Assembly: GCA_963792585.1 (NCBI GenBank)
Contig: CAWBWI010000006.1
Location: 928,001 to 992,000 of the forward strand
From: Candidatus Eiseniibacteriota bacterium
GTDB lineage: Bacteria; Eisenbacteria; RBG-16-71-46; CAIMUX01; VGJL01
Length of the DNA: 64,000 bases
Direction of reading: 5' to 3'
Shown here: positions 1 to 64,000 of the stretch, one piece after another
Layout: the number at the start of each line of letters is the position of its first letter
Position numbering within the stretch: position 1 is the first letter of the stretch
Translations under genes and position numbers: made by a program
Notes under the pieces: model-generated
Seen by the model: only the letters and a program-made list of their open reading frames with translations
Told to the model about the DNA's origin: nothing
Databases searched by the model: none

Positions 1-347
1 ACGCAGCCGCCGTCATCGAAGAATTCGAGATTCCAGGTCGTGGCCACCAGTGCGTCGCCACAGCCATTATTGTTGTAATAGCCGCCCCACCAGCGGGCGA
101 GCACGATGGTCTCATCGCTCTCCAGATGAAAGTCGTTGGCGACCTCGGTCTCTAGACCAAACTGTCCGAGGATCTCCGAAGAAGCAATCAACCCCTCCAG
201 ATCCGGCGGTTCGCTCCAGCAAGCGTCGCGGTTGGAGTCGAGAACATTGGGCGGCCCGGAGGGGCCGACGGACATGGTCGGCGTCATGGCCCACACTGTG
301 CCTGCAGCCACGAAACTCATGGCGAGGATACGGGCGAGCATTTTCAT
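1..347 (-). CDS. Secreted hypothetical protein, runs off the window start
   Basis: Not in the ORF track. Read by hand: GGAGGTGA RBS, then MKMLARILAMSFVAAGTVWA (signal peptide)...CWSEPPDLEGLIASSEILGQFGLETEVANDF...WWGGYYNNNGC, open to position 1. Confidence 0.75.
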   Translation of the reverse strand, partial: MKMLARILAMSFVAAGTVWAMTPTMSVGPSGPPNVLDSNRDACWSEPPDLEGLIASSEILGQFGLETEVANDFHLESDETIVLARWWGGYYNNNGCGDALVATTWNLEFFDDGGC

Positions 348-856
348 GGTCGGTCACCTCCACGCGTCATCGAGCGCGACTCGATCATACGCCGCCCGAA
401 GGCCCGATGACAGCGGCGAAGAGGCGGCGCTCTGCAGAGTTCGCGATACAGCGCGTCGCTTCGCGCTATTGGGCGGCCCGCAGGGAGCCGCGCGATGCGG
501 GCGCAGGAGGCGGCGGGCGAAGACCTCCGCGAGCGGCCAGCCACACCCCCACGAGATTGATTCCGACAGGGAACTTCACCGCCCCGACCAGTCGCCACGC
601 CCACTCTGAAGCACTGCGACCGAGTATCGCCGAGCTTCGATTTGGTTTCCGCACGCTGTCCAGGTCCCCATGGGTGATCGCTGGGGTGCGTTCCCCCGCT
701 GGTGGCGGGAGATGCGAGCCATCGCCCTGCATTCTCCGGCTGGATGGCTGTTCCAGGGAATGCATCTCCCCTCCAGCCATCCGAAGGTCCCTGGCGGTTA
801 TCGTCACGCGAGGCGTTCGGGAACGCAAACCCCGCGGCACTCTCCTCTAGCGCCTC

Positions 857-1136
857 TCGCGGCGGCGGTCGGATCACAGGCTCCGCCGCCACGAGGTCCC
901 TGCCGCCGTCCGCTTCCCTAGCGTTTGAAATGCAATCCTCATCGAGCAGTGCGAATCCGAGCGCTGGACGCGGCGACCTCGCTGGCGACAAGACGGACGC
1001 TGAGCACGGCAGCCCCAGGTGCCTCAAGATCTTCCCCACAACCTCGGGATCGTTATGAAACGCGAGCACGATCATCGGTACACGTTGCGTCGTCGTCGAG
1101 CAGCGGGGACAGACGAGCGCATCCAGGTGCAGGACG
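857..1136 (-). mobile_element. IS91-family-like transposase C-terminal remnant, copy 1
   Basis: Translates VLHLDALVCPRCS...MIVLAFHNDPEVVGKILRHLGLP...IRPPP, resembling the CxxC / 'DPxVxxKILxHLGL' tail of IS91-type transposases. No N-terminal part present. Confidence 0.65.
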
Positions 1137-1349
1137 CGGCAAAGTAATGTCTACGGTGGCGATCGGCGGCCGGAGGTCGAGGACGGAATCGTAGTCCTTT
1201 CAATAGCCGATCTTGTCATGCAGGTGGAAGCGGACCGCGTGTTCCCATGAAGCGAAGCCGATCCGGGGATCAGTGTGTATGGAACGACCGGCCCGCGAAT
1301 CGTAACGTCGTGCCGCCCTTCTGAGGGGGCGGTCGACGGGGTTGCGGAA

Positions 1350-3653
1350 TCACCGGACAGCAACGTACGACGCCGTCCTCGTTCCCTCTGCCGACGTGAC
1401 CCGCACCTGATAAACTCCGGCGGACAGCGCGCGCCCACCGCCGGCCTGGCCGTCCCATGCGATCGTGTGGTCGCCGGCGCCGAAAATCCCCTGGAAGACC
1501 TCGCGGATCCGGCGGCCCGCCACGTCGTGAAGGCTCGCCTGGACCGGCCCGCTCCTCGTGGTCGCGAACCGGATGAAGCCGTGCGCGGATCCCGGATTGG
1601 GGAAGATCTTCAGGTGCATGCCGGCCGCGACCGCCGGGTCATCGCCGACATCCGCGCTCGCGCCGCACTGGATCGGCAGGATCTGGAGGCCGCTGGGCCC
1701 GTCCGCGACGCAGGCGAACGGTGTGCCGCCGGCAAAAATACCGTTCCAGATGCCCACGTCGGTGGCGTAGCCCGGCGTCTTCACGCCGCCGATGATCAAC
1801 GGGAGATAGACATTCGACATGTCGATCACTTGCATGCCGGCGACGTCGTCTGAGACGTAGGCGTGGTTGCCGGAGACGGTCACGCTCTTAGCAAGACCGG
1901 GAGTATCCACAAAGGCCACAGTGACAGGGGTCTGGGGATTGGTGATGTTAAGAACCCGCACACCCGCGGTCCAGTCCGCGACGAGGGCGTAGATGGAAGG
2001 GGGCTGGCTCAGGATGGCCACGTCGGCGGCAAGGCCCGGCGTGTCCACGATGCTGACGGTCTGTGGGTTCGCGGGATTCGTGATGTCAACTACCTGCATA
2101 CCGGCGCTGTTGATCGCGACGTAGGCGTAGTTGCCATGGACCGCCACGCCTTCCGCAGGGCCCGATGTCTGGACGAAGGCCACCTCGACGGGGGCTGCGG
2201 GATTCTCGACGTTCATGATCCGAACTCCCGAGGTCCAGTCCGCAACGAGGGCGTGAAGCGCCTCTGTGAGGGCCACGTCGAACGCAAAACCCGGCGTGTC
2301 CAGGCTGCCTACGATCTGAGGGTTTGCGGGGTTCGCGATCGACACGACCTGCAGGCCGTAGTCGTAGTCCGCGACGAACGCGTGGTTGCCCGCAACGGCC
2401 ACGCCGTATCCAAAACCTGGGGTATCCACTCCTCCCACGCGGTTGGGATTCGCCGGGTTGGACACATCGATCACCTGCAAACCGGAGTTCCAGTCCGCGA
2501 CGCAGGCGAGGTTGCCCGAAACGGCCACCGCGTTGGCATCGCCCGGCGTGTCCTCGGCGCCCACAATCTGGGGGCTCGTGGGATGGGTGATGTCGACGAT
2601 GTGCATACCGCCGTCAAGGTCTGCCACGTGGGCCCGGTTGCCCAGGATCGAGACGCGTATGGCAAGGCCCGGTAGGCCCACGCTGCCTACGACACGAGGG
2701 TCCGTGGGATCCGTGATGTCGACCACGACGAGCCCGCCGATCGAATCGGCGACATAGGCGAAGTTACCGCTCACGGCCACGCCGTTGGCATGGCCCGGAG
2801 TATCCACGCTGCCCCTGATCTCAGGGCCCGGGGGGTTCAGGACGCTGACCACAACCAGACCGTTGGCCCCGTCTGCGACATATGCGTAGTTCCCCGAGAC
2901 GACCACGCCGCGGGCATCGCCCGGGGTGTCCACGCCACCCACGCGAATCGGATTCGTCGGCTCATCCACGTCGACAATGGCAAGGCCATGAAGTCCGTCC
3001 GCGACGGCGAGGATCACTCCGAAGGGATAGGAGAGCCGGTTCGCATCGTTCGCAGTGCCCGGAGTATCCAGGCTCCCCACGATCACCGGATTCGGCGGGT
3101 TCGCGACGTTGATCACCTGCAGACCCGCCTCCTGGTCCGCGACGAAGAGCAGGGGGTACTCGAGTTCCATCCCCGAGGCCCGGTCCGGAGTGTTCACGCT
3201 GCCGACGATCTGAGGGTTCTGGGGATTCGTGATGTCGATCACCACCACCCCGGTCGCCCAGTCTCCGATATACGCATAGTTGCCGAGGACCTTCACCGCG
3301 ACAGCGAAACCCGGCGTGTCCACCTGGCCCACGACTTGCGGGTTTGCGGCATCCGTGACGCTGATCACCTTGAAGCCGGCGGCACCGTCCGCGGCGTACG
3401 CCCAGACGTCGAGTCCTCCATCGTCCACGACGGCGACATCGTAGACCTGGCCCGGCGTGTCGATCGCCGAGGTCCACCTGACGAAGTCCTGATAGTCGAT
3501 GCAGCCTTCCTGGGCCCAAGCGGGCGAGGAAGCGGTCAGCGCGAGGCAAGCACCGAGCAGGCACCGCGCCAGGGTCATGCTCCACGACAAGGAACGACCG
3601 CGAGACGCGGATGCGAGGACGGCCGATGGCCGCTGACCTTCATGGGATCGCAT
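1350..3653 (-). CDS. LVIVD-repeat beta-propeller secreted protein with C-terminal FlgD-Ig/T9SS-A-like domain
   Basis: Many repeats of 'DTPGxAxxVAVSGNxAYVADxxxGLQVIDxxNP'; signal peptide; tail FPNP...HDVAGRRIR...WDG...GVYQVRV. True start may be the later Met (MTLARC). Confidence 0.9.
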   Translation of the reverse strand: MRSHEGQRPSAVLASASRGRSLSWSMTLARCLLGACLALTASSPAWAQEGCIDYQDFVRWTSAIDTPGQVYDVAVVDDGGLDVWAYAADGAAGFKVISVTDAANPQVVGQVDTPGFAVAVKVLGNYAYIGDWATGVVVIDITNPQNPQIVGSVNTPDRASGMELEYPLLFVADQEAGLQVINVANPPNPVIVGSLDTPGTANDANRLSYPFGVILAVADGLHGLAIVDVDEPTNPIRVGGVDTPGDARGVVVSGNYAYVADGANGLVVVSVLNPPGPEIRGSVDTPGHANGVAVSGNFAYVADSIGGLVVVDITDPTDPRVVGSVGLPGLAIRVSILGNRAHVADLDGGMHIVDITHPTSPQIVGAEDTPGDANAVAVSGNLACVADWNSGLQVIDVSNPANPNRVGGVDTPGFGYGVAVAGNHAFVADYDYGLQVVSIANPANPQIVGSLDTPGFAFDVALTEALHALVADWTSGVRIMNVENPAAPVEVAFVQTSGPAEGVAVHGNYAYVAINSAGMQVVDITNPANPQTVSIVDTPGLAADVAILSQPPSIYALVADWTAGVRVLNITNPQTPVTVAFVDTPGLAKSVTVSGNHAYVSDDVAGMQVIDMSNVYLPLIIGGVKTPGYATDVGIWNGIFAGGTPFACVADGPSGLQILPIQCGASADVGDDPAVAAGMHLKIFPNPGSAHGFIRFATTRSGPVQASLHDVAGRRIREVFQGIFGAGDHTIAWDGQAGGGRALSAGVYQVRVTSAEGTRTASYVAVR

Positions 3654-3944
3654 AGCTCTATCCTCCTATGGCTCTCGAACCCGGCCGGTTTCGCAGTTGG
3701 TGCCGATCCTCGGCTCTCTCATCACATACAGCCGCAAAAGGAGGCCCGACCCCGCCAGAGATTCCGCCGCGCGGGGATCCTCAAGACAGGAGGGGGCCGA
3801 GCGTGAGAACAGGCGATTCCGCCGAATGACGGCAGCGGACCAATGGACCCTTGAGCCGGAGGATTTCAGCGGGATCCGCAGGGGCGGGGCGTGACAGGAG
3901 GCGTGGAGGGAGCCCTCGTACGCGCCGTCGCCCCGGAGCGGCGA

Positions 3945-6900
3945 CTACGGGGCCGAGGGACCGGGCCCCGAAGAGGACTCGGACGGTCGTTCCGAAGAGG
4001 AAGCCCCCGCGCGCCAGAGCGCGGCCTGATCCGGCCGGCCCCGCCGTTCGTAGAATCCCGCGATCTCCCCGGCCACCCTTCGGGATCGCGGATGCTCGGC
4101 GCCCAGGTCCCCGGCGACGACCTCGTATCCTGCGAGGAGCTCGCGCTCGGCTTCGTCGACTCGGCCGAGGGCGGCGAGAGCCAGTCCACGGTTGCTACGA
4201 AGGTTGCCGAAGTTGGCGTGCCCTGCGGGCCACAGCCCAGATGCGAGCGCGAGACCGGCCGTGAACTGCGCCTCCGCTTCCTCCGCGCGACCGAGATCCA
4301 GATGCGCCTTCCCCAAGTTGTTCATCGCCACGGCGATGTCCGGGTGGCTCTCGCCGTGGACGCGCCGGAAGATGGCTCCTGCCTCGCTGAAAGCGGGGAT
4401 CGCATCCTCGGACCGCCCCATCAGGCGGTAGAGGGCGCCGAGATTGTTGAGCGCGACGGCGACGTCCCAATGCGTCTCGCCCACTGCGCGGCGCGTCCTC
4501 TCGAGTGAGGAGAGTCGAAGCGCCAGCGCCTCCTCTAGCGCGCCGGTTTCTTGGAGCGCCACGGCCAGAGTCTCCTTCGCTTTCGAGACCTCGGGGTTGT
4601 CCGCTCCGAGGCTTCGCTCGAGCGTCGCGATCGCTTCGCGCTCGAGCGGAATCGTCTCGCTGAAGCGTCCGGCTTCATTGAGCACGACCCCGAGGCTCGC
4701 GAGGGCGAACGCCGTGTTCGTGTGGGTCGGGCCGAGGATGCGGGTGTAGATCTCGATCGCTTCGCGCTGGAGCCGCTCCGCCTCGTCCAGCTCGTGGGTC
4801 GCCCGGAGCACGGCGGCAAGCCCGTCCGCGGCTGACGCGACCTCCACGTGGTCGACGACGTGCACGCGCCGGAACATGTCCAGCGCGTCCCGGCCAGCCT
4901 CCACCGCCGCGTCGTAGCGGCCCTGCTTCCTATGGAGCCGGCAGAGATCCATGAGACTTCGCGCGAGTTCCGCCCCGTCGTCTCCTGATCGGGCTCGACG
5001 CATGGCGACCGCCGCCGACAGGAACGACTCTGCCTCGCCGTAGCGTCCCAGGTTTGTGAAGTTGGCACCGCGCGTGCGGAGGTAGCGCTCTCGCACCCCG
5101 ACCCGAAGTGCAGACAGCGCCTCGATCTCCTGGCCGAGAACCGCAAGCTGGGACTCGCCGTTCGCGTAGTCGCCGCGTCGAACGGTCAGTTCAGCAAGCA
5201 GCATCCGACTCTCAATCGTCTCGGGTGCGAGCGGACCCCGCTCGCGTCGCCACATCTCGGCCGCGCGCAGCATCTGGCGCTGCGCCTCTTCGTAGAGGCC
5301 GAGCCCCATGTAGGTGGAACCGAGCGCATGCCGTACGCCCGCCTCCACGAGCGCGGGCGCGCTTGTCTTCTCGTCTAGCTCGCGCGCGGCACGGTCTACC
5401 AGTTCCCGAAGGGTCACCTCCGATCCGCGCGGGTTCATCTCCGGGTTCGCATCGAGGAGCATCCGGGTAAGGAGTGCGTTGACCGCGGTTGCGACCTCTG
5501 CCTGCCCGCGGGCTTCCGCCTCCGCACGGCGTGCGCGCGCTGCCTGCATCAGCGTCGCGGCCAGACCCGCCAGGAGCACGGCAATCGCCGCTGCCGCCCC
5601 CGCCGCGAGGGTCGTGGTCGTGGCGAGCCCAACCGCGAGGGCCACCGCAATGATCACGCCGGCAGCGACGGGAGCGCGATGGCGCCGCGCGAGCTTCTGC
5701 AGGCGGTAGGTCACGCTCGGCGCGGCCGCCAGGACCGGCTCGTCGCGCAGGTGCCGCTCAATGTCGTCGGCGAATGCCGCCGCCGATGGATACCGCTGCT
5801 CTCGCTCCTTGGCCATTGCCTTCAGCACGATCCAGTCCAGATCACCGCGCAGTTCCCGCGCGGCGCAGGGCGCCTTTCCGCGTTCGCTCGCGTCCGCGCC
5901 CGCACCCCCCGGCGCACGGGCGCCGGGCCCGCTCCCGCCGTCGACGTCGACCGCGCTCGGCCTCGGAGGGTCCTCCTCGCGAAGAAGTCGCTGGACCTCC
6001 GCGATCCCGATCCGACGCAACCGCTCGGGCTCGAACGGAAGCCTTCCGGTAAGGAGCCGATAGAGCACGACGCCGAGCGAATAGACGTCGGTGCGGGTGT
6101 CCACGTCGATTCCGCCCGACATCGCCTGCTCCGGGCTCATGAACTCTGGCGTCCCGAGGAAGTCGCCGGCCCCCGTGTGCAGGGTCTCGCCCGAGAGCGC
6201 CCCGGCCGTGGCCTTCGCGATCCCGAAGTCGATGACCCTGGGATGAGGCTTGCCGTCCGTCGCCGAGACCAGGATGTTCGAAGGCTTCAGGTCTCGGTGG
6301 ATGATCCCTTTCTGGTGCGCGTGCTCGACCGCGCGGCAGACGGCGACGAACAGCGCTAGACCCTCGCGCAGCGAAAGCCGCCGATGCTCGCAGAACTCGG
6401 AGATCGACTGACCCGAGACAAGCTCCATGGCAAAGTAGGGTCGGCCTGTTTCCGTCATCCCCGCGTCGTAGACCTTGGCAATCGATGGGTGCTCCATCAG
6501 AGCGAGCGTTTGGCGCTCCGCCTCGAAACGCGCCAGCACTGCCTTCGAGTCCATGCCCGCCTTCAGTACCTTGAGAGCGACCCGGCGTCGAACCGGTGTC
6601 GTCTGCTCGGCTTCGTAGACCTCGCCGAAACCGCCCTCGCCGAGCTGACGGAGGATACGATAGGAACCGATCGACTCGGGCAGCGCCGTGACCACACGGA
6701 TACCCGAGTTCTCCGGATCGCCCGAGAGGCCGTCGGGCCCGCGCCCGGTCGCGCCGGGGTGGAGGATCGGCGGAGGCAGGGAGGACTCTGCACTGGATTC
6801 GCGTGCCAGAAGATCCAGGACCTCGTTGCGGAGACTGTCGTCGCCGCGGCACTGGTCTTCGAGAAACCCGGCCCGCTCGTGCACGGGAAGGTCGAGGCAA

Positions 6901-6947
6901 TCGAGGAACAGCTCCTCGATCCGTCGATGTCGACTCCCGATGTTCAT
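3945..6947 (-). CDS. Membrane Ser/Thr protein kinase with C-terminal TPR repeats
   Basis: GEGGFGEV, VALKVLK, HRDLKPSN, DFG and GTPEFMSPE motifs; hydrophobic TM segments; TPR-like repeats. Confidence 0.93.
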   Translation of the reverse strand: MNIGSRHRRIEELFLDCLDLPVHERAGFLEDQCRGDDSLRNEVLDLLARESSAESSLPPPILHPGATGRGPDGLSGDPENSGIRVVTALPESIGSYRILRQLGEGGFGEVYEAEQTTPVRRRVALKVLKAGMDSKAVLARFEAERQTLALMEHPSIAKVYDAGMTETGRPYFAMELVSGQSISEFCEHRRLSLREGLALFVAVCRAVEHAHQKGIIHRDLKPSNILVSATDGKPHPRVIDFGIAKATAGALSGETLHTGAGDFLGTPEFMSPEQAMSGGIDVDTRTDVYSLGVVLYRLLTGRLPFEPERLRRIGIAEVQRLLREEDPPRPSAVDVDGGSGPGARAPGGAGADASERGKAPCAARELRGDLDWIVLKAMAKEREQRYPSAAAFADDIERHLRDEPVLAAAPSVTYRLQKLARRHRAPVAAGVIIAVALAVGLATTTTLAAGAAAAIAVLLAGLAATLMQAARARRAEAEARGQAEVATAVNALLTRMLLDANPEMNPRGSEVTLRELVDRAARELDEKTSAPALVEAGVRHALGSTYMGLGLYEEAQRQMLRAAEMWRRERGPLAPETIESRMLLAELTVRRGDYANGESQLAVLGQEIEALSALRVGVRERYLRTRGANFTNLGRYGEAESFLSAAVAMRRARSGDDGAELARSLMDLCRLHRKQGRYDAAVEAGRDALDMFRRVHVVDHVEVASAADGLAAVLRATHELDEAERLQREAIEIYTRILGPTHTNTAFALASLGVVLNEAGRFSETIPLEREAIATLERSLGADNPEVSKAKETLAVALQETGALEEALALRLSSLERTRRAVGETHWDVAVALNNLGALYRLMGRSEDAIPAFSEAGAIFRRVHGESHPDIAVAMNNLGKAHLDLGRAEEAEAQFTAGLALASGLWPAGHANFGNLRSNRGLALAALGRVDEAERELLAGYEVVAGDLGAEHPRSRRVAGEIAGFYERRGRPDQAALWRAGASSSERPSESSSGPGPSAP

Positions 6948-7266
6948 GGCGAAACTCCCCCAATCCTGCGCACAAGGAACGCACTTCGAATCCCCTCGCC
7001 CGCCATGCCCACGAAGCGCCCCCTGCCTTCAATACCCCAGCCAGCAGCGGCGCATGAGCGAGGCCAGAGACTGGCGGGGCACCACCGAGCTGACTGGAAG
7101 ACACGCGATTCTAGCATCCCGCGATGGGCGCGAACGGGAGTGGTCCCCGGCTGATCTGTGGTACAGTTCTTCGTTCTTCACGGGCCCCCGGCCTTCTCCC
7201 CGACCGCGCGCGGACCGGGAGCACGACCCAGCAATCCGCTCGGCCCCGCAGGATCGGAGTCCGGAC

Positions 7267-7857
7267 ATGGAAGACGAGGGCAGAAACGAGATCACGAGGC
7301 TTCTGAACCGCGCGGCCCGGGGGGATGGCGCGGCGGCCGGCGATGTCTTCCCGGCGATCTACTCCGAGCTGCGGCGACTCGCCTCGGCCAAGCTCTCGCG
7401 GATGCCCCGCGGCGGGACGCTCCAGACCACGGCGCTTGTCCACGAGGCCTACCTCCGGATCGTCGACAGGAACCCGCAGGGCTGGGAGAGCACCCGCCAC
7501 TTCTACTTCACGGCCGCACGAGCGATGCGCGACATCCTGGTCGAGGAGGCGCGGAGCCGCACGAGCCTGAAGCGCGGTGCGGGCAGCGACCCTGTCTCTC
7601 TCGGCGAGGCGGATACGAAGGCGGAAGAGGCGTGGACCTTCGACACCACGCCCGAGGAGGTCCTGGCGCTCGACTCCGCGCTGACCAAGCTCGAACGCGA
7701 AGACGAGGAAGGGCACCGGCTCGTCCTGCTGCGCTACTACACCGGGCTCAGTCTTCCCGAAATCGCCCGGTTGCTCGGCGCCTCCCTTCGCACGGTCGAG
7801 CGACGCTGGCGGTTCCTGCGCGTCTGGCTCCAGAGGGAGATCGAGGGCGCGGCCTGA
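7267..7857 (+). CDS. ECF RNA polymerase sigma factor, kinase-associated (TIGR02999-like) type
   Basis: MEDEGRNEITRLL...IYSELRRLA...TLQTTALVHEAYLR...AMRDILVE...LSLPEIA...RTVERRW. Start set at ATG 7267. Confidence 0.9.
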   Translation: MEDEGRNEITRLLNRAARGDGAAAGDVFPAIYSELRRLASAKLSRMPRGGTLQTTALVHEAYLRIVDRNPQGWESTRHFYFTAARAMRDILVEEARSRTSLKRGAGSDPVSLGEADTKAEEAWTFDTTPEEVLALDSALTKLEREDEEGHRLVLLRYYTGLSLPEIARLLGASLRTVERRWRFLRVWLQREIEGAA

Positions 7858-7904
7858 AGGATGCCGGTGGCCGGCTGTAGACCGAGGCGAGCCCCGGGCT
7901 TCGA

Positions 7905-8183
7905 CCACGAGCCGGCGGATCATCCGCGCACCGTTTCGATGGCGGCCCCGAACAGTAGCAGGAAGATCCGGAGGACGGTCCACTGGGTCTTCACCGCGGC
8001 TTGGTCCAGCCAGACCGCCGCGCCGATCTGAAGATCCCGCACCCACAGGCGCACAGCACGGCAGCCCTGGGTGCCACAAGCTCTTTCCCCGCAACCTCGG
8101 GATGGGTCAGAAACGCGAGCACGATCATGGGCACACGCTGCGTCGTCGTCGAGGAGCGGGGACAGGCGAGCGCATCCAGGTAC
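7905..8183 (-). mobile_element. IS91-family-like transposase C-terminal remnant, copy 2 (degenerate)
   Basis: Nucleotide match to ~1000-1130 (shared 'gaaacgcgagcacgatcat', 'gcgtcgtcgtcgag..gcggggacag.cgagcgcatccaggt'); translates LDALACPRSSTTTQRVPMIVLAFLTHPEV and then frameshifts. Confidence 0.6.
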
Positions 8184-8225
8184 CGGTGGCGGTGCGCCTG
8201 ATCCGGATCCCTTAGCTTCGATCCG

Positions 8226-10268
8226 CTATTTCAAACGCGTGATCGGCACGGACTGGATCTTCCCGTTCGTTCGCAGCCGCGCAAGGTAGATTCCCGAGGA
8301 CACGGCCTGTCCGTATGCGTCACGCCCGTCCCAGCCGATCGAGTAGGTCCCGGCATCCATGACCACACCGGGGACCAACGTCCGTAGCACCCGACCGCCG
8401 ACGTCGTAGAGCCGGACCTCCACGTGCGATCGGGTCGGGAGGGAATATCGGATCCGTGTCTCCCGGGCGAACGGATTCGGCAGCGCTTCGAACACTGCCC
8501 GCGCCGGGCCGGCCGTTTCGGCGCTCGCGGTCACGTCGTCGGGCAGCAAGGCCAGGCTGTGATCCCCACCCCCGGCGATCAGAACGAATCCCGTGTTCGG
8601 CGACGGGACGTCGCGCTGGCCATCGTAGTTGGCGCCCCACACCACGACGGATCCGTCGGTCCGAAGACCGAGGCTGTGGTACCCGCCGCCGGCGACCGCA
8701 GCGAAACCGGTATTGGGCGCCGGCACGTCGCACTGTCCGTAGGAGTTGTATCCCCAGGCCACGATCGAGCCATCGTTCCGGAGGGCGAGACTGTGAAATC
8801 CGTTCGCGGCGACGGCCACGAAGTTCTCGTTGGGCACGGGCTCGATCGACTGCCCGACATCCGCCCACCCCGTCTCCCCGGGCTCTCCGGCTCCCCAGGC
8901 GGCGACAGTGCCGTCATTCTTCAACCCAACGCAGTGGTAGCCGCCCGCCGCGATCGCGACGAAGTTGGCGTTCGGCGCGGGGACGAAGCACTGTCCCATG
9001 TCGTTGTGGCCCCAAGCGATGACGGTACCGTTGGACTTGAGCCCCGCGCTGTGGAAACCGCCGGCCGCGACCGCGATGAAGTCGACGTTCGGCGGCGGCA
9101 CATCGCACTGCCCATCCTCGTTGGCGCCCCATGCCACGATCGTGCCGTCCTCCTTCAGGCCTAGGCTGTGGAACGCCCCGGCCGAGGCCCCCGCGAAGTC
9201 GGAGTTCGGCTCCGGCACATCGCTCTGGCCATTGTCATCAGATCCCCACGCAACCATGACCCCGTCGGCCTTCACGCCGAGGTTGTGCGCCCCGCCCCCC
9301 GCGAGCGCCACGAAGTTCGAGTTCGGCTCGGGAACGTTGCGCTGGCCGTAATGGTTCCCCCCCCAAGTCACTGGGATCCCGTCCGCCCGGATCGCGAGCG
9401 AGTGGGCGTAGCCGCAGGCCAGGTCGACGAATCCCGTGTTCTGGGCCGGCACGTCGCACTGACCATAGTAGTTGGCCCCCCAGGCCACGACGGAGCCGTC
9501 AGCTTTCAGCCCCAAGCTGTGGCCCCATGCCGCCGCGACGGCCACGAAATCCTGGTTCGGCGACGGAACGTTGCATTGATGCTCGAAGTTGTCCCCCCAG
9601 GCGGCGATCGAACCGTCGGCCCTCAGGCCCAGAGTGTGGTAGCCGCCCGCGGCGATCGCGACGAAGTTGGCGTTGGGCGGCGGTGGGTTGCACTGTCCGT
9701 TGTTGTTGAACCCCCACGCCACGATCGAGCCATCGGCCTTCAGTCCGACGCTGTGGTAGCCGCCGGCGGCGATCGCGACGAAGTTCGTGTTCGGAGGTGG
9801 CACGATGCACTCGCCATAGAGGTTCCATCCGGAGGCGACGATGGAACCGTTGGCCTTGAGAGCTAGGCTGTGGTACCAGCCCGCCGCGACCGCGACGAAA
9901 TCCCCGTTGGGGCCCGGGAGATCGCACTGGCCGAACTCGTTGTATCCCCACGCGACGATCGATCCATCCTCCGACAGGCCCAGACTGTGGTACCAGCCGG
10001 CTGCGATCGCCTCGAAGCCCGCATTCGGGCCCGGGATGTCGCACTGGTCGAAGTCGTTTCTGCCCCAGGCCAGCAAGGAGCCGTCCGCTTTCAGGGCCAG
10101 GGTGTGATACCCCCCCGCTTCCACCGCCACGAGGCCCGTCAGCTTCTCGTCGGCCACGACGACCTGGCTCCCCCAACCGACGATCGACCCGGCTTCCTGG
10201 GCCCGGGACGATGTTCCGGATGAAGCTGACAGGACGGCTGCGAGAAGTAAGATCCTGGAATAGTTCAT
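8226..10268 (-). CDS. RCC1-repeat secreted protein with C-terminal FlgD-Ig/T9SS-A-like domain
   Basis: About 14 repeats of 'AIAAGGYHSLGLKADGSIVAWGxNxxGQCDVP'; start MNYSRILLL behind GAGGAG; tail PNPF...YDVGGR...WDG...SGIYLARL. Confidence 0.9.
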   Translation of the reverse strand: MNYSRILLLAAVLSASSGTSSRAQEAGSIVGWGSQVVVADEKLTGLVAVEAGGYHTLALKADGSLLAWGRNDFDQCDIPGPNAGFEAIAAGWYHSLGLSEDGSIVAWGYNEFGQCDLPGPNGDFVAVAAGWYHSLALKANGSIVASGWNLYGECIVPPPNTNFVAIAAGGYHSVGLKADGSIVAWGFNNNGQCNPPPPNANFVAIAAGGYHTLGLRADGSIAAWGDNFEHQCNVPSPNQDFVAVAAAWGHSLGLKADGSVVAWGANYYGQCDVPAQNTGFVDLACGYAHSLAIRADGIPVTWGGNHYGQRNVPEPNSNFVALAGGGAHNLGVKADGVMVAWGSDDNGQSDVPEPNSDFAGASAGAFHSLGLKEDGTIVAWGANEDGQCDVPPPNVDFIAVAAGGFHSAGLKSNGTVIAWGHNDMGQCFVPAPNANFVAIAAGGYHCVGLKNDGTVAAWGAGEPGETGWADVGQSIEPVPNENFVAVAANGFHSLALRNDGSIVAWGYNSYGQCDVPAPNTGFAAVAGGGYHSLGLRTDGSVVVWGANYDGQRDVPSPNTGFVLIAGGGDHSLALLPDDVTASAETAGPARAVFEALPNPFARETRIRYSLPTRSHVEVRLYDVGGRVLRTLVPGVVMDAGTYSIGWDGRDAYGQAVSSGIYLARLRTNGKIQSVPITRLK

Positions 10269-10519
10269 CGTCCTCTCCTCCGTTGTGTGCGCGGCCGATT
10301 CCCTCTCGCCGGCGCGCGCCAGCGAGTTCACTCCGCGGCCATCGAGCAGTCCGAGCAGCCGTTCGTCGGCTCCCCGGAACGCCGGGTCGCCGAATCATAC
10401 CGAGGCGGGCGAACGGGACAGGATGAAGGCGAGGGGCGGTCGTCCCCAGGAGTCGGCCAGTGCGCGGGACTCGTATAGCCCACGCACTGGCCTGGTTGTT
10501 GTGCCCCTCTTTTCATGGT

Positions 10520-10933
10520 CTACCGATAGACAGCCTTGATGTGGCCCCAGGTTGTCTGGCTGTCAGGCGTCAGTTCTTCGACGGTGATGGTCCCCACCAT
10601 GCCGAACATACAGTGGTGCGTGCAGTAGTACTGGAAGACTCCGGCGGTGCCGAAGCCCAGGGTGAAGCTCGCTCCCGGCACGACATCTCCCGAGTCCCAC
10701 AGGCCATCCGGCGTGCAATCGGGTGGACCGCTGGTGGATGTGTGGTTGTCCTCGTCCGCGTTCGTCCAGGTGATCGAGTCTCCCACCGCGATGGTCAGGA
10801 TGTCAGGATGGAACAGATCATCACTACCCATCGTCACCTGCCATGTCGAGGCCTGGGCTGCGGTGCCCATGGAGATGAGTAGAAGGAGGGAGGCCAGAAG
10901 CACCTGTATGAAATCCAGTCGTCCAGTTTTCAT
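10520..10933 (-). CDS. Plastocyanin/cupredoxin-like secreted protein with C-terminal TWGxIK tail
   Basis: GDSITWTN...HT...YYCTHHCMFGMVGTITV (type-1 Cu ligand pattern H, C, H, M); ends TTWGHIKAVYR; start MKTGRL behind AGGAG. Confidence 0.85.
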   Translation of the reverse strand: MKTGRLDFIQVLLASLLLLISMGTAAQASTWQVTMGSDDLFHPDILTIAVGDSITWTNADEDNHTSTSGPPDCTPDGLWDSGDVVPGASFTLGFGTAGVFQYYCTHHCMFGMVGTITVEELTPDSQTTWGHIKAVYR

Positions 10934-11481
10934 CTGTGCTGTCTCCTGATGACGGGAATGTTGCAACCACCGGATCGGTCCCGTCCACGAGCCGGCTGCG
11001 ATCGGCCGCACGGGTGCGGCAGAGCTTCTACCATCAGAAGTCGCGAAACCCCTGGACCGATACCAGGATTATCGGAAGTTGATCATTGTCGTGGACAAAA
11101 CGAGCTCCCTCACCGCAATATGGGACCGGCTTCCGAGGGGAACCGTGAAGATCGACACAAGTTGGGCGGATCGTCTTGTAACACCGTTGCCGGGGGTACC
11201 CCAGAGAATCCTCCGGTAGTACCACGCGCATGGGAGGCGGCGCTGCCTCGGTGGCCGTGACGTGCCGCGCTGACCATATCGATCTATCCGGCGGAATCTG
11301 ACCCAGGGGGTGATGGTTTTCGACAGCGGCGCGACGTGTCATGCGCCGAAAGGAAGTGGCGGGGCTTCGTCCCGTTGGCTGAATGCGGTAGACTCAAGCT
11401 GCAAGGGGCGAGCTGCTTCGGAGATGAAGTCCTTTCGGCAGGCCGCGCCGGTGTGTCGGACCCCCGACCGTCGCAGACCCG

Positions 11482-12243
11482 ATGCACCAGGAGTCGAGGA
11501 GAGAAATCCCCCTGAAGAGATTCCTCATCGCCGCCGCAGTCGCATGCTCCATCTTTCCCAGCGATCTTCCTGCGCAACCTCGCGAGGGGAAGATCCTCTA
11601 TGTCCAACCGATGGGACGCGGGGTTGCCCCGGGTGACGTAGAATATGTTCGTGAGACGCTGGAGCGTTTCTACGACATGACCGTCATCTCGCTCATGCCC
11701 GTCGAGTTGCCGGGCAATGCCTATTACAGTCCGCGAAATCGATATCGCGCCGAACGCCTCCTTGCGTATCTGAAGGACCATCAACCGACTGACTGCTTCC
11801 GGATTCTGGGTCTTACGGACCGAGACATTTCGACGACCCACGGCGATGTCTTGGACTGGGGCGTCATCGGCCTCGCGATGCTCGGCGGACCGAGCAGTAT
11901 CGTCTCATCGGCGCGGTGTGGAAATCCCGCCTCCGGCGCGACCCGGCGACGCGACCGTCTCGCTAAGGCGGCCGTGCACGAGGTCGGCCACAACCTGGGT
12001 CTATCGCACTGCACGGCTCCAGGCTGCCTCATGAACGACGCGAAGGGGCACGCCTTCACCGTGGATCGCGGGTACGACTTCTGCCCGCAATGCAGGGCGA
12101 TCCTGGACGGGGCGGGGACTGTCCTGAACGCCGATCTCCAGATACCCTGGACCTGGCATGCGGACATGATCCCACAACCCCGCCTCGAATCGCTGACTGC
12201 ATCCGATGGGAGCGTTGACTCCACCTGTGCGGACCGCGATTAG
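11482..12243 (+). CDS. Archaemetzincin-like (M54) zinc metallopeptidase
   Basis: HEVGHNLGLSHC...CLM...FCPQC: HExxHxxGxxH plus the Cys-rich second Zn site. Possible signal peptide. Confidence 0.88.
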   Translation: MHQESRREIPLKRFLIAAAVACSIFPSDLPAQPREGKILYVQPMGRGVAPGDVEYVRETLERFYDMTVISLMPVELPGNAYYSPRNRYRAERLLAYLKDHQPTDCFRILGLTDRDISTTHGDVLDWGVIGLAMLGGPSSIVSSARCGNPASGATRRRDRLAKAAVHEVGHNLGLSHCTAPGCLMNDAKGHAFTVDRGYDFCPQCRAILDGAGTVLNADLQIPWTWHADMIPQPRLESLTASDGSVDSTCADRD

Positions 12244-12273
12244 CGAGACGCACTATGGGCGTCGACTCCCACA

Positions 12274-12849
12274 CTAACCCCGATTGGCGAGACGGATCAC
12301 GAGCCCCGACCCGAACAGGAACACACCCGCCACGAACATGTAGGGAAGTGTACTTGCCGTAGCCGGGAGTTGGTCGGATGACGCGGCGACGTCCGTCGTC
12401 GCTCCTTCTTGACCCGTCGCCGATCCTTCAGCGAACTCCGTAGGCGCGCCGGCCGCATACGATTCGCGGCTACCGCCGTTCAGGACCGCAAGGAGTCCGA
12501 GAGTCTCGACGTTCTTCGCCACATCCGTATCTTGATCGAGCGCGCCGTATTCTACGCGGACCCGATCGCCCGGGATCATAGCCGCGCCGTAGCCTCGATG
12601 CTGGTCGAGCGCGAAATCCATCGTACGTCCGTCCGGCGCGCGAACGACAAGCTCCTCCCCCGAGGAACTCACGACGGTCCCCGTAGTGTAGGAGGAAGGG
12701 CCTTCGGGAACGACGACAGCAGCGGGCGGAATACCCGAGTTCGCGGTCTGCGGATCATCGATCGGATCCGCTCGGCTGATCGAAGTACCCGCCATCCAGA
12801 TCGCCAGAAGCGCGGCCGGGAATGCCAATGTCCACCTGAGCGTGTGCAT
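12274..12849 (-). CDS. Secreted protein with LPxTA sortase-type C-terminal anchor
   Basis: Signal peptide; C-terminus LPATAS + hydrophobic helix + RLANRG. Confidence 0.75.
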   Translation of the reverse strand: MHTLRWTLAFPAALLAIWMAGTSISRADPIDDPQTANSGIPPAAVVVPEGPSSYTTGTVVSSSGEELVVRAPDGRTMDFALDQHRGYGAAMIPGDRVRVEYGALDQDTDVAKNVETLGLLAVLNGGSRESYAAGAPTEFAEGSATGQEGATTDVAASSDQLPATASTLPYMFVAGVFLFGSGLVIRLANRG

Positions 12850-13273
12850 GATGTTTCTCCTTGCGCTTCACGCGACGTGAAGCGGTTCACGTAAATCGCC
12901 CCCTCCTGATCATCGACCCGATGAAAGGCATACTTCGTGCCGTCGATCTGGAATTCGTATGCGACGGGTGTAGCTGCCTTTCATTGCTGCTGGATGCGTT
13001 CACGATCCGAGGGCCCTGCGCGAGGTCTGGCGATCGAGCGGAGTCTGTAGATTCTACTCGCCTTCGTCAGCTCTACACGGGCCCGGTGCCAGCCGCGGGA
13101 CGAATGCGATCTGGTCAGTCGCTTTCCGGCAGTAACGAGGATGGAGTCACCCAACCATGGGTTCGCCGTCCATTGATGCCCTCCTTGCGAAGAACGGAGC
13201 TTGGCTCACACCGAGGATCGACGCGTTCGCGCCGCATCGCGCTAAAGCACGTGAAACGTGGTGACGAAAAGGA

Positions 13274-13565
13274 CTACCGGTAGATCCCCTTCACGGCGAC
13301 CCGGCTGGTGCTCCTCGTCGGCACCACGCCGCATTCGAACTCCTGGCTGGCGTCGAACTCAACGAAGCCGTCGAAGATCCAATCCGGGTAGGAAGAACAG
13401 ATGCTCCGGAACATCGAGAGACAATCCGGGATAGCGCCGGCAGCGAGCCGTCCGAGCTGCGGAGGATATGTATGGTCGCCGGCTTGCGCGACGAACCAGT
13501 ACCGGACAGATGCCGCCACGGGAAACGAGACACCGCCCTCGTAGACGAAGATCGGGTAGTACCCC
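13274..13565 (-). pseudogene. C-terminal fragment of a secreted TWGxIK-tail-type protein (decayed)
   Basis: ...YWFVAQAGDHTYPPQLGRL...DASQEFECGVVPTRSTSRVAVKGIYR*; the tail is a degenerate form of TxWGxxKxxYR. No start or signal peptide of its own. Confidence 0.5.
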
Positions 13566-13569
13566 CCTG

Positions 13570-13696
13570 GCAATAGCCGAATGAGAGTCGTCCTCCCCGA
13601 CTGCCGGGGACCGGTCAGAACCACGTTCGGGAAATGGCGGGCGGCCTGCTGCAGTACAGGAGTGAGGGTGCGCGTCAAGTATGTTGCCGCAGCCAT
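13570..13696 (-). pseudogene. N-terminal fragment of an AAA+ ATPase (AAA_14/DUF4143-like)
   Basis: YLTRTLTPVLQQAARHFPNVVLTGPRQSGRTTL matches 'vvltGPRQsGKTTL' with the Walker A K changed to R; only ~42 aa remain. Confidence 0.65.
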
Positions 13697-13774
13697 GCAC
13701 GAATCGTGACGTCTCCAGAATGCGGTGTCAGGCAAATTGGGAATTCGATTCCTATTCTGCACAGAACATTCGAC

Positions 13775-13965
13775 CCGGGCTTGCCCTTGGCAACCAAGCG
13801 GCGGCGTTGTTCGTCCGTGATCCGCGAGGATTGGCCGCGAGCTTCAGGCTGTTCCTTCAAGACCCGGTTCTCTTCGATCAGATGGGTGATGACCTCCGCT
13901 TGCTGTCGGCTGACCCAAGCCGCGGACGCGGCCAGCAGGAGTTGGAGATGGATTGTATCCACCAC
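13775..13965 (-). mobile_element. N-terminal remnant of an integrase-core (rve-type) transposase
   Basis: LQLLLAASAAWVSRQQAEVITHLIEENRVLKEQ...ITDEQRRRLVAKGK resembles the N-terminus of rve transposases common in Planctomycetes-like genomes; truncated. Confidence 0.6.
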
Positions 13966-14033
13966 TAGGTGAGCACTCCCCCGGGTTCGCTGCGCGGCGT
14001 TGAAGCGCGCGACGCGGGACACGTGGACGGCGG

Positions 14034-14387
14034 TCAGCGAACGACCAGCCACACCCCCACGAGAATGATCCCGATCCCCGCGTACTGAAGCGGCGTCAGC
14101 CGCTCGCCGAACAGGAACCACCCGAAGATCAGGATCACGAGATAACCCAGACTCACCATCAGCGGGTAGGCCATGCTGATCTTGAGAGTCTTCAGGGCCA
14201 TCGAGTAGCAGGCGAGGTTCGCGGCGAAGCAGAAGAGACCGAGCAGATACGACCAGCTCAGGAACGGCGCCAGCGCCCCGTGCACCGGCAGGATCGGCTG
14301 CACGTTGCGCGTCATCGAGTACTTGATGAGGACATTGGCCAGTGCGTTGAGCGTGAGCGCCAGGCCGAGGAAGAGGTATGCGGGCAC
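14034..14387 (-). CDS. SMR/EamA-like (DMT superfamily) small membrane transporter
   Basis: 117 aa, four TM helices, 'ISMAYPL', 'FGERLT...GIGIILVGV'. Confidence 0.85.
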   Translation of the reverse strand: MPAYLFLGLALTLNALANVLIKYSMTRNVQPILPVHGALAPFLSWSYLLGLFCFAANLACYSMALKTLKISMAYPLMVSLGYLVILIFGWFLFGERLTPLQYAGIGIILVGVWLVVR

Positions 14388-14397
14388 CGCGCGTCGT

Positions 14398-15048
14398 CTA
14401 CGGCCGCTTCGGGCCGCCCTCCTCGAAGAGGCCGAGCTGCTCGGGACCGAGCGGCAGGGAGGCCATCACCTGATCGATCCAGGCGTCCCGCGACCAGGCC
14501 GGCAGTCGCACGCAGTCGACCCGGAAGTCCTTCAGAAGAGACTCGATCACCTGGTCGATCTCCAGCTGGTAGTCGGTCGCGGTGTCGCGGACCCCATCGA
14601 AACGCGGCTTGGTGATGATCGGAACCTTGATCAGGGCGGCGTAGGTCGGGAGCCAGGCCGCCATCAGCTCGTCGAAAACGCGGTTGCGCCCGAACTTCTG
14701 GACCAGATAGGCATAGTTGTCAATGACGGCTCGATCACAGACGATGACGTCATGGCGCGCGGCGGCGGCGATCTCATCGGCGATCTGGGTGTGGAGGATC
14801 CACGACTGGGCCTCCACCGTCGTGTCCCGGTTCAGAGGAAGCGGACAAGCGCGGGCGACCTCCTTTACCATGTCGACACGGAGGTCGCGGCGCTTCAGCC
14901 GGGCGGCCAGCTCGAAGCAGAGGGTCGTCTTGCCGACACCGTGCGAGCCGACAAAGGCGACCTTCAGCCCGAGGGGCTCGGTAGGTGGATCCTGTCTTCC
15001 TTCGATGATCACGCGCGCGAGCCTACCATGCCCTCGGGCAAGCGGCAA
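14398..15048 (-). CDS. AAA_28/NadR-like P-loop nucleotide kinase-type protein (start uncertain)
   Basis: KVAFVGSHGVGKTT Walker A, EVAR, VCDRAVID. True start is probably near 14970. Confidence 0.75.
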   Translation of the reverse strand: MPLARGHGRLARVIIEGRQDPPTEPLGLKVAFVGSHGVGKTTLCFELAARLKRRDLRVDMVKEVARACPLPLNRDTTVEAQSWILHTQIADEIAAAARHDVIVCDRAVIDNYAYLVQKFGRNRVFDELMAAWLPTYAALIKVPIITKPRFDGVRDTATDYQLEIDQVIESLLKDFRVDCVRLPAWSRDAWIDQVMASLPLGPEQLGLFEEGGPKRP

Positions 15049-15122
15049 CGCCGGCTACGAAACCGGCGGCGGAGTTGGGCGCGAGAACGCGCCCGGAACA
15101 TGCGACCCGCGCGGAGGTCCCC

Positions 15123-15968
15123 ATGACCCGCATCCGTATCGGCGAAGCGGACTACGTCATCGCCGACGAGCAGTGGGAAGAGTACGTGCGAATGGGTCGG
15201 ATCCCGCCGAGTGCCTGGATCCTCTCGCCCGTCTGGACACAAGGAGTTTGGCGGCTCGCCGATTCGATGGAGGTCTACCACCTCTTCATACCATCGCGTT
15301 CCCTCCTGCGCGCGCGCCCCGGGCCGAGCGTGCTGGACGTGATCTTCCCGCGCCGCGGACTCTCGATGACCGAGACCCTGATCCTCGTCAACCTGATCAT
15401 CACCGCCGCGCTCTATCTGGTCTGGCGCGACGACTACTCCGCGAGGCTCTGGTGGCTCGCGCAGTTCCTCCGCAGGTTCGTGGGCGACGGTCGAAACTTC
15501 TGGGCGGCCGGGCTCGCGGTATTCCTCCACGCCACGCCGCAGCATGTCTTCATGAACATGGTCGCGCTGGCCGCCGCGGGAAGCGTCGTGGAGTACTTCT
15601 ACGGCAAGTGGAAGATGTTCGTGAGCTACATCATCGCGGGTTACGGCGGGGCTGCCCTCTCCATCGCGTTACGCGACAAGCCGCTTCTTTCCGTCGGCGC
15701 TTCCGGGGCCGTCTTCGGGCTCTACGGGCTCGTCCTGCTCTTCGTGCTGGGCAATCTTCGACGATTCACCCCGCAGCAACGGTGGAAGTCGGTTCGCGTC
15801 TATCTGCCGATCCTGTTGCTGGCGATCGTCCCCTCGCTCGCCGGGGAACGGGTCGACTTCTATGCGCACCTGGGCGGCTTCCTGACCGGTTGCTTGATCG
15901 GGCTCTTCCTTCCGCCCGGGCCGAGGATCGAGTCGATCGTCGCTCCCCGGGAGGAGCGCGTGGCATGA
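15123..15968 (+). CDS. Rhomboid-family intramembrane serine protease
   Basis: FLH...HVFMNM, SVGASGAVFG (catalytic Ser), AHLGG (catalytic His); GGAGG RBS before ATG 15123. Confidence 0.92.
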   Translation: MTRIRIGEADYVIADEQWEEYVRMGRIPPSAWILSPVWTQGVWRLADSMEVYHLFIPSRSLLRARPGPSVLDVIFPRRGLSMTETLILVNLIITAALYLVWRDDYSARLWWLAQFLRRFVGDGRNFWAAGLAVFLHATPQHVFMNMVALAAAGSVVEYFYGKWKMFVSYIIAGYGGAALSIALRDKPLLSVGASGAVFGLYGLVLLFVLGNLRRFTPQQRWKSVRVYLPILLLAIVPSLAGERVDFYAHLGGFLTGCLIGLFLPPGPRIESIVAPREERVA

Positions 15969-16573
15969 CCCGCCCCCGATCCAGCGATCGCAGCCTGTTC
16001 CGATTCTGTCCTCACTGCGCCGCCCTCATGAGGTGGATGGAGCCCCATGGCGTCCCACGCCCGGTTTGCCCGGGATGCGGATGGACCCAGTTCCGCAATC
16101 CCGTCGTGGGCGTCGCGGCGGTGATCGACGAGGAAGCCGTCACGGCCCTCCTGGGCGCCGCGGCGGTCCACGCGGCGACGGGAGACGCCCCGGCCCCGGC
16201 AGAACGCCGCGTGCTTCTCGCGCGGCGCGCCGCTTCCTACCGTGGCCTCTTCTGCCTTCCGTGCGGTTACGTCGAATACGACGAAGATATCCGCGAAGCG
16301 CTCGTCCGGGAGACGGAGGAGGAAACCGGTCTCGCCGTCACGCCGGGCGAGATCGTCGCGGTCCATTCGAATTTCCACGATCCGGACCGGCAGAGCGTGG
16401 GGATCTGGTTCCGTGCCATCCCGGTTGGAGGGACGCTCCGACCCGGAGACGATGTCGACAAGCTTCGCTTCGTTTCCTCCGGCGCCCCGGGAGTCCCCCT
16501 GGCCTTTCCCACCGACGCGGAGGTCCTCGCCTTGCTGGCCAAGGATGGCGGGTCTCCGCGCGAGACTGCGTGA
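15965..16573 (+). CDS. NUDIX hydrolase with N-terminal zinc ribbon
   Basis: FCPHC...CPGC; Nudix box GYVEYDEDIREALVRETEEETGL; ATGA overlap with the rhomboid gene. Confidence 0.88.
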   Translation: MTRPRSSDRSLFRFCPHCAALMRWMEPHGVPRPVCPGCGWTQFRNPVVGVAAVIDEEAVTALLGAAAVHAATGDAPAPAERRVLLARRAASYRGLFCLPCGYVEYDEDIREALVRETEEETGLAVTPGEIVAVHSNFHDPDRQSVGIWFRAIPVGGTLRPGDDVDKLRFVSSGAPGVPLAFPTDAEVLALLAKDGGSPRETA

Positions 16574-16617
16574 ATCGGTTCTCCTGAAGAGGCGCGGAAT
16601 CGGCTATTCTTGAGTCG

Positions 16618-19203
16618 ATGCGTTTACGACTTCGCGCCGCGATTCTCGTTCTAGCGGTCTCGGGAGCACCGGCCTTTGCACAGGAACCCCGGTCCCTCGG
16701 GCTCGAGAAGCCGTTCTTCGTCGGCAACATGCAGACGATCGACCGCGACGCTGCGATCGACCTCGGCAACGACGGCGTAACCGACCTCCTGATCTATGGC
16801 TCCGGCCTTCTCGGCGGGACAGAGAGAATTCCAGCCGGATCGCGCGGCGCACTGCAGATCATCGCCCGCGACGCCGACGGCCGGTGGCGTCACGCACAGT
16901 CGTTCCCCAATCTGCCCGATCGTTTTGCGGACCCGACATTCGCCCACGGAGATGTGGACGGAGACGGTCTGGAGGACATCCTCACCGGCATCGTCTCCGA
17001 GCAACAGCATTGGAACGATCCGGAAACATACGGCATCGACTTCCTCCGTCAGGCCCCCTCCGGAGAACTCCAGCGGGCCGGCACCGCCTCCCTGGACTCG
17101 ATCATCCAGGAACGTTCGAGAATCAGCATCTTGGGCGACGGCTCAGGAAGGGTCTTGGTCACGACCCCTTCCCATGCCGCGAACGAGGCGTGGGGAGTCT
17201 GGGGGACACTGCTACAGTGGCGTGCGGAGACCGGTTGGATGCAGCTGTGGCGCGCCGCCGCCGATTCGGTGGTCCATTACAATACGGATATCGGGCGCGG
17301 AATCCTCCTCGGAGACGGCTTCCCGCTCTGGGTCACCTACGGCTATGACCCCTACTCCGGCCGCCGTTGGGGCAGCGCCTTCCCGATCAAGCCCGACGGA
17401 TGGGGAACCGCGATCGCCTTCGACCTCCCGCGCAACGGGCAGTTCTATGAGCTGGAGCGTAACGGAGAGCGTGAGCTGTGGTGCTGGACCGAAGCGGAGG
17501 ATGATTCGCTCTATCAGATCGTCAAAGTGCCGGGGGCCGATTCGATCTATGCGCGGGCGATCCCCATCGAAGGACTATCGCAAACCATCAATTTGACCCC
17601 GATCGACGCGGTCGTGACCTCGAGCGGGACGACGTATCTTCTCGCGACCGAAGAATACAACCACGCCTATCTCGTCGAGCTGTCACGAGATGGTTCGGCG
17701 CGCCTCCAGTCCCACTGGACGGGTCCGTACGCGGCACCGATTCGACTGGTCATTGCTCCCAAAGGAAACGTCGAGGTTCTCTGGGGCAACTCCAGAGTGC
17801 TTCTCCTCCTTCCACCGCAGCCCCATGAGATCCCCCCGCCTTTAGTGCCGATCCGCATCTCGCAGCTCGATGCGCAAACGGACTTCGACGGCGATGGTTT
17901 GATCGACCTCGTCGTCCAAGGAACGGTGGGCGGGGTCACCGCGGGTTGGATCCTTCGCGGGATCGACAGACCCCCCTGGTTCCGAACGCCCGAGCCGGTG
18001 AACTCCTTCCCGGATGACCCCCGTATGTCCTACTCCTGCGCTGTCGGCGACCTGGACGGCGACGGCCGCACGGACCTGATCCAGCTCTTCGAGGATTATT
18101 GGAGCGAACCGCGCGCCGCGATGATGGTCTGCCGATTCTGGGATCGATGGCGGTTCCGGCATGACAACGCCTCGGACGCAGCCCTGGCAAACATCGCCGG
18201 CTGGGAAGTCGGTGACTTCGACGGTGACCGCCGCGACGAGGTCATCGTCATCTGGCGCGCCCTCGACGGAGAGGTCAAGCGCACCATCTACAAATGGAAT
18301 CGTAACGGAGAACTGGAGTCCTCCCGAGAATTCAAGGACCCCTCGTTCAATTACTACGATCTTTGGCGCGCAGGTGACGTCGACGGCGATGGCCGCGACG
18401 AACTGATGGGCGCCCGGGAGTTCAGCTTCGCCCTCTGGAGGATCGATCCCGATTCGGCCACGGCCACCATTCTCGGCTCCTGGGCCCACGGACGGGGCTT
18501 CGAGGGAGGCGGGCTCGCCGACCTGAGCGGCGACGGTTGTGACGATCTCTACTGGTTCGGCCAGGACGAGTCGTGGGTCTGGTCTCTCGAGAGCAAGGAC
18601 CCGTACTCGTTCACGCGCGGGCAGATCCCGTTCGAACCTCTCGTCGGCGCGGACTTCACCGCTGTGGACGTGGACACGGATGGATGCCCGGATCTGCTCG
18701 GCGACTCGGACGACGGACTCGTCGAGATGATCGCCAATCCGCTGGATTCCCCCCGCCCCTCCATCGGGGTCCTACCGGAGTTGCTCGCGGACCTCGACCT
18801 GGTCCGGTACTCCCCCACCGTATGGGCGGACGTAGACCGGGACGGAGATCCGGATCTCGTGACCCTCTGCGGGGACGGCATTCGCGTCCACCGAAACGAG
18901 ACGATCCAGCCGGCCGATGACGGCGGCGCGTCCCCGATGGTCCGGTTCGCGGGTCGGCACCCCGCGCGCGACGAGACGAGGGTCGCGGTCCATGCCGATT
19001 GCGCCGGTGAAATCAGCTTGGAGCTTTTCGACGTGGCGGGGCGGCGCGTCTGGAGCGAAAAACGCCCCGCGTGGACCGAGGGGTGGCTCGAGGTTCCGAT
19101 CCGGCCCCGGGTCGGACGGGCCGCCGTCCCGGCGGGCGTTTATTTCCTGCGGGTGGAGGTGTCGGGACGTGTGGAAACGCAGCGAATCGTTCTGGGCTTC
19201 TAG
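16618..19203 (+). CDS. FG-GAP/VCBS-repeat secreted protein with T9SS-A-like C-terminal domain
   Basis: Repeated GDxDGDGxxDL motifs; signal peptide; tail FDVAGRRV...AGVYFLRV. Confidence 0.85.
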   Translation: MRLRLRAAILVLAVSGAPAFAQEPRSLGLEKPFFVGNMQTIDRDAAIDLGNDGVTDLLIYGSGLLGGTERIPAGSRGALQIIARDADGRWRHAQSFPNLPDRFADPTFAHGDVDGDGLEDILTGIVSEQQHWNDPETYGIDFLRQAPSGELQRAGTASLDSIIQERSRISILGDGSGRVLVTTPSHAANEAWGVWGTLLQWRAETGWMQLWRAAADSVVHYNTDIGRGILLGDGFPLWVTYGYDPYSGRRWGSAFPIKPDGWGTAIAFDLPRNGQFYELERNGERELWCWTEAEDDSLYQIVKVPGADSIYARAIPIEGLSQTINLTPIDAVVTSSGTTYLLATEEYNHAYLVELSRDGSARLQSHWTGPYAAPIRLVIAPKGNVEVLWGNSRVLLLLPPQPHEIPPPLVPIRISQLDAQTDFDGDGLIDLVVQGTVGGVTAGWILRGIDRPPWFRTPEPVNSFPDDPRMSYSCAVGDLDGDGRTDLIQLFEDYWSEPRAAMMVCRFWDRWRFRHDNASDAALANIAGWEVGDFDGDRRDEVIVIWRALDGEVKRTIYKWNRNGELESSREFKDPSFNYYDLWRAGDVDGDGRDELMGAREFSFALWRIDPDSATATILGSWAHGRGFEGGGLADLSGDGCDDLYWFGQDESWVWSLESKDPYSFTRGQIPFEPLVGADFTAVDVDTDGCPDLLGDSDDGLVEMIANPLDSPRPSIGVLPELLADLDLVRYSPTVWADVDRDGDPDLVTLCGDGIRVHRNETIQPADDGGASPMVRFAGRHPARDETRVAVHADCAGEISLELFDVAGRRVWSEKRPAWTEGWLEVPIRPRVGRAAVPAGVYFLRVEVSGRVETQRIVLGF

Positions 19204-20107
19204 CATCCTCTGCCTGGGGTTCCTGCTCTCCGGCTGCGCGGGAGACGAGGAACTCACGTACGATCCGGCGGCGTCGCCGCTCATGATCCAGCCCCGATTC
19301 CAGACGCAGTACGATCTCGCGCCCACCGTGAGCACCGACGCCTCGGTCCTCGCATGGGTCCGCATTGGTTCGAACGGCGACGACGATCCCAACTCGTGCC
19401 GGGTGATGCGACTTCGCCGCGCATCGGGCGTGATCGACACCCTGATCGCCCTCCAATCCCCCATCGAGGCGCTCGACATTTCCCCCGATGGAAACGCAAT
19501 CGTCGGGATCATCCCGATCGGCGCCGACAGCGTTCTACTGGGGCTCTGGCGGGACGGTCAGGTGGAGCCGCCGCGCCTCTTTCCCCTGAGTTACCTGAGT
19601 CCCCGCACGCCCCGATGGGACGGAGAGGTCTCCGTGCTCTTCGGCGCAACCGGACCTGAGGGAGGCGGCGTCTACCGGTGGGACCTGTCGACGGACCGGA
19701 TCACCCCCGTCTCGGTCCGCTTCACGGATCCGCTCGAGGAGTGGAGCGGCCGCTCGCCCGGCATCGACCGCTCGGGCGGCATGGTCTGCATGGAGCGGAA
19801 GACGGATCGCTTCACGTTCCAGGCGATGGTGCAGTCCCTCGATGGGCGAGACGAACCCATCTACGCAGTGGCGGGGGGCTCGCCCCACTTCTGGCAACTC
19901 GTTCCCGATGAGCCGGACGGTCTCCTCTTCCTCGACTCGCGGGCGAACCTCTGGGCCGCCCGCCTCGCGACGGGCGATGTCTACCCGATCCTCGCCGGGG
20001 TCTACGACTACGACGTTTCGCCCGACGGCCGGTGGCTCTTCGCGCGCGCGAGCGTCCCGTACAGCGGACTCGCGCTCATTCTGCGGGACATGCGGGATCT
20101 GCGATGA
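19169..20107 (+). CDS. Lipoprotein with TolB/PD40-like beta-propeller
   Basis: GTG start behind GGAGGT; lipobox LLSGC; ISPDGN and VSPDGRW repeats. Confidence 0.7.
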   Translation: MWKRSESFWASSILCLGFLLSGCAGDEELTYDPAASPLMIQPRFQTQYDLAPTVSTDASVLAWVRIGSNGDDDPNSCRVMRLRRASGVIDTLIALQSPIEALDISPDGNAIVGIIPIGADSVLLGLWRDGQVEPPRLFPLSYLSPRTPRWDGEVSVLFGATGPEGGGVYRWDLSTDRITPVSVRFTDPLEEWSGRSPGIDRSGGMVCMERKTDRFTFQAMVQSLDGRDEPIYAVAGGSPHFWQLVPDEPDGLLFLDSRANLWAARLATGDVYPILAGVYDYDVSPDGRWLFARASVPYSGLALILRDMRDLR

Positions 20108-22395
20108 GGAGGCTCCTGGCGACGCTCCTGCCCGCGCTGCTCCTGGCGCTCACCCCGCCCGCGCGCGGCGATTCCCCATACGTTCTCTCGGGGCAGGTCC
20201 GGGACCGGTTGACGCTGCGGCCGATCTCCGGGGCGATGGTGATCCTCGATGAAGCGCGCGAGACGGTCCGCGCCGACTCGCTCGGGCTCTTTCGGATCGA
20301 ACTCGACGGACCGGGAACCTTTCGCGTCCGCGCATCCGCGCCCCAATACGAGGCCACGGCATGGCGGGCGATCACCGTGGCCGCGACAGCCCCCACCCCG
20401 GTGGTCGTGATCGATCTCGACGCGCAGACCTATCGCGTCCCGACCGTCGAGATCTACGGGGAGCGATTCCGGCCCGACCTCCCCCAGGCCCCCACGCGCA
20501 CGCTCCTCGCATCCGACATCCGCCGCGCGCCCGGCGGATTCCAGGATCCCCTCCGGGCGATCCAGGAGAGCCGCTCGATCGAGTCCCGCAACGATCTCGG
20601 CACACTGCTCACGATCCGCGGCGGCGAGCCGGACCAGATCCTCTTCCTCAGCGACGGCTTCGACATCTACAACCCGTACCGGATGCGGATCGTTCTCGGC
20701 GGAGGGGTGAGCCTCGCCAATCCCGACGTGGTCGAGTCGGTCGAGCTGTATGCGGGGGGTTATTCGGCGCGCTACGGGAACCGGACCTCGGGAGTGATCC
20801 ACCTACGGACGCGCGAGGGAAATCGTCTGTCGTTCCGCTCGCGCGCGACCCTCTCGGTGGTCGCCGCTTCGTGCGCGCTCGAGGGGCCGATCGCCGGCGG
20901 GCACGGAAGCTGGCTCGTCGGCGCCCGCCGCACCTATTACGATCTCTTCATCCGTCCCCCACAGGGGCAGGGTACGCAATATCCCTATCTGGGCGAGATT
21001 CAAGGCCGCCTCGACTACGACCTCACCCCCACGCAGAGACTCACCGCACGGGGCTCGACGAGCGACGAAGGGGTCGACGTCATCTGGCAAGGGGATGAGG
21101 ATTCGCAGGACTCCGACACGCGGGCGTCGAGCGCCACGTCGAACGGTTCTCTGGAGCACGTGCTTCGATGGAACGGATCGCTCCACATGACGACCCGGCT
21201 CTCGATGTTGGCCGATCGCAGCAAGCTCTTCCTCTTCGGGGTGCAGGATAGCGCGACGTTCGCCGATGCCCACAGCCGCGCCTGGAGGGCGGGCGTGTCG
21301 CACGAATGGGAGCTGGCATCGCCACCGCATCTGACGCGCGTCGGGATCGAGCTCGACCGCTACCGGTCCAAGGTCGACTGGACGGCCGACGCGGACGCAT
21401 CTCCGACCCAGAACCCAGTGCCCGATTCGCTGCGAATCGACGATGCGCTCACCTATCGCGCCGTGTATATCGAGGACGTCGTGGCCGTCCGTCAGAAATG
21501 GTATCTCTCCCTCGGGCTCCGCTTCGAGGACGCCGAAGGCTCTTCCCCGATCCAGGCGAGCCCCCGCGTCTCGTTGCGCGGCGAGCTTCCCGGCGCGATA
21601 CGCGTGCGTGTCGGTGCGGGCGAGTTTCTGCAGTACCCGGATGGGATCCAGTCCTTCTCGAGGGAGGTCCCGCTGGGTCTCGGGGACTTGAACGAACTGC
21701 CGCCGGAACGCGCCGGGCTCGTGAGCCTGGGTCTCGACGGCGGCTGGAAGAGGATGACCTGGGCGATCGAAGGGTACGCGCGGGACACCCGGGACCTGAC
21801 CGTTCCGCTCGATCGTTCGAGTTATCGGGCCGAGGCGTCGGGGCGGGCGGTCGCCCGCGGTCTCGAGACCGAGATCGCCCTCACGAGCCTTCCCCGCGGG
21901 GTTCGGGATGGAATCTGGCACGAAGGAATCGATCTGCGCCTCGCCCATGCCTGGATCGATAGCCGCTTCCAGGGCGGGATCTTCGAAGACTGGACCCCCA
22001 CCGGAGCCGAGCGGGTCCACTCCTTCCTCGGACGACTTGCCTTCCCGCTCAGTCGCAGCGTTCAGTTCTCCGCAGTCGTCCGGCTCGCTTCGGGCGCGCC
22101 GACCACCCCTCTCCTCGCCCGGATCGCGCACTGGGATGCGGAGGACCGGCCCCGTTACGAGCCGGTCTGGGGCAAGCCGTTCTCTGCACGCACCGCGGCA
22201 TACGAACGGCTCGATCTCAGGATCGATCGAGAGGTCATGGTCTGGGGACGCCGCGGCTTGGTTTTCCTGGAAGTCATGAACGCCACCAACCGGAAGAATT
22301 GCCAATCCTACCAGTGGAATTCCAGCCTCTCGCACCGATATCCGGTGACCGGAATGCCGATTTTGCCGTTCATCGGACTGAGCGTCTGGAGCTGA
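20104..22395 (+). CDS. TonB-dependent receptor with N-terminal carboxypeptidase-regulatory-like domain
   Basis: Plug motifs IRGGEPDQ, GGYSARYGNRTSGVI; barrel end RLDLRIDR...NATNRKN...PILPFIGLSVWS; ATGA overlap with the upstream gene. Confidence 0.88.
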   Translation: MRRLLATLLPALLLALTPPARGDSPYVLSGQVRDRLTLRPISGAMVILDEARETVRADSLGLFRIELDGPGTFRVRASAPQYEATAWRAITVAATAPTPVVVIDLDAQTYRVPTVEIYGERFRPDLPQAPTRTLLASDIRRAPGGFQDPLRAIQESRSIESRNDLGTLLTIRGGEPDQILFLSDGFDIYNPYRMRIVLGGGVSLANPDVVESVELYAGGYSARYGNRTSGVIHLRTREGNRLSFRSRATLSVVAASCALEGPIAGGHGSWLVGARRTYYDLFIRPPQGQGTQYPYLGEIQGRLDYDLTPTQRLTARGSTSDEGVDVIWQGDEDSQDSDTRASSATSNGSLEHVLRWNGSLHMTTRLSMLADRSKLFLFGVQDSATFADAHSRAWRAGVSHEWELASPPHLTRVGIELDRYRSKVDWTADADASPTQNPVPDSLRIDDALTYRAVYIEDVVAVRQKWYLSLGLRFEDAEGSSPIQASPRVSLRGELPGAIRVRVGAGEFLQYPDGIQSFSREVPLGLGDLNELPPERAGLVSLGLDGGWKRMTWAIEGYARDTRDLTVPLDRSSYRAEASGRAVARGLETEIALTSLPRGVRDGIWHEGIDLRLAHAWIDSRFQGGIFEDWTPTGAERVHSFLGRLAFPLSRSVQFSAVVRLASGAPTTPLLARIAHWDAEDRPRYEPVWGKPFSARTAAYERLDLRIDREVMVWGRRGLVFLEVMNATNRKNCQSYQWNSSLSHRYPVTGMPILPFIGLSVWS

Positions 22396-22441
22396 GAAAT
22401 GTGGTAAAATAGCTCCCTCACCTGCGCTTAAGGAGGCACGG

Positions 22442-24184
22442 ATGCGCACGCTTACTTGGATTCTCTTCGCCCTTCTTTTGGTTCCCGGACTCGCCATGGG
22501 ACTCGATCTCGCCAGCCGGCCGGTGGGTCCCGTCATGACATGGAACGCGGGCGCGATGGAGCGCTACGACTCGGCCTGGCTCCACGTGAAGTTCGTGGAA
22601 GGATCCCGCGTCCGCCTCGATCAAGACCGTTTCGTCGACGACTCGGGCCTCGATCTGACGAACGTGGCGGCCACGCTCGCCGGGGCGCAGGTCGTCGAGA
22701 TCCGCCGCACATTCGACGGCGATCCCGCCGAACTTCGCGCGCTGAAGGCCATCGGAGAGGCGCGTTCCGGAGTAACGGGACCGGACCTCTCGCTCTGGTT
22801 CGACATCCAGGTCGGCGGTGGACATGCGGGGGTCGCCCAACTCGTCAACGAGCTGAACGGCCTCCCCGTGGTGGAGATCGCCCACCCGGCTCCGATCGTG
22901 GAGAACGCCGTCATCGATGCGCCCGCGCCGGCCGCCCCCGTGCAACGGGACGGAACCCGCACGCCGAACTTCGTCGGCCAGCAGGGATACCTGGGCGCGG
23001 CGCCGATCGGACTCAACGCCGCAGCCGCCTGGATCACCACCGGCGGACACGGCGAAGGCCAGCACTTCATCGACGTGGAGTTGTGCTGGACCGAGGATCA
23101 CGAAGACTTCAACTTCGGCAACAACTTCTACATCGGCGGCGCGAGCCAGGATCCGGTGTACGAGACGCACGGCACGGCCGTCCTCGGCGAGATCATCGGC
23201 CAGGACAACGGCTTCGGGATCAACGGATTCGCGCCGGCCATCCAGTACGGCGTCGTCGCAGTCACCGTCGCCGAATGGCCCAATGTCCCCCACTACTTCC
23301 AGGAGGCGATCGATCACCTCAACACAGGGGACGTCTGGCTGATCGAGCTGCAGATGTACCCGCCGGGCAAGAGCGCCACACCGATGGAGTGGCTCCAGGT
23401 CAACTACGACGTGATCTGGACGGGCTCATGGGCGCGCGGGATCGTCTGCATCGAGGCGGGCGCGAACGGGAGCCAGAACCTCGATGACGCGTCTTGGGGA
23501 GGTGTATTCAATCGCAACGTGCGCGACTCCGGCGCGATCATGTGCGCCGCCGGAACACCCACGGGCCTCATCGCCGAGTCCTTCACGAACTACGGGAGCC
23601 GCATGGACGTGCACGCTTGGGGCTCGTCCATCGTGACAACCGGCTATGGCGACCTCTACAACGGAGGCAGCCTGCAGACGATGTACACGGCGGGGTTCAG
23701 CGGGACGTCCGGCGCCTCGCCGATGGCGACCGGAGCCGCCAACTGCTTGCAGGGGATCGCGCGCGCGAGCCTCGGTGCGCCGCTCGATCCGATCCGGCTT
23801 CGGACGATCATGCACGACACGGGCACACCGTATAGCGGGACGCGGATCATCGGACCGCGCCCGAACCTCGCCAATGCCGTGCCGGCCGTTCTGGCGATCG
23901 CCGGAGCGCCGGATCCGGCGACGACTCTGAATCGCTTCGCCTGGCCGAATCCATCGGTCTCGGGATCGGAGATCCGCTTCTACGTGCCGGGGACGGCCTC
24001 CGGCCGCTTGGCGATCTTCGATGCAACGGGACGCCGTGTGCGCAGTCTCGCGGGCGCATCATCGGCCACCTGGTCCTGGGACGGCCGCGACGAGGGTGGT
24101 CGCGAGATCGGCCCCGGGGTCTACTTCTACAGAACCGAAGCGAACGGGGATCGCAACGCCGGTCGCATCATCCGCCTGAGGTAA
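22442..24184 (+). CDS. S8 (subtilisin-like) serine peptidase with FlgD-Ig tail
   Basis: IDVE (Asp), HGTAVLG (His), GTSGASP (Ser), AGANG oxyanion Asn; tail WPNP...WDG...GVYFYR. Confidence 0.9.
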   Translation: MRTLTWILFALLLVPGLAMGLDLASRPVGPVMTWNAGAMERYDSAWLHVKFVEGSRVRLDQDRFVDDSGLDLTNVAATLAGAQVVEIRRTFDGDPAELRALKAIGEARSGVTGPDLSLWFDIQVGGGHAGVAQLVNELNGLPVVEIAHPAPIVENAVIDAPAPAAPVQRDGTRTPNFVGQQGYLGAAPIGLNAAAAWITTGGHGEGQHFIDVELCWTEDHEDFNFGNNFYIGGASQDPVYETHGTAVLGEIIGQDNGFGINGFAPAIQYGVVAVTVAEWPNVPHYFQEAIDHLNTGDVWLIELQMYPPGKSATPMEWLQVNYDVIWTGSWARGIVCIEAGANGSQNLDDASWGGVFNRNVRDSGAIMCAAGTPTGLIAESFTNYGSRMDVHAWGSSIVTTGYGDLYNGGSLQTMYTAGFSGTSGASPMATGAANCLQGIARASLGAPLDPIRLRTIMHDTGTPYSGTRIIGPRPNLANAVPAVLAIAGAPDPATTLNRFAWPNPSVSGSEIRFYVPGTASGRLAIFDATGRRVRSLAGASSATWSWDGRDEGGREIGPGVYFYRTEANGDRNAGRIIRLR

Positions 24185-24215
24185 TGCCGACCGGCGCCGA
24201 TTCTCGGCGTCGCAT

Positions 24216-24260
24216 GCGAGAGGCGACCTTCTCCATTTCGGGAGAGGGTCGCCTTCTCGC
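24216..24260. terminator. Hairpin between convergent genes, probable bidirectional terminator
   Basis: AGGCGACCTTCTCC-atttcg-GGAGAGGGTCGCCT, 14-bp stem with one G-U pair, extendable at the base. Confidence 0.6.
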
Positions 24261-24275
24261 AACCGGACGGACATC

Positions 24276-25955
24276 CTAGGCGCGCACGCGTCGCAGGAGT
24301 CCGTCGAGCACGAACTTCCTCAGAATGACGATGCCGAAGAAGGTCAGCATGACGGCGGAGATCACATCGTAGTGCCAGCGGAGGACGGCGGTCGCGAAGA
24401 ACGCCGCGCTTGCGGCCAAGGCGGTGATGTTCACGCCGCGACGCAATCGCGGATCGAGAGCCAGCCATCGCTCCGGCCCCGGTCCGGCCTTCTCGTCCGC
24501 AGCAGTCGCCGTGGTCTGCTTACGGTCGGGCAGCAGATGCACCGCCGCGAAGCTCAGCAGGTAGGCCAGGGAGCCGATCAAGATCAGCATGTTGATCGAC
24601 AGTTCATCCCCGCGGATTCCGGGAATGCCGAAGAGCACCGCCTGGAGGTTGCGCAGCAGGCCGTACTCCAGCCCGTGCGTGTAGAGCCACGCGCCGGTGG
24701 CATAGGTGAAGGAATAGGCCAAGTTGGAGACCGACATGAAGCCGGCGAAGAGACTGCCCGCCGCCGCCACGGGAATCACCGCGCCCACGAGGCTGAACGT
24801 GGTCATCCGGATCAACGCCACGCCGATCGCGAGCAGGCCGTTGTAGGTCGCGAGGTAGGTCACCCGTGCCGCCTCCTCGCTCATGAACGGCAGGAGCGTC
24901 CGCAATCCCCGGCTGATCGAGGTGAAGTACGGATCCACGAGAAGATACTGGGTAAGGTTGATCAGCACGCTGACCACGATGTAGACGCGGAAGATCTTGC
25001 GCAGCCCCAGGCGTTCCTGCCAACGGACTCCCCGCCAAGCGAAGAGGAGCACGCCGAGGAAGTACCCGCCATAGGCCGCGCCATCCCCGATTCCGATCTG
25101 CGTCTGGGTGAACCCGAGCGACTCGATCAGATAGTTGTTCCAGAGGGCCCCCATCGCCGGCTGGAAGTGGAAGATGAAGTAGAAGAGCATCACCCCGAGG
25201 ATCGGACCGGTGTGGATTCCTCGCCAGAAACCGAGCACGGAACGCTTGAGCGGAACGGGCGTGGCCCGATCGGGGGGAAGCATCCGCACCACCACGAGCA
25301 CCGCGAGCGGCACCAGGGCCAAGCCGACCATCAGCCACCGGAAGCGGAAGTGATCCGCCGTGTACCCGCCCATGACCGCGGCGATGATCCCGGTCCCGTA
25401 GATCGCCGTCCAGCAGATCGCCTGATTGAGCCCGACCGTCGTCGCCTTCGAACGTCCGCTCGATCGCGCCTCCTCATCCCCCGCGATCACCGTCGCCCGA
25501 TCGACGGAGACGTCCGTCGCAGCGAGCACGATGGAAAGGCCGAACATGAATCCGAAGAAGATCAACGGCCCGGTGTCGATGAGCGGGGTCAGAAGGTAAC
25601 CGAGGACCGCGAGTCCGAGAAGCAAAGTGAGGATCGTACGCGTGCGCCCGTAAGCGTCGATCAGGAACCCGAGCGCCGGCTTGAAGCTCCACGCGAGATA
25701 GGACTTTGAGAAGAGACTCTGCGTCGCCGCCTCGCTGAGACCGAAGTCGGTCCGGAAGTGCCGGAAGAAGGGCTGGTAGGTGAGTCCCTGGAAGGGATTC
25801 GCCAGACCCTGGAGCACATACTCCATCGCGAAGACCAGTTTGAGCGGATGAACTCCGAAGATCTTGCGGACCGGTCGTGCGGACGGGGCGTCTGCGGCTG
25901 CCGGGTTGGGGTGGGGTTCCGGCGCTGCGGTCGGCGGCGTTCCTGGTGTCTCCAT
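24276..25955 (-). CDS. MFS transporter, BT1 (folate/biopterin transporter)-like
   Basis: Multi-TM protein; '[13 protein letters not shown]' resembles the BT1 'WxxKPxxGxxxD' motif; 'AATDVSVD'. Confidence 0.75.
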
Positions 25956-26181
25956 GGTCGGAAACGATACGGGAGCCTACCGCGGACGGGAAGGGCCATC
26001 CGCGGGCACCGTCGACGCGGGAGATGGATGGCGGGGAACGTGGACCGGCGGCGCGATCAACGGCATCGGCGATCGACCTTGCCGGACGGCCGCCGAAACT
26101 GGATATTGGATCGTGGAATGGCCGTGCGAGGATATGCGAACCGGAAGCGGCTGCCCGCCTTCCCATAGAGGAGATGAAGTC

Positions 26182-26487
26182 ATGTCGAAGCAACCGAAGC
26201 TCACGGCCGATGAAATCGGTTTCCGGTTGGGCGCGCTGGCGGGTTGGTCGATCGTCGATGGGAAGATCCACAAGGAGTTTCGATTCGGCGATTTCGCCCA
26301 GGCGTTCGGCTTCATGAGCAGCGTCGCCCTGATCGCCGAAGGGATGAACCACCATCCGGAGTGGTCGAACGTCTACAGCAAGGTCGTGATCGATCTGACG
26401 ACCCACGACGCGGGAGGGATCACCGAACTCGACATCGAGCTCGCACGCCGTGTCGAGCAGCTCCTGGATGCGCGGAAGCGTCCATAA
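26182..26487 (+). CDS. phhB: Pterin-4-alpha-carbinolamine dehydratase
   Basis: [17 protein letters not shown]...[22 protein letters not shown]. Confidence 0.93.
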
Positions 26488-26844
26488 CCCGATCTTCGTA
26501 GAAGATCAACCGACACTTCACTCGGTCTGGACCCCGGAATCGGAGATGATTCGTTCGTCGAAGGCGGGCGGATCGAATCGACACTTTCTACGAGCGCCCG
26601 GTCGTTTCGACATATACGAGGACGTCGCGGGGCCTACCTGATTCCCCCGATTGAATCCCCCAGGGTCAGCCCTGCGGCGCTCCTCATGAACTCCCTCCGC
26701 CGTCGCGCGGACCGGCCGCTCCGCAAGCGACTCCCCCGCGCGTGTTTCCCGCTGTCTGGACATGAACCGCCGCGCCCGATACTCTTGCCGAGAATGCGGG
26801 CCGGAAATCCACCATCCGGCCGCGGGGAAAGGATTGGGAGGACC

Positions 26845-28173
26845 ATGGGACGCAGCGTTTTCGTATCTCGGCCGCGCAAGGGAGATCACATCAAGCGCGT
26901 GGGCATCGTCTTCGCAGGCGGGCCGGCTCCGGCCGCGAACGCGGTCATCAGTTCGGCCGCGGTCAGCTTCCTCGATGACGGCCGCGAAGTCGTCGGTTTC
27001 ATGCACGGCTACGAGAATCTGCAGCAGTACCACCCGGTCAACTACCCGCTGATCCCGGACGAGCACTACCGGCAGTTCACCCACAAGGACGTCACCGGGA
27101 ACCGGAACTCCCAGGGAATTCTGATCGGCACCTCGCGCGCGAATCCCGGCAAGGGAATCCAGAGCCCCGCCGACCTCGAGAATCCCGAGAAGACCCTCAA
27201 ACTGCGCAACGTCTACTCCGCCTTCATCGAGATGGGGATCGACGCGCTGATCTCGATCGGCGGCGACGACACGTTGAAGACCGCGAACTTCCTTCACGAG
27301 TACCAGAAGCGACTCCCCGAAGGGGAGAAGCGGATCGCGATCGTGCACCTCCCGAAGACGATCGACAACGACTACCAGGGAATCGATTTCACCTTCGGCT
27401 ACTTCACCGCGGTCGATTTCCTCGCCAAAGAGGTGAAGAACCTCCGCGCCGACGCCGAGGCGGGACGTGTCTACTACATCGCGGAGTGCATGGGGCGCAA
27501 AGCCGGGTGGCTCTCCTACGGCGTCGGGATTGCCGGGGAGGCGAACATGATCTTCTCGGTCGAGGACGTCGACGAGGAGATGACATTCGAGGATGTCGTC
27601 GTCGATCGGGAAAGCGGCGCCACGCGCAAGGAGCGCCGGCTGCGCGTCGAATCGCTCGTCGACCAGATCGTCAACATGATCCTGATCCGCGAGAAGCGGG
27701 ACAAGAAGTACTTCGGAACGATCGTGCTCGCCGAAGGTCTCGCCGAGCTGTTCCCCGAGAAGTACATTCGCGAGATCCCGAAGGACGAGCATGGCAACAT
27801 CTCGATCGGGCGGATCGACATCGGCAAGGAGATCGCCCGCCTGACGCAGGAGGAATACCGGCGCCGCACCGGCAAGGACAAGAAGGTGATCGGCCTGCAG
27901 ATCGGCTACGAGTCGCGCTGCGCCCTGCCCCACGCCTTCGACGTGATGCTCGGAAGCCAGCTCGGGATCGGCGCCTACCGCGCCCTCGTTGAGGAAAACC
28001 TCGGGGGGGTGATGGTCAGCACGAGCGGCCAGCTCGAGCTCGCCTTCGTCCCGTTCGACAAGCTCGTCAACCCGCAGACGATGAGGACCGAGATTCGCTT
28101 CATCCGGCCGGGGTCGGACTTCCACCTTCTCGCCCGATTCCTCGAGAGCCGGACGGAGGTCCAGGAAGACTAG
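26845..28173 (+). CDS. pfp: 6-phosphofructokinase, probably PPi-dependent
   Basis: GGPAP, GGDDT (Asp at the donor-specificity site), PKTIDND, ECMGR, AEG, GYESR. Confidence 0.85.
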   Translation: MGRSVFVSRPRKGDHIKRVGIVFAGGPAPAANAVISSAAVSFLDDGREVVGFMHGYENLQQYHPVNYPLIPDEHYRQFTHKDVTGNRNSQGILIGTSRANPGKGIQSPADLENPEKTLKLRNVYSAFIEMGIDALISIGGDDTLKTANFLHEYQKRLPEGEKRIAIVHLPKTIDNDYQGIDFTFGYFTAVDFLAKEVKNLRADAEAGRVYYIAECMGRKAGWLSYGVGIAGEANMIFSVEDVDEEMTFEDVVVDRESGATRKERRLRVESLVDQIVNMILIREKRDKKYFGTIVLAEGLAELFPEKYIREIPKDEHGNISIGRIDIGKEIARLTQEEYRRRTGKDKKVIGLQIGYESRCALPHAFDVMLGSQLGIGAYRALVEENLGGVMVSTSGQLELAFVPFDKLVNPQTMRTEIRFIRPGSDFHLLARFLESRTEVQED

Positions 28174-28194
28174 GGCCGGCCGCGAGGAGGCCCG

Positions 28195-28614
28195 TTGCGC
28201 CAGCATCAGGAGATTCTTACGGTGCGGGCCCCCCGCGCGGGTCTGCACCCGATCACCGACACAATCGAGACGGTCGTTCGCGCCTCCGGGATCGTGACGG
28301 GGCTCTGTCAGGTCTTCGTGCCGCACACCTCCGCCTCGCTCCTGATCCAGGAGAATGCCGACCCGTCCGCCCGCCGCGATCTCGAACGATGGTTCGACCG
28401 GATCGCCCCCGAGGACGATCCCCTCTACACGCACACCTCGGAAGGCGACGACGACATGCCGGCGCACCTGAAGACCGCGCTGACCAACGTCTCGGAGCTG
28501 ATCCCCGTCGCCGGAGGCCGTCTCGCGCTCGGAACATGGCAGGGGCTCTATCTGTTCGAGCACCGTCGCCGGGCGCCGGGACGGCGCCTGATCGTTCACG
28601 TTTGGGGGGAATAG
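28195..28614 (+). CDS. yjbQ: YjbQ/UPF0047 family protein
   Basis: HTSASLLIQENADP, DDMPAHLK, LGTWQGLYLFEHR. Confidence 0.92.
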   Translation: MRQHQEILTVRAPRAGLHPITDTIETVVRASGIVTGLCQVFVPHTSASLLIQENADPSARRDLERWFDRIAPEDDPLYTHTSEGDDDMPAHLKTALTNVSELIPVAGGRLALGTWQGLYLFEHRRRAPGRRLIVHVWGE

Positions 28615-28616
28615 CC

Positions 28617-30056
28617 ATGGGCGCGCACGAAAGCTTCCACATGACTCCCGATGAGTTTCGCCGCCAGGGGCGCGCGGTCATCGACTGGATCGCCGACTAC
28701 TACGAGCGAATCGAGTCGTTCCCGGTCCAATCGCGGGTCGAACCCGGCCAGATCCGGGCGTCGCTCCCCGTCGAGCCTCCCGCCGCCGGGGAGGATTTCG
28801 GGAAGATCCTCGCCGACTTCGACAGGCTCATCCTGCCGGGAATCACGCACTGGCAGTCTCCGAACTTCTTCGCCTACTTCCCCGCCAACTCCTCCGCCCC
28901 CGCGGTCCTCGGCGAGCTCCTTTCCGCAGGGCTCGGCGTTCAGGGGATGCTCTGGGCGACCAGCCCCGCCTGCACGGAACTCGAGACGCACGTTCTCGAC
29001 TGGCTCGTCGGCATGCTCGGTCTGCCCGAGAAATTCCTCTCGACCGGCGCCGGGGGCGGCGTGATCCAGGACACGGCCTCGAGCGCGGCACTGTGCGCTC
29101 TCCTGACCGCGCGCGAGCGCGCGACCGGCTGGAGGAGCAATGCGCGCGGTTGCGACGGGAAGCTCACGGCCTACACGTCGACGCAGGCGCACTCATCGAT
29201 CGAGAAGGCCGCGATGATCGCGGGGATCGGGCGGGAAAATCTCCGGCTGATCGCCGTCGATGAGCGGTTCGCCATGCGACCCGACGACCTGCGCGCCCGG
29301 GTCGCGTCGGACCGCGCCGCGGGCCTCGTCCCCTTCTTTGCGGCCGCCACGGTCGGGACCACATCCTCGAATGCGATCGACCCCCTACCGGCGGTAGGGC
29401 GGATCTGTCGCGAGGCAGGAGTCTGGCTTCACGTCGATGCGGCGATGTCGGGAACGGCCGCCCTCTGCCCCGAGTTTCGATGGATCCAGGAAGGACTCGA
29501 ACTCGCCGACAGCTACAGCTTCAACCCGCACAAGTGGATGTTCACGAACTTCGACTGCGACTGCTTCTTCGTTGCGGACCGCAAGGCGCTGATCGAGACC
29601 CTGAGCATCCTGCCCGAGTATCTGCGCAACAAGGCGACCGAATCGGGGGCGGTGATCGATTACCGCGACTGGCACGTCCCCCTCGGCAGGCGGTTCCGTG
29701 CGCTGAAGCTCTGGTTCGTGATCCGCCACTACGGGGTCGAGGGGTTGCGCCACCACGTGCGGCGCCACGTCTCCCTCGCGCAGCAGTTCGCCACGTGGGT
29801 GCGGGAGGATCCCGACTTCGAACTCGCCGTCCCGGCGCCGCTGAACCTCGTCTGCTTCCGGCACCGCGCCGGGGAGAGGTTCAACGAGGAGCTGCTTCTT
29901 CGGTTGAACCACCGCGGCGAAGTCTACCTGACCCACACGCGGCTCAACGACGCCTACACGCTGCGGCTCAGCGTGGCGCAGACCCACACCGAGGAGCGCC
30001 ACGTCACCGGGGCTTGGGAAAAGATCCGCTCGATGGCCGCGGAGATCCGCGGGTAG
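28617..30056 (+). CDS. PLP-dependent group II (aromatic L-amino-acid-type) decarboxylase
   Basis: THWQSPNFFAYFP, SPACTELE, AHSSIEKA, HVDAA, NPHKW (PLP Lys), LGRRFRALKLW. Confidence 0.92.
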   Translation: MGAHESFHMTPDEFRRQGRAVIDWIADYYERIESFPVQSRVEPGQIRASLPVEPPAAGEDFGKILADFDRLILPGITHWQSPNFFAYFPANSSAPAVLGELLSAGLGVQGMLWATSPACTELETHVLDWLVGMLGLPEKFLSTGAGGGVIQDTASSAALCALLTARERATGWRSNARGCDGKLTAYTSTQAHSSIEKAAMIAGIGRENLRLIAVDERFAMRPDDLRARVASDRAAGLVPFFAAATVGTTSSNAIDPLPAVGRICREAGVWLHVDAAMSGTAALCPEFRWIQEGLELADSYSFNPHKWMFTNFDCDCFFVADRKALIETLSILPEYLRNKATESGAVIDYRDWHVPLGRRFRALKLWFVIRHYGVEGLRHHVRRHVSLAQQFATWVREDPDFELAVPAPLNLVCFRHRAGERFNEELLLRLNHRGEVYLTHTRLNDAYTLRLSVAQTHTEERHVTGAWEKIRSMAAEIRG

Positions 30057-30076
30057 CGAGGCCCGCCGGATCGGCC

Positions 30077-31879
30077 CTACGGCGGGGCCTCCCGGCGCAG
30101 CAGCATCACCCACCCGAACTGGATGTCGGGACGCACCGGATCTTCCACGATGCCGACCTGCTGGTACCGATCGTGGAGCCACTCACCAAGTCGCACCCCG
30201 TAGTTGCCGCTGAAGTAGGCCCAGGCGAGCCCGTACTCGGGCGTGGGGCGATGCGCGAAGGCGAGGAAGTCCGGGGGCGCCTTCGCGAAGGCCTCCACGA
30301 TGGCGTCCTCGCCGTAGAGGATCATCTCGATCGGGATCGTCGAGTGGTAGGGGGTCGGGTTCGGCCGCCGCGTTAGATAGTTCAAGATAACGCCCTCGGG
30401 AACGACCGCCAGGGTCTGCTGCGGTCCGACATTCGCCTCGATCATCGCGATCGCCTCGTTGGCGACGATCCCTCGCGGGTCGGCAAGAAAAGCGTCGGCT
30501 CCCGTGCCCACGCGGACGTTCATCTTGCGCAGCGGTTTCGCGATGAGCGTCAAGTGAATCCCCACGGCCAGGACGAGGAATGTGATCGCGCTCGTCCGGG
30601 CGACCAGGCTCGAACCTCCTCGGCGCGTAACCCACGCCGGCGTCCAGTCGAGCAGGCCCACGATGACGACCATCATGGCCGGCATCCCGAGCGCCCATCC
30701 GTAGAGGAAGATGCGGGGATAGAGGCCCAGTTTCGCCAGCATGAGCAGGGCGTAGGCGAGCAGGGTCAATCCGGCGACCGCCCTTGCGCGATCCGACCCA
30801 GCCCGCCGCTTCTCTCGCGTGAGGAGCCAGGCGAGCGCCAGCAAGACCACGGGGAGCGGCCGGCCGAAGTTCATCCACTCGAGCTTTCGAAACAGCAGCG
30901 CCACCGCTACCGCGGGCAACGCCGCGCCAAGAGCGGCGAGGAGGCGATCCCGCCCTTTCCCACCGATGGATATCAGAGCGAATGGGACCAGGGCGACGAT
31001 CCAGCCGGCTGTCCACGCAAGGATCATCAGGATGCTGTATCCCGGGAAATCGAGCCCGGCCCACCCACGATAGAACTCGGTCTCGCTCCCGATCCCCCCC
31101 AGCACCGCCGGCCATGCTCCAAGCATGCCGTACAGCGCGGGACCGGCCGGCATCGCGGAGGCCAGCAGGGCGAAGGCCACCGCGATGGGCGCCAGCGCGG
31201 CCAGCAGGACGGGAAATCCAGCCCGCCTCCCCGGTCGATTTAGGCAGAACCAGATAAGCCCTGCGCCGGCCGTCGCGACGAATGTCTCCGGCTTCGTGAG
31301 GAAGAGAAGACCCAGCAGAACTCCCGCGCAGGCGGCCCTGCGGCGCGACAATCCGTCACGCGCGCCGATGAGGAGCGCAAGGAACCCGAATGCGAGAACG
31401 GCGCCGTGGGTCAGCTCGTGGGAGTAGGGACAGATGTTGTTGTAGTTGCCCGTCGCGCGCTGCGTGCCGATCCCGAAGATCAAGGCGAAGATGACGCAGC
31501 CCGCCGTCGCCGAGAATCGCGAGCCGGCGGCGCGGAGGATCCGGTAGAGCAGGAAGAGCGTTCCCCCCAGGAGGGCGATGTTCGCCAGAACGAGCGTCCG
31601 CATCCCCACGCCGAGGAGTCGAAAGAGGGCCGCGTTGAAGTAAGGCGACAGCGGGCCGTTCAGGTAGGCCAGATCCCGATAGAGGACCCTCCCCTCCGTG
31701 ATCTGCCAGGGGATGTAGAGTTCCCGCCCCCAGTCGATGAAGACGTCGGCCCACTTGCCCCAGGTCCAGACAAGCATGATCGCGCACGCGGCGGCGATGA
31801 GCGTCGCGTCGAACCAGGGGCCGGTGCGTTGCAGGCGGTCCTGCGCGTTCTGCGCCACGGTGCGATTGGAACCTCCCAA
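30077..31879 (-). CDS. GT-C-fold (PMT/ArnT-like) membrane glycosyltransferase
   Basis: DWGRELY...GRVLYRDLAYLNGPL, LTKPE, many TM helices and a soluble C-terminal domain. Confidence 0.7.
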   Translation of the reverse strand: MGGSNRTVAQNAQDRLQRTGPWFDATLIAAACAIMLVWTWGKWADVFIDWGRELYIPWQITEGRVLYRDLAYLNGPLSPYFNAALFRLLGVGMRTLVLANIALLGGTLFLLYRILRAAGSRFSATAGCVIFALIFGIGTQRATGNYNNICPYSHELTHGAVLAFGFLALLIGARDGLSRRRAACAGVLLGLLFLTKPETFVATAGAGLIWFCLNRPGRRAGFPVLLAALAPIAVAFALLASAMPAGPALYGMLGAWPAVLGGIGSETEFYRGWAGLDFPGYSILMILAWTAGWIVALVPFALISIGGKGRDRLLAALGAALPAVAVALLFRKLEWMNFGRPLPVVLLALAWLLTREKRRAGSDRARAVAGLTLLAYALLMLAKLGLYPRIFLYGWALGMPAMMVVIVGLLDWTPAWVTRRGGSSLVARTSAITFLVLAVGIHLTLIAKPLRKMNVRVGTGADAFLADPRGIVANEAIAMIEANVGPQQTLAVVPEGVILNYLTRRPNPTPYHSTIPIEMILYGEDAIVEAFAKAPPDFLAFAHRPTPEYGLAWAYFSGNYGVRLGEWLHDRYQQVGIVEDPVRPDIQFGWVMLLRREAPP

Positions 31880-31962
31880 GGACCGTCGCGCAGTCTACAG
31901 GAGCGGGTGCCGGCTCTCCAGGAGCCTGTGACGTCAGACGGCCGTCGCGTCCCTCAAACCCG

Positions 31963-32511
31963 TCAGGCAACCGCCCCAGCGAGGATTCGGTCGGCCAGCG
32001 CGTGGAGCCTCTCGTGGGCTCCCGGACCCATATCCTCCCGCTCGACCCTCTCGAAGCCCTCCGCAACGGTCTGTTGATCCTCGGGGGGCAGAACCTGCTC
32101 GGCGATCTTGAAGAGGATTCCGTCCTCCTTCTGGATATGGCCCGATAGAAGCATCACGTAGCCGTCGGCGGCGCGGGCGAAGGCCGCGGGCGAGGCCGCA
32201 TCGTCGGCCGCTTCGACAGCCGCCGCCATGGCGCGGATGAAGGCGCGCCCCTGCTCGTGCTCGCTCAGCATCACGGCCACCGGGCCCATCTCCGGCCCGT
32301 AGCCGTGGGTCGCCAGCATCGGGAAGAGGTGCTTCTCTTCCTTCCCATGGTGGCATCGATCGGCGAACTCCTTCAGGAAGGTCAGGATATCCCCGGCGCG
32401 CGCGCGGTCGATTCGACGGTTCTGCAGCGTCTCGTGCGCGACGGACTCGAGGACCTCCAGGATCCTCTCGATCAACCGGTGCTCTTTCATCAGGGTCTCG
32501 GTGGGCAACAT
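31963..32511 (-). CDS. Hemerythrin-domain protein
   Basis: EHRLI...HHGKEE..LFP...EHEQGR...HIQKEDGILF; start MLPTE. Confidence 0.9.
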   Translation of the reverse strand: MLPTETLMKEHRLIERILEVLESVAHETLQNRRIDRARAGDILTFLKEFADRCHHGKEEKHLFPMLATHGYGPEMGPVAVMLSEHEQGRAFIRAMAAAVEAADDAASPAAFARAADGYVMLLSGHIQKEDGILFKIAEQVLPPEDQQTVAEGFERVEREDMGPGAHERLHALADRILAGAVA

Positions 32512-32562
32512 GGTTACAATCCTCCCTTGACGGAAGGATCGCGGCTCGCGGCCCGATCCGCG

Positions 32563-32576
32563 ATGACTTAGGTCAA
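32563..32576. promoter_or_regulatory. FNR/DNR-like box
   Basis: ATGAC-TTAG-GTCAA, a near-palindrome related to TTGAT-N4-ATCAA, between divergent hemerythrin genes next to a Crp/Fnr gene. Confidence 0.55.
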
Positions 32577-32620
32577 TGGGCGGGAGCCCGGGATGTTGCA
32601 GAATCGAGACGGAGGTCGGC

Positions 32621-33151
32621 ATGAAGCTCCCAAACTCATTCTCCTGGCCACCCTCGCCGGACTCCCTCGGTCCCGTCGCATCGGGAGAGGGATCCCCCCA
32701 TGATCCCGAGCGCCTCGTGCGCGCGCAGCACCGCCAGCTGGCGCGCATTCTGCGCAACCTCGCGGAGGCAGCGGAACATCCCGTGCTCCCTGCCGAGAAC
32801 GAGGAAGCGGAGACGCGCTGGCGTCGAAATCTCCGGCTCTCCCTCGGCGAGCTGAACGCATTCATCGAGAACCACCGGGACATCGAGGAGTCCTTCCTCT
32901 TTCCCCAACTCCTCGAAGTGGCGGAAGAGCTGGGTCCGACCCTCGATGACCTCAGCGACGATCACGTTCGCATCTTCGACGAGAATCGCCGGCTGAACTT
33001 GCTGATGGACCGTCTCGATCTCGTGCGCCGCCTTGGGGCTTCCGAGCAGGCCGAGCTCCTCCCCCCTCTCCGGTCTTTCGTCGAGGGGCTCTGGCGTCAT
33101 ACCCTCGTCGAGGAAGCGATGCTGGATCAGATACGGGGGAGAATTGAATAA
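32621..33151 (+). CDS. Hemerythrin-like (HHE) domain protein
   Basis: QHRQL...HRDIEESFLFP...DH...HTLVEE; GGAGGT RBS before ATG 32621. Confidence 0.75.
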   Translation: MKLPNSFSWPPSPDSLGPVASGEGSPHDPERLVRAQHRQLARILRNLAEAAEHPVLPAENEEAETRWRRNLRLSLGELNAFIENHRDIEESFLFPQLLEVAEELGPTLDDLSDDHVRIFDENRRLNLLMDRLDLVRRLGASEQAELLPPLRSFVEGLWRHTLVEEAMLDQIRGRIE

Positions 33152-33839
33152 GAAGGAGACGGAGTCCTCATCCCCAGCGGCCCTCCTGCGGAAGGTTCCA
33201 TTCCTTGCGAATCTCGACGCCGCCTCGACGCGGGACCTTGCCAACGAGAGTCGGATCGTCGTCGTTGCGAAGGGAGAGGATCTCTTCGTAGAGGGGGATC
33301 CGTGCCGCGGGATGTTTCTGGTCATCGAGGGACACATGAAGATCTACCGCGCGGCCCTATCCGGGCGGGAGCAGATCATCGCGATCGAAGGGCCGGGCGC
33401 CACGATTGCGGAGCTGCCGCTCTTCGACGGGGCGCCGTACCCCGCATCTTGCGCGGCGACCGAGCCGAGCCGTCTCTTGCTCCTCCCCCGGGACGCCTTC
33501 GAGGATCTGCTACGCAGAAAGCCGGAGATCGCGATCGGCACAATCCGCCTCCTTGGCCGGCGCCTGCGGAGTCTCGTCGCGCTCGTCGAGGAGCTGTCGC
33601 TCCTCGAGGTGCCGCAGCGTCTCGCCAAGTACCTCCTCGAAATCCACGAACGGCGCGGGGTGGAGTTCACCCTCACACAGTCGAACCAGGAGATTGCGAG
33701 CCGTCTCGGGACGGTCCGGGAGATCGTCTCTCGCTGCCTTCACCGGCTCGAGCAGCAGGGGGCGATCCAGATCGAGGGGCGACGCATCCGAATCGTCGAC
33801 GAAAGCGCGCTGCGCGCGATGGTCGATGAGAGCCGGTGA
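33144..33839 (+). CDS. Crp/Fnr-family transcriptional regulator (no FNR Cys cluster; DNR/HcpR-like)
   Basis: cNMP-binding-like domain (LFVEGD...AELPLFDG) and HTH QEIASRLGTVREIVSR; TTG start overlapping the upstream stop. Confidence 0.88.
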   Translation: MNKKETESSSPAALLRKVPFLANLDAASTRDLANESRIVVVAKGEDLFVEGDPCRGMFLVIEGHMKIYRAALSGREQIIAIEGPGATIAELPLFDGAPYPASCAATEPSRLLLLPRDAFEDLLRRKPEIAIGTIRLLGRRLRSLVALVEELSLLEVPQRLAKYLLEIHERRGVEFTLTQSNQEIASRLGTVREIVSRCLHRLEQQGAIQIEGRRIRIVDESALRAMVDESR

Positions 33840-33908
33840 GCGGCCGGGGGCTCCGATGACCGCACGGGTCCCGGGCGCGGGCCCCGCCGTCCCGGTAGCC
33901 CCGATCCT

Positions 33909-34673
33909 TTGAGCATTGCACGCGATCTCCGCGGCCTCCTCCCGCGAGAGCACGGTTCCTGGGCCTATCTGCTGATTCCCCAGATCGCCGCGCTGATGGC
34001 CGCGGACCGACCCGCGCCGGCGACCGCGTGGTTGGGCGGGTCGGTCCTGATGTTCACCGCCTTCCAAGGATTCGCCGCCGCACGGAGACGTCGCGAAACA
34101 TGGAGTCCGGCCGGCCTCCTCTGTGCCATCGCCGGCGCGACCCTCCTCGCCCTCACGGCGCGCGCGCGCCCCCTGGCTCTCGTCCTTCTCCTCCCCTCGG
34201 CGATCCCGGCCCTTCTCACCCTGCGATCGACGAAAGGACGGATCGGGCGCGATGACGCGATCGAAGCGCTCGGCATCGTCGCCGCCTCGATTCTCGGATG
34301 CGGCGGTCTGTACGTGTCCGGGGCGTCGCATGCGGCGGTCGCGCTGCTCGCGATCGTCTCCTGCTCCTATTCGCTGCTGTCGCTGATCTGGGTGCGCGTG
34401 CGGCTCGCCGCCGAACTCAAGGGCCGCCGGCCGATCCTGTCGCACGGCTGGAACATCCCCGCGAGTCTTCTGATCCTCGGGCTCTCCGGCGTCGCCGGAA
34501 TCTCCATGGGAGGATTCGTCGTCGGGCTCTTGCCGGGCGTCTACCTGGGACGATCCCTGCTGGCCCTTCCGCGCCTGCGCGACGGTCGGGTGTGGGTGAC
34601 GATGCTCGGCGTGCAGGAGGCGATCGCGGCCGCCGTCTTCGCGATCGGGCTGGGGCTCTTTCTGCCCCGTTAG
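33909..34673 (+). CDS. YwiC-like membrane protein
   Basis: N-terminal LPREHGSW signature, multiple TM helices, C-terminal LGVQE. Confidence 0.75.
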   Translation: MSIARDLRGLLPREHGSWAYLLIPQIAALMAADRPAPATAWLGGSVLMFTAFQGFAAARRRRETWSPAGLLCAIAGATLLALTARARPLALVLLLPSAIPALLTLRSTKGRIGRDDAIEALGIVAASILGCGGLYVSGASHAAVALLAIVSCSYSLLSLIWVRVRLAAELKGRRPILSHGWNIPASLLILGLSGVAGISMGGFVVGLLPGVYLGRSLLALPRLRDGRVWVTMLGVQEAIAAAVFAIGLGLFLPR

Positions 34674-35197
34674 TGGGTCGCTACGGGGTGCAGCCGCATC
34701 CGCGAGAGAAGGCTCCGCGAGGCGGCGTCGATTCGATCGAATCCGTTGACAATCGACTCCTCGTCTTCGGGGGTCAGGAGCTTCGCCGCCACCCAGAACA
34801 CGATCGTCTTCTCGGTGCGCATGTGGGTGCGCATGCCGTGGACGTACCGGCGGGCGAGCTTCGCGAAAGATGCGCAGGACGCCTTGCCGTTGAGTCCAAA
34901 GATCGCTTCTGCAACCCGCTCGAAACAGGCGGCGTCTTCTCGGTGCTCCTCGAGCATCACGGACACGAGTCCCGCACGGGGACCGAAGCCATGCCGCGTG
35001 AGCTGCGGAAAGAAGTGGTGTTCTTCCTTGGAGCGGTGGAGACCTTCAGCAAACTCGCGAAGGAACTGAATCACCGCCCAGGCGCGATCCTCCGCGGGAT
35101 GCGTGCCCTGCTCCGCATGGAGCGCGAAGCCCTCGAGTTCGGTCACCGCGAGTTCGATCAAGCGGTGCTCTTGCAGAAGAATGTCCGTAGGTCTCAT
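34670..35197 (-). CDS. Hemerythrin-domain protein
   Basis: EHRLI...HRSKEE..FFP...EH...HMRTEKTIVF; paralog of 31963-32511. Confidence 0.88.
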   Translation of the reverse strand: MRPTDILLQEHRLIELAVTELEGFALHAEQGTHPAEDRAWAVIQFLREFAEGLHRSKEEHHFFPQLTRHGFGPRAGLVSVMLEEHREDAACFERVAEAIFGLNGKASCASFAKLARRYVHGMRTHMRTEKTIVFWVAAKLLTPEDEESIVNGFDRIDAASRSLLSRMRLHPVATH

Positions 35198-35436
35198 GCC
35201 AGCCCCTTGCTTTTGTGAAACGCGGCACGGATCGCTACCGGATCGATCGACTCTCCTCGACTGCCCAATGGAATCACCCTGGACGGTCGGGTCCCGATTG
35301 TCTCATCGAGGTGGAAATTGGTCAATGGTGGAACTTCTGTAACTGCAGACATTCTTGAGGGTTACGCAGGTAATTCGTTGCTCTTGGCACCGGCGTTTCG
35401 ACCCTCGCCCCCGTATGGGGTTGACGGGGGAGGAGA

Positions 35437-37101
35437 CTATTTTGTCGATCGGGTGGAAGCGGTGGTTTCGTCGAGAATTCGCCGCAAGATCGCTTCTGCG
35501 ACCTGCGGCAGGACCTGATCACCGCCCTCGGGATCGTCTGACAGCGTCTGTGCTGCGCGGTCGAATGCTTCGACGTGAGCGCGCATTCCATCCTCATCGA
35601 TGGCGTGATTCGGTTTTGCAAGAGACTCGGGGAATGGAAACGCTTCGATGTCGCGCCGACCGAGCGGGATGCTGCCTCCCGAAAGCGCCTGCGGACCGCG
35701 TCGCGTGCGGTGGATCGATGTGAGCCAGTCGCTGTTGAGGAGCAAGCCCGCGCGTAACAACATACGCTCTGCATCCGGCCCATCCCCGCGCGCGAGGAGC
35801 ATCAAGGTCCCGACCGATCCGGCGCAGCGTCCACGGAGATCGCAGCGCGCCCTGAGAGATCTCGACAACCCCGCCACGATGAGCTTCGGCCGATCGAGGA
35901 ACGCTCTTCGGTTGCGCGAAAGCCCCGGCGCCTCACGCGGCAGGACGGGTCGCGCGAACGTCCGCCCAAGGTAGCGTGCCGGAGCATGGCCCCATCGATC
36001 CCCGTGACGAACGATCAACCCGGCCGTGAGGAATCGCCAGCCCTTGCCGTCCTCCTGCAGGGAGTCCCTGATGGCATAGGCTTCCGACACCGTCATCGAT
36101 GCGCGCACGTCGAAGAGATCCCCGAAGGTCAGATGACGTTCGAGATCCGCGGTTTCCCCACCGCATTCCGGATCGAACAGCGCGCCCCAGCTCGTCTCCT
36201 CCAGGCGCCCGGGCGGGACTTCCCACAGGAGCTCGCCGTCCTCTCTCGTGACCGCCACGCAGCGGGGCGCCGGGCCCGAGCCGCCGATCACGCCGACCAT
36301 GGCGATCCCGCATTCCGGCGCCGGACGATCCCCGGGGAAGAGAACAAGCCTCCGCAGGGGCGACTCGCGCGCGAGCAGACGGCGCAACGGCGTCGCGTAG
36401 CGCGCGGACAGGAGCGCCCGGGGCGCCAACAATGCATAGCGGCCGCCGGGCGCGAGAAGCTGCGCCGCCAGGTGGACGAAGAGGACGCTGCGGTCGTACG
36501 GCCCGACCGCGGTCTCGGGAAAGCGTTCCTTCAGCTCCCGGCGCCCTTCTCCCGAACGGCCGGTCCGCTTCTCGATCGCGTTTCCGAAGGGAGGATTCCC
36601 GCAGACGAGGTCGAACGCTCCGTCCGCGGACGGCTCGAAGGAGCGGAGTGCATCGCCCCAGAGAATTCGGCGCGCGACGAGCTCCGGGTCTCGCACGGCA
36701 CCCGCATTCCACAGCGCCAACCTCGTGAGCGCAACCGCCACCGGATCGATGTCGACTCCATGGAGCTCCACCTCGGGGCCGAACAAGCTCCAAGCCTCCT
36801 CGAGAAAGACGCCCGCCCCCACGGCCGGATCGAGGATCCTCCGAGGACGCAGGCCTTCGTCCGCGGCGCGGGACAGGAGCGCTCGCGCGACGGTCCGCGG
36901 CGTCAGGTAGAGGCCGGTCGCGCGGCGGTCGGGGCGGGAATCGAGCCACGCGGACACGAGGTCGGTCGTTGTCGCCGGCGCTGCGGCGTCGCCGGCAACC
37001 GGCGCCGGGTCGAGAGTCGGGGGCAATCCGTCGCAGAGCAGAGCGGCCGGGACATCCGCCCCGGCACGTTCGCGCAGGATCCTCAGGATGGACAGGTCCA
37101 T
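35437..37101 (-). CDS. N6-adenine DNA methyltransferase (gamma/Eco57I-like), no adjacent endonuclease
   Basis: YLTPR, ILDPAVGAGVF (motif I), GVDIDP, GNPPF (motif IV). Confidence 0.82.
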   Translation of the reverse strand: MDLSILRILRERAGADVPAALLCDGLPPTLDPAPVAGDAAAPATTTDLVSAWLDSRPDRRATGLYLTPRTVARALLSRAADEGLRPRRILDPAVGAGVFLEEAWSLFGPEVELHGVDIDPVAVALTRLALWNAGAVRDPELVARRILWGDALRSFEPSADGAFDLVCGNPPFGNAIEKRTGRSGEGRRELKERFPETAVGPYDRSVLFVHLAAQLLAPGGRYALLAPRALLSARYATPLRRLLARESPLRRLVLFPGDRPAPECGIAMVGVIGGSGPAPRCVAVTREDGELLWEVPPGRLEETSWGALFDPECGGETADLERHLTFGDLFDVRASMTVSEAYAIRDSLQEDGKGWRFLTAGLIVRHGDRWGHAPARYLGRTFARPVLPREAPGLSRNRRAFLDRPKLIVAGLSRSLRARCDLRGRCAGSVGTLMLLARGDGPDAERMLLRAGLLLNSDWLTSIHRTRRGPQALSGGSIPLGRRDIEAFPFPESLAKPNHAIDEDGMRAHVEAFDRAAQTLSDDPEGGDQVLPQVAEAILRRILDETTASTRSTK

Positions 37102-37120
37102 GGCGGACCAGTCTAGCCGC

Positions 37121-38008
37121 TCAGTCGAGGAGAATCAGCTTCGTACTCCGCACGCCCGCGGGCGATGTCAGGCGGGCCAGGTAGATACCGCTCGACGCGC
37201 CGGCAGCATTCCAGACGACCTCGTGGGAGCCGGCGGGAAGGGTCCCGTCAGCGAGCGTGGCGATGCGGCGTCCCTGAAGATCGAGGATCTCCACGCGCAC
37301 GTTTTCGGACGCGGTCAGGAAGACCGCGAACGTCGCGCGTCCCACGCACGGGTTCGGACCCACGGCCGAGATGCGCGCCGGCGCATCGTCCACGGATGCG
37401 GGCGGGATCTGGGGACAGTCGTTGTGCCCGGGCTGAAACCACCGAATCACGCCGAAGTTCTCGCAGAGGTCCTCGTTCGGCGGGTCTGCGTCGTCAAAGA
37501 ACTTCGCCTGGTTCGTGCTCGGGTAGCTTCGCGTTGCGAAGTAGTTCTCCGGTCCGTCGACGAACGTAGCAAACCAATAGAGGCGGATGAGGCGTTCATG
37601 GACCGGGGAGCCAAACGTGACGATGTTCCCGAATCCGGTCTCGGGCCAGCCGGGATCTGGAGACTCGGTTGGCGAGGGCCCGCAGACTCTCCAATTGGTG
37701 AAGTACCCTTGATCAGCGGGGATATTGTGGTCGATCCCGAATTGAACCGTGGTCACGGCGGGCGAAGCATCCGGCAGAAACGCCGCCATGACCCAGATGA
37801 TCTGTTCCTCGTCGATCCCTCGTCCAGCGGCGGCATTCAGCTCCTCACACGTAGCGGGAAGGGTCGGAGTACTGCACCAGTACGCGCCGTCTCTGTACTG
37901 CACCGTGTCGTCGGTGTGCACCACGAGAGCACCGTTGGCATTGCGCCCGGCGACTGCGGGCGGGGCAAGAAGCATCAGAAGCACGATCGAGGAAATCAAC
38001 ATTCTCAT
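37121..38008 (-). CDS. Secreted hypothetical protein with T9SS-A/FlgD-like C-terminal domain
   Basis: Signal peptide; AGRNANGALVVH; tail PNP...LDLQGRRIATL...SGIYLARL; GGAGGT RBS. Confidence 0.85.
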   Translation of the reverse strand: MRMLISSIVLLMLLAPPAVAGRNANGALVVHTDDTVQYRDGAYWCSTPTLPATCEELNAAAGRGIDEEQIIWVMAAFLPDASPAVTTVQFGIDHNIPADQGYFTNWRVCGPSPTESPDPGWPETGFGNIVTFGSPVHERLIRLYWFATFVDGPENYFATRSYPSTNQAKFFDDADPPNEDLCENFGVIRWFQPGHNDCPQIPPASVDDAPARISAVGPNPCVGRATFAVFLTASENVRVEILDLQGRRIATLADGTLPAGSHEVVWNAAGASSGIYLARLTSPAGVRSTKLILLD

Positions 38009-38098
38009 AGCGACCTCCTGAGCCCAGTGGGTTCCCTTTGCAGCGCGTCTATTGTATCACCCCCCCCCCAAGTCGAGGTCAAGGAGGATAAAAGGAAG

Positions 38099-38138
38099 AC
38101 CCGGGGAGCCAATGTCCTCTAGGACAGGTCCCCCGGGC
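38099..38138 (-). terminator. Conserved GC hairpin downstream of paralog 1
   Basis: CCCGGGG...GTCC-tcta-GGAC...CCCCGGG followed by a pyrimidine/U tract on the minus strand; homologous copies follow paralogs 2 and 3. Confidence 0.6.
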
Positions 38139-38187
38139 CATAAGCCGGCCCCCGCTGCGGAGCAAGGCCGGCAGGTGTCGGTTCGAC

Positions 38188-40230
38188 TTACTTCAGTAGA
38201 ACCATCTTCTCCGTGCGGACGCCGTCGGCCGTCGTCAGCCGTGCGAAGTAGACGCCGCTCTCAACCGGCTTGCCGCCGTCCGAGATGCCGTTCCAGGTCT
38301 GAACGTGCACGCCCGGAGTCATCCGGCCGCTCACGAGTTGCGTGACCTTGCGTCCGCCCAGGTCGAATACCTCCAGGCTGACCGGACCGTTCGCGCCGAC
38401 CGGCGACAGCGTGAAGCTGATCTCCGTCTTCGGGTTGAACGGGTTCGGACGCACCGCGTCGATCCGGGTGGTGAACAAGACGTTCCCGTCGGGCGCATCG
38501 GCCGGAGGCGCCGGATGCAGCCAGTTCAGGATGCGGCCGAGCAAGAACTTCTGGTTGTTCGGATCCGCGTCGGTCGCGCTGACCGCATGGAAGCAGGCCG
38601 GCATGAAGACGACCTTCGCGTCGTTGTACACGTTGTGGATCAGAGCGTTCGAATTCTCGTTGCCGAGCAGACCCGTCACCGCCGTGTTCGGAACCGCGTT
38701 GTCCCCCTTGTTGAACGAGGGGAACTGGAAGGACAACGGCAGGTTGAACCCATCGCCGATCGGATCGCCCACGACTCCGAGGAGGCTCGTGTAGCCCGTG
38801 TTGAGCGTCCAGGACGCGATCCCAAGATAGTTTTGCGTGAAGTCGCTTGGCGAGGTGCTATCCAGGAACGACTGACTCGTGAAGTAGAGACTTCCCCCCC
38901 CGTCCACGAACTGCATCATCAACGCTTGGTCACCGGCGTCCGGGGGAGTGGAGGTCCGGTACCCGGTCTCCCAGATCATGATGTCGAAGCCCTGGACGTT
39001 CGCGTACGAAGGTGCCGTACCATTGTGGACGTTGTTGATGTCCCACTGCTCGTAGAGGTAGCCGAGCTGGTTCAACGCCGTCGTCCAGATCCCGCTGCCT
39101 CCACCGGTGGAGCTGCTGTCGTTGATCAGATAAACGGCGTAGCTGCCGTTGAACACCCGCATCGACTTCGTCTGGACCCTACCCGAGGTGTTCGATGTGA
39201 CGTTGAAGCCGCCCGTCCGGACCGCGACCGTCCCGTTCGTGTGAACGCGAACGGTGAAATCACAGGTCCCGTTCGGGGGCAGTGTCACCTGGGTGGGCGC
39301 CGTGTGCGGATTCGGGTCGCCGCAGACCAGGAAGTCCGTCGTCCAGTCCCCGAACGCCGCGCCCGGCTCGAGCGTGAAGATCTGGTTCGAGGCCGTCAGG
39401 TTCCAGAGCTGCCCGGTGAAGGTGGCTGTGCCGTTCCCCTCCGGGACCGACTTGACCTTCACTGGATAGTAGAGCGAGAAGTCCGGAGCCTGGCCCGCGC
39501 CGATCTTCTGCGCCTGAATGACTTCCTTGGTCGCCGTCGATTGGAGGTAAGCGATTCCGACCAGGTTCGCCGGCACCCATGAGCCGATCGAGACGTTGGT
39601 CGAGATCGTCACCTCGTCGCCGACGTTGGTCAGCGTGACGTTCTGGTCGTAGATCTTGCGGGTGACGCGGTCCCAGTGGTCCACGCCGCCGTAGCCGCAG
39701 CACCAGGTCAGATCGTCTTCGTAGAGCAGCAGAGTGCCGCGCAGGTTGCTGAGCTGCACCGGGTCGACCAGCTTGAAGGTCGCCGACATCGAGGCGACCC
39801 CGGCGTTGATCGTCATGCTGGAATTGATGACGACCGGGCTGGCGCCATCGGTTGCGGCGATCCGCGCGTTGAGCCCGTTCCGGTAGCTGACAGTTTGGTT
39901 TGGGCAGACATCCGCCCCGACGAATTCCGAGATCCCGTCGATCTCGACCGTGGGGAATCCGTCTATGCCGTAGAAATTCTGCCTGGCCGTGGTCTCCGTT
40001 GTCGTGAACGGGTCCGTGCCGGAGCAGTGGTTTTCCCAGTGAACGACCTGGTTGCCGAACTCGGTCTCCATCGCATCGCACGCGCACCGCGCGCGAGGAC
40101 AGTACGTTCACCACGTGGCCCCGAACTCCTCGATGGTCATCACCTTGGGCACGCTCGCCAGAGCGGCGGGCACGACCAGCGCTCCAAGCATCAGGAGGAT
40201 CCCGATGAGAGCGGCAAACTTCCGTTGCAT
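38188..40230 (-). CDS. Putative secreted selenoprotein paralog 1: Omp28/thioredoxin-like UxxC domain + FlgD-Ig tail (Sec41 = TGA at 40108-40110)
   Basis: Track ORFs 40108..40290 and 38188..40071 are in frame across one TGA: MQRKF...EEFGATW-U-TYCPRARC...GFPTVEIDG; GGAGGT RBS; signal peptide; 680 aa on readthrough. Confidence 0.85.
40076..40096 (-). promoter_or_regulatory. Putative bacterial SECIS (paralog 1)
   Basis: UCGCGCGC-GGUGC-GCGUGCGA, 8-bp stem; 19 nt lie between the UGA and the loop. Confidence 0.75.
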
Positions 40231-40439
40231 GGCACCTCCAAGTGAAGCGAAGCGGCCGACCCAGTAACCGAACCATGTCCATAAGGACATTCCTGGAGCA
40301 AACTGAGATTATTTTACACTAAATGGGTCGATGATCTGACCACAATCTACTGCACTACATCAGGCTACGGTCGGGGTGGTCCCGCGGGAAACGGGATCAT
40401 CCGGTGGGTTTTCGGTGCCGAAACGCGCCCAAAAGGAAG

Positions 40440-40480
40440 GCCCGGGGAGCCCAATGTCCTCTGGGACAGGTCCCCCGGGC
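40440..40480 (-). terminator. Conserved GC hairpin downstream of paralog 2
   Basis: Homologous to 38099-38138; followed by CTTCCTTTT on the minus strand. Confidence 0.6.
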
Positions 40481-40529
40481 CATGAGCCGGCCCCCGCTGC
40501 GGAGCAAGGCCGGCAGGTGTCGGTTCGAC

Positions 40530-42564
40530 TTACTTCAGTAGAACCATCTTCTCCGTGCGGACGCCGTCGGCCGTCGTCAGCCGTGCGAAGTAGACGCCGC
40601 TCTCAACCGGCTTGCCGCCGTCCGAGATGCCGTTCCAGGTCTGGACGTGCACGCCCGGGGTCATCCGGCCGCTCACGAGTTGCGTGACCTTGCGTCCGCC
40701 CAGGTCGAAGACCTCCAGGCTGACCGGACCGTTCGCGCCGACCGGCGACAGCGTGAAGCTGATCTCCGTCTTCGGGTTGAACGGGTTCGGACGCACCGCG
40801 TCGATCCGGGTGGTGAACAAGACGTTCCCGTCGGGCGCATCGGCCGGAGGCGCCGGATGCAGCCAGTTCAGGATGCGGCCGAGCAAGAACTTCTGGTTGT
40901 TCGGATCCGCGTCGGTCGCGCTGACCGCATGGAAGCAGGCCGGCATGAAGACGACCTTCGCGTCGTTGTTCACGTTGTGGATCAGAGCGTTCGAATTCTC
41001 GTTGCCGAGCAGACCCGTCACCGCCGTGTTCGGAACCGCGTTGTCCCCCTTGTTGAACGAGGGGAACTGGAAGGACAACGGCAGGTTGAACCCGTCGCCG
41101 ATCGGATCGCCGCACGACTCCGAGGAGGCTCGTGTAGCCCGTGTCGAGCGTCCACGATGCGATCCCGAGGTAGTTCTGCGTGAAGTTGTTCGGGACGTTG
41201 TTCAGGGAGTTCAGGAACAGCTGGCTCGTGAAGTAGAGGCTTCCCCCCGCGTCCACGAACTGCATCATCAACGCCTGCTCGCTCGCGTCCGGGGGGCTGG
41301 AGGTCCGGTACCCGGTCTCCCAGATCATGATGTCGAAGCCCTGGACGTTCGCGTACGAAGGGGCGGCTCCGCTGTGGACGTTGTTGATGTCCCACTGCTC
41401 GTAGAGGTAGCCGAGCTGGTTCAACGCCGTCGTCCAGATCCCGCTACCTCCACCGGTGGAGCTGCTGTCGTTGATTAGGTAGACAGAGTAGCTGCCGTTG
41501 AACACCCGCATCGACTTCGTCTGGACCCTACCCGAGGTGTTCGATGTCACGTTGAAGCCACCCGTCCGGACCGCGACCGTCCCGTTCGTGTGAACGCGAA
41601 CGGTGAAATCACAGGTCCCGTTCGGGGGAAGGGTCACCTGGGTGGGCGCCGTGTGCGGATTCGGGTCGCCGCAGACCAGGAAGTCCGTCGTCCAGTCCCC
41701 GAACGCCGCGCCCGGCTCGAGGGTAAAGATCTGGTTCGAGGCCGTCAGGTTCCAGAGCTGCCCGGTGAAGGTGGCTGTGCCGTTCCCCTCCGGGACCGAC
41801 CTGACCTTCAGCGGATAGTAGAGCGAGAAGTCGAGGGCCGGAGCCGAGCCAATCCTCTGCGCCTGGATGATCTCCTTGGAGACGGTTGACTGCAGGTAGA
41901 CGACCCCAACCAGGTTAGCCGGGGACCAAGAACCAATCGGCACGTTTGCAGCGATGGTTGCTTGATCACCCACGTTCGTCAGCGTGATGTTCTGATCATA
42001 GATCTTGCGCGTCACACCGTCCCAGTACTCGCCACCGTTGAGGACGTTGTCCTCGTAGAGCAGCAGCGTTCCGCGAAGGTTGGACACGGAAACAGGGTCG
42101 ACGAGGGTGAAGGTCCCCGACATCGACGCCGTGCCTCCTGCTATGGACATCGACGCATTGCTGATGAGTACAGGGCTCACCCCGTCGATGGCGGCCAGTC
42201 GGCCGTTGATGTCCGTTCTATAGATGCTGGCCATTGCCGAGCATGTGCTCCCGCCAACCTCCTGGATGATTCCGTCGATCCGAACATCCGGAACACCACT
42301 GACGCCATACCAGTTGGTCCTGGCGATCGTCTCCGAGGTGGAAAGCGTTCCCGACGTGTGGAGCTCCCAATGCGCCATTCGCGTGGGACCCATTTCATCT
42401 TGCACCGTCTGCAGCCCGCACCGGGCCGCTGGGCAATAGGGTCAGGTCGTGTACCCAAACTCCTCAGCCATGATGACCCTGGGCACGCTCGCCAGAGCGG
42501 CGGGCACGACCAGCGCCCCAAGCATCAGGAGGATCCCGATGAAAGCAGCAAACTTCCGTTGCAT
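40530..42564 (-). CDS. Putative secreted selenoprotein paralog 2 (Sec41 = TGA at 42442-42444; 1-nt frameshift near 41113)
   Basis: MQRKFAAFIG...EEFGYTT-U-PYCPAARC...GVPDVRIDG in frame with ORF 40603..42405; one extra base versus paralog 1 (GTGCGGCGAT vs GTGGGCGAT) shifts the C-terminus into ORF 40530..41078. Confidence 0.8.
42411..42429 (-). promoter_or_regulatory. Putative bacterial SECIS (paralog 2)
   Basis: GCGGCCC-GGUGC-GGGCUGC, 7-bp stem with the same loop and spacing as paralogs 1 and 3. Confidence 0.72.
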
Positions 42565-42654
42565 AGCACCTCCCCTATAACGATCTGACCACCAAGAAGA
42601 TAGAGCCGGTTCCGTCGAGCCGGCCTGGAGACATCACGTACCAATTATAAGGGA

Positions 42655-42670
42655 TATGAAACGTTTCACA
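42655..42670. promoter_or_regulatory. CRP-like box upstream of paralog 2
   Basis: TATGA-AACGTT-TCACA, one mismatch to TGTGA-N6-TCACA, in an AT-rich intergenic region. Confidence 0.5.
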
Positions 42671-42699
42671 AACTCGGGATAACCAAATCGAAAAAATGA

Positions 42700-42736
42700 C
42701 CCGGGGGCCTCGTCCTCTGGGACGCAGACCCCCGGG
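42700..42736 (-). terminator. Conserved GC hairpin downstream of paralog 3
   Basis: CCCGGGGG...GTCC-tctg-GGAC...CCCCCGGG followed by a T6 tract on the minus strand. Confidence 0.65.
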
Positions 42737-42785
42737 CTGAACCGACCCCGGCCTTATTGGGCGCAGGATCAGCAAATGCCTCCGA

Positions 42786-44839
42786 TTACTTCAGCAGGAC
42801 GAGCTTGGTCCCCTGCTTCCCCTCGACCGTCGTCAGGCGGGCGAAGTAGACACCGCTCTCGACCGGCTTGCCGGCATCGGAGAGTCCGGCCCAGGCGACC
42901 GTATGGTCCCCCGGGGTCGTCCTTCCCTCGTACACACCGGCCACCCGGCGACCGGCCATGTCGTAGATCTCGAGGCGGACCGGTCCATCCGCTCCGCGGG
43001 GAGAGACCTGGTAGAAGATCTCGGTGCGCGGGTTGAACGGATTCGGTCGGACCGACGAGATCCTCGAGGCGAGGATCGAACCCGGGAGGTCATCGACGTC
43101 CGCGGGAGGCGCCGGCTGCAACCAGGTCAGGATCCGTCCGAGGACGGTCTTCTGGTTGTTCGGATCCGGGTCGGTCGGGCTGATCGCATTGAAGACCGCA
43201 GGCATGAAGACTGCCTTGGATCCCCGCCCAACCACGTTGTGAAGAACCGCGTTGGATCCCTCGTCCCCGAGCAGCGAGGTGACCGCCGTCGCCGGATTCG
43301 CGTTGTCCCCCTTGTTGAACGAAGGGAACTGGAACGAGAGCGGCAAGGTGAGGCCGTCGCCGATCGGGTCCCCCGCGACGCCGTTGAGGGTCGTGTACCC
43401 CGTGTCGAGCGTCCAGGTGCCGATTCCGAGGTAGTTCTGGGTGAACGCGTTTGGCGTCCCGACGGAGTTCAGGAAGTACTGGCTGGTGAGGAACAGGCTC
43501 CCGCCGGCATCCATGAACTGCATCATCAACGCCTGCTCGGGGTCTCCCGGCAGAGCGTTCGACCGGTAGGCCGTCTCCCAGATCATGATGTCGAAGCCCG
43601 AGACATCGAGCCAGCCCGGCGGGGTGCCGCTGTGCTGGTAGGCGATATCCCAGCGGTCGTACAGGTAACCGAGCTGATCGAGCGCGGTCGTCCAGATCGC
43701 GGAGTGCTCGGTGTTCTGGTTGTTGTTCACGAGGAAGACCGCGTAGCTGCCGTTGAACACACGCAGGTTGGACGTCTTCACGTCTCCCGAGTTGCTCGAT
43801 GACGCTTCGAACGCTCCCGTCCGGATCTGCTTGGTCCCATCCGTGTGGACGCGGACCGTGAAGTCGCAGGACTCGCCGGCGGGGACGCTGATCTCAACCG
43901 GCGCGGTGTGCGGGTTCGGATCGCCGCAGACGAGAATCTCGCTCGTCCAGGTCCCGAGACCCGTGGGCGGCGTGAGCGTGAGCACGTCGGCGTTGAGGCC
44001 GGTGTTCGTGATCTGTCCCGTGAAGACCGCCGTTCCATTGCCGGCCGGGACGGAGTCCACGAAGTTGGCGAAGGTCATGCGGAAGTCGTAGGGACGGGGC
44101 ATCCGGTAGCCCTGGATGATCGGGGTGGTCCCGGTCGTCTGCTGGAGGTAGGCGATCCCCGTCAGATTGTCCACGTTCCAGTTCGGGTTCCGCGGGACCG
44201 TGGTGGACACCGTGACCTGGTCACCGACGTTGGTCAGCGTGATGTTCTGGTCGTACATGTCGCGGGTCACGCGATCCCAGTGGCTCACGTTCCCGTATCC
44301 GCAGCACCAGGTGATGTCGTCCTCGTAGAAGAGAAGCGTCGCGCGGAGGTTGGTCAGGGTGACCGGGTCGACCTTGCGGAAAGTCGCAGAGTAGATGATG
44401 TCGGTCGCCGTGGTCTGGAAGCTTCCCGTGATCTCCACAGGACTTACGTTGTTCGTCTCGTTGAATCGCGCGTTCAGCGCGTTGCGGTACAAGACCGTCG
44501 TCGTGGGGCAAACATCCGCGCCGATGAACTCGCGGCTGCCGTCGATCTCGATCGTGGGGTAACCGGACGTACGCCGTACCAGTTCGCACGAGCCGTCGTC
44601 TCGGTCGTGGTGAAGGGATCGTTGCTGGAGACATGATGGCTCTCCCAGTGAATGACCCGATCACCGAACTCGATTTCCATTGCTTCGGACGCGCACCGCG
44701 CCCGAGGGCAGTACGTTCACCACGTCGCCCCGAATTCTTCGATGATTGCGACCTTCGGCACGCTCGCCATGACTGCGGGCGCGAACACCGCCCCGAGCAG
44801 GAGCAAGATCCCCCCGAGGGCTGCGAACTTTCTGAGCAT
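42786..44839 (-). CDS. Putative secreted selenoprotein paralog 3 (Sec41 = TGA at 44717-44719; frameshift near 44570)
   Basis: MLRKFAALGG...EEFGATW-U-TYCPRARCASEAMEIE in frame with ORF 44474..44680; after YGV the homologous GYPTIEIDG...YRNALN continues in the frame of ORF 42786..44492; GGAGGT RBS; FlgD-like tail. Confidence 0.8.
44685..44705 (-). promoter_or_regulatory. Putative bacterial SECIS (paralog 3)
   Basis: UCGGGCGC-GGUGC-GCGUCCGA, 8-bp stem with a compensatory C-G to G-C swap versus paralog 1. Confidence 0.75.
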
Positions 44840-44988
44840 GACACCTCCCCAAGCTGCATCCGACTGTGGTCACACATACGCGGAAGCCGATCCAGAGGAC
44901 CCGATCCAGAGGATCCGCTCCAGATGACGCCCTTGAATTCTACCATATCGAATGCCTGGAATTGAAGGATGTAGAAGCACTTATATCG

Positions 44989-45004
44989 TGTGAAACTCAT
45001 CACA
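44989..45004. promoter_or_regulatory. Consensus CRP-type box upstream of paralog 3
   Basis: TGTGA-AACTCA-TCACA, exact TGTGA-N6-TCACA, 150 bp upstream of the start. Confidence 0.6.
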
Positions 45005-45190
45005 TATGTGGTTTTCGCTCATCCTCCGTCCGCTGAATGTCCCGGGGTCGCAGTCCTCGGACGGCACGTCGCGACCGGGACTCTGCGTCGCGGTCCATCC
45101 CGCAGTGCGCCGCCGGCTCCACAATCCATAGGGTGCTGCCCGGGACCTTGGCTAACCACTTGAAATCGCGCGGGATCGAGGGCCCCCTTC

Positions 45191-47257
45191 TTGAGGACGG
45201 CCGAAGGCCCTGCTAGTCTGGGCGCCTGGACGAAGGAGCACGATGAACTCGCCGATGATCTCGGATTCCGCGCCGCCCGCAAACCGGCCCTCCGGTTGGC
45301 CATCGCCATCCTGGTTCTCTCCTCGGTGCTGCCCTATCTGAATGCTCTCCGTTGCGGCTTCGCATTCGACGACCAGCTCCTCGTGGCGCGCCACAAGGTC
45401 GTGACCGGTGCTTTCGCGCCCCTTTCCATTCTGGCGGCTCCATACTGGGAGGCGATCCGAGAAGCGCTCTTGTGGCGGCCGGTGACCACCTTCTCCTTCG
45501 CGATCGATTGGCATCTCGGAGGAGGAGGCGCCGCATGGTTCCACGCGGTCAATATTGGATTGCACGCGATCGTGACGCTGCTGTGGGCCTGGCTCGTATT
45601 GCGGATCACGAGTCGTCGCGCTCTGGCGCTGGTCGCAGGAGCGCTCTTCGCGGTCCACCCGATCCACACCGAAGCGGTGACCTGGATTTCGGGGCGGGCG
45701 GAGCTGCTCGCTGCGGCGTTCGGACTCGCGGCCGTGCACCTCGCCTGGTCGCGTTGGCGATGGCTCACCCTGCCGGCCGTGCTGCTCGCCGTTGGATCGA
45801 AGGAGAGCGCGGCGGCCTTGCCGTTGATCCTGCTCTATCTGAGTTGGGCCTTGCGCGGGAGGCGCGCCGATGCCCCGTCATGGCGCCTCGGCGTTGCCGC
45901 GTTCGCGCCGGTCGTGCTGTTCGTCGTCCTGCGTCGCGTCGTGCTCGGGACATGGGGCGGCCCGAGCCCCGATCCGATGGACAATCCGATGAGCGGGCTC
46001 GGACTCCTCGCGCGGTTGCCGACCGTCCTGGATGCGGCGGGGCGTTATCTGGTTCTGCTCATCTGGCCCGCGCGGCTGTCGATCGACTACTCCGCGCCGG
46101 TTCTGGGGGTCGTGCGCGGCCTGACGCCGCTCCTTCTCATGGGGCTCGTCGCGTCGGTCGGTCTCGTCTTGCTGGCCATCCGGCGTCGCCGCGAGCCGGA
46201 AGGGTGGGGCGCCGGGTTCGCGCTCCTGAGTTTCGCGCTCGCGTCCAACCTGCCGGTGGTGATCGGCACCATCTTCGCCGAGCGCCTCCTCTACCTTCCC
46301 TCGGCGGGGTTGCTCCTCATCGCCGTGTGTGGAGGTTTCGCCCTCACCCGTCAGCGGGTGCCCGCGCGGGCGCTCCAGGCGATCCTCGCAATCCTCATCC
46401 TTGCCGGCGTCGCCCGTACATGGACCCGTAACCGCGATTATCTCGACGAGGCGACGATGTATGCGGCCGGAGTGCGTGTCACCCCGAATAGCCCCAAGAT
46501 GCGCTTCAACCATGCGCTCGCGCTCAACCGCCAGGGCCGGCATGAGGATGCCGTCCGCGAGGGAATCGAGGCCATCCGCCTGAACCCATCGAGCCGCGAA
46601 GCACGTGATGTCATCGCCTGCTCGCTCGATTCGCTCGGCAGAGGAGAGGAGGCGATCCGCTTCCTCCGTCGCGTTCTGATCGAAGATCCGGGAGACCGCG
46701 TTTCGCGAAGGAAGCTGATCACCCTGCTCGAGAAGCGCGGCCTGCTCGACGCGGTCGATTCCATCGCCACCGCGGGGGTGCGAGGCGATCCGGACGAGCC
46801 CGAATGGGTGGGGCGGGCCGCGAAGGCCGCGCAGGATCGGAGGGACTACGCGCGCGCGGCCGAACTCTGGCGCGAGGCCTTGCGCCGCTCGCCGGACACG
46901 GTCGACGTTCCGCTCTACCTCGCATTCTGCCTCTACAAGCTCGGGGACATCATCGGCGCACGGGACGCATACCGCGAGGCGTTGCGTCGCTCCCCCGAAT
47001 CGGCGGACGCCGCGAACGGGCTCGCCTGGGCCCTGCTCGAAACCGGCGGCCCGGTGGACGAGGCAATCCGCCTCGGGGAACTGGCGACCGCGAAAGCGCC
47101 GCAGGGCGCGAACGGATTCGACACTCTGGCCCGCGCCTACGAAGCGGCGAGACGATGCGCCGACGCGATCCGCGCCCAGGAGCGGGCGATCGAACTCGAT
47201 CCGGCCAATGCGTCGTACCGTCAGAGACTCGCCGCGATCCGGCAACGCTGCCGGTAG
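45191..47257 (+). CDS. TMTC/DUF1736-like GT-C membrane protein with C-terminal TPR repeats (start uncertain)
   Basis: FAFDD, WRPVTT, FHAVNIGLH, HPIHTEAVTWISGRAELL, SKE, AERLLYLPS, then TPRs. Confidence 0.85.
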   Translation: MRTAEGPASLGAWTKEHDELADDLGFRAARKPALRLAIAILVLSSVLPYLNALRCGFAFDDQLLVARHKVVTGAFAPLSILAAPYWEAIREALLWRPVTTFSFAIDWHLGGGGAAWFHAVNIGLHAIVTLLWAWLVLRITSRRALALVAGALFAVHPIHTEAVTWISGRAELLAAAFGLAAVHLAWSRWRWLTLPAVLLAVGSKESAAALPLILLYLSWALRGRRADAPSWRLGVAAFAPVVLFVVLRRVVLGTWGGPSPDPMDNPMSGLGLLARLPTVLDAAGRYLVLLIWPARLSIDYSAPVLGVVRGLTPLLLMGLVASVGLVLLAIRRRREPEGWGAGFALLSFALASNLPVVIGTIFAERLLYLPSAGLLLIAVCGGFALTRQRVPARALQAILAILILAGVARTWTRNRDYLDEATMYAAGVRVTPNSPKMRFNHALALNRQGRHEDAVREGIEAIRLNPSSREARDVIACSLDSLGRGEEAIRFLRRVLIEDPGDRVSRRKLITLLEKRGLLDAVDSIATAGVRGDPDEPEWVGRAAKAAQDRRDYARAAELWREALRRSPDTVDVPLYLAFCLYKLGDIIGARDAYREALRRSPESADAANGLAWALLETGGPVDEAIRLGELATAKAPQGANGFDTLARAYEAARRCADAIRAQERAIELDPANASYRQRLAAIRQRCR

Positions 47258-47314
47258 GGGAGCCGCACGATAGGGGCCGCAGTAGCGTCGAGAGACGGGC
47301 GCTATATGGGTTCC

Positions 47315-47824
47315 CTAGAGAACGCTCTCGTTCACCTGACCGAAGGACTTCATCTCCCCCTCGGTATCGAGAACCATCCGCGCGATCAGATCGCCGACCA
47401 GGAACTCGCTGATCGAGTCCTCTCCGGTCGACTTCATCTTGATCAGGACGGGGATCCCGTCCGCCTTGAAGCGGATCCAGGCGGTGCCGGCTTCGGTCGG
47501 AGGGATGAACGCGCAGTCGAAGGTCAGCGGAGGCAGTCCGTCGACGATCTGCTTCAGGAACTCCGCCGCGTCAATGTCCTTCTGAAGCGGGCGGGTGTAG
47601 TAGATCCCGATCTCGGTCGCCCGATCCGCGGTCTCCCAATCGGGGCCGAGGCGGAAGAGGATGGCCATGTCCATGCCGTCGACGTCATGGATTTCGTACC
47701 AGCCCCGACTTCCCCGGTAGACGATCGCTTCCTGCCCCTCTTCGCGGGGTTCGAGTCTCGTCACGCCGATCATGGGGTCCCCGGTGATCTCCTGAGCGCG
47801 CGCGACGACCGCGATCGTGTCCAT
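47315..47824 (-). CDS. Hypothetical protein
   Basis: Protein-like composition; GAGGGGG RBS before MDTIAV; no recognisable motif. Confidence 0.6.
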   Translation of the reverse strand: MDTIAVVARAQEITGDPMIGVTRLEPREEGQEAIVYRGSRGWYEIHDVDGMDMAILFRLGPDWETADRATEIGIYYTRPLQKDIDAAEFLKQIVDGLPPLTFDCAFIPPTEAGTAWIRFKADGIPVLIKMKSTGEDSISEFLVGDLIARMVLDTEGEMKSFGQVNESVL

Positions 47825-47993
47825 CGTTCCCCCCTCGCAACGGGATCCCAAGAACCGCGAGATTTCATGCTAGTCAGGGCCGGGCCCGTCCGCAATGACC
47901 CCTTGGCAATCCCCCCCCGCCACGTCCTACAATCCTCTTGGAATCGCCTGCCGGGGACCGGGCGACCCCCGTCGCTTCGCGGGGAGGATGGTC

Positions 47994-50031
47994 ATGATCC
48001 GACTTGCGCGCCTGGCTACCCTCGTCGCGGCTGTGGGAGGGCTCCTCCTTCCTGCCGCCGGCCGAGCGGCAGGACCCGAATCCGCGACTGACGGTCCTCC
48101 TACCTGGACCTCCGGCCCGACCTCCAGGTCCGACTGGAACTGGGAGCGGATGCGATCGACCCTCACCTTCCGCCTGCCGCCCGACTACGCATCGATGCCG
48201 AAGTTCGACCCCTCCACAGGAATGAAAGAGATGCTCCCCGCGCGCTGGGACTGGCGCGAGCACGACGGCGTGACCCCGGTCAAGGACCAGGGCAGTTGCG
48301 GAAGCTGCTGGGCATTCGCGTCCGTAGGGGCGCTGGAAGCCGCCGCTCGCCTGACCGACAAGGTCGTCTACGACGTGAGCGAGCAGCAGGTGATGGCCTG
48401 CAACTCGTTCGGGCAGGGCTGCGGCGGCGGGTGGTTCGACGCTCCCTATGAGGTCTTCTCGGCATACGGCGCGGTCCCCGAAGAGTGCATGCCCTATCAG
48501 GCGACCGACGGAATCCCCTGCATCCAGGAGACCTATCCCCCCTCGATCGTGGCGACCGACTTCCTCCTCTTCGAGGAGAGCGTCGAATCGATCAAGGCGG
48601 CCGTCTACACCTACGGCCCGATCGCATGCGCCATGTACGTCTTCGACGAGTTCACGAGGTACACGGGCGGCTGCTACTCGCGCGGACCCGCAGGGGACGT
48701 CAACCACGCGGTCGTCATCGTCGGCTGGGACGACGGCCTGTGCGGCGGCGCATGGATCGCCAAGAACAGCTGGGGGGAAGGTTGGGGCGATCGGCGGCTT
48801 CTTCACGATCCGGTACGGTAGCGCGGAGATCGGCACCTCGCCCTGCTTCTTCAAGCCCAAGCCGGGTCGCGTGATCTCGATCCGACCCGTGCCGATCGAA
48901 TCGACACTCGACGGGACCCTCCCGTTCGCCGTGCGCGCGAGCATCCATTCCCTCGCAGGCACCGCGATCAATCCAGACTCGGTTTGCCTCAACTACCGCG
49001 TGAACGGAGAAGGATGGCGTTGCACGACGATGGAGCGGGACGACGCGCCGGGCCTCTGGGTCGGCACGATCCCGCCGCAGGAGAAACCGGCCACCGTCGA
49101 ATACTATCTGCGTGCTGATGACGTCGACGATCGGCGGGCGATCGCGCCCGGGAACGCGCCCGACAGCCTCTACGCCTTCGACGTCGCGCGCGAGCTGGAG
49201 TGTTTCGAGGGCGACAACTCCGGATGGACGGTCGGATCACCGGACGATGCCGCCACGTCGGGTCGATGGGAATGGGTCGATCCGGTCGGGACGCAGGCGC
49301 AACCTGCGGCCGACCGCACCCCGCGCGGCAACCGCGCATGGATCACCGGCCAGCACACCCCCGGCCAGGATGTGGGATTCAACGACGTCGACAACGGAAG
49401 GACCACCCTGACCAGTCCTGGATATGACCTGACCGGTTCGCGAACCGCCGTCTTCAAGTACTTCCGCTGGTTCTCGAACGACAAGGGACAGAATCCCGGC
49501 GAGGATCCCTGGATCGTCCAGGCACGAAACGACGGCGGTCCATGGGTCGACATCGAAAACACCGGGGTCTCGAGCGATGCGTGGGTCGAGGTGAAGTACG
49601 ACCTGATGCAGCTCTTCGGCCCGGCGATCGGGCTCGTCCAGGTGCGATTCATCGCCCAGGATCTCGGCTCGCCGTCATGTGTCGAGGCGGCGGTCGACGA
49701 CCTCGCGATCCTCGCAGAGCAACCCGAGGCGAGCGCGACGCGTCAACCCGCCCCCCTGGTGTCGGAGTTGACCGCTGATCCGAATCCCGCCGCCGCGACG
49801 GTCCTCTTGCGCTTTACCCTGCCGCGGGATGAGACGGTGCGCCTCCGGGTGTTCGCGCCGGACGGACGGCTCGTGCGAACGCTGGCCGACGGAACGTACC
49901 GGTCCGGAGCCCACGTCGTCGCGTGGGATGGTCGGGACGGCTTCGGCCGCCGCGCTCCGTCGGGGCCCTACTACTGGTCCCTCGAGGGCGCGGGAACGCG
50001 TCGCACCGGCTCCTTGCGCATCTTGCGGTAG
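47994..50031 (+). CDS. C1A papain-family cysteine peptidase with FlgD-Ig tail (1-nt frameshift near 48792)
   Basis: KDQGSCGSCWAF, NHAVVIVGW, KNSWGEGWG; continues as GGFFTIRYG...PNP...WDG...SGPYYW in ORF 48448..50031. Confidence 0.87.
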
Positions 50032-50074
50032 CGGAACGCCCCCAGCCACCAGAACCAAACGAACGTTCGCTTCC

Positions 50075-50098
50075 GGGGCGCGAGATTCGTCGCGCCCC
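50075..50098 (+). terminator. Hairpin after the C1 peptidase gene
   Basis: GGGGCGCGA-gattcg-TCGCGCCCC; no U tract. Confidence 0.4.
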
Positions 50099-50221
50099 CC
50101 GGACCCGGAGCGCCCCGTGCGGGGTAAACACGATACTTGCCGCGCAGAGTGGCGGTCGCCGGCGCGAAGCGATAGATTCGGGCGTCGCCTCGCGCGCGGC
50201 GCAAGGCCCAGGAGGAACCGC

Positions 50222-51022
50222 GTGAATCGCATCTCGAAGAAGATCATCCGTCTCGCCATCCCGCTCACGGCTATGGTTGTCTGCCTCGCGGCGACGGCGG
50301 CCGCGGAGGTCTGGCAGCAGAATATCTCGATGCTCGTGCAGACGGACGGCAAGCCGGACGGCTCCGCCAGCGTCTTCGACAGCGCCGACTTTCAGCAGCT
50401 CCTTCTGCAAATGGAAGGCCGCCCCATCTCCTTCGTCCTCAGCCTCGGAGACGGAGCCGTCTACAGCCTACCGGCTGATAGCGTCCGTACCGATCGGGAC
50501 GGCAATGCCGTGTTCGGGATCTTCAAGACGGACTACGTATCGGAGCTGGAGAAGAAGGACGCCGTCCTCGCCTTCACCTGGGACAAACACGCGATCCAGG
50601 TGCAACCCCTCCCCCCGCTCGTGGGCGCCGCTTCCCTGCAGAAGATCCTCGACATGAAACCGGCCTACGCGCATGCGGCGCAGGTGTACAAACCCGATGC
50701 GACGAAGATCGCCGCGCTCAAGGCCGTGTCCGTAGACACGGAGATCCGCGTCTATTTCGGCACGTGGTGCCTGCTCTGCAAGCAGGTCGTTCCCAGTTTG
50801 ATCCGGTCGGTAGAGGTGGCGGGCAACCCGAAGATCAAGGTGACCTATACGGGCGTCGATGAAGACCTGCTGCAACCCGAAACCGAAATCGCGAGGGACC
50901 ACATCACGAAGACCCCGACGATCCTCGTCCTCCGTAACGGCGTCGAGATGGGCAGGATCGAGGAGAAGCCGGCGACGACGGTCGAGGGAGACATCGCAGC
51001 GATCCTGGCAACGACACGCTGA
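50222..51022 (+). CDS. Exported thioredoxin-family protein (CxxC)
   Basis: GTG start behind GGAGGA; signal peptide; YFGTWCLLC; cis-Pro motif KTPTILV; EMGRIEE. Confidence 0.82.
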   Translation: MNRISKKIIRLAIPLTAMVVCLAATAAAEVWQQNISMLVQTDGKPDGSASVFDSADFQQLLLQMEGRPISFVLSLGDGAVYSLPADSVRTDRDGNAVFGIFKTDYVSELEKKDAVLAFTWDKHAIQVQPLPPLVGAASLQKILDMKPAYAHAAQVYKPDATKIAALKAVSVDTEIRVYFGTWCLLCKQVVPSLIRSVEVAGNPKIKVTYTGVDEDLLQPETEIARDHITKTPTILVLRNGVEMGRIEEKPATTVEGDIAAILATTR

Positions 51023-51041
51023 TCCTCGACGGGGGGTGGGG

Positions 51042-51950
51042 ATGATGGGGGAGCAATCTCGGTGGCGGATCGGATGGGCGCTGGGCCTCGTGCCGGCCGC
51101 CGTGCTTCTCTTCGCGGCCGTCCAGAAGGGGTTCGATCCGACGCTCTTCATCGACCAGATCAGCGCGCACAAGGTCACACCCGCCTCTTGGTCCCCCGCG
51201 CTCGCCTACTTCTTCATCGCGGCCGAGATCCTGATCGCCTTCGCATTGATCCTCCGTCTCTGGCCGCGGTGGACCCACTCGGCTTTCATGCTGCTGATGA
51301 TCGGCTTCATCGGCGTGACATCGATCGCATGGGCGAATGGGAATACGAAGGAGTGCGGCTGCTTCGGCCGCGCCGTGAGCCGCGGGCCGCTCGGCGTCAT
51401 CATCGAGGACGGCATCTTGATCATCGTCTCTGCGGTCGCGTTCTACCTGCTCAAGAGAGCGCCGACCCGACGCCGGCCGATCCTCATCGGGGGAATCCTG
51501 CTGCCGGTGACCCTCGCGTTCACGGCGCTCGGCGCGCGCCTGCCCGCCGACTCCCTGGTCACGGGCGTCAAGTCGGGCTCGAACCTCTCCGACCTCCCCC
51601 TGGAAGACCTGCGCAAACCCCACTCGGAAGGCCTCGCCTTCCTCGTGCTCGTCGACGCCCGCTGCAAAGGTTGCGAGGCCGGGGTCGCGGGGCTGAACGA
51701 CCTCGCCCGCGAGCGGCGAAACGTGAACTTCGTGGCCGTCTATTCGGGCACCCGAACGGATGCCGTGGCGTGGAGAATGAAGGTCCTGCCCGCGTACGCC
51801 GTCGCGCACGCCACGCCCCGCGCACTGCGCGCCTGGTATCGAACCCTTCCGACCTGTTTCCTCCTGAAGGAAGGGCGGGTCGTGCGGGCGTTCTGGGGAC
51901 GCATCCCGACCGCCGCGGAGTTGGCGCCGCTTCTACCCGCCTCCCCCTGA
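51042..51950 (+). CDS. MauE/DoxX-family membrane protein fused to a thioredoxin-like domain
   Basis: TM helices with ECGCFG; C-terminal domain with CKGC and LPT. Confidence 0.8.
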   Translation: MMGEQSRWRIGWALGLVPAAVLLFAAVQKGFDPTLFIDQISAHKVTPASWSPALAYFFIAAEILIAFALILRLWPRWTHSAFMLLMIGFIGVTSIAWANGNTKECGCFGRAVSRGPLGVIIEDGILIIVSAVAFYLLKRAPTRRRPILIGGILLPVTLAFTALGARLPADSLVTGVKSGSNLSDLPLEDLRKPHSEGLAFLVLVDARCKGCEAGVAGLNDLARERRNVNFVAVYSGTRTDAVAWRMKVLPAYAVAHATPRALRAWYRTLPTCFLLKEGRVVRAFWGRIPTAAELAPLLPASP

Positions 51951-51977
51951 TCGGCCGCGCCGGATCGCCTTCATCAT

Positions 51978-54900
51978 CTAGGCCGGTCTTCCGAGCGCTT
52001 TCTCCTTCGCCTTGTGTTGCCGCTCCGCGTGGGTCATCCGGTTTCGAATACCGTTGCCGATATCGTCGAAGAACGTGTAGACGACCGGCACGCACGACGA
52101 GGGTCAGCAGCTGCTCGTGATCAGGCCGCCGATCACGGCGCGCGCCATCGGCGCGCGGAACTCGGCGCCGGCGCCGAGCGCCAGGGCGAGCGGCAGCATG
52201 CCGAAGATCATCGCCAGGGTGGTCATGACGATCGGCCGCAGGCGGATCTCGCCCGGCGTCGATCAGCGCGCTCGCGCCGGTCCAGGCCCCGCGCTCGCCC
52301 CTGGTTCGCGAAGTCGACGAGCAGGATCGCGTTCTTCGTCACGAGCCCCATCAGCAGGATCAGGCCGATCATGCTCATGAGGTTGAACGTGGTGCCGGTC
52401 GCCAGGAGCATCGATGAGCACGCCGACCATCGACAGCGGCACCGAGAGCATGATCGCCAGCGGCTGCAGGAACGAGCCGAACTGGCTGGCGAGCACCAGG
52501 TAGATGAAGATCGATCGCCAGCATGAGGCTCTCGAGGATGTAGCCGACCGTCTCGCGGAAGTCCTCGCGTCTCGCCGCCGAGGTCGACGCTGTAGCCGGT
52601 CGGCATCGCGAGCTTCGACGCGACGCCTTCTCGATGTCCGCCGGTCACCTCGGTCAGCGTCCGCCCGTCGAAGTTGGCCTCGACCGAGCACGACCCGCTT
52701 CATGTCGCGCCGGTCGATCTTCTGCGGGCTCGCGCTGCGGCTCGATCGATGGCGACGTGCCCCAGCCGCACGATCCGCGGGGCGCCCGGTCGCGGGATCG
52801 CAGGCCGCCGCCGCGAGCGGCAGCGCTGCGAGCTGCTCGACCGACTCGCCGCGCCTCTCGCGGCAGCCGCACGATCACGTCGTGCTGCTCGCCGCTCGGG
52901 ATCCTCCCAGGTCGAGGCCTTCTGGCCCGCGAGCGCCGGCCGCAGCGTCGCGGCGAGCGCGCCGACGCCGACGCCCATCTCGCTCGCCAGATCGCGGCGC
53001 AGGTCGATGCGCACCTCGGGCCGCTCTTCCTCGAGCCCCGACTCCGCCTCGATCGCTCCGGGCGTCCTGCGCACGACCTCGAGCACCTCGTTCGAGATCC
53101 GGCGCAGCTCGTCGATCTGGTCGCCCTTCACGTAGATCTGCGAGCGGCTTCTGCGCGCCGCCGAAACCGCCGGCGTCGAGCACCGAGATCGGCGACCCCG
53201 GGCAGGCTCCCGATCTCGCGCGCGAAGGACACGGCTCCACCTCCTGCTGGGAGCAGGTCGCGCTCGCCCTTGGGCACGAGCTTCACGTAGATCTCCGCCT
53301 CGTTGACCTGCGCGCTGAAGCCGCCGGCGATCGTCTCGTAGGTGTAGTCGACCTCGGGATGGCGGCGCAGCAGCGGCCGAGACCTCGCGCACGCGGTCGC
53401 GCGTGTAGTCGAGCGAGGAGCCCACCGGCGTCTTCACCAGCACGGCGAGCTCCTCGTCGTCGGCGACCGGGCATGAAGCGTGCCGCCGACCAGCGGGAAG
53501 AGCGCGAGCGCCGCGATGAAGGACGCGACCGCGATGCCCAGCGTCGGCCATGCGGTGGCCGAGCGCCCAGCCGATCACGCGCGCGGTAGCGCTTGCCCAG
53601 GCCGACGAAGCCGTCGTTGAACCGCTCGAGCGCGCGCCCAGCGGCCCGCGCGGCCGACGTGGCCCTCGGCGACCGGGTCGTACCAGACCGACGAGAGCAT
53701 CGGGTCGAGGGTGAAGGAGACGAAGAGGCTCACCGCGACCGCGCACGGCCACCGTGACGCCGAACTCGCGGAAGAACTGGCCGACGATGCCGCCCATGAA
53801 GGCGACCGGGACGAACACGCAGAGCGTCGACAGCGGTGGTCGCGAGCACGGCGAGGCCGATCTCGCTGGTGCCCTTGCGGGCCGCCGTGTTGTGGTCCTC
53901 GCCCATCGCCGACGTGGCGGACGATGTTCTCGCGCACGACGATCGCGTCGTCGATCAGGATGCCCGATCGCGAGCGAGAGCGCCATCAGGGTCATCGTGT
54001 TGAGCGTGTAGCCGAAGGCGTAGATCGCCAGGAACGACGGCGATGACCGACACCGGCAGCGTGAGCCCGGTGATCACGGTCGAGCGCCACGAGTTCAGGA
54101 AGGTGAAGACGACGAGCACGGTGAGGAGCGCGCCGATGAGGATCGTCGTCTTCGACGTCCTCGACCGAGTCGCGGATCCACACCGAGTTGTCGCGCACGA
54201 TCGAGAGCTCGACGCCTCCGGGCAGTCGGCCGCGGAGCTCGTCGACCTTCGTCTTCACGCTGGTCGGCGACCTCGACGGTGTTCGCGCCTGAGACCTTGC
54301 GGATGTCGATGCCGATGGCGGGGGTGCCGTTGACGAGCGCCGCCGAGCGCGCCTCCTCGGCGTCGTCGATCGATCGGGCCGACGTCGCCGAGGCGGATCG
54401 GCACGCCCGCCGCGGACGTCGACGACCAGGTCGGTCGAAGTCGGCCGGCTCCCGGAGGCGTCCGGCCACGCGCACGAGCTGCTCGCCGGGACCCAGCTCG
54501 AGCCGTCCCGGCCGGGAATCTCCATGTTCTCCGCGCCGAGCGTCGCCATGACCTGGCCGACCGTGACCGCGCGCGCCGCGAGCCGCTCGGGGTCCAGCTC
54601 CACCACGATCGCGCGCTTCTCGCCGCCGATGATCGTCACCTGGCCGACGCCGTCGACGCCCTCGAGCTCCTTGCGGATCGTCTCGTCGGCGATGGTCGTC
54701 AGCTCGCGCAGCGTGCGCGTGTCCGAGCGCAGCGCGAGGGAGACGATCGGGATGTCCTGCGGGTCGAAGCGCAGCACCAGCGGCTTCTCGATGTCGTCGG
54801 GCAGCTCGTCGCGGATCTGGTCGATCTTCGCGCGCACGTCCTGCTGCGCGTCCATCTGGTCGATCTTCAGCTCGAACTCGATGAAGATCGAGGAGAAGCC

Positions 54901-55161
54901 CCTCGAGCGAAGAGCGAGGTCAGGTTCCGCACCCCGGCGATCGGGTTGACCGCCTCCTCGATCTTGCGGGTGACGTCGCGCTCGACCGTCTCCGGCGAGG
55001 CGCCCGGGATAGACGGTCTGCACCACGATGAAGGGGAAGCTGATGTCCGGCCACTGGTCGATCGACAGGCGGCGGTAGGAGAAGAGGCCCAGCGTGACGA
55101 GCGCCACCATCATCATGGTCGCGAAGACCGGCCGCTTGATCGAGACGTCGGAGAGGAACAT
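51978..55161 (-). pseudogene. AcrB/AcrD/AcrF-family RND permease with many frameshifts (probably assembly errors)
   Basis: MFLSDVSIKRPVFA..., [51 protein letters not shown] and RPIVMTT lie in different frames; stop TAG at 51978-51980. Confidence 0.85.
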
Positions 55162-55182
55162 CGCGCTGCTTTCCCGCCTTCC

Positions 55183-56342
55183 CTATTGTCCGTCGTGCCG
55201 GCGTGGCGCCGGTCGCCTGGCTTCCCTTGAGGATCAGGACCTTCGCACCGTCCTTCAGGCCGGGCAGAACTCCGGTCAGCAGCGAGTCGCCCGCGGCGAC
55301 GTCGCCGATGCAGCTCGCCGACGCCTGCATCCGTCGTCGATCGAGCCCGGTCCGGATCGGAAGCCGCTGAGCCCGTCCTGCCGCGTAGCCGATAGACCAC
55401 CTCGTCCTGTCCTTCCTTGCGGATCGTCCGATGGGTGCCGCAAGGGCCTGCTCGCGCGACCTGGTCCACGACGCGCCCGCTGGCGAAGAGCCCGCCGACC
55501 AGGCGTCCGTCCGGGTTCGGGAGGCGCATGTAGATCCGAACCTGGCGGGTGCCGGGTTCGGTCGTGGGATTGACGCGATCGACCTTCCCCTCGAAGACCT
55601 CGTCGGGATAGGCGTCGACGCGGAAGCGGATCGTCGCGCCCGGCCGCACGCGGGCGAGCGCCTCCGACGGGACCGTCGCCGACAGCTCGAGCGTCCGAGT
55701 TGTCGACGATGGTGAAGAGGCGGTCGCCGACAGCCGTGCGGTCGCCGCCGTGCACGAACACCTTGCTCACCCAGCCGGTGATCGGGCTCGGCACATCGAG
55801 TCGCTCGGCGTCCTCCTTCGCGCGGTTTCGCATCGCGACCGCATTGTCGACGGCCGCCTGCGCTGCGGAGCGCTGCGCCTCGGCCGCCTCGAGATCGCTC
55901 GAGGAGGCGGCGCCCGCGTCGAAGAGCCGCTTCACGCGCGCGCACCGTTCTCCGCCGCCGACAGCCCCGCTTGCGCGGCGAGCATGCCGGCCTCCGCGGC
56001 GGTGAGCCTGTCGTTGACGTCACGCGGTCGGTATATCGCCAGGGCTTGCCCGCGCTGGATCGCCTGGCCCTCCCGCACCATGCACGGCGTCGAGATCGCC
56101 GTCGAAGCGCGACGTGATCTCCACGGTCTGCACCGGCGCGAGATCTCCGGTGAACGCCACGCCGGATTCGATCCGGCGCGTCTGGATCCGGACCACGTCT
56201 TCCGCGTTCACCTGGACGACACTCTCCTCGACCGTCCTCGAGTTTGCGTTCTTGCGCGTGCACCCCGCAGGGGCCAGGAGCACCAGCGCGCCCAGAATCG
56301 CCATGGCCCACTCACGAATTCTGGTTCCATCGGCTTCCTCAT
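55183..56342 (-). pseudogene. RND periplasmic adaptor (MFP) lipoprotein, frameshifted; ends approximate
   Basis: LAPAGC lipobox, VEITSRFDG, SPITGWV, VDAYPDEVFEGKV, LVGGLFA spread over several frames. Confidence 0.78.
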
Positions 56343-56352
56343 CGCCGGCCCC

Positions 56353-57834
56353 TCAGCGAGATCCGTCGATCGACGGAGCGATCGAGGAGAAGAGTGGCCG
56401 TCCGGTGTAACGCTCCAGTCGGGCGAGCGCGACGAAGTAGTCGTGACGTGCGCTCGCCTCGTTCATCTGCGCGATCTGGTACGCCGCGCGGGAATCCTTG
56501 ACCTCGAGGAGATCGGTCGCCCCTTCGTCGAAGCGCAGGCTCGCCAGCTCGTACGCGCGCTTCGCAAGCTCGACCGTGCGGGTGCGCGCCCGAAGATCCG
56601 CCGCCGCCCGCTCCAGGTCGAGGCTGCTCTGGATCACACCCTCGCGGACGATCTCTCTCGTCTGCTGGAGGGTCTGAACTTGCTGGTCCCGCTGCGCTTT
56701 GGTCTGCTGGATCACCCCGCGCGTCCGGAACCCGTCGAAGAGATTCCACGAGAACGACATCCCCGCATTGACGTCCTTCTGCCACTGCCCGGACCTGGGG
56801 AAGAGGTCGGTCGGGTAGGCCTGCTCGGAGAAGTTCGCGAAGAGCGAGATCGCGGGCCACTTGCCGCTCGCGGAGACCGTCACCGCGTGCTCACGCGCCT
56901 TGACCGCCTCCGAGAGCGCCACGATGCCGGACGCCTCGAGGGCCGCTCCGACCAGACCGGTCGTATCCACCAACGCAGGCTCCGATGGGACGGCCGCGTC
57001 GTCGAGCAGAGCGCTCGCGAGCACGATCGGTTTCGCGTTGGGAATGTTCGCAAGACGGTAGAGCTCGAGATAGGCGATCTCCCGCGCGCTGGCCGCCTGC
57101 TTCACCACGGGAACCTGGTTGTCCCTCTGGACCTCGGCCTGCAGAAGTTCGAACTCCGACGCGTTCCCCACGTCCTTTCGCAAGCGCACGCGCTCGAGTT
57201 GCCTCTCGGTCTGATCGAGCCCGAGCTTCGCGACCTCGACCCCGCGGTCGGCCAGGAGCGCGTTCAGGTAGGCCTCGCGCACCCTGAGGACGACGTCATC
57301 GGCCCGATCCCGGCGGGAGTTCTCGACCGAACGCATGGCATGTTTCGCCGCCGCGATCGAGCCCCAGATCGATCCGCCCTCGAAGAGCTTCTGCGTGAGG
57401 CCCAGCGATGCGTTCCAGGTGTTCTTGCTCCCGAACGCCGTCGAGCTGAAGAGGCGGGCGAGCCCTCCAAACGCCGCGTCCGGCGTGTTGTCCTCGAGGT
57501 ACTTGACCCGGTCCTCCAAGGAGGCGGTCGAGTCCGGATCCCACGACGGTCCCGCCGACGAGTCCAGCTGGCGGAACACGCTCTCGATCTGCCGCGTGTA
57601 GTTCACACCGAAGTGGAGCTGCGGCAGCGCAGTTGAGCGCGCCTGCTGATAAGCGGCGTGCGCCGTTGCGTAGTCCGCCTCGGCCAGCTTCATCTCCTCG
57701 CCGGCATCGAGCGCACGCGTGATCGCCTCGCCGAGCGTCAGCCGCAAGGTGTCGGCGTCGGCGGCCGTTGCGACCCCCACCGCCCCCATCGACACGCAGC
57801 CGACGAGCGCGATCATCGCACCCATCCACCTCAT
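56353..57834 (-). CDS. TolC-family outer membrane efflux protein
   Basis: LTLGEAITRAL, two OEP halves, GATDLLEV, LERYTG. Confidence 0.9.
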   Translation of the reverse strand: MRWMGAMIALVGCVSMGAVGVATAADADTLRLTLGEAITRALDAGEEMKLAEADYATAHAAYQQARSTALPQLHFGVNYTRQIESVFRQLDSSAGPSWDPDSTASLEDRVKYLEDNTPDAAFGGLARLFSSTAFGSKNTWNASLGLTQKLFEGGSIWGSIAAAKHAMRSVENSRRDRADDVVLRVREAYLNALLADRGVEVAKLGLDQTERQLERVRLRKDVGNASEFELLQAEVQRDNQVPVVKQAASAREIAYLELYRLANIPNAKPIVLASALLDDAAVPSEPALVDTTGLVGAALEASGIVALSEAVKAREHAVTVSASGKWPAISLFANFSEQAYPTDLFPRSGQWQKDVNAGMSFSWNLFDGFRTRGVIQQTKAQRDQQVQTLQQTREIVREGVIQSSLDLERAAADLRARTRTVELAKRAYELASLRFDEGATDLLEVKDSRAAYQIAQMNEASARHDYFVALARLERYTGRPLFSSIAPSIDGSR

Positions 57835-58454
57835 CCACGCACCTCCTCAAGACCGCGCATGACCAGATCGAAGAGAGACTCTTCCAGATGATCCGGAATG
57901 ATGTCGATGTCCCCCGAGAGAACCGCCGACACATACATCGCGACCGATGAAAGGATGAGGACCGCCGCGACTTCCGGTTCGCACTTCCGAAGCTCCTCGC
58001 GGGCCATGCCTTCCTCGATCGCGAGGACAATATCGCGGAAGATCTGATGGCCTTCCGCCTTGTAGTCGAACCCCAGAGGCAGCACCCCCGGCATGGTCAG
58101 GGTGACGTACGCGAATGCGTAGACCGCGGGTTGCATCCGCGCGAGTGAAACATGGCCCCGGAGCAACTCGCGGATCCTCTCACGTGCCGGGATGTCGCGC
58201 GTCAGCACTTCCTGATCGGCGCATCGGCACGAGTCGAGCGCCTCGCGCAGGAGGCTCGAGAAGAGGCGTTCCTTGTTCTCGAAGTGATAGAAGATCAGGG
58301 GCTTCGTCACCCCCGCCTCGATGGCGATCCGACGCATCGAGGTTCCTACGTAGCCGTGAACGGCATAGAGGCGTGCGGCCGCGTGGAGGATCCGTTCGCG
58401 CGCTGACTCCGTCGCCGCCAAGTCGGTCGGCGCTATCTTCGTGGCCTTCTCCAT
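57831..58454 (-). CDS. TetR/AcrR-family transcriptional regulator
   Basis: RERILHAAARLY...GTSMRRIA..AGVTKPLIFYHFENKERL. Confidence 0.92.
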   Translation of the reverse strand: MEKATKIAPTDLAATESARERILHAAARLYAVHGYVGTSMRRIAIEAGVTKPLIFYHFENKERLFSSLLREALDSCRCADQEVLTRDIPARERIRELLRGHVSLARMQPAVYAFAYVTLTMPGVLPLGFDYKAEGHQIFRDIVLAIEEGMAREELRKCEPEVAAVLILSSVAMYVSAVLSGDIDIIPDHLEESLFDLVMRGLEEVRG

Positions 58455-58483
58455 ATCCTGACCTTTCGGTCAGGATATGGAGA
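58448..58483. promoter_or_regulatory. Perfect 16-bp inverted repeat overlapping the tetR RBS and start codon
   Basis: TCTCCATATCCTGACC-tttc-GGTCAGGATATGGAGA. Confidence 0.7.
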
Positions 58484-58565
58484 CTCGACTCGGACGCAAA
58501 GAGAATTGTTTCACGAAAAGTGCTACTTCAGGCGAGTTGGCTCTAACTCTTTATATACGAATGTG

Positions 58566-59762
58566 TTAGTCCTTGGAATCGACCTTTCGCTCACGCGCGC
58601 CGAGCCGCAGGGAGGGCGCGCGCACGACCGTGCCCCGGCCAAACCGATCTTGAATTCGGTCGATCGTGTCCGCCAGCCGGCGCCGGCGTGTGTCCGGCTC
58701 GTCCTGTCCGAAGAGGGTGAGGTCCGCCCCTTGATGTGCGATCGCGCTCATGCCGACCCCGATCAGGCGCAGGGGTCGGTGGTCCCACGTCGTCTCGAAG
58801 AGCCGTCTTGCCTCGGCATAGATCGTCTCGGCAAGACAGGTGGCCTGCGGAAGCTTGCGCTGCCGGGTCAGGGTCGAGAAGTCTCCATATCGGAGCTTGA
58901 TCTGCACGACCTGTCCGGCGACGCCATCTCGCCGTAGCCGCCGCGCGACCCTCGATGCCTGATCGAGCATCATCGCCGCGAGCATATCGGGATCGTTCTG
59001 GTCCCGACCGAATGTCTCCTCGTGGCTGTACGACTTCGCTTCCCAATCGGGAACCACTCCGCGTTCGTCCCGTCCCCGGGCAAGATCGCAGAGTCGCTCC
59101 CCCCACGCGCCGAACCGGCGCACGAGACGCTCCCGCGGCACACCGGTGAGATCTCCGATCGTCTCGATCCCGATCGCCTGAAGCTGGGCGAGCGTCTTGG
59201 GACCAACACCCCATAGCCTGCCGATCGGCAGGGGCGCAAGGAACGACTCGACCTCGCCTTGCCCGACCACGACCAGTCCGTCCGGCTTCTTCAGATCGGA
59301 TGCGATCTTCGCCACGAATTTCTGCGGGGCGATGCCAACCGAGGCGGTGAGCCGCGTCGCCTCGCGGATCTCGCGTTTGATGCGGCTTCCGGTCTCCTCG
59401 GGGGTCCCAAAGATCCGCGCGGTCCCGGTCAAGTCGAAGAAGGCCTCATCGAGGCTGAGAGGTTCCACGAGCGGGGAGAAGCGGTGGAGCACCTCCATCA
59501 CCTGCGCGGAGACATCCTGGTACTTCCGCATGTCGCCGGGAATCCGCACGAGTTGTGGACAGAGACGCAGCGCGCGGCCCATCGGCATCGCGGAGTGGAT
59601 CCCGTAGCGACGCGCTTCGTACGAGGCGGCCGCGACGACGCCGCGCCCTTCGGCCGAGCCGCCGACAACGACGGGCTTGCCCTGCAACGACGGATCATCG
59701 CGGATCTCGATCGACGCGTAGAAGGCGTCCATATCGGTATGACAGATCCAGCGGTCGGTCAC
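58566..59762 (-). CDS. dinB: DNA polymerase IV
   Basis: DMDAFYASIE, AASYEARRYG, SLDEAF, AKIASDLKKPDG, LWGVG. Confidence 0.95.
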   Translation of the reverse strand: MTDRWICHTDMDAFYASIEIRDDPSLQGKPVVVGGSAEGRGVVAAASYEARRYGIHSAMPMGRALRLCPQLVRIPGDMRKYQDVSAQVMEVLHRFSPLVEPLSLDEAFFDLTGTARIFGTPEETGSRIKREIREATRLTASVGIAPQKFVAKIASDLKKPDGLVVVGQGEVESFLAPLPIGRLWGVGPKTLAQLQAIGIETIGDLTGVPRERLVRRFGAWGERLCDLARGRDERGVVPDWEAKSYSHEETFGRDQNDPDMLAAMMLDQASRVARRLRRDGVAGQVVQIKLRYGDFSTLTRQRKLPQATCLAETIYAEARRLFETTWDHRPLRLIGVGMSAIAHQGADLTLFGQDEPDTRRRRLADTIDRIQDRFGRGTVVRAPSLRLGARERKVDSKD

Positions 59763-59774
59763 GCGAACCTCAGA

Positions 59775-60818
59775 TCACAGAATGACTCCCAACTGAACGA
59801 GAATCCCATGGGCGACAGCATCGTCGTCCAGGTCCGCCGGAAGCAAGGTGGTCCGCAACCGAATCGACAGGGTGAGGTCGGTGTCGTCCCAACGGTCCAG
59901 GCGGGCGCCGAAACCCACCTCGCCCGTGACGACCATGGCGTCCACGTCGCCTCCGCAATCGTAACCGCAGTCGTAGGATACGGTCTTCCACTGGGGCGTG
60001 ATGCGGTCTCCGTGGCTGAAATGGAGTCGGTGTAGCCCAAGCCCGACGCCAAGGTGTCCCGGATGATCCCGTGACGGGAGCACCTTGCCGCCGAAGATCT
60101 CGTAGACCGTCCAATCGACCGAGCGCGCCTCGCCGTCGGCCGGGACGATGCCTCCCGACCATGCGATGCCGGCGAACGGAATCCCCATCTCGACGAACGA
60201 CTCCTTCATCTCCCGTCGCAGGTAGAAGCGGAGACTCGTCAGCCGCGTCTGCCCGCCGTAGGTGTCGGAAAGGGGATAGAGCGCCCCAAATCCGAACCCA
60301 AGGCGTGGGGCCACCTTCGAATGCCGCCTGACTTCGACGCGCCGCGCGACCGGTCGGCCCGTCCCGATTGCGCCCGCGAGACCTGCCAGCAGATCGGGAA
60401 GGTCCCCCTCCGTGGGGACGGTGAGCTGATCCCGGAAGTAGGGCGCCTCCGCCCCGACCCGCGTCGACTGGATCCGGACGGTGATCCTCTCGCCGAGGCG
60501 AATCAACGTTCCATAGACGACCCGATCGGCGCCCGCGCGTTCCGCTTCGACCACGGCGCATCGCATCTCGTCGCACGCGGCTGCTTCGCCTGCGAGTGAA
60601 GCTTCGGTATCCACGGGAATCAAGACGAAGCCTCGAGCCTCGAGTTCTCCCGACAAGACCGCGCGCACCGCCGTGATCGTCGCCTCTCCGACCCCGATTG
60701 CGCGGAAGGGAAGGACGAGCATCGTCTCTCCTTCCGCCGCATGAGCGATCGGCGTCGCATGGGCTAATGACGCCACAATGACGAGCAACGTCGCGATCAG
60801 ACCCGCCGCGCGCGTCAT
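59775..60818 (-). CDS. Exported hypothetical protein, paralog of 60837-61850
   Basis: Signal peptide; LVLPF...AGADRVVYGTL; C-terminal alternating beta-strand pattern. Confidence 0.75.
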   Translation of the reverse strand: MTRAAGLIATLLVIVASLAHATPIAHAAEGETMLVLPFRAIGVGEATITAVRAVLSGELEARGFVLIPVDTEASLAGEAAACDEMRCAVVEAERAGADRVVYGTLIRLGERITVRIQSTRVGAEAPYFRDQLTVPTEGDLPDLLAGLAGAIGTGRPVARRVEVRRHSKVAPRLGFGFGALYPLSDTYGGQTRLTSLRFYLRREMKESFVEMGIPFAGIAWSGGIVPADGEARSVDWTVYEIFGGKVLPSRDHPGHLGVGLGLHRLHFSHGDRITPQWKTVSYDCGYDCGGDVDAMVVTGEVGFGARLDRWDDTDLTLSIRLRTTLLPADLDDDAVAHGILVQLGVIL

Positions 60819-60836
60819 GGCGTTCTCTCTCCCGCC

Positions 60837-61850
60837 CTATCGCGTCGTTCCAAAGGTGAGGGCGATGCCGTGCGCCCCGTTTCCGCCCGCCCCGCTGAAA
60901 CCGCTGAACGTCACGTGATAGCGCAGATCGACGGCCACCTGGAAATCGTGCGTCCGAAGAAACAGCATTCCGACGCCCGCATCGGCGGTCAGGGTCGTCT
61001 GGGAGTCCTCTCGGGTCTCGCACCATTCGTAACCATAGTAGGGCTCCCGGTAACATCGATCGTTCCGCTCCACCCGGACGGAATGCACCCCCAGCCCGCC
61101 CCCGACATAGGTCGCGCGATCTTTGATCCCGTAGATCTTCGCGCCGTAGAGATCGAGGATCGTCCAGTCGATCGCCTTCCCCTCGTTGCGTGCCTCACTG
61201 CCTCCCCATGCGAGGCCCGTGAGGGTCGTGGACTCGATCAAGTAGTCGTGCGTCTCGTACTTGTAGGCGAAGCGGATGCTCGTCAGGCGTTCCGCGCCGC
61301 CGTAGCTGTCGCCCAGCGGCCAGAGGAAACCGGCCCGCATGCCAATGCCCCGGCGACTCGCCTGCGTGCGTGGCTTGCGCGTTTCCTCTCGGGTCACCGT
61401 GTCGATGCTCGGGCCCCCTACGGTCGGTTGTTCCGCCGCGATCGCCTCGGCGAAACGCCGCATGATGACGTCGAGATCCTCGACCGTCATCGAGTTGAGC
61501 TGATCGTTGAAGAACGGGGTGGTCTCGCCGACCTTCAGGGCGTGCACCCGGCAGATGATCTTCTCTCCCAGGCGGCTCAGGCTTCCGTATACGACGCGGT
61601 CGGCGCCCGCGGCCCGGGCCGCCTCCGACGCGGCCGCGGGGTCTTCCGTTCCCATGGGCAAGGCGACGGTTACGGAGGTGGGGACGATCAGGACGCCCCG
61701 AGCCTGCAGGTCTTCCCGAAGGACACCAGCCGCAACGGTCGCGGTCGCGTCGTCGAGCCCGATCGTCTGAAACGGCAGGACGAGGGTCGAGGCCCCCGCC
61801 CCGGTGGCGAGCAGCAGGGCCAACAGGGGTAGGATCGAGAGGCGGCGCAT
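60837..61850 (-). CDS. Exported hypothetical protein (TolB-N/CsgG-like N-domain plus putative beta-barrel)
   Basis: Signal peptide; LVLPF...AGADRVVYGSL; ends HGIALTFGTTR; GGAGGA RBS. Confidence 0.78.
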   Translation of the reverse strand: MRRLSILPLLALLLATGAGASTLVLPFQTIGLDDATATVAAGVLREDLQARGVLIVPTSVTVALPMGTEDPAAASEAARAAGADRVVYGSLSRLGEKIICRVHALKVGETTPFFNDQLNSMTVEDLDVIMRRFAEAIAAEQPTVGGPSIDTVTREETRKPRTQASRRGIGMRAGFLWPLGDSYGGAERLTSIRFAYKYETHDYLIESTTLTGLAWGGSEARNEGKAIDWTILDLYGAKIYGIKDRATYVGGGLGVHSVRVERNDRCYREPYYGYEWCETREDSQTTLTADAGVGMLFLRTHDFQVAVDLRYHVTFSGFSGAGGNGAHGIALTFGTTR

Positions 61851-61887
61851 CGAATCCTCCTTGGCGGCCGCATGGACCGGCCGCCGT

Positions 61888-62559
61888 CTAGAACGGCGAG
61901 ATTCCGTAGCGGTTCCAGTAGAAAACGGTCTTGGCGGTTTCCGTGAAGACCGCCATCATCTCCCGCTCCCGGGTCCACCAGCGGTTCGGCTTCTCCGCGC
62001 TGAGATCGGCCGGGAGGGTCTCGAGCGTCATATCGATCCCGGACCCGCGGAAGACCCGAAGAAACGTGGCGCGGGCCCGCCGGCTATGGAAGGGGGAGGT
62101 CACCACGATCGCGGTCCGGACGCGGTGTTCCTGCAACGCGCGAAGGGCGTCGTGCGCCTCGTCGTACGTGCTCTTCGCTCCGAGCGCGACCCACACGTCA
62201 TCGGCGGGAACGCCCTTGCGGATCGCGATCCGGCGTTTCACCTCGGCCATCGACAGCGAGTCCCCGCCCGTGTAGACGGGCAAGAGCGGCACGTCCGGTC
62301 CGGTGACGAGCAATGCTCCCGCCCGTCCCTGTCGCCAGATCCGCAGGGCCGCGCCGAGCCGTTCTCCTTCGCCGCCCGCGAGGACGACCACCGCATCCGC
62401 CTTGCGTGGAGGATCGGTCCTGATGAGCCATCGGGCGTATCCGGTCAGCATGGCGGGGCCGAGCACCATCGCAAGAACGGCGATCAGCGTCAGGACGAGC
62501 AGGACCCGGGCGGGACGAATGTCGAGCCGCCAGAGCGGGTCCCAGGGACGCGATCGCAC
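61888..62559 (-). CDS. YdcF/DUF218 family protein
   Basis: ADAVVVLAGG, STYDEA, VVTSPFHSRRA. Confidence 0.88.
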   Translation of the reverse strand: MRSRPWDPLWRLDIRPARVLLVLTLIAVLAMVLGPAMLTGYARWLIRTDPPRKADAVVVLAGGEGERLGAALRIWRQGRAGALLVTGPDVPLLPVYTGGDSLSMAEVKRRIAIRKGVPADDVWVALGAKSTYDEAHDALRALQEHRVRTAIVVTSPFHSRRARATFLRVFRGSGIDMTLETLPADLSAEKPNRWWTREREMMAVFTETAKTVFYWNRYGISPF

Positions 62560-62898
62560 TCACGCCTCCGCGATGTCGCGCAGTGTGGCGAGCGCGAAGA
62601 GATAGATTACGGCGAGCGCTGTTCCGAACCAGAAGTACCAGAGCGTGGCGAACGCGATCGCGGCCGCGGCCACGCGCATTCTCCGATGCCCGAGCACGAC
62701 GCTCACGGTCACGGCGATCCAGATCAGACCGAAGACGGCGAGGAAGACTCCCATCCTCGCCGGGTCGATTCCGGCGATCGCGACCACCCGCGCCCAGGGT
62801 TGCGGCTCCTCCGAGCCGCTCGGCCAGAGAAGCCCGCGCGCCTCCACGAGCATTCCCAGTCCTTGGAGCACGCCCGCGAAACGGAACGTCCACTTCAT
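62560..62898 (-). CDS. Small membrane hypothetical protein
   Basis: Three to four hydrophobic segments; tightly packed in the operon. Confidence 0.6.
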   Translation of the reverse strand: MKWTFRFAGVLQGLGMLVEARGLLWPSGSEEPQPWARVVAIAGIDPARMGVFLAVFGLIWIAVTVSVVLGHRRMRVAAAAIAFATLWYFWFGTALAVIYLFALATLRDIAEA

Positions 62899-62899
62899 C

Positions 62900-63463
62900 T
62901 CAAGCCTCGACCAGATTGTTCTCGGATCGTGCGTAGGCCAGGCCGCAGGAGCAACGCAGGCTCTCGGGAAGCCGGCGTCCGCACTTGCACGCCCACCCGA
63001 TCACACGGGCGGGATTCCCGGCAACCATCGCGTGGTCCGGAACGTCGCGCACGACCACGGCCCCGGCGGCGACGAAACACCAGCGGCCGAGGGTGATGCC
63101 GCAGACGATCGTGGCGTTCGCGCCGATTGTCGCGCCGAAGCGCACGATGGTCGGCTCCCAACCAGCGGGACCTGTGCGGTAGTCGGGGTGACTTCGCGGG
63201 ATTCTGTCGTTCGTGAAGACCATGGAGGGTCCCAGGAAGACATGATCCTCGATCGTCACCCGATCCCAGATCGCCACCCCGTTCTTGACCGTCACATGGT
63301 TTCCAACACGGGCCCCGCCCTCGACATAGCAACTCTCGCCGATGTTGCACCCCTTGCCGATCGAGGCGCCCTTCATCACGTGGGCGAAGGCCCAAATCCG
63401 GGACCCTTCCCCGACATCTTCGGAATCGTTGATTCCCTGCGGGTGCACGTAGACATCGGACAT
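62900..63463 (-). CDS. Hexapeptide-repeat sugar N-acetyltransferase (WbpD/WlbB-like)
   Basis: IWAFAHV, FLGPSMVFTND, IGANATI, VAGNPAR, C-terminal CxCG...CxCG. Confidence 0.88.
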   Translation of the reverse strand: MSDVYVHPQGINDSEDVGEGSRIWAFAHVMKGASIGKGCNIGESCYVEGGARVGNHVTVKNGVAIWDRVTIEDHVFLGPSMVFTNDRIPRSHPDYRTGPAGWEPTIVRFGATIGANATIVCGITLGRWCFVAAGAVVVRDVPDHAMVAGNPARVIGWACKCGRRLPESLRCSCGLAYARSENNLVEA

Positions 63464-63523
63464 CGTCGGAACCCCTCCCCTCCGCCTTGCGGCTCGACCG
63501 CATCGATCCTATCGTGAATCGCG

Positions 63524-64000
63524 ATGAGCGCGCCATCCTGGGACATCCTCGTCGTCGCCAACCCCGTCTGGGAGACTGCCTGGCGGGTCGACCGGATTCC
63601 TACCTCCACCTTCATCGAGGACCCGGACATGGAACGGACGGAGGACGGGGGCGGCAGCGCCCTGAACACCGCCTGCGCGCTGGCCACGGCGGGCCGGCGC
63701 GTGCTCGCCGTCGGAAGGGTCGGCGACGACCCTGAGGGTCGAGCCTGCATCGCCGCCCTCGAACGCCGCGGGGTGGCCGCGAGGATCGAGACGGTTTCGG
63801 GACGGACCACGAAGCGGAACCACCTCTACGTGGAGCGCGGCGGCGCGAAGACCGCATTCCAGGCGTTTCTCCCGCCCCTCTGCGTTCCGGCCTGGGAAGA
63901 GGACCCCGACGCGCTCCTCGATGCATCGATCCTCTGGCTCGACCGATTGGCGGCGCGCGCCCCCGTGTGGCTGCGCGCGCGACGCGAAGTCCCCGGCCTC
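63524..64000 (+). CDS. PfkB-family carbohydrate kinase, runs off the window end
   Basis: Read by hand: MSAPSWDILVV...GGGSALNTACALATAG...VGRVGDDPEG. Confidence 0.8.
   Translation, partial: MSAPSWDILVVANPVWETAWRVDRIPTSTFIEDPDMERTEDGGGSALNTACALATAGRRVLAVGRVGDDPEGRACIAALERRGVAARIETVSGRTTKRNHLYVERGGAKTAFQAFLPPLCVPAWEEDPDALLDASILWLDRLAARAPVWLRARREVPGL

Follow-up and report, generated by a model that had tools for sequence, protein, structure and literature searches.

Selenoproteins of the UxxC, Omp28-related type are already curated. The model NF045500, 'Omp28-related selenoprotein', is equivalent, according to a table in PMC13188914, to the 'hypothetical protein GOS_C' predicted by Zhang and Gladyshev in 2008 (PMC2398784), and the type as described there combines a UxxC motif in a thioredoxin-like fold with a downstream bacterial SECIS element. 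A second relative, which carries cysteine at the corresponding position, is HBP35 of Porphyromonas gingivalis (PDB 5y1a), reported to have Cys-dependent thioredoxin activity and to be displayed on the cell surface in a manner dependent on its C-terminal domain (CTD; PMC2907840). Insertion of selenocysteine (Sec) in these bacterial systems is SelB-dependent and directed by an intragenic SECIS, for which the Fig. 2 legend of PMC13188914 gives an upper stem of at least 4 bp, a 5-nt loop beginning with GG and a distance of 19 nt from UGA to loop. These features recur here, as do selA, selB, selC and selD.

The window analyzed here, a stretch of 64,000 nt from Candidatus Eiseniibacteriota (GCA_963792585.1, CAWBWI010000006.1:928,001-992,000; genome assembly 84% complete), contains at positions 38,188-44,839 three paralogous minus-strand genes for predicted exported UxxC selenoproteins: gene A (42,786-44,839, ~684 codons), gene B (40,530-42,564) and gene C (38,188-40,230, 680 codons). 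As the first-pass annotation had reported, each has a good ribosome-binding site, a signal peptide and an in-frame TGA at exactly codon 41 (44,717-44,719 in A, 42,442-42,444 in B and 40,108-40,110 in C). The ribosome-binding sites read GGAGG or GGAGGT, the start codon is ATG, and the leader is hydrophobic with an A-x-A/S end. With U marking the TGA, the contexts are EEFGATWUTYC in A and C and EEFGYTTUPYC in B. That annotation had also described a frame running on through a cis-Pro motif to ~680 residues, which is true of gene C (GFPT), the sole clean 680-codon frame of the three in the present assembly. The frame of gene A does not reach its GYPT from the TGA because of two extra bases near 44,567-44,569, and in gene B, which carries GVPD, one extra base near 41,113-41,114 shifts the last ~190 codons. 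Its description of the paralogs as diverged likewise holds in part: B and C are only 51-82% identical over their first 750 bases, but in the final ~1.3 kb (the 3' 60% of the gene) identity rises to 86-100%, and the 3' flank is common to both.

Compared with the curated type, these proteins score far below its cut-off. NF045500 matched residues 29-243 of the gene C product (E = 1.3e-14; 54.4 bits versus a cut-off of 200) and had a match in every one of 35 genomes from the order, the best at 73.4 bits and none above the cut-off. The alignment covers only model positions ~39-266 of 377, and the family differs further in adding a second Ig-like domain, a glutamine-amidotransferase (GATase)-like domain and a type IX secretion system (T9SS)-type tail, and in its copy number, with as many as six Sec copies in a fetched genome, frequently as tandem arrays. 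It was present in all 33 sampled genomes of the order and forms a new, order-wide, multi-copy branch of the selenoprotein type first predicted in 2008. Since both the Sec insertion mechanism, from which we found no mechanistic difference here, and the UxxC thioredoxin class are well known, the surprise is limited. Our literature search returned no match joining Omp28 with selenoproteins, nothing pairing Eisenbacteria with selenocysteine and nothing joining selenocysteine or selenoproteins with type IX secretion; BSepDB or Haft and Tolstoy 2025 may already list members.

In the predicted structure (pLDDT 93.5), the N-terminal unit consists of a thioredoxin fold followed by an Omp28 Ig-like domain, and HBP35 was the top match in both searches, which agrees with the Omp28-like N-domain proposed earlier and ties the function-less GOS_C type to a solved and assayed prototype. 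Identity to HBP35 is 18%, and HBP35 lacks both the Ig plus GATase-like insert and the extra cysteine pair (mature C24/C84) of which both members occur in 86 of 90 main-clade copies. In gene C, the domains run from a signal peptide (residues 1-25; 40,156-40,230), assigned from hydrophobicity and an A-L-A end, through the HBP35/Omp28-like unit (residues 26-245; 39,496-40,155), a second all-beta Ig-like domain (residues ~249-360; 39,151-39,486) and a class I GATase-like, ThuA/GH42-trimerisation-like domain (residues ~364-574; 38,509-39,141), to a C-terminal FlgD-Ig/T9SS type A sorting domain ending in KMVLLK (38,191-38,481), all on the minus strand. The cis-Pro column is invariant (127/127), and a hydrophobicity heuristic found a leader in 93 of 97 TGA copies. 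The T9SS-A-like character of the tail, another first-pass proposal, was upheld by TIGR04183 (37.2 bits versus a cut-off of 23) and by a match to the PorU CTD fold; the tail scored below the gathering thresholds of both Pfam FlgD_ig and Por_Secre_tail.

The nearest relatives of the middle domain are class I GATase-like domains (STM3548, 2gk3; the GH42 trimerisation domain; ThuA-like proteins; the IFT52 GIFT domain). We rejected an active amidotransferase, which would have a Cys-His-Glu triad, because there is neither a nucleophile cysteine nor a conserved histidine (columns at least 70% conserved): the presumed elbow column, assigned from the sequence pattern and not by superposition, holds Ser or Gly. 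As ~20% of copies lack both the second Ig and the GATase-like domain, their likely role is that of a spacer or a binding module without catalytic activity.

Our preferred reading, to which we assign a probability of about 0.68, is that genes A, B and C encode Sec-inserting, exported and probably surface-displayed enzymes predicted to catalyze thiol-disulfide exchange. SelB would almost certainly bind the GG-loop hairpin, whose loop lies 19 nt past the UGA, and deliver Sec-tRNA, the machinery and the hairpin both being visible in the DNA. The leader would very probably carry the protein through the Sec translocon, and the C-terminal domain would then probably direct it to a T9SS-type outer-membrane channel, with cleavage and anchoring by PorU as for P. 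gingivalis HBP35. Judging from the fold, these proteins would quite probably be reductase- or isomerase-type catalysts, acting on the many CTD-tagged exported proteins of the cell or on extracellular proteins: substrate disulfides would be attacked by the selenolate, and the mixed bond resolved by the second cysteine. In thioredoxin folds, the two residues within the active-site motif (x-x) and the residue preceding the cis-Pro set redox potential and specificity. The paralogs differ mainly in the N-terminal unit, including at these very positions, and such variation may tune either property from one paralog to the next.

The export genes of the genome bear on the strongest alternative, namely that the selenoproteins act in the periplasm as DsbA/DsbC/DsbG-like folding catalysts and that the FlgD-Ig tail is a scaffold or retention domain. 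The genome has one DsbD-type gene, an electron donor that fits a periplasmic enzyme; because this lone gene would serve the periplasm, a surface protein is left without an obvious donor. The SprA-like gene is fragmented and below cut-off, and no GldM or GldN gene of the T9SS motor and ring turned up in this 84% complete assembly, in searches that also matched in no control genome. Against these points stand PorU (569 bits) and eight PorV-family genes, all above cut-off, the tail with its TIGR04183 score and PorU-like fold, and the prototype, HBP35, which according to PMC2907840 reaches the surface through its CTD. We therefore regard a periplasmic site of action as unlikely.

Less likely still is that these are surface proteins for capturing a ligand such as heme or a metal, with the selenol and nearby cysteine pairs as ligands or as a redox gate. 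HBP35 is reported to bind hemin and to be needed for growth at low hemin (PMC2907840), ~29 of 90 main-clade copies, genes A and C among them, have a further Cys-Cys pair in the Ig unit, and multiple paralogs that vary chiefly in the N-terminal unit would suit different ligands. However, that pair is absent from about two thirds of copies, no histidine reaches 80% conservation in the N-unit, and the CxxC motif, by the same report, is dispensable for hemin binding by HBP35, so capture would leave the selection for Sec at this position unaccounted for.

For thiol-disulfide exchange by a selenoenzyme, the TGA must be read as Sec. Profile searches of the genome detected selA (487 bits), selB (321) and selD (387, itself with its own TGA), each above cut-off, together with a tRNA-Sec(UCA) at 68 bits versus a gathering threshold of 47; no other tRNA with a UCA anticodon was found. 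The 128 homologous copies, which come from 39 genomes, have TGA at aligned codon 41 in 97 cases and TGC or TGT in 31, and nothing else, whereas the second cysteine of UxxC is TGA in none. The TGA copies are spread over 34 genomes, of which 32 matched selA (the two without a match have a completeness of 75% and 81%), and keep the leader and the frame on either side. With the covarying hairpin described below, these observations bear out the Sec decoding put forward in the first pass: the three genes very likely insert selenocysteine at the in-frame TGA. Two of the three counter-conditions named in that annotation were examined, missing Sec machinery and homologues with Trp, Gly or no conservation at the TGA position, and neither held.

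Were the TGA a true stop, the genes would be split or decaying, or would yield just a leaderless product from an internal start. The downstream products are indeed what databases contain: 33 of 37 close public homologues begin after the TGA position, confirming the suspected mis-annotation and loss of the N-terminus, and database entries for the family are mostly truncated and labeled 'hypothetical' or 'T9SS type A sorting domain'. Genes A and B both have a frameshift in the assembly, and internal-start forms exist, in the literature on that protein, for HBP35 itself. Against this, TGA occupies the one codon in 97 copies from 34 genomes, between a conserved leader and a conserved frame and ahead of a covarying hairpin; no other stop codon ever occupies the position, and a downstream Met is not conserved. 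We consider a true stop very improbable. Genome-wide reassignment of TGA to Trp or Gly, or its decoding as Cys, is just as improbable and was rejected, as it has in its favor the in-frame TGA itself and nothing further, while TGA terminates 474 of 890 long reading frames in the genome, homologues without it always have Cys there, and the sole UCA tRNA found is tRNA-Sec. Some leakage of Sec-tRNA to Cys under selenium shortage may happen.

A SECIS-type hairpin follows each TGA, with its core at 44,689-44,701 in gene A (GCGC stem, GGUGC loop), 42,414-42,426 in gene B (GCCC stem, GGUGC loop, with the middle pair of the stem reversed compared with A and C) and 40,080-40,092 in gene C, all on the minus strand. 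Its conserved stem is only 4 bp, which lies within the bacterial SECIS limits as given in PMC13188914. Of the 85 core TGA copies, 72 have the full hairpin and 13 fail the hairpin test; none of six Cys copies from the same clade has it. Across 83 TGA-flanking sequences, 90.1% of hairpin cells are paired versus 80.8% after shuffling, and covariation is 0.225 versus 0.075, with every slid control lower; the shuffle control ignores relatedness and was not exceeded on two of five measures (235/500). Pair 21:29 is C-G in 59 of 83 sequences and G-C in 21, a flip that swaps Gly for Ala and for which parsimony on the tree requires 6 steps. For the Arg in the hairpin, 77 of 85 copies use CGG, versus 30% genome-wide. 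RNAalifold returned no consensus structure for the same 83-sequence alignment; the hairpin is supported by the count over the named structure, by the tree and by folds of single sequences.

In a second TGA clade, the hairpin is a different one of 6 bp, with a T-A/C-G switch of its own; it is present in 9 of 9 copies and absent from 5 of 5 Cys sisters. In the 4-bp hairpin, stem and loop occupy the codons for A-R-C-G/A, so that base pairing constrains the protein sequence and the loop encodes a probably structural cysteine. The covarying SECIS is a clean natural case in which an RNA signal forces changes in the amino acids.

The frameshifts in genes A and B are most likely assembly errors. Both were absent in all five runs with contigs covering them, two 97%-identical orthologues of gene A (P0010 and P0208) read through the frameshift point, and an EF-Tu copy in the same assembly has four single-base gaps. 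Because the comparison contigs come from strains ~3-7% different from the present one, real strain-specific lesions in A and B are possible. Metatranscriptome contigs from a related strain were deeper over A, B and C than over the flanks in runs X15, X17 and X18, a contig depth that cannot rank the genes or show transcription; in DNA run X1, contig depth was flat across the three genes and flanks. The first-pass annotation had mentioned neither the two frameshifts nor the SECIS, nor the middle Ig plus GATase-like module.

Taken jointly, the data raise a broader and more tentative possibility, which we hold at somewhat less than even odds: that an uncultured order of the Ca. Eisenbacteria type displays a battery of selenoenzymes on its surface by a T9SS-like route, that active-site modules are exchanged within the array while the C-terminal stalk stays common, and that Sec originated two or more times, on each occasion with a separate SECIS in the codons after the active site. 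If so, selenium-based redox catalysis would operate outside the outer membrane, a combination for which our literature search found no paper. The family meanwhile regains the catalytic N-terminus that databases mostly cut off. Natural Sec and Cys versions coexist in the same genomes and even the same arrays, so the reason for spending selenium on an exported protein is directly testable.

Each gene is followed on the minus strand by a terminator-like hairpin and T-run (42,691-42,736 after A, 40,431-40,479 after B and 38,090-38,137 after C), that after A being long and GC-rich, with an inner GTCC-YAGA-GGAC hairpin common to the elements after B and C. The full hairpin occurs in the genome only at the three array genes and in recognizable form in one relative (G013). 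We rejected a new regulatory RNA and, in view of this restriction and the terminal T-run, treat the element as a terminator; the terminator scan was at chance level (6 versus 4.1), and an Rfam scan of window positions 37,000-46,000 at E ≤ 1 returned nothing, including for the hairpin after gene A. Upstream of gene B, a sigma-70-like site (TTGTGA-16-TATAAT; 42,644-42,671, minus strand) is weak because the promoter scan was at chance (1 found versus 1.1 expected). No conserved functional partner was found, and neighbors differ among the other arrays that we looked at; a divergent TPR membrane-protein gene adjoins the selenoprotein family in three genomes of the same family only (G013, G091 and G135).

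Genes A (44839-42786), B (42564-40530) and C (40230-38188), tandem paralogs on the minus strand of the window, each have a GGAGG(T)-spacer-ATG start, a hydrophobic leader and a TGA at codon 41, in the contexts that the first-pass annotation had described. Gene C is a single 680-residue frame once the TGA is taken as selenocysteine (Sec), unlike genes A and B, whose frames are broken in this assembly: tblastn matches break near 44567 and 41113, and the lengths are off a multiple of three by 2 bases and 1 base, respectively. The extra bases (2 at 44567-44569, 1 at 41113-41114) are absent from related-strain contigs in 5/5 sequencing runs covering both sites (X1, X15, X16, X17 and X18; X9 has no coverage there), and public orthologues with 97% identity to gene A run uninterrupted through its shift site. 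The assembly (G000) is prone to indels: one EF-Tu copy has 4 single-base gaps relative to the other (contig C3, 1187450-1188582), and an SprA-like gene is split over several frames (contig C4, 17198-21309). Together, these observations strongly favor assembly errors as the source of both frameshifts.

The description of the three genes as diverged fits the first 750 bases of B and C (51-82% identity) but not their final 1.3 kb (86-100%); within those first 750 bases, the active-site stretch of gene C resembles that of gene A. This pattern suggests that the C-terminal half was recently duplicated or converted, while the N-terminal units stayed distinct. Because a separate terminator-like hairpin stands behind each gene (minus strand; 42691-42736 for A, 40431-40479 for B, 38090-38137 for C), the three are probably transcribed separately.

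Of 201 genomes searched across the phylum, 42 contained a match to the N-terminal unit, comprising 33/33 of the same order and 9/168 outside it (162 matches). Part of these matches, retrieved as 29 loci and 80 regions, was HMM-searched together with G000 contig C6; with two duplicate loci excluded, this yielded 128 distinct motif copies from 39 genomes. At the first motif position, 97 copies have TGA and the other 31 have TGC/TGT, supplying both the Cys homologs and the further TGA copies that the first-pass annotation had thought worth seeking; no copy has Trp, Gly or any other residue there (128/128). The second Cys is TGA in 0/128, and the sole HMM match without the motif is a downstream fragment of gene A. 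Among the copies retrieved, TGA copies occur in 34 genomes, 1-6 apiece, and 93/97 have a hydrophobic leader upstream by a heuristic criterion. G000 itself has three further members outside the window on C6: TGA paralogs at 900893 and 742388 (both minus), one long and one short form, and a Cys paralog at 327768 (plus). Mis-annotation by gene callers, also suspected earlier, is borne out by close database homologues, 33/37 of which start downstream of the Sec position, the 4 full-length ones having Cys; many top matches in a search of 50% representatives (893 matches at E≤0.001) likewise start past it. Sec and Cys copies lie adjacent within tandem arrays in two other genomes (G089, locus L041:4431-17495; G156, locus L050); there, the GG loop has been lost from the Cys copies.

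In the main clade, positions +16 to +28 after the TGA hold a GCCC-GGUGC-GGGC or GCGC-GGUGC-GCGC hairpin, whose geometry is within the consensus bSECIS limits in the accessible part of PMC13188914. When 83 of the 85 core TGA copies were aligned without gaps (two G000 paralogs outside the window excluded), pairing occurred in 90.1% of cells versus 80.8% in shuffles, the covariation score was 0.225 versus 0.075, and every slid control fell below the true position. Two of five measures were no better than the shuffles, which ignore kinship; we therefore counted the flip of pair 21:29 (C-G in 59, G-C in 21, broken in 3; n=83) on a 127-copy tree from which gene A was excluded, where it required 6 steps. 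One side of this flip is a silent third position and the other changes Gly to Ala; both states occur within the window, C-G in gene B and G-C in genes A and C. The Arg codon across stem and loop is CGG in 77/85 copies versus 30% genome-wide, and the complete hairpin with GG loop is present in 72/85 TGA copies versus 0/6 of the Cys copies that fall within that clade. RNAalifold predicted no consensus structure for the TGA-flanking alignment. The SECIS covariation of the family is unusually clear.

Domain order, like the Sec codon, hairpin and machinery, is seen in the DNA; the fold is predicted. Mature C24 and C84 are jointly present in 86/90 main-clade copies and 0/37 others, a co-occurrence that suggests a structural disulfide; the C24 codon is part of the SECIS loop. 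The GATase-like domain has no conserved His, and its presumed elbow is Ser or Gly, never Cys. About 23 of 127 copies are short forms without the Ig and GATase-like module, which is therefore dispensable.

The tail passes TIGR04183, in keeping with the T9SS-A-like end proposed earlier, and its KxVLLK terminus resembles the K-V-x-V-x ends of HBP35 and RgpB in the accessible text of PMC2907840. The same text reports that HBP35 thioredoxin activity depends on Cys and that its CTD brings it to the surface, its authors stating that the physiological role of the thioredoxin domain is not known. As a tblastn query, the family tail gave ~200 matches across G000, where PorU and 8 PorV-family genes are over cut-off; the fragmented SprA-like gene falls below it, and searches for GldM and GldN, which matched no control genome either, found neither in this 84% complete genome. 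We propose that Sec is inserted at codon 41 with the hairpin and machinery, which we put at roughly 97%; that the leader would very likely take the protein across the inner membrane; that U41/C44 would likely carry out thiol-disulfide exchange; and that a T9SS-type route would, somewhat less surely, display the protein at the surface. A surface site would have no DsbD electron route, which isomerisation, or environmental thiols or sulfide as reductant, might remedy.

A periplasmic folding catalyst, for which G000 has one DsbD-type gene, we consider unlikely in view of the sorting tail. Heme or metal capture is more doubtful still. As the first-pass annotation had asked of the genome, selA, selB and selD are above cut-offs in G000, with one tRNA-Sec (UCA anticodon); selD contains its own TGA and a GG-loop hairpin, and selA was matched in 32 of the 34 genomes with TGA copies, the two misses being 75% and 81% complete. 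TGA terminates 474/890 long frames of G000 and is an ordinary stop codon there. A recoded TGA and a true stop at codon 41 are both highly improbable.

A second TGA clade of 9 copies (loci L106, L107, L108, L110, L111, L112, L114, L115 and L116; motif W-U-x-Y-C-P-x-A-A-S-G-I-E) is nested among Cys genes with support 0.97. Its distinct 6-bp hairpin, with a T-A/C-G switch, is found in 9/9 and is absent from 5 Cys sisters. This placement, on a midpoint-rooted tree, and the covarying hairpin suggest an independent gain of Sec.

The family comprises real, mis-annotated selenoproteins expanded across one order. Although probably alike in way of working to HBP35 and to GOS_C, its members are not NF045500 ('Omp28-related selenoprotein') proteins, since the cut-off is 200 bits, whereas gene C scores 54 and matches across 35 genomes of the order reach at most 73. 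NF045500 is listed as GOS_C, with UxxC, in the accessible part of a 2026 review (PMC13188914); the 2008 description of GOS_C is of a UxxC protein, Trx-like, represented by 74 sequences with Sec and 312 with Cys, and reports no functional evidence (PMC2398784, accessible part). A full-text literature search found no paper linking selenoproteins with Omp28, Eisenbacteria or type IX secretion, and the accessible portions of PMC12013277 and PMC13326102 do not mention Omp28. The GOS_C/HBP35-like kind is already known; the order-wide family outside NF045500 is a new form of it.

A rough scan of G000 gave three other candidate selenoproteins with short GG-loop hairpins: a U-G-P-C domain preceded by ~300 N-terminal residues (C3:1081711, minus), presumably TlpA-like; a T-P-G-U protein (contig C1:1644338, plus), which we take to be BCP/peroxiredoxin-like; and one at C3:350819 (minus), assumed from its motifs to be HesB-like. 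ARAGORN called a 92-nt tRNA-Cys(GCA) (C1:127609-127700, minus) alongside a normal 75-nt tRNA-Cys; the tRNA-Sec model did not match the 92-nt one, which may therefore be a false call.

Around the array, the genes at 37121-38008 (minus) and 48448-50031 (plus) look exported and share the FlgD-Ig/T9SS-type tail, with no other Pfam match. The array's terminator-like hairpins, which have no Rfam match, share an inner GTCC-YAGA-GGAC stem-loop recognisable also in G013, another genome of the phylum. Hemerythrin and N6-adenine methyltransferase genes lie directly downstream of the array (34670-37101, minus), and the methyltransferase gene also adjoins a family member in G013. A divergent membrane protein with C-terminal TPR repeats (45191-47257, plus), presumably resembling TMTC-type glycosyltransferases, adjoins the family in G013, G091 and G135.

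Follow-up and report, generated by a model that had tools for sequence, protein, structure and literature searches.

Canonical SECIS hairpins very probably direct selenocysteine insertion in tandem genes for predicted exported thioredoxin-fold proteins of Candidatus Eiseniibacteriota

Three tandem paralogous genes of a Candidatus Eiseniibacteriota bacterium (assembly GCA_963792585.1), g1, g2 and g3, located on the minus strand of the window (the whole 64,000-nucleotide stretch of DNA that was analysed), each contain an in-frame UGA codon followed by a hairpin which, with high probability, is a canonical bacterial SECIS element. The hairpin would recruit SelB and Sec-tRNA, and the ribosome would then decode the UGA located 20 bases upstream as selenocysteine (Sec), giving rise to predicted exported UxxC proteins of the thioredoxin fold. 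This reading is very likely given its observed basis, namely, the sequence, its conservation and covariation, the loss of the hairpin in Cys-encoding genes and the Sec machinery of the genome, from which SelB binding, read-through, export and redox activity are predicted. The features are as follows:

38188..40230, minus strand: g1, 680 aa with TGA read as Sec, U-T-Y-C motif; predicted signal peptide, Omp28/HBP35-like thioredoxin and Ig domain, middle domains and T9SS-like C-terminal tail
40076..40096, minus strand: putative SECIS hairpin of g1, GUG loop at 40087-40085
40108..40110, minus strand: in-frame UGA of g1, predicted Sec of UxxC; Cys at the aligned column in 36 homologues among the matches listed
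40530..42564, minus strand: g2, paralogue with U-P-Y-C, frame shifted in the assembly
42411..42429, minus strand: putative SECIS hairpin of g2, from sequence and RNAfold
42442..42444, minus strand: in-frame UGA of g2
42786..44839, minus strand: g3, paralogue with U-T-Y-C, frame shifted in the assembly
44685..44705, minus strand: putative SECIS hairpin of g3, from sequence and RNAfold
44717..44719, minus strand: in-frame UGA of g3

All three gene starts (40230, 42564 and 44839) carry a Shine-Dalgarno-like GGAGG and a hydrophobic leader, and the TGA codons lie within thioredoxin-type motifs, W-U-T-Y-C in g1 and g3 and T-U-P-Y-C in g2. The frameshifts in g2 (one surplus base near 41113) and g3 (two surplus bases near 44568) are likely assembly errors, judging from contigs of a close strain (~96-97% identical), assembled from four runs, which lack the extra bases; cysS is likewise split across frames in the same assembly. 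Contigs from an RNA run cover the genes, but are uninformative on transcription or its level.

Relatives were collected by searching genomes with the N-terminal domain, an earlier scan having given a single Cys-type locus. The domain was matched in 41 of the 61 genomes, and none of the 34 genomes belonging to the same family or order lacked a match. Nearly all listed matches were fetched, with 31 unlisted matches lying outside the set; the 153 aligned hits, 152 of which cover the Sec site, were reduced to 149 rows once three duplicates had been removed. Among the matches listed, the Sec column of these rows holds TGA in 113 (37 genomes) and Cys in 36. In the genome under study, five copies have TGA and two have Cys, and up to six TGA copies per genome, as well as tandem arrays, occur among the rows fetched. 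In databases, 37 proteins were found, of which 34 extend over no more than 92% of the query region, with many ~50 residues shorter; the named homologues belong to Candidatus Eisenbacteria and, in one case, Latescibacteria, are mostly shorter than the read-through form and are labelled as T9SS-domain or hypothetical proteins.

The stems of 7-8 bp with an identical GGUGC, 19 nt past the UGA, described in a preceding sequence-only reading are present letter for letter in all three genes. RNAfold pairs the first G of GGUGC with the last C in each hairpin and, given this G-C pair flanking GUG, we describe the element as a 20-nt spacer, an 8-9 bp stem and a 3-nt GUG loop. The same reading held the stem differences to be largely compensatory. 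In the sequence, g1 and g3 differ by a single double change (C15-G29 to G15-C29), and g1 and g2 by three Watson-Crick double changes (13-31, 14-30 and 18-26), one C-G to G-U replacement and one single change. Folding energies are -18.0 to -19.7 kcal/mol over 48 nt and -13.9 to -14.4 kcal/mol for the stem alone, with z-scores against dinucleotide shuffles of -1.31, -1.15 and -1.48, so that each hairpin taken alone is within chance. Because the folds are barely better than the shuffles, three related copies are insufficient to settle the SECIS question. A search of positions 37000-46000 yielded no match to any Rfam covariance model at E<=1.

The bSECIS model (Zhang and Gladyshev, 2005), as given in the available text of PMC13188914, comprises a 3-9 nt apical loop on a 4-16 bp upper stem, a G within the first two loop positions (mostly G followed by G/U), a UGA-to-loop distance of 16-37 nt and a minimum free energy of <= -7.5 kcal/mol. 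The three hairpins agree with all four published criteria, that is, loop/stem size, loop G, spacing and energy. Like the consensus element, they are located in the coding region just 3' of the UGA and have a 3-nt loop which starts with G then U and is closed by an N1-N2 pair. There is no structural difference; what is unusual is the depth of the evidence within one family (113 genes, seven compensatory flips). Among the matches listed, the GUG loop is found at the main register in 87 of 113 TGA rows, and 89 of the 98 Sec rows outside the type-B subclade (see below) have G[G/U] at +21/+22. A generic SECIS rule (spacer 15-28, loop of 3-7 with an early G[G/U], >=5 pairs, <=-5 kcal/mol) passes 94 of 113 TGA rows, leaving 19 that fail, compared to 1 of 36 Cys rows and none of the seven nested Cys rows (all among the matches listed); the pass rate is ~5% for control codons (42 of 950 terminal TGAs and 324 of 6030 random TGAs).

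Family-wide comparison argues that the hairpin is under selection as RNA, with synonymous sites, covariation, phylogeny and Cys controls all in agreement and the evidence beyond chance. The best-surviving alternative, which we nevertheless regard as quite improbable, is that the UGA does encode Sec, with conserved Ala-Arg-Cys-Gly/Ala codons in GC-rich DNA giving rise to the hairpin as a by-product and the true signal being elsewhere or unneeded. The weak folding z-scores are in line with this possibility, as is the outcome of RNAalifold, which returned no consensus structure on the 99 ungapped type-A rows used for covariation analysis. Moreover, since the hairpin resides within coding sequence, its letters are shared with the residues A-R-C-G/A, and the earlier reading itself cautioned that the loop overlaps conserved Arg-Cys codons. 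That caution is justified for UGC: the Cys of Arg-Cys (Cys24, at +8) co-occurs with a Cys near position 84 (both in 74 rows, neither in 27, discordant in one) and hence is likely held by the protein, probably through a structural disulfide with Cys84. It does not extend to the Arg codon, the bias of which points to the RNA. Among the matches listed, Arg+7 in the 101 non-type-B Sec genes is encoded by CGG in 87 of 94 cases, by CGT in five, AGG in two and CGC in none, compared to 31% CGG and 44% CGC (330/742) for Arg elsewhere in the same genes. Similarly, Gly+9 is GGG in 66 of 69 cases versus 315 of 1585 (20%) elsewhere in these genes, and codons +1, +4 and +10 vary freely. Where Ala or Ser replaces Cys+8, the loop still starts with G-G or G-U. 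The RNA thus would fix synonymous positions, CGG for Arg and GGG for Gly, and the identical GGUGC reflects the combination of the family's Arg-Cys codons with the RNA constraint. As protein constraint is unable to fix third positions, the codon test largely refutes the by-product explanation.

Further evidence for the SECIS reading comes from the pair +18/+26, one side of which is a synonymous Ala position, whereas the other switches between Gly and Ala. Across the 99 rows, this pair is C-G in 63, G-C in 26, U-G in one and unpaired in nine, with a covariation score of 0.203 versus 0.097 for shuffled alignments (0/500 as high) and above those of all slid registers; for the structure as a whole, both paired cells and covariation score exceed those of each of 500 shuffles and of all six slid registers. 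Accordingly in codon terms, Ala+6 is GCC in 59 of 60 rows with Gly+9 and GCG in 17 of 22 rows with Ala+9, as though the Ala codon would flip whenever residue +9 switches. In a tree inferred quickly from 146 of the 149 rows, with the SECIS codons excluded, the pair flips between C-G and G-C seven times, the synonymous Ala codon following its partner each time, which a mere by-product would not explain; six independent pairs change in the same direction (median p 0.031, range up to 0.125). Conservation across the family is limited to a 5-bp core, in which one pair truly covaries and the others hardly vary, and the three outer pairs of the 8-bp stem initially proposed are unpaired in 53-57 of the 99 rows. 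Measured against synonymous shuffles, folding energy separates the two groups only weakly, with a mean z of -0.86 for Sec rows and -0.37 for Cys rows.

The Cys genes nested within the Sec clade provide a natural control. Six of the seven have lost the loop G. In three Cys genes with the ARCA residues, the stem letters are kept and the loop G alone is lost; the retained stem is compatible with a by-product origin. An independent-pair test of Sec versus loop G on the tree was not significant, with too few pairs (five pairs, p 0.125). Thus, the hairpin is not equally conserved in Cys homologues, where the loop signal is gone, and the +18/+26 pair covaries both over the 99 sequences and on the tree, in support of the SECIS reading originally advanced. 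A comparable pattern has been described for Group 4 [NiFeSe] hydrogenases, in which, according to the available text of PMC13582414, Sec forms keep the loop G, whereas in Cys relatives a similar stem persists without the G, the loss of which is often due to a synonymous change, and Sec arose more than once. The present case concerns another protein family, and the words 'covariation' and 'compensatory' are absent from the main text of PMC13582414.

A distinct hairpin (type B) is found in 12 TGA genes with the motif R-A-A/T-S-G-I-E-A/V-N that lie inside a mostly Cys clade. This hairpin, with a loop of 7 nt, is located three bases further on. Pairing holds in 71 of its 72 cells, and one pair swaps between U-A and C-G (six and six) at two synonymous positions. 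An AU test on 53 rows rejected the grouping of type B with 16 sampled main-clade genes (p 0.015, the group having been named after the tree was seen). This suggests that two gains of Sec within the family are likely, although, the tree being unrooted, repeated loss of Sec may be the alternative.

The genome, which is 84% complete, encodes SelA, SelB and SelD, all above cut-offs, along with a normal tRNA-Sec of 96 nt, and selA was detected in 57 of the 61 genomes searched, including all 45 of high quality. Hence, it is very improbable that the SECIS directs Cys rather than Sec insertion via a SelC*/tRNA-ReC system of the kind described for some genomes (PMC13582414, available text). Incompleteness of the genome leaves some room for such a system, and ARAGORN listed a 92-nt tRNA-Cys(GCA), but we rejected the latter as an artefact given that it lacks a CCA end, has poor arms and is located within a long ORF, in antisense orientation; the genome yielded no credible tRNA-ReC, and single loci were found for selB and cysS. 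Practically negligible is the notion that the TGAs are real stops, sequencing errors in pseudogenes or a result of genome-wide UGA reassignment: despite the many indel errors in the assembly (g2, g3 and the split cysS), conservation of the site across the family (TGA occupies this column in 113 genes of 37 genomes among the matches listed) refutes stops and errors, the g2 TGA is confirmed in contigs from two independent DNA runs and one RNA run, and TGA also serves as an ordinary stop, terminating 950 long coding frames as well as paralogue p5 of the family.

The best NCBIfam match of the proteins is NF045500 (Omp28-related selenoprotein), with 54.4 bits for full-length g1 and 38-75 bits for the N-terminal domains of seven relatives, below the cut-off of 200, and no protein in the genome matched this model above the cut-off. 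NF045500 corresponds to the hypothetical protein GOS_C (PMC13188914, Table 1), predicted as a UxxC selenoprotein family in the available text of PMC2398784. The present family shares with it the UxxC motif in a (predicted) thioredoxin-like fold, with Sec at the first position, but adds an extra Cys pair (main clade), ~300 middle residues (long form) and a T9SS-like tail, besides its multiple TGA copies and tandem arrays. These proteins thus form a T9SS-tailed branch, expanded in this lineage, of the known Omp28-related (GOS_C) UxxC selenoproteins and fall below the NCBIfam cut-off. An AlphaFold model based on 102 sequences has a pLDDT of 98, and the top Foldseek match is HBP35 of Porphyromonas gingivalis (PDB 5y1a; E 5e-12, TM 0.77), which has measured thioredoxin activity (PMC2907840, available text). 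Both consist of a thioredoxin and an Ig-like domain with a C-terminal secretion domain, although HBP35 has Cys where the family has Sec and the identity is 17%. By analogy, the most likely role of the protein would be that of a thiol-disulfide oxidoreductase at the cell surface or in the periplasm. The C-terminal sorting domain TIGR04183 (T9SS type A) is recognized in g1 (37.2 bits, cut-off 23) and, above cut-off too, in g3, and PorU of the T9SS machinery is above its cut-off in the genome, with SprA found as sub-threshold pieces only; export of the g1-g3 proteins is predicted. A search of the open-licence literature yielded nothing on Omp28 as a selenoprotein, on selenoproteins of Eisenbacteria or on a methionine-synthase selenoprotein family with an in-frame UGA.

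Because the SECIS mechanism is textbook knowledge, the hairpin itself will not surprise specialists; the SECIS reading is very likely right, and the genes are a well-evidenced addition to a known superfamily of selenoproteins, in a branch that has undergone expansion. It entails a correction of the annotation of more than 100 genes among the matches listed. Furthermore, the family is an unusually clean natural dataset, in which RNA and protein constraints act on the same letters and two SECIS solutions occur alongside several Cys reversions, and could be used to test which positions SelB needs.

The proposal that the element is a lineage-specific SECIS usable as a probe for further selenoproteins was not borne out. 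The hairpin conforms to the generic bSECIS consensus in the available text of PMC13188914, and 16 other candidate selenoprotein genes of the genome, selD included, have spacers of 16-28 nt, varied loops and GGUGC in none. For instance, selD carries its own TGA, followed at the identical 20-nt spacing by a G-C-closed loop, but this loop is GGA. The hairpin is, therefore, a bacterial signal of the ordinary kind, particular to this protein family, rather than a new lineage-wide code. As a probe, the literal motif (TGA-N19-GGTGC plus stem) retrieves seven genomic sites, versus 1-6 at other offsets, namely, the five TGA paralogues of the family and two out-of-frame chance hits; the hairpin alone shows no enrichment at the family spacing (166 sites versus 124-189 at other offsets). 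A covariance model (R1) recovers the three window sites at 45-56 bits, with the next hit at 15.9, but it also assigns up to 40.8 bits to Cys homologues and fails to detect the selD hairpin, behaving as a profile of protein-coding sequence rather than of SECIS. The 16 candidates were chosen by eye among 629 coding-like TGA sites, partly by their hairpins, so that their agreement with the SECIS rule does not count as independent evidence. Apart from selD, similarity to known selenoprotein or redoxin families is seen for ten of them, with varied scores, several below cut-off.

On a broader view, to which we give somewhat better than even chances, the family gained Sec on two or more occasions, with a separate coding-region SECIS on each, RNA pairing and the Gly/Ala switch co-evolved repeatedly in the main clade, and the three genes represent what is visible of a large exported selenoproteome of this lineage (with homologues named Candidatus Eisenbacteria) that is as yet uncatalogued. 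Its other members would include a CxxU beta-propeller, the hairpin loop of which departs from the consensus and in some members of the family lacks an early G, as well as a beta-helix protein with CEYGU and a barrel-like protein with GCGU. The data draw attention to a lineage rich in likely exported selenoproteins, several of them in families unmatched to the catalogue, although BSepDB may list some, and these by-product families may outweigh the hairpin finding in value.

A looser rule gave three further candidate Sec families, without an NCBIfam selenoprotein match for any of the three. Two of them have TGA in 10 of 10 and 16 of 17 matches, respectively, and the third is a mixture of TGA and Cys.

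Candidate selenoprotein genes number at least about 20 in the source genome; those considered here were picked by eye among coding-like TGA sites, partly by their hairpins, and include the following (coordinates are those of the extracted loci; the position of the TGA is given as genome, contig and nucleotide).

L145:412-2106, plus strand, candidate Sec gene with a C-x-x-U-G-H-G-D-D motif (TGA at G000:C3:452022)
L156:955-3099, plus strand, candidate Sec gene with an L-C-E-Y-G-U motif (TGA at G000:C5:182532)
L144:823-1842, plus strand, candidate Sec gene with G-C-G-U directly behind the leader (TGA at G000:C6:198400)
L151:340-1488, minus strand, MetE-like enzyme, candidate Sec gene with an F-M-U motif (TGA at G000:C5:179642)
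L136:775-1644, plus strand, small secreted candidate Sec protein with U followed by Y-D-W, paralogue of L137
L137:1338-1964, minus strand, small secreted candidate Sec protein with U followed by Y-D-W, paralogue of L136
L138:780-2642, minus strand, candidate Sec gene with a W-P-Y-T-U motif (TGA at G000:C2:244034)

L145, likely a secreted beta-propeller with a T9SS-like tail, represents a candidate new selenoprotein family. Across 35 genomes, all 10 matches contain a single TGA, and in the five of six extracted loci that fit the search pattern, it occupies the identical site. The hairpin, located ~25 nt after the TGA, is conserved, with compensatory changes, but some members lack the early G in the loop; the SECIS of this family is possibly non-consensus. 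No match was obtained with the NCBIfam selenoprotein models.

L156 likely encodes a secreted beta-helix protein. Its TGA is present in 16 of 17 matches among the 35 genomes, the remaining one being a fragment that ends short of the site, and in all six loci examined, the TGA position is identical and UGGCC followed by G[G/U] recurs at a spacing of 20 nt. Searched selenoprotein models yielded no match to L156, and its TGA may alternatively represent a gene boundary.

L144, which we read as a barrel-like protein, lies 5 kb from selD and has no match in Pfam or NCBIfam. In its family, 5 of 11 matches carry TGA, and four close matches carry Cys and a weaker hairpin. In four relatives, the L144-type gene adjoins the MetE-like TGA gene. 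In the MetE-like family (L151), 9 of 11 matches carry the TGA and the hairpin is conserved; this F-M-U type is absent from Table 1 of PMC13188914.

The L136/L137 family carries TGA in 16 of 17 matches and conserves a GACUG/CAGUC hairpin. In L138, a thioredoxin-like segment bearing the W-P-Y-T-U motif is fused to a CxxC TlpA domain, and the hairpin has a GGUC loop at a spacing of 18 nt. Ten further loci (L139-L143, L148, L150, L154, L155 and L159), each with a TGA and a hairpin, belong or are related to known kinds of selenoprotein, namely, TlpA-like, TUGYCR redoxin, BCP peroxiredoxin, rhodanese, AhpD-like, SelL-like, ArsM, UshA-like, MerB-like and HesB-like proteins.

Among the tandem thioredoxin paralogues of the window (g1-g3), g1 and g2 are 87-100% identical over their 3' two-thirds (window 38188-39480 and 40530-41815), whereas their thioredoxin domains share 61-82% identity. 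This contrast would reflect either a recent duplication or a gene conversion event, with the catalytic domains diversifying, or else a partial collapse of the assembly. The internal word TCCTCTGGGAC is common to two inverted repeats that are likely terminators:

Window 40440-40482, inverted repeat downstream of g2
Window 42699-42738, inverted repeat downstream of g3

In the second subclade of this family (type-B), one gene (L120:333-380, plus strand) contains a TAG two codons 3' of the TGA, indicative of either a pseudogene or a sequencing error.
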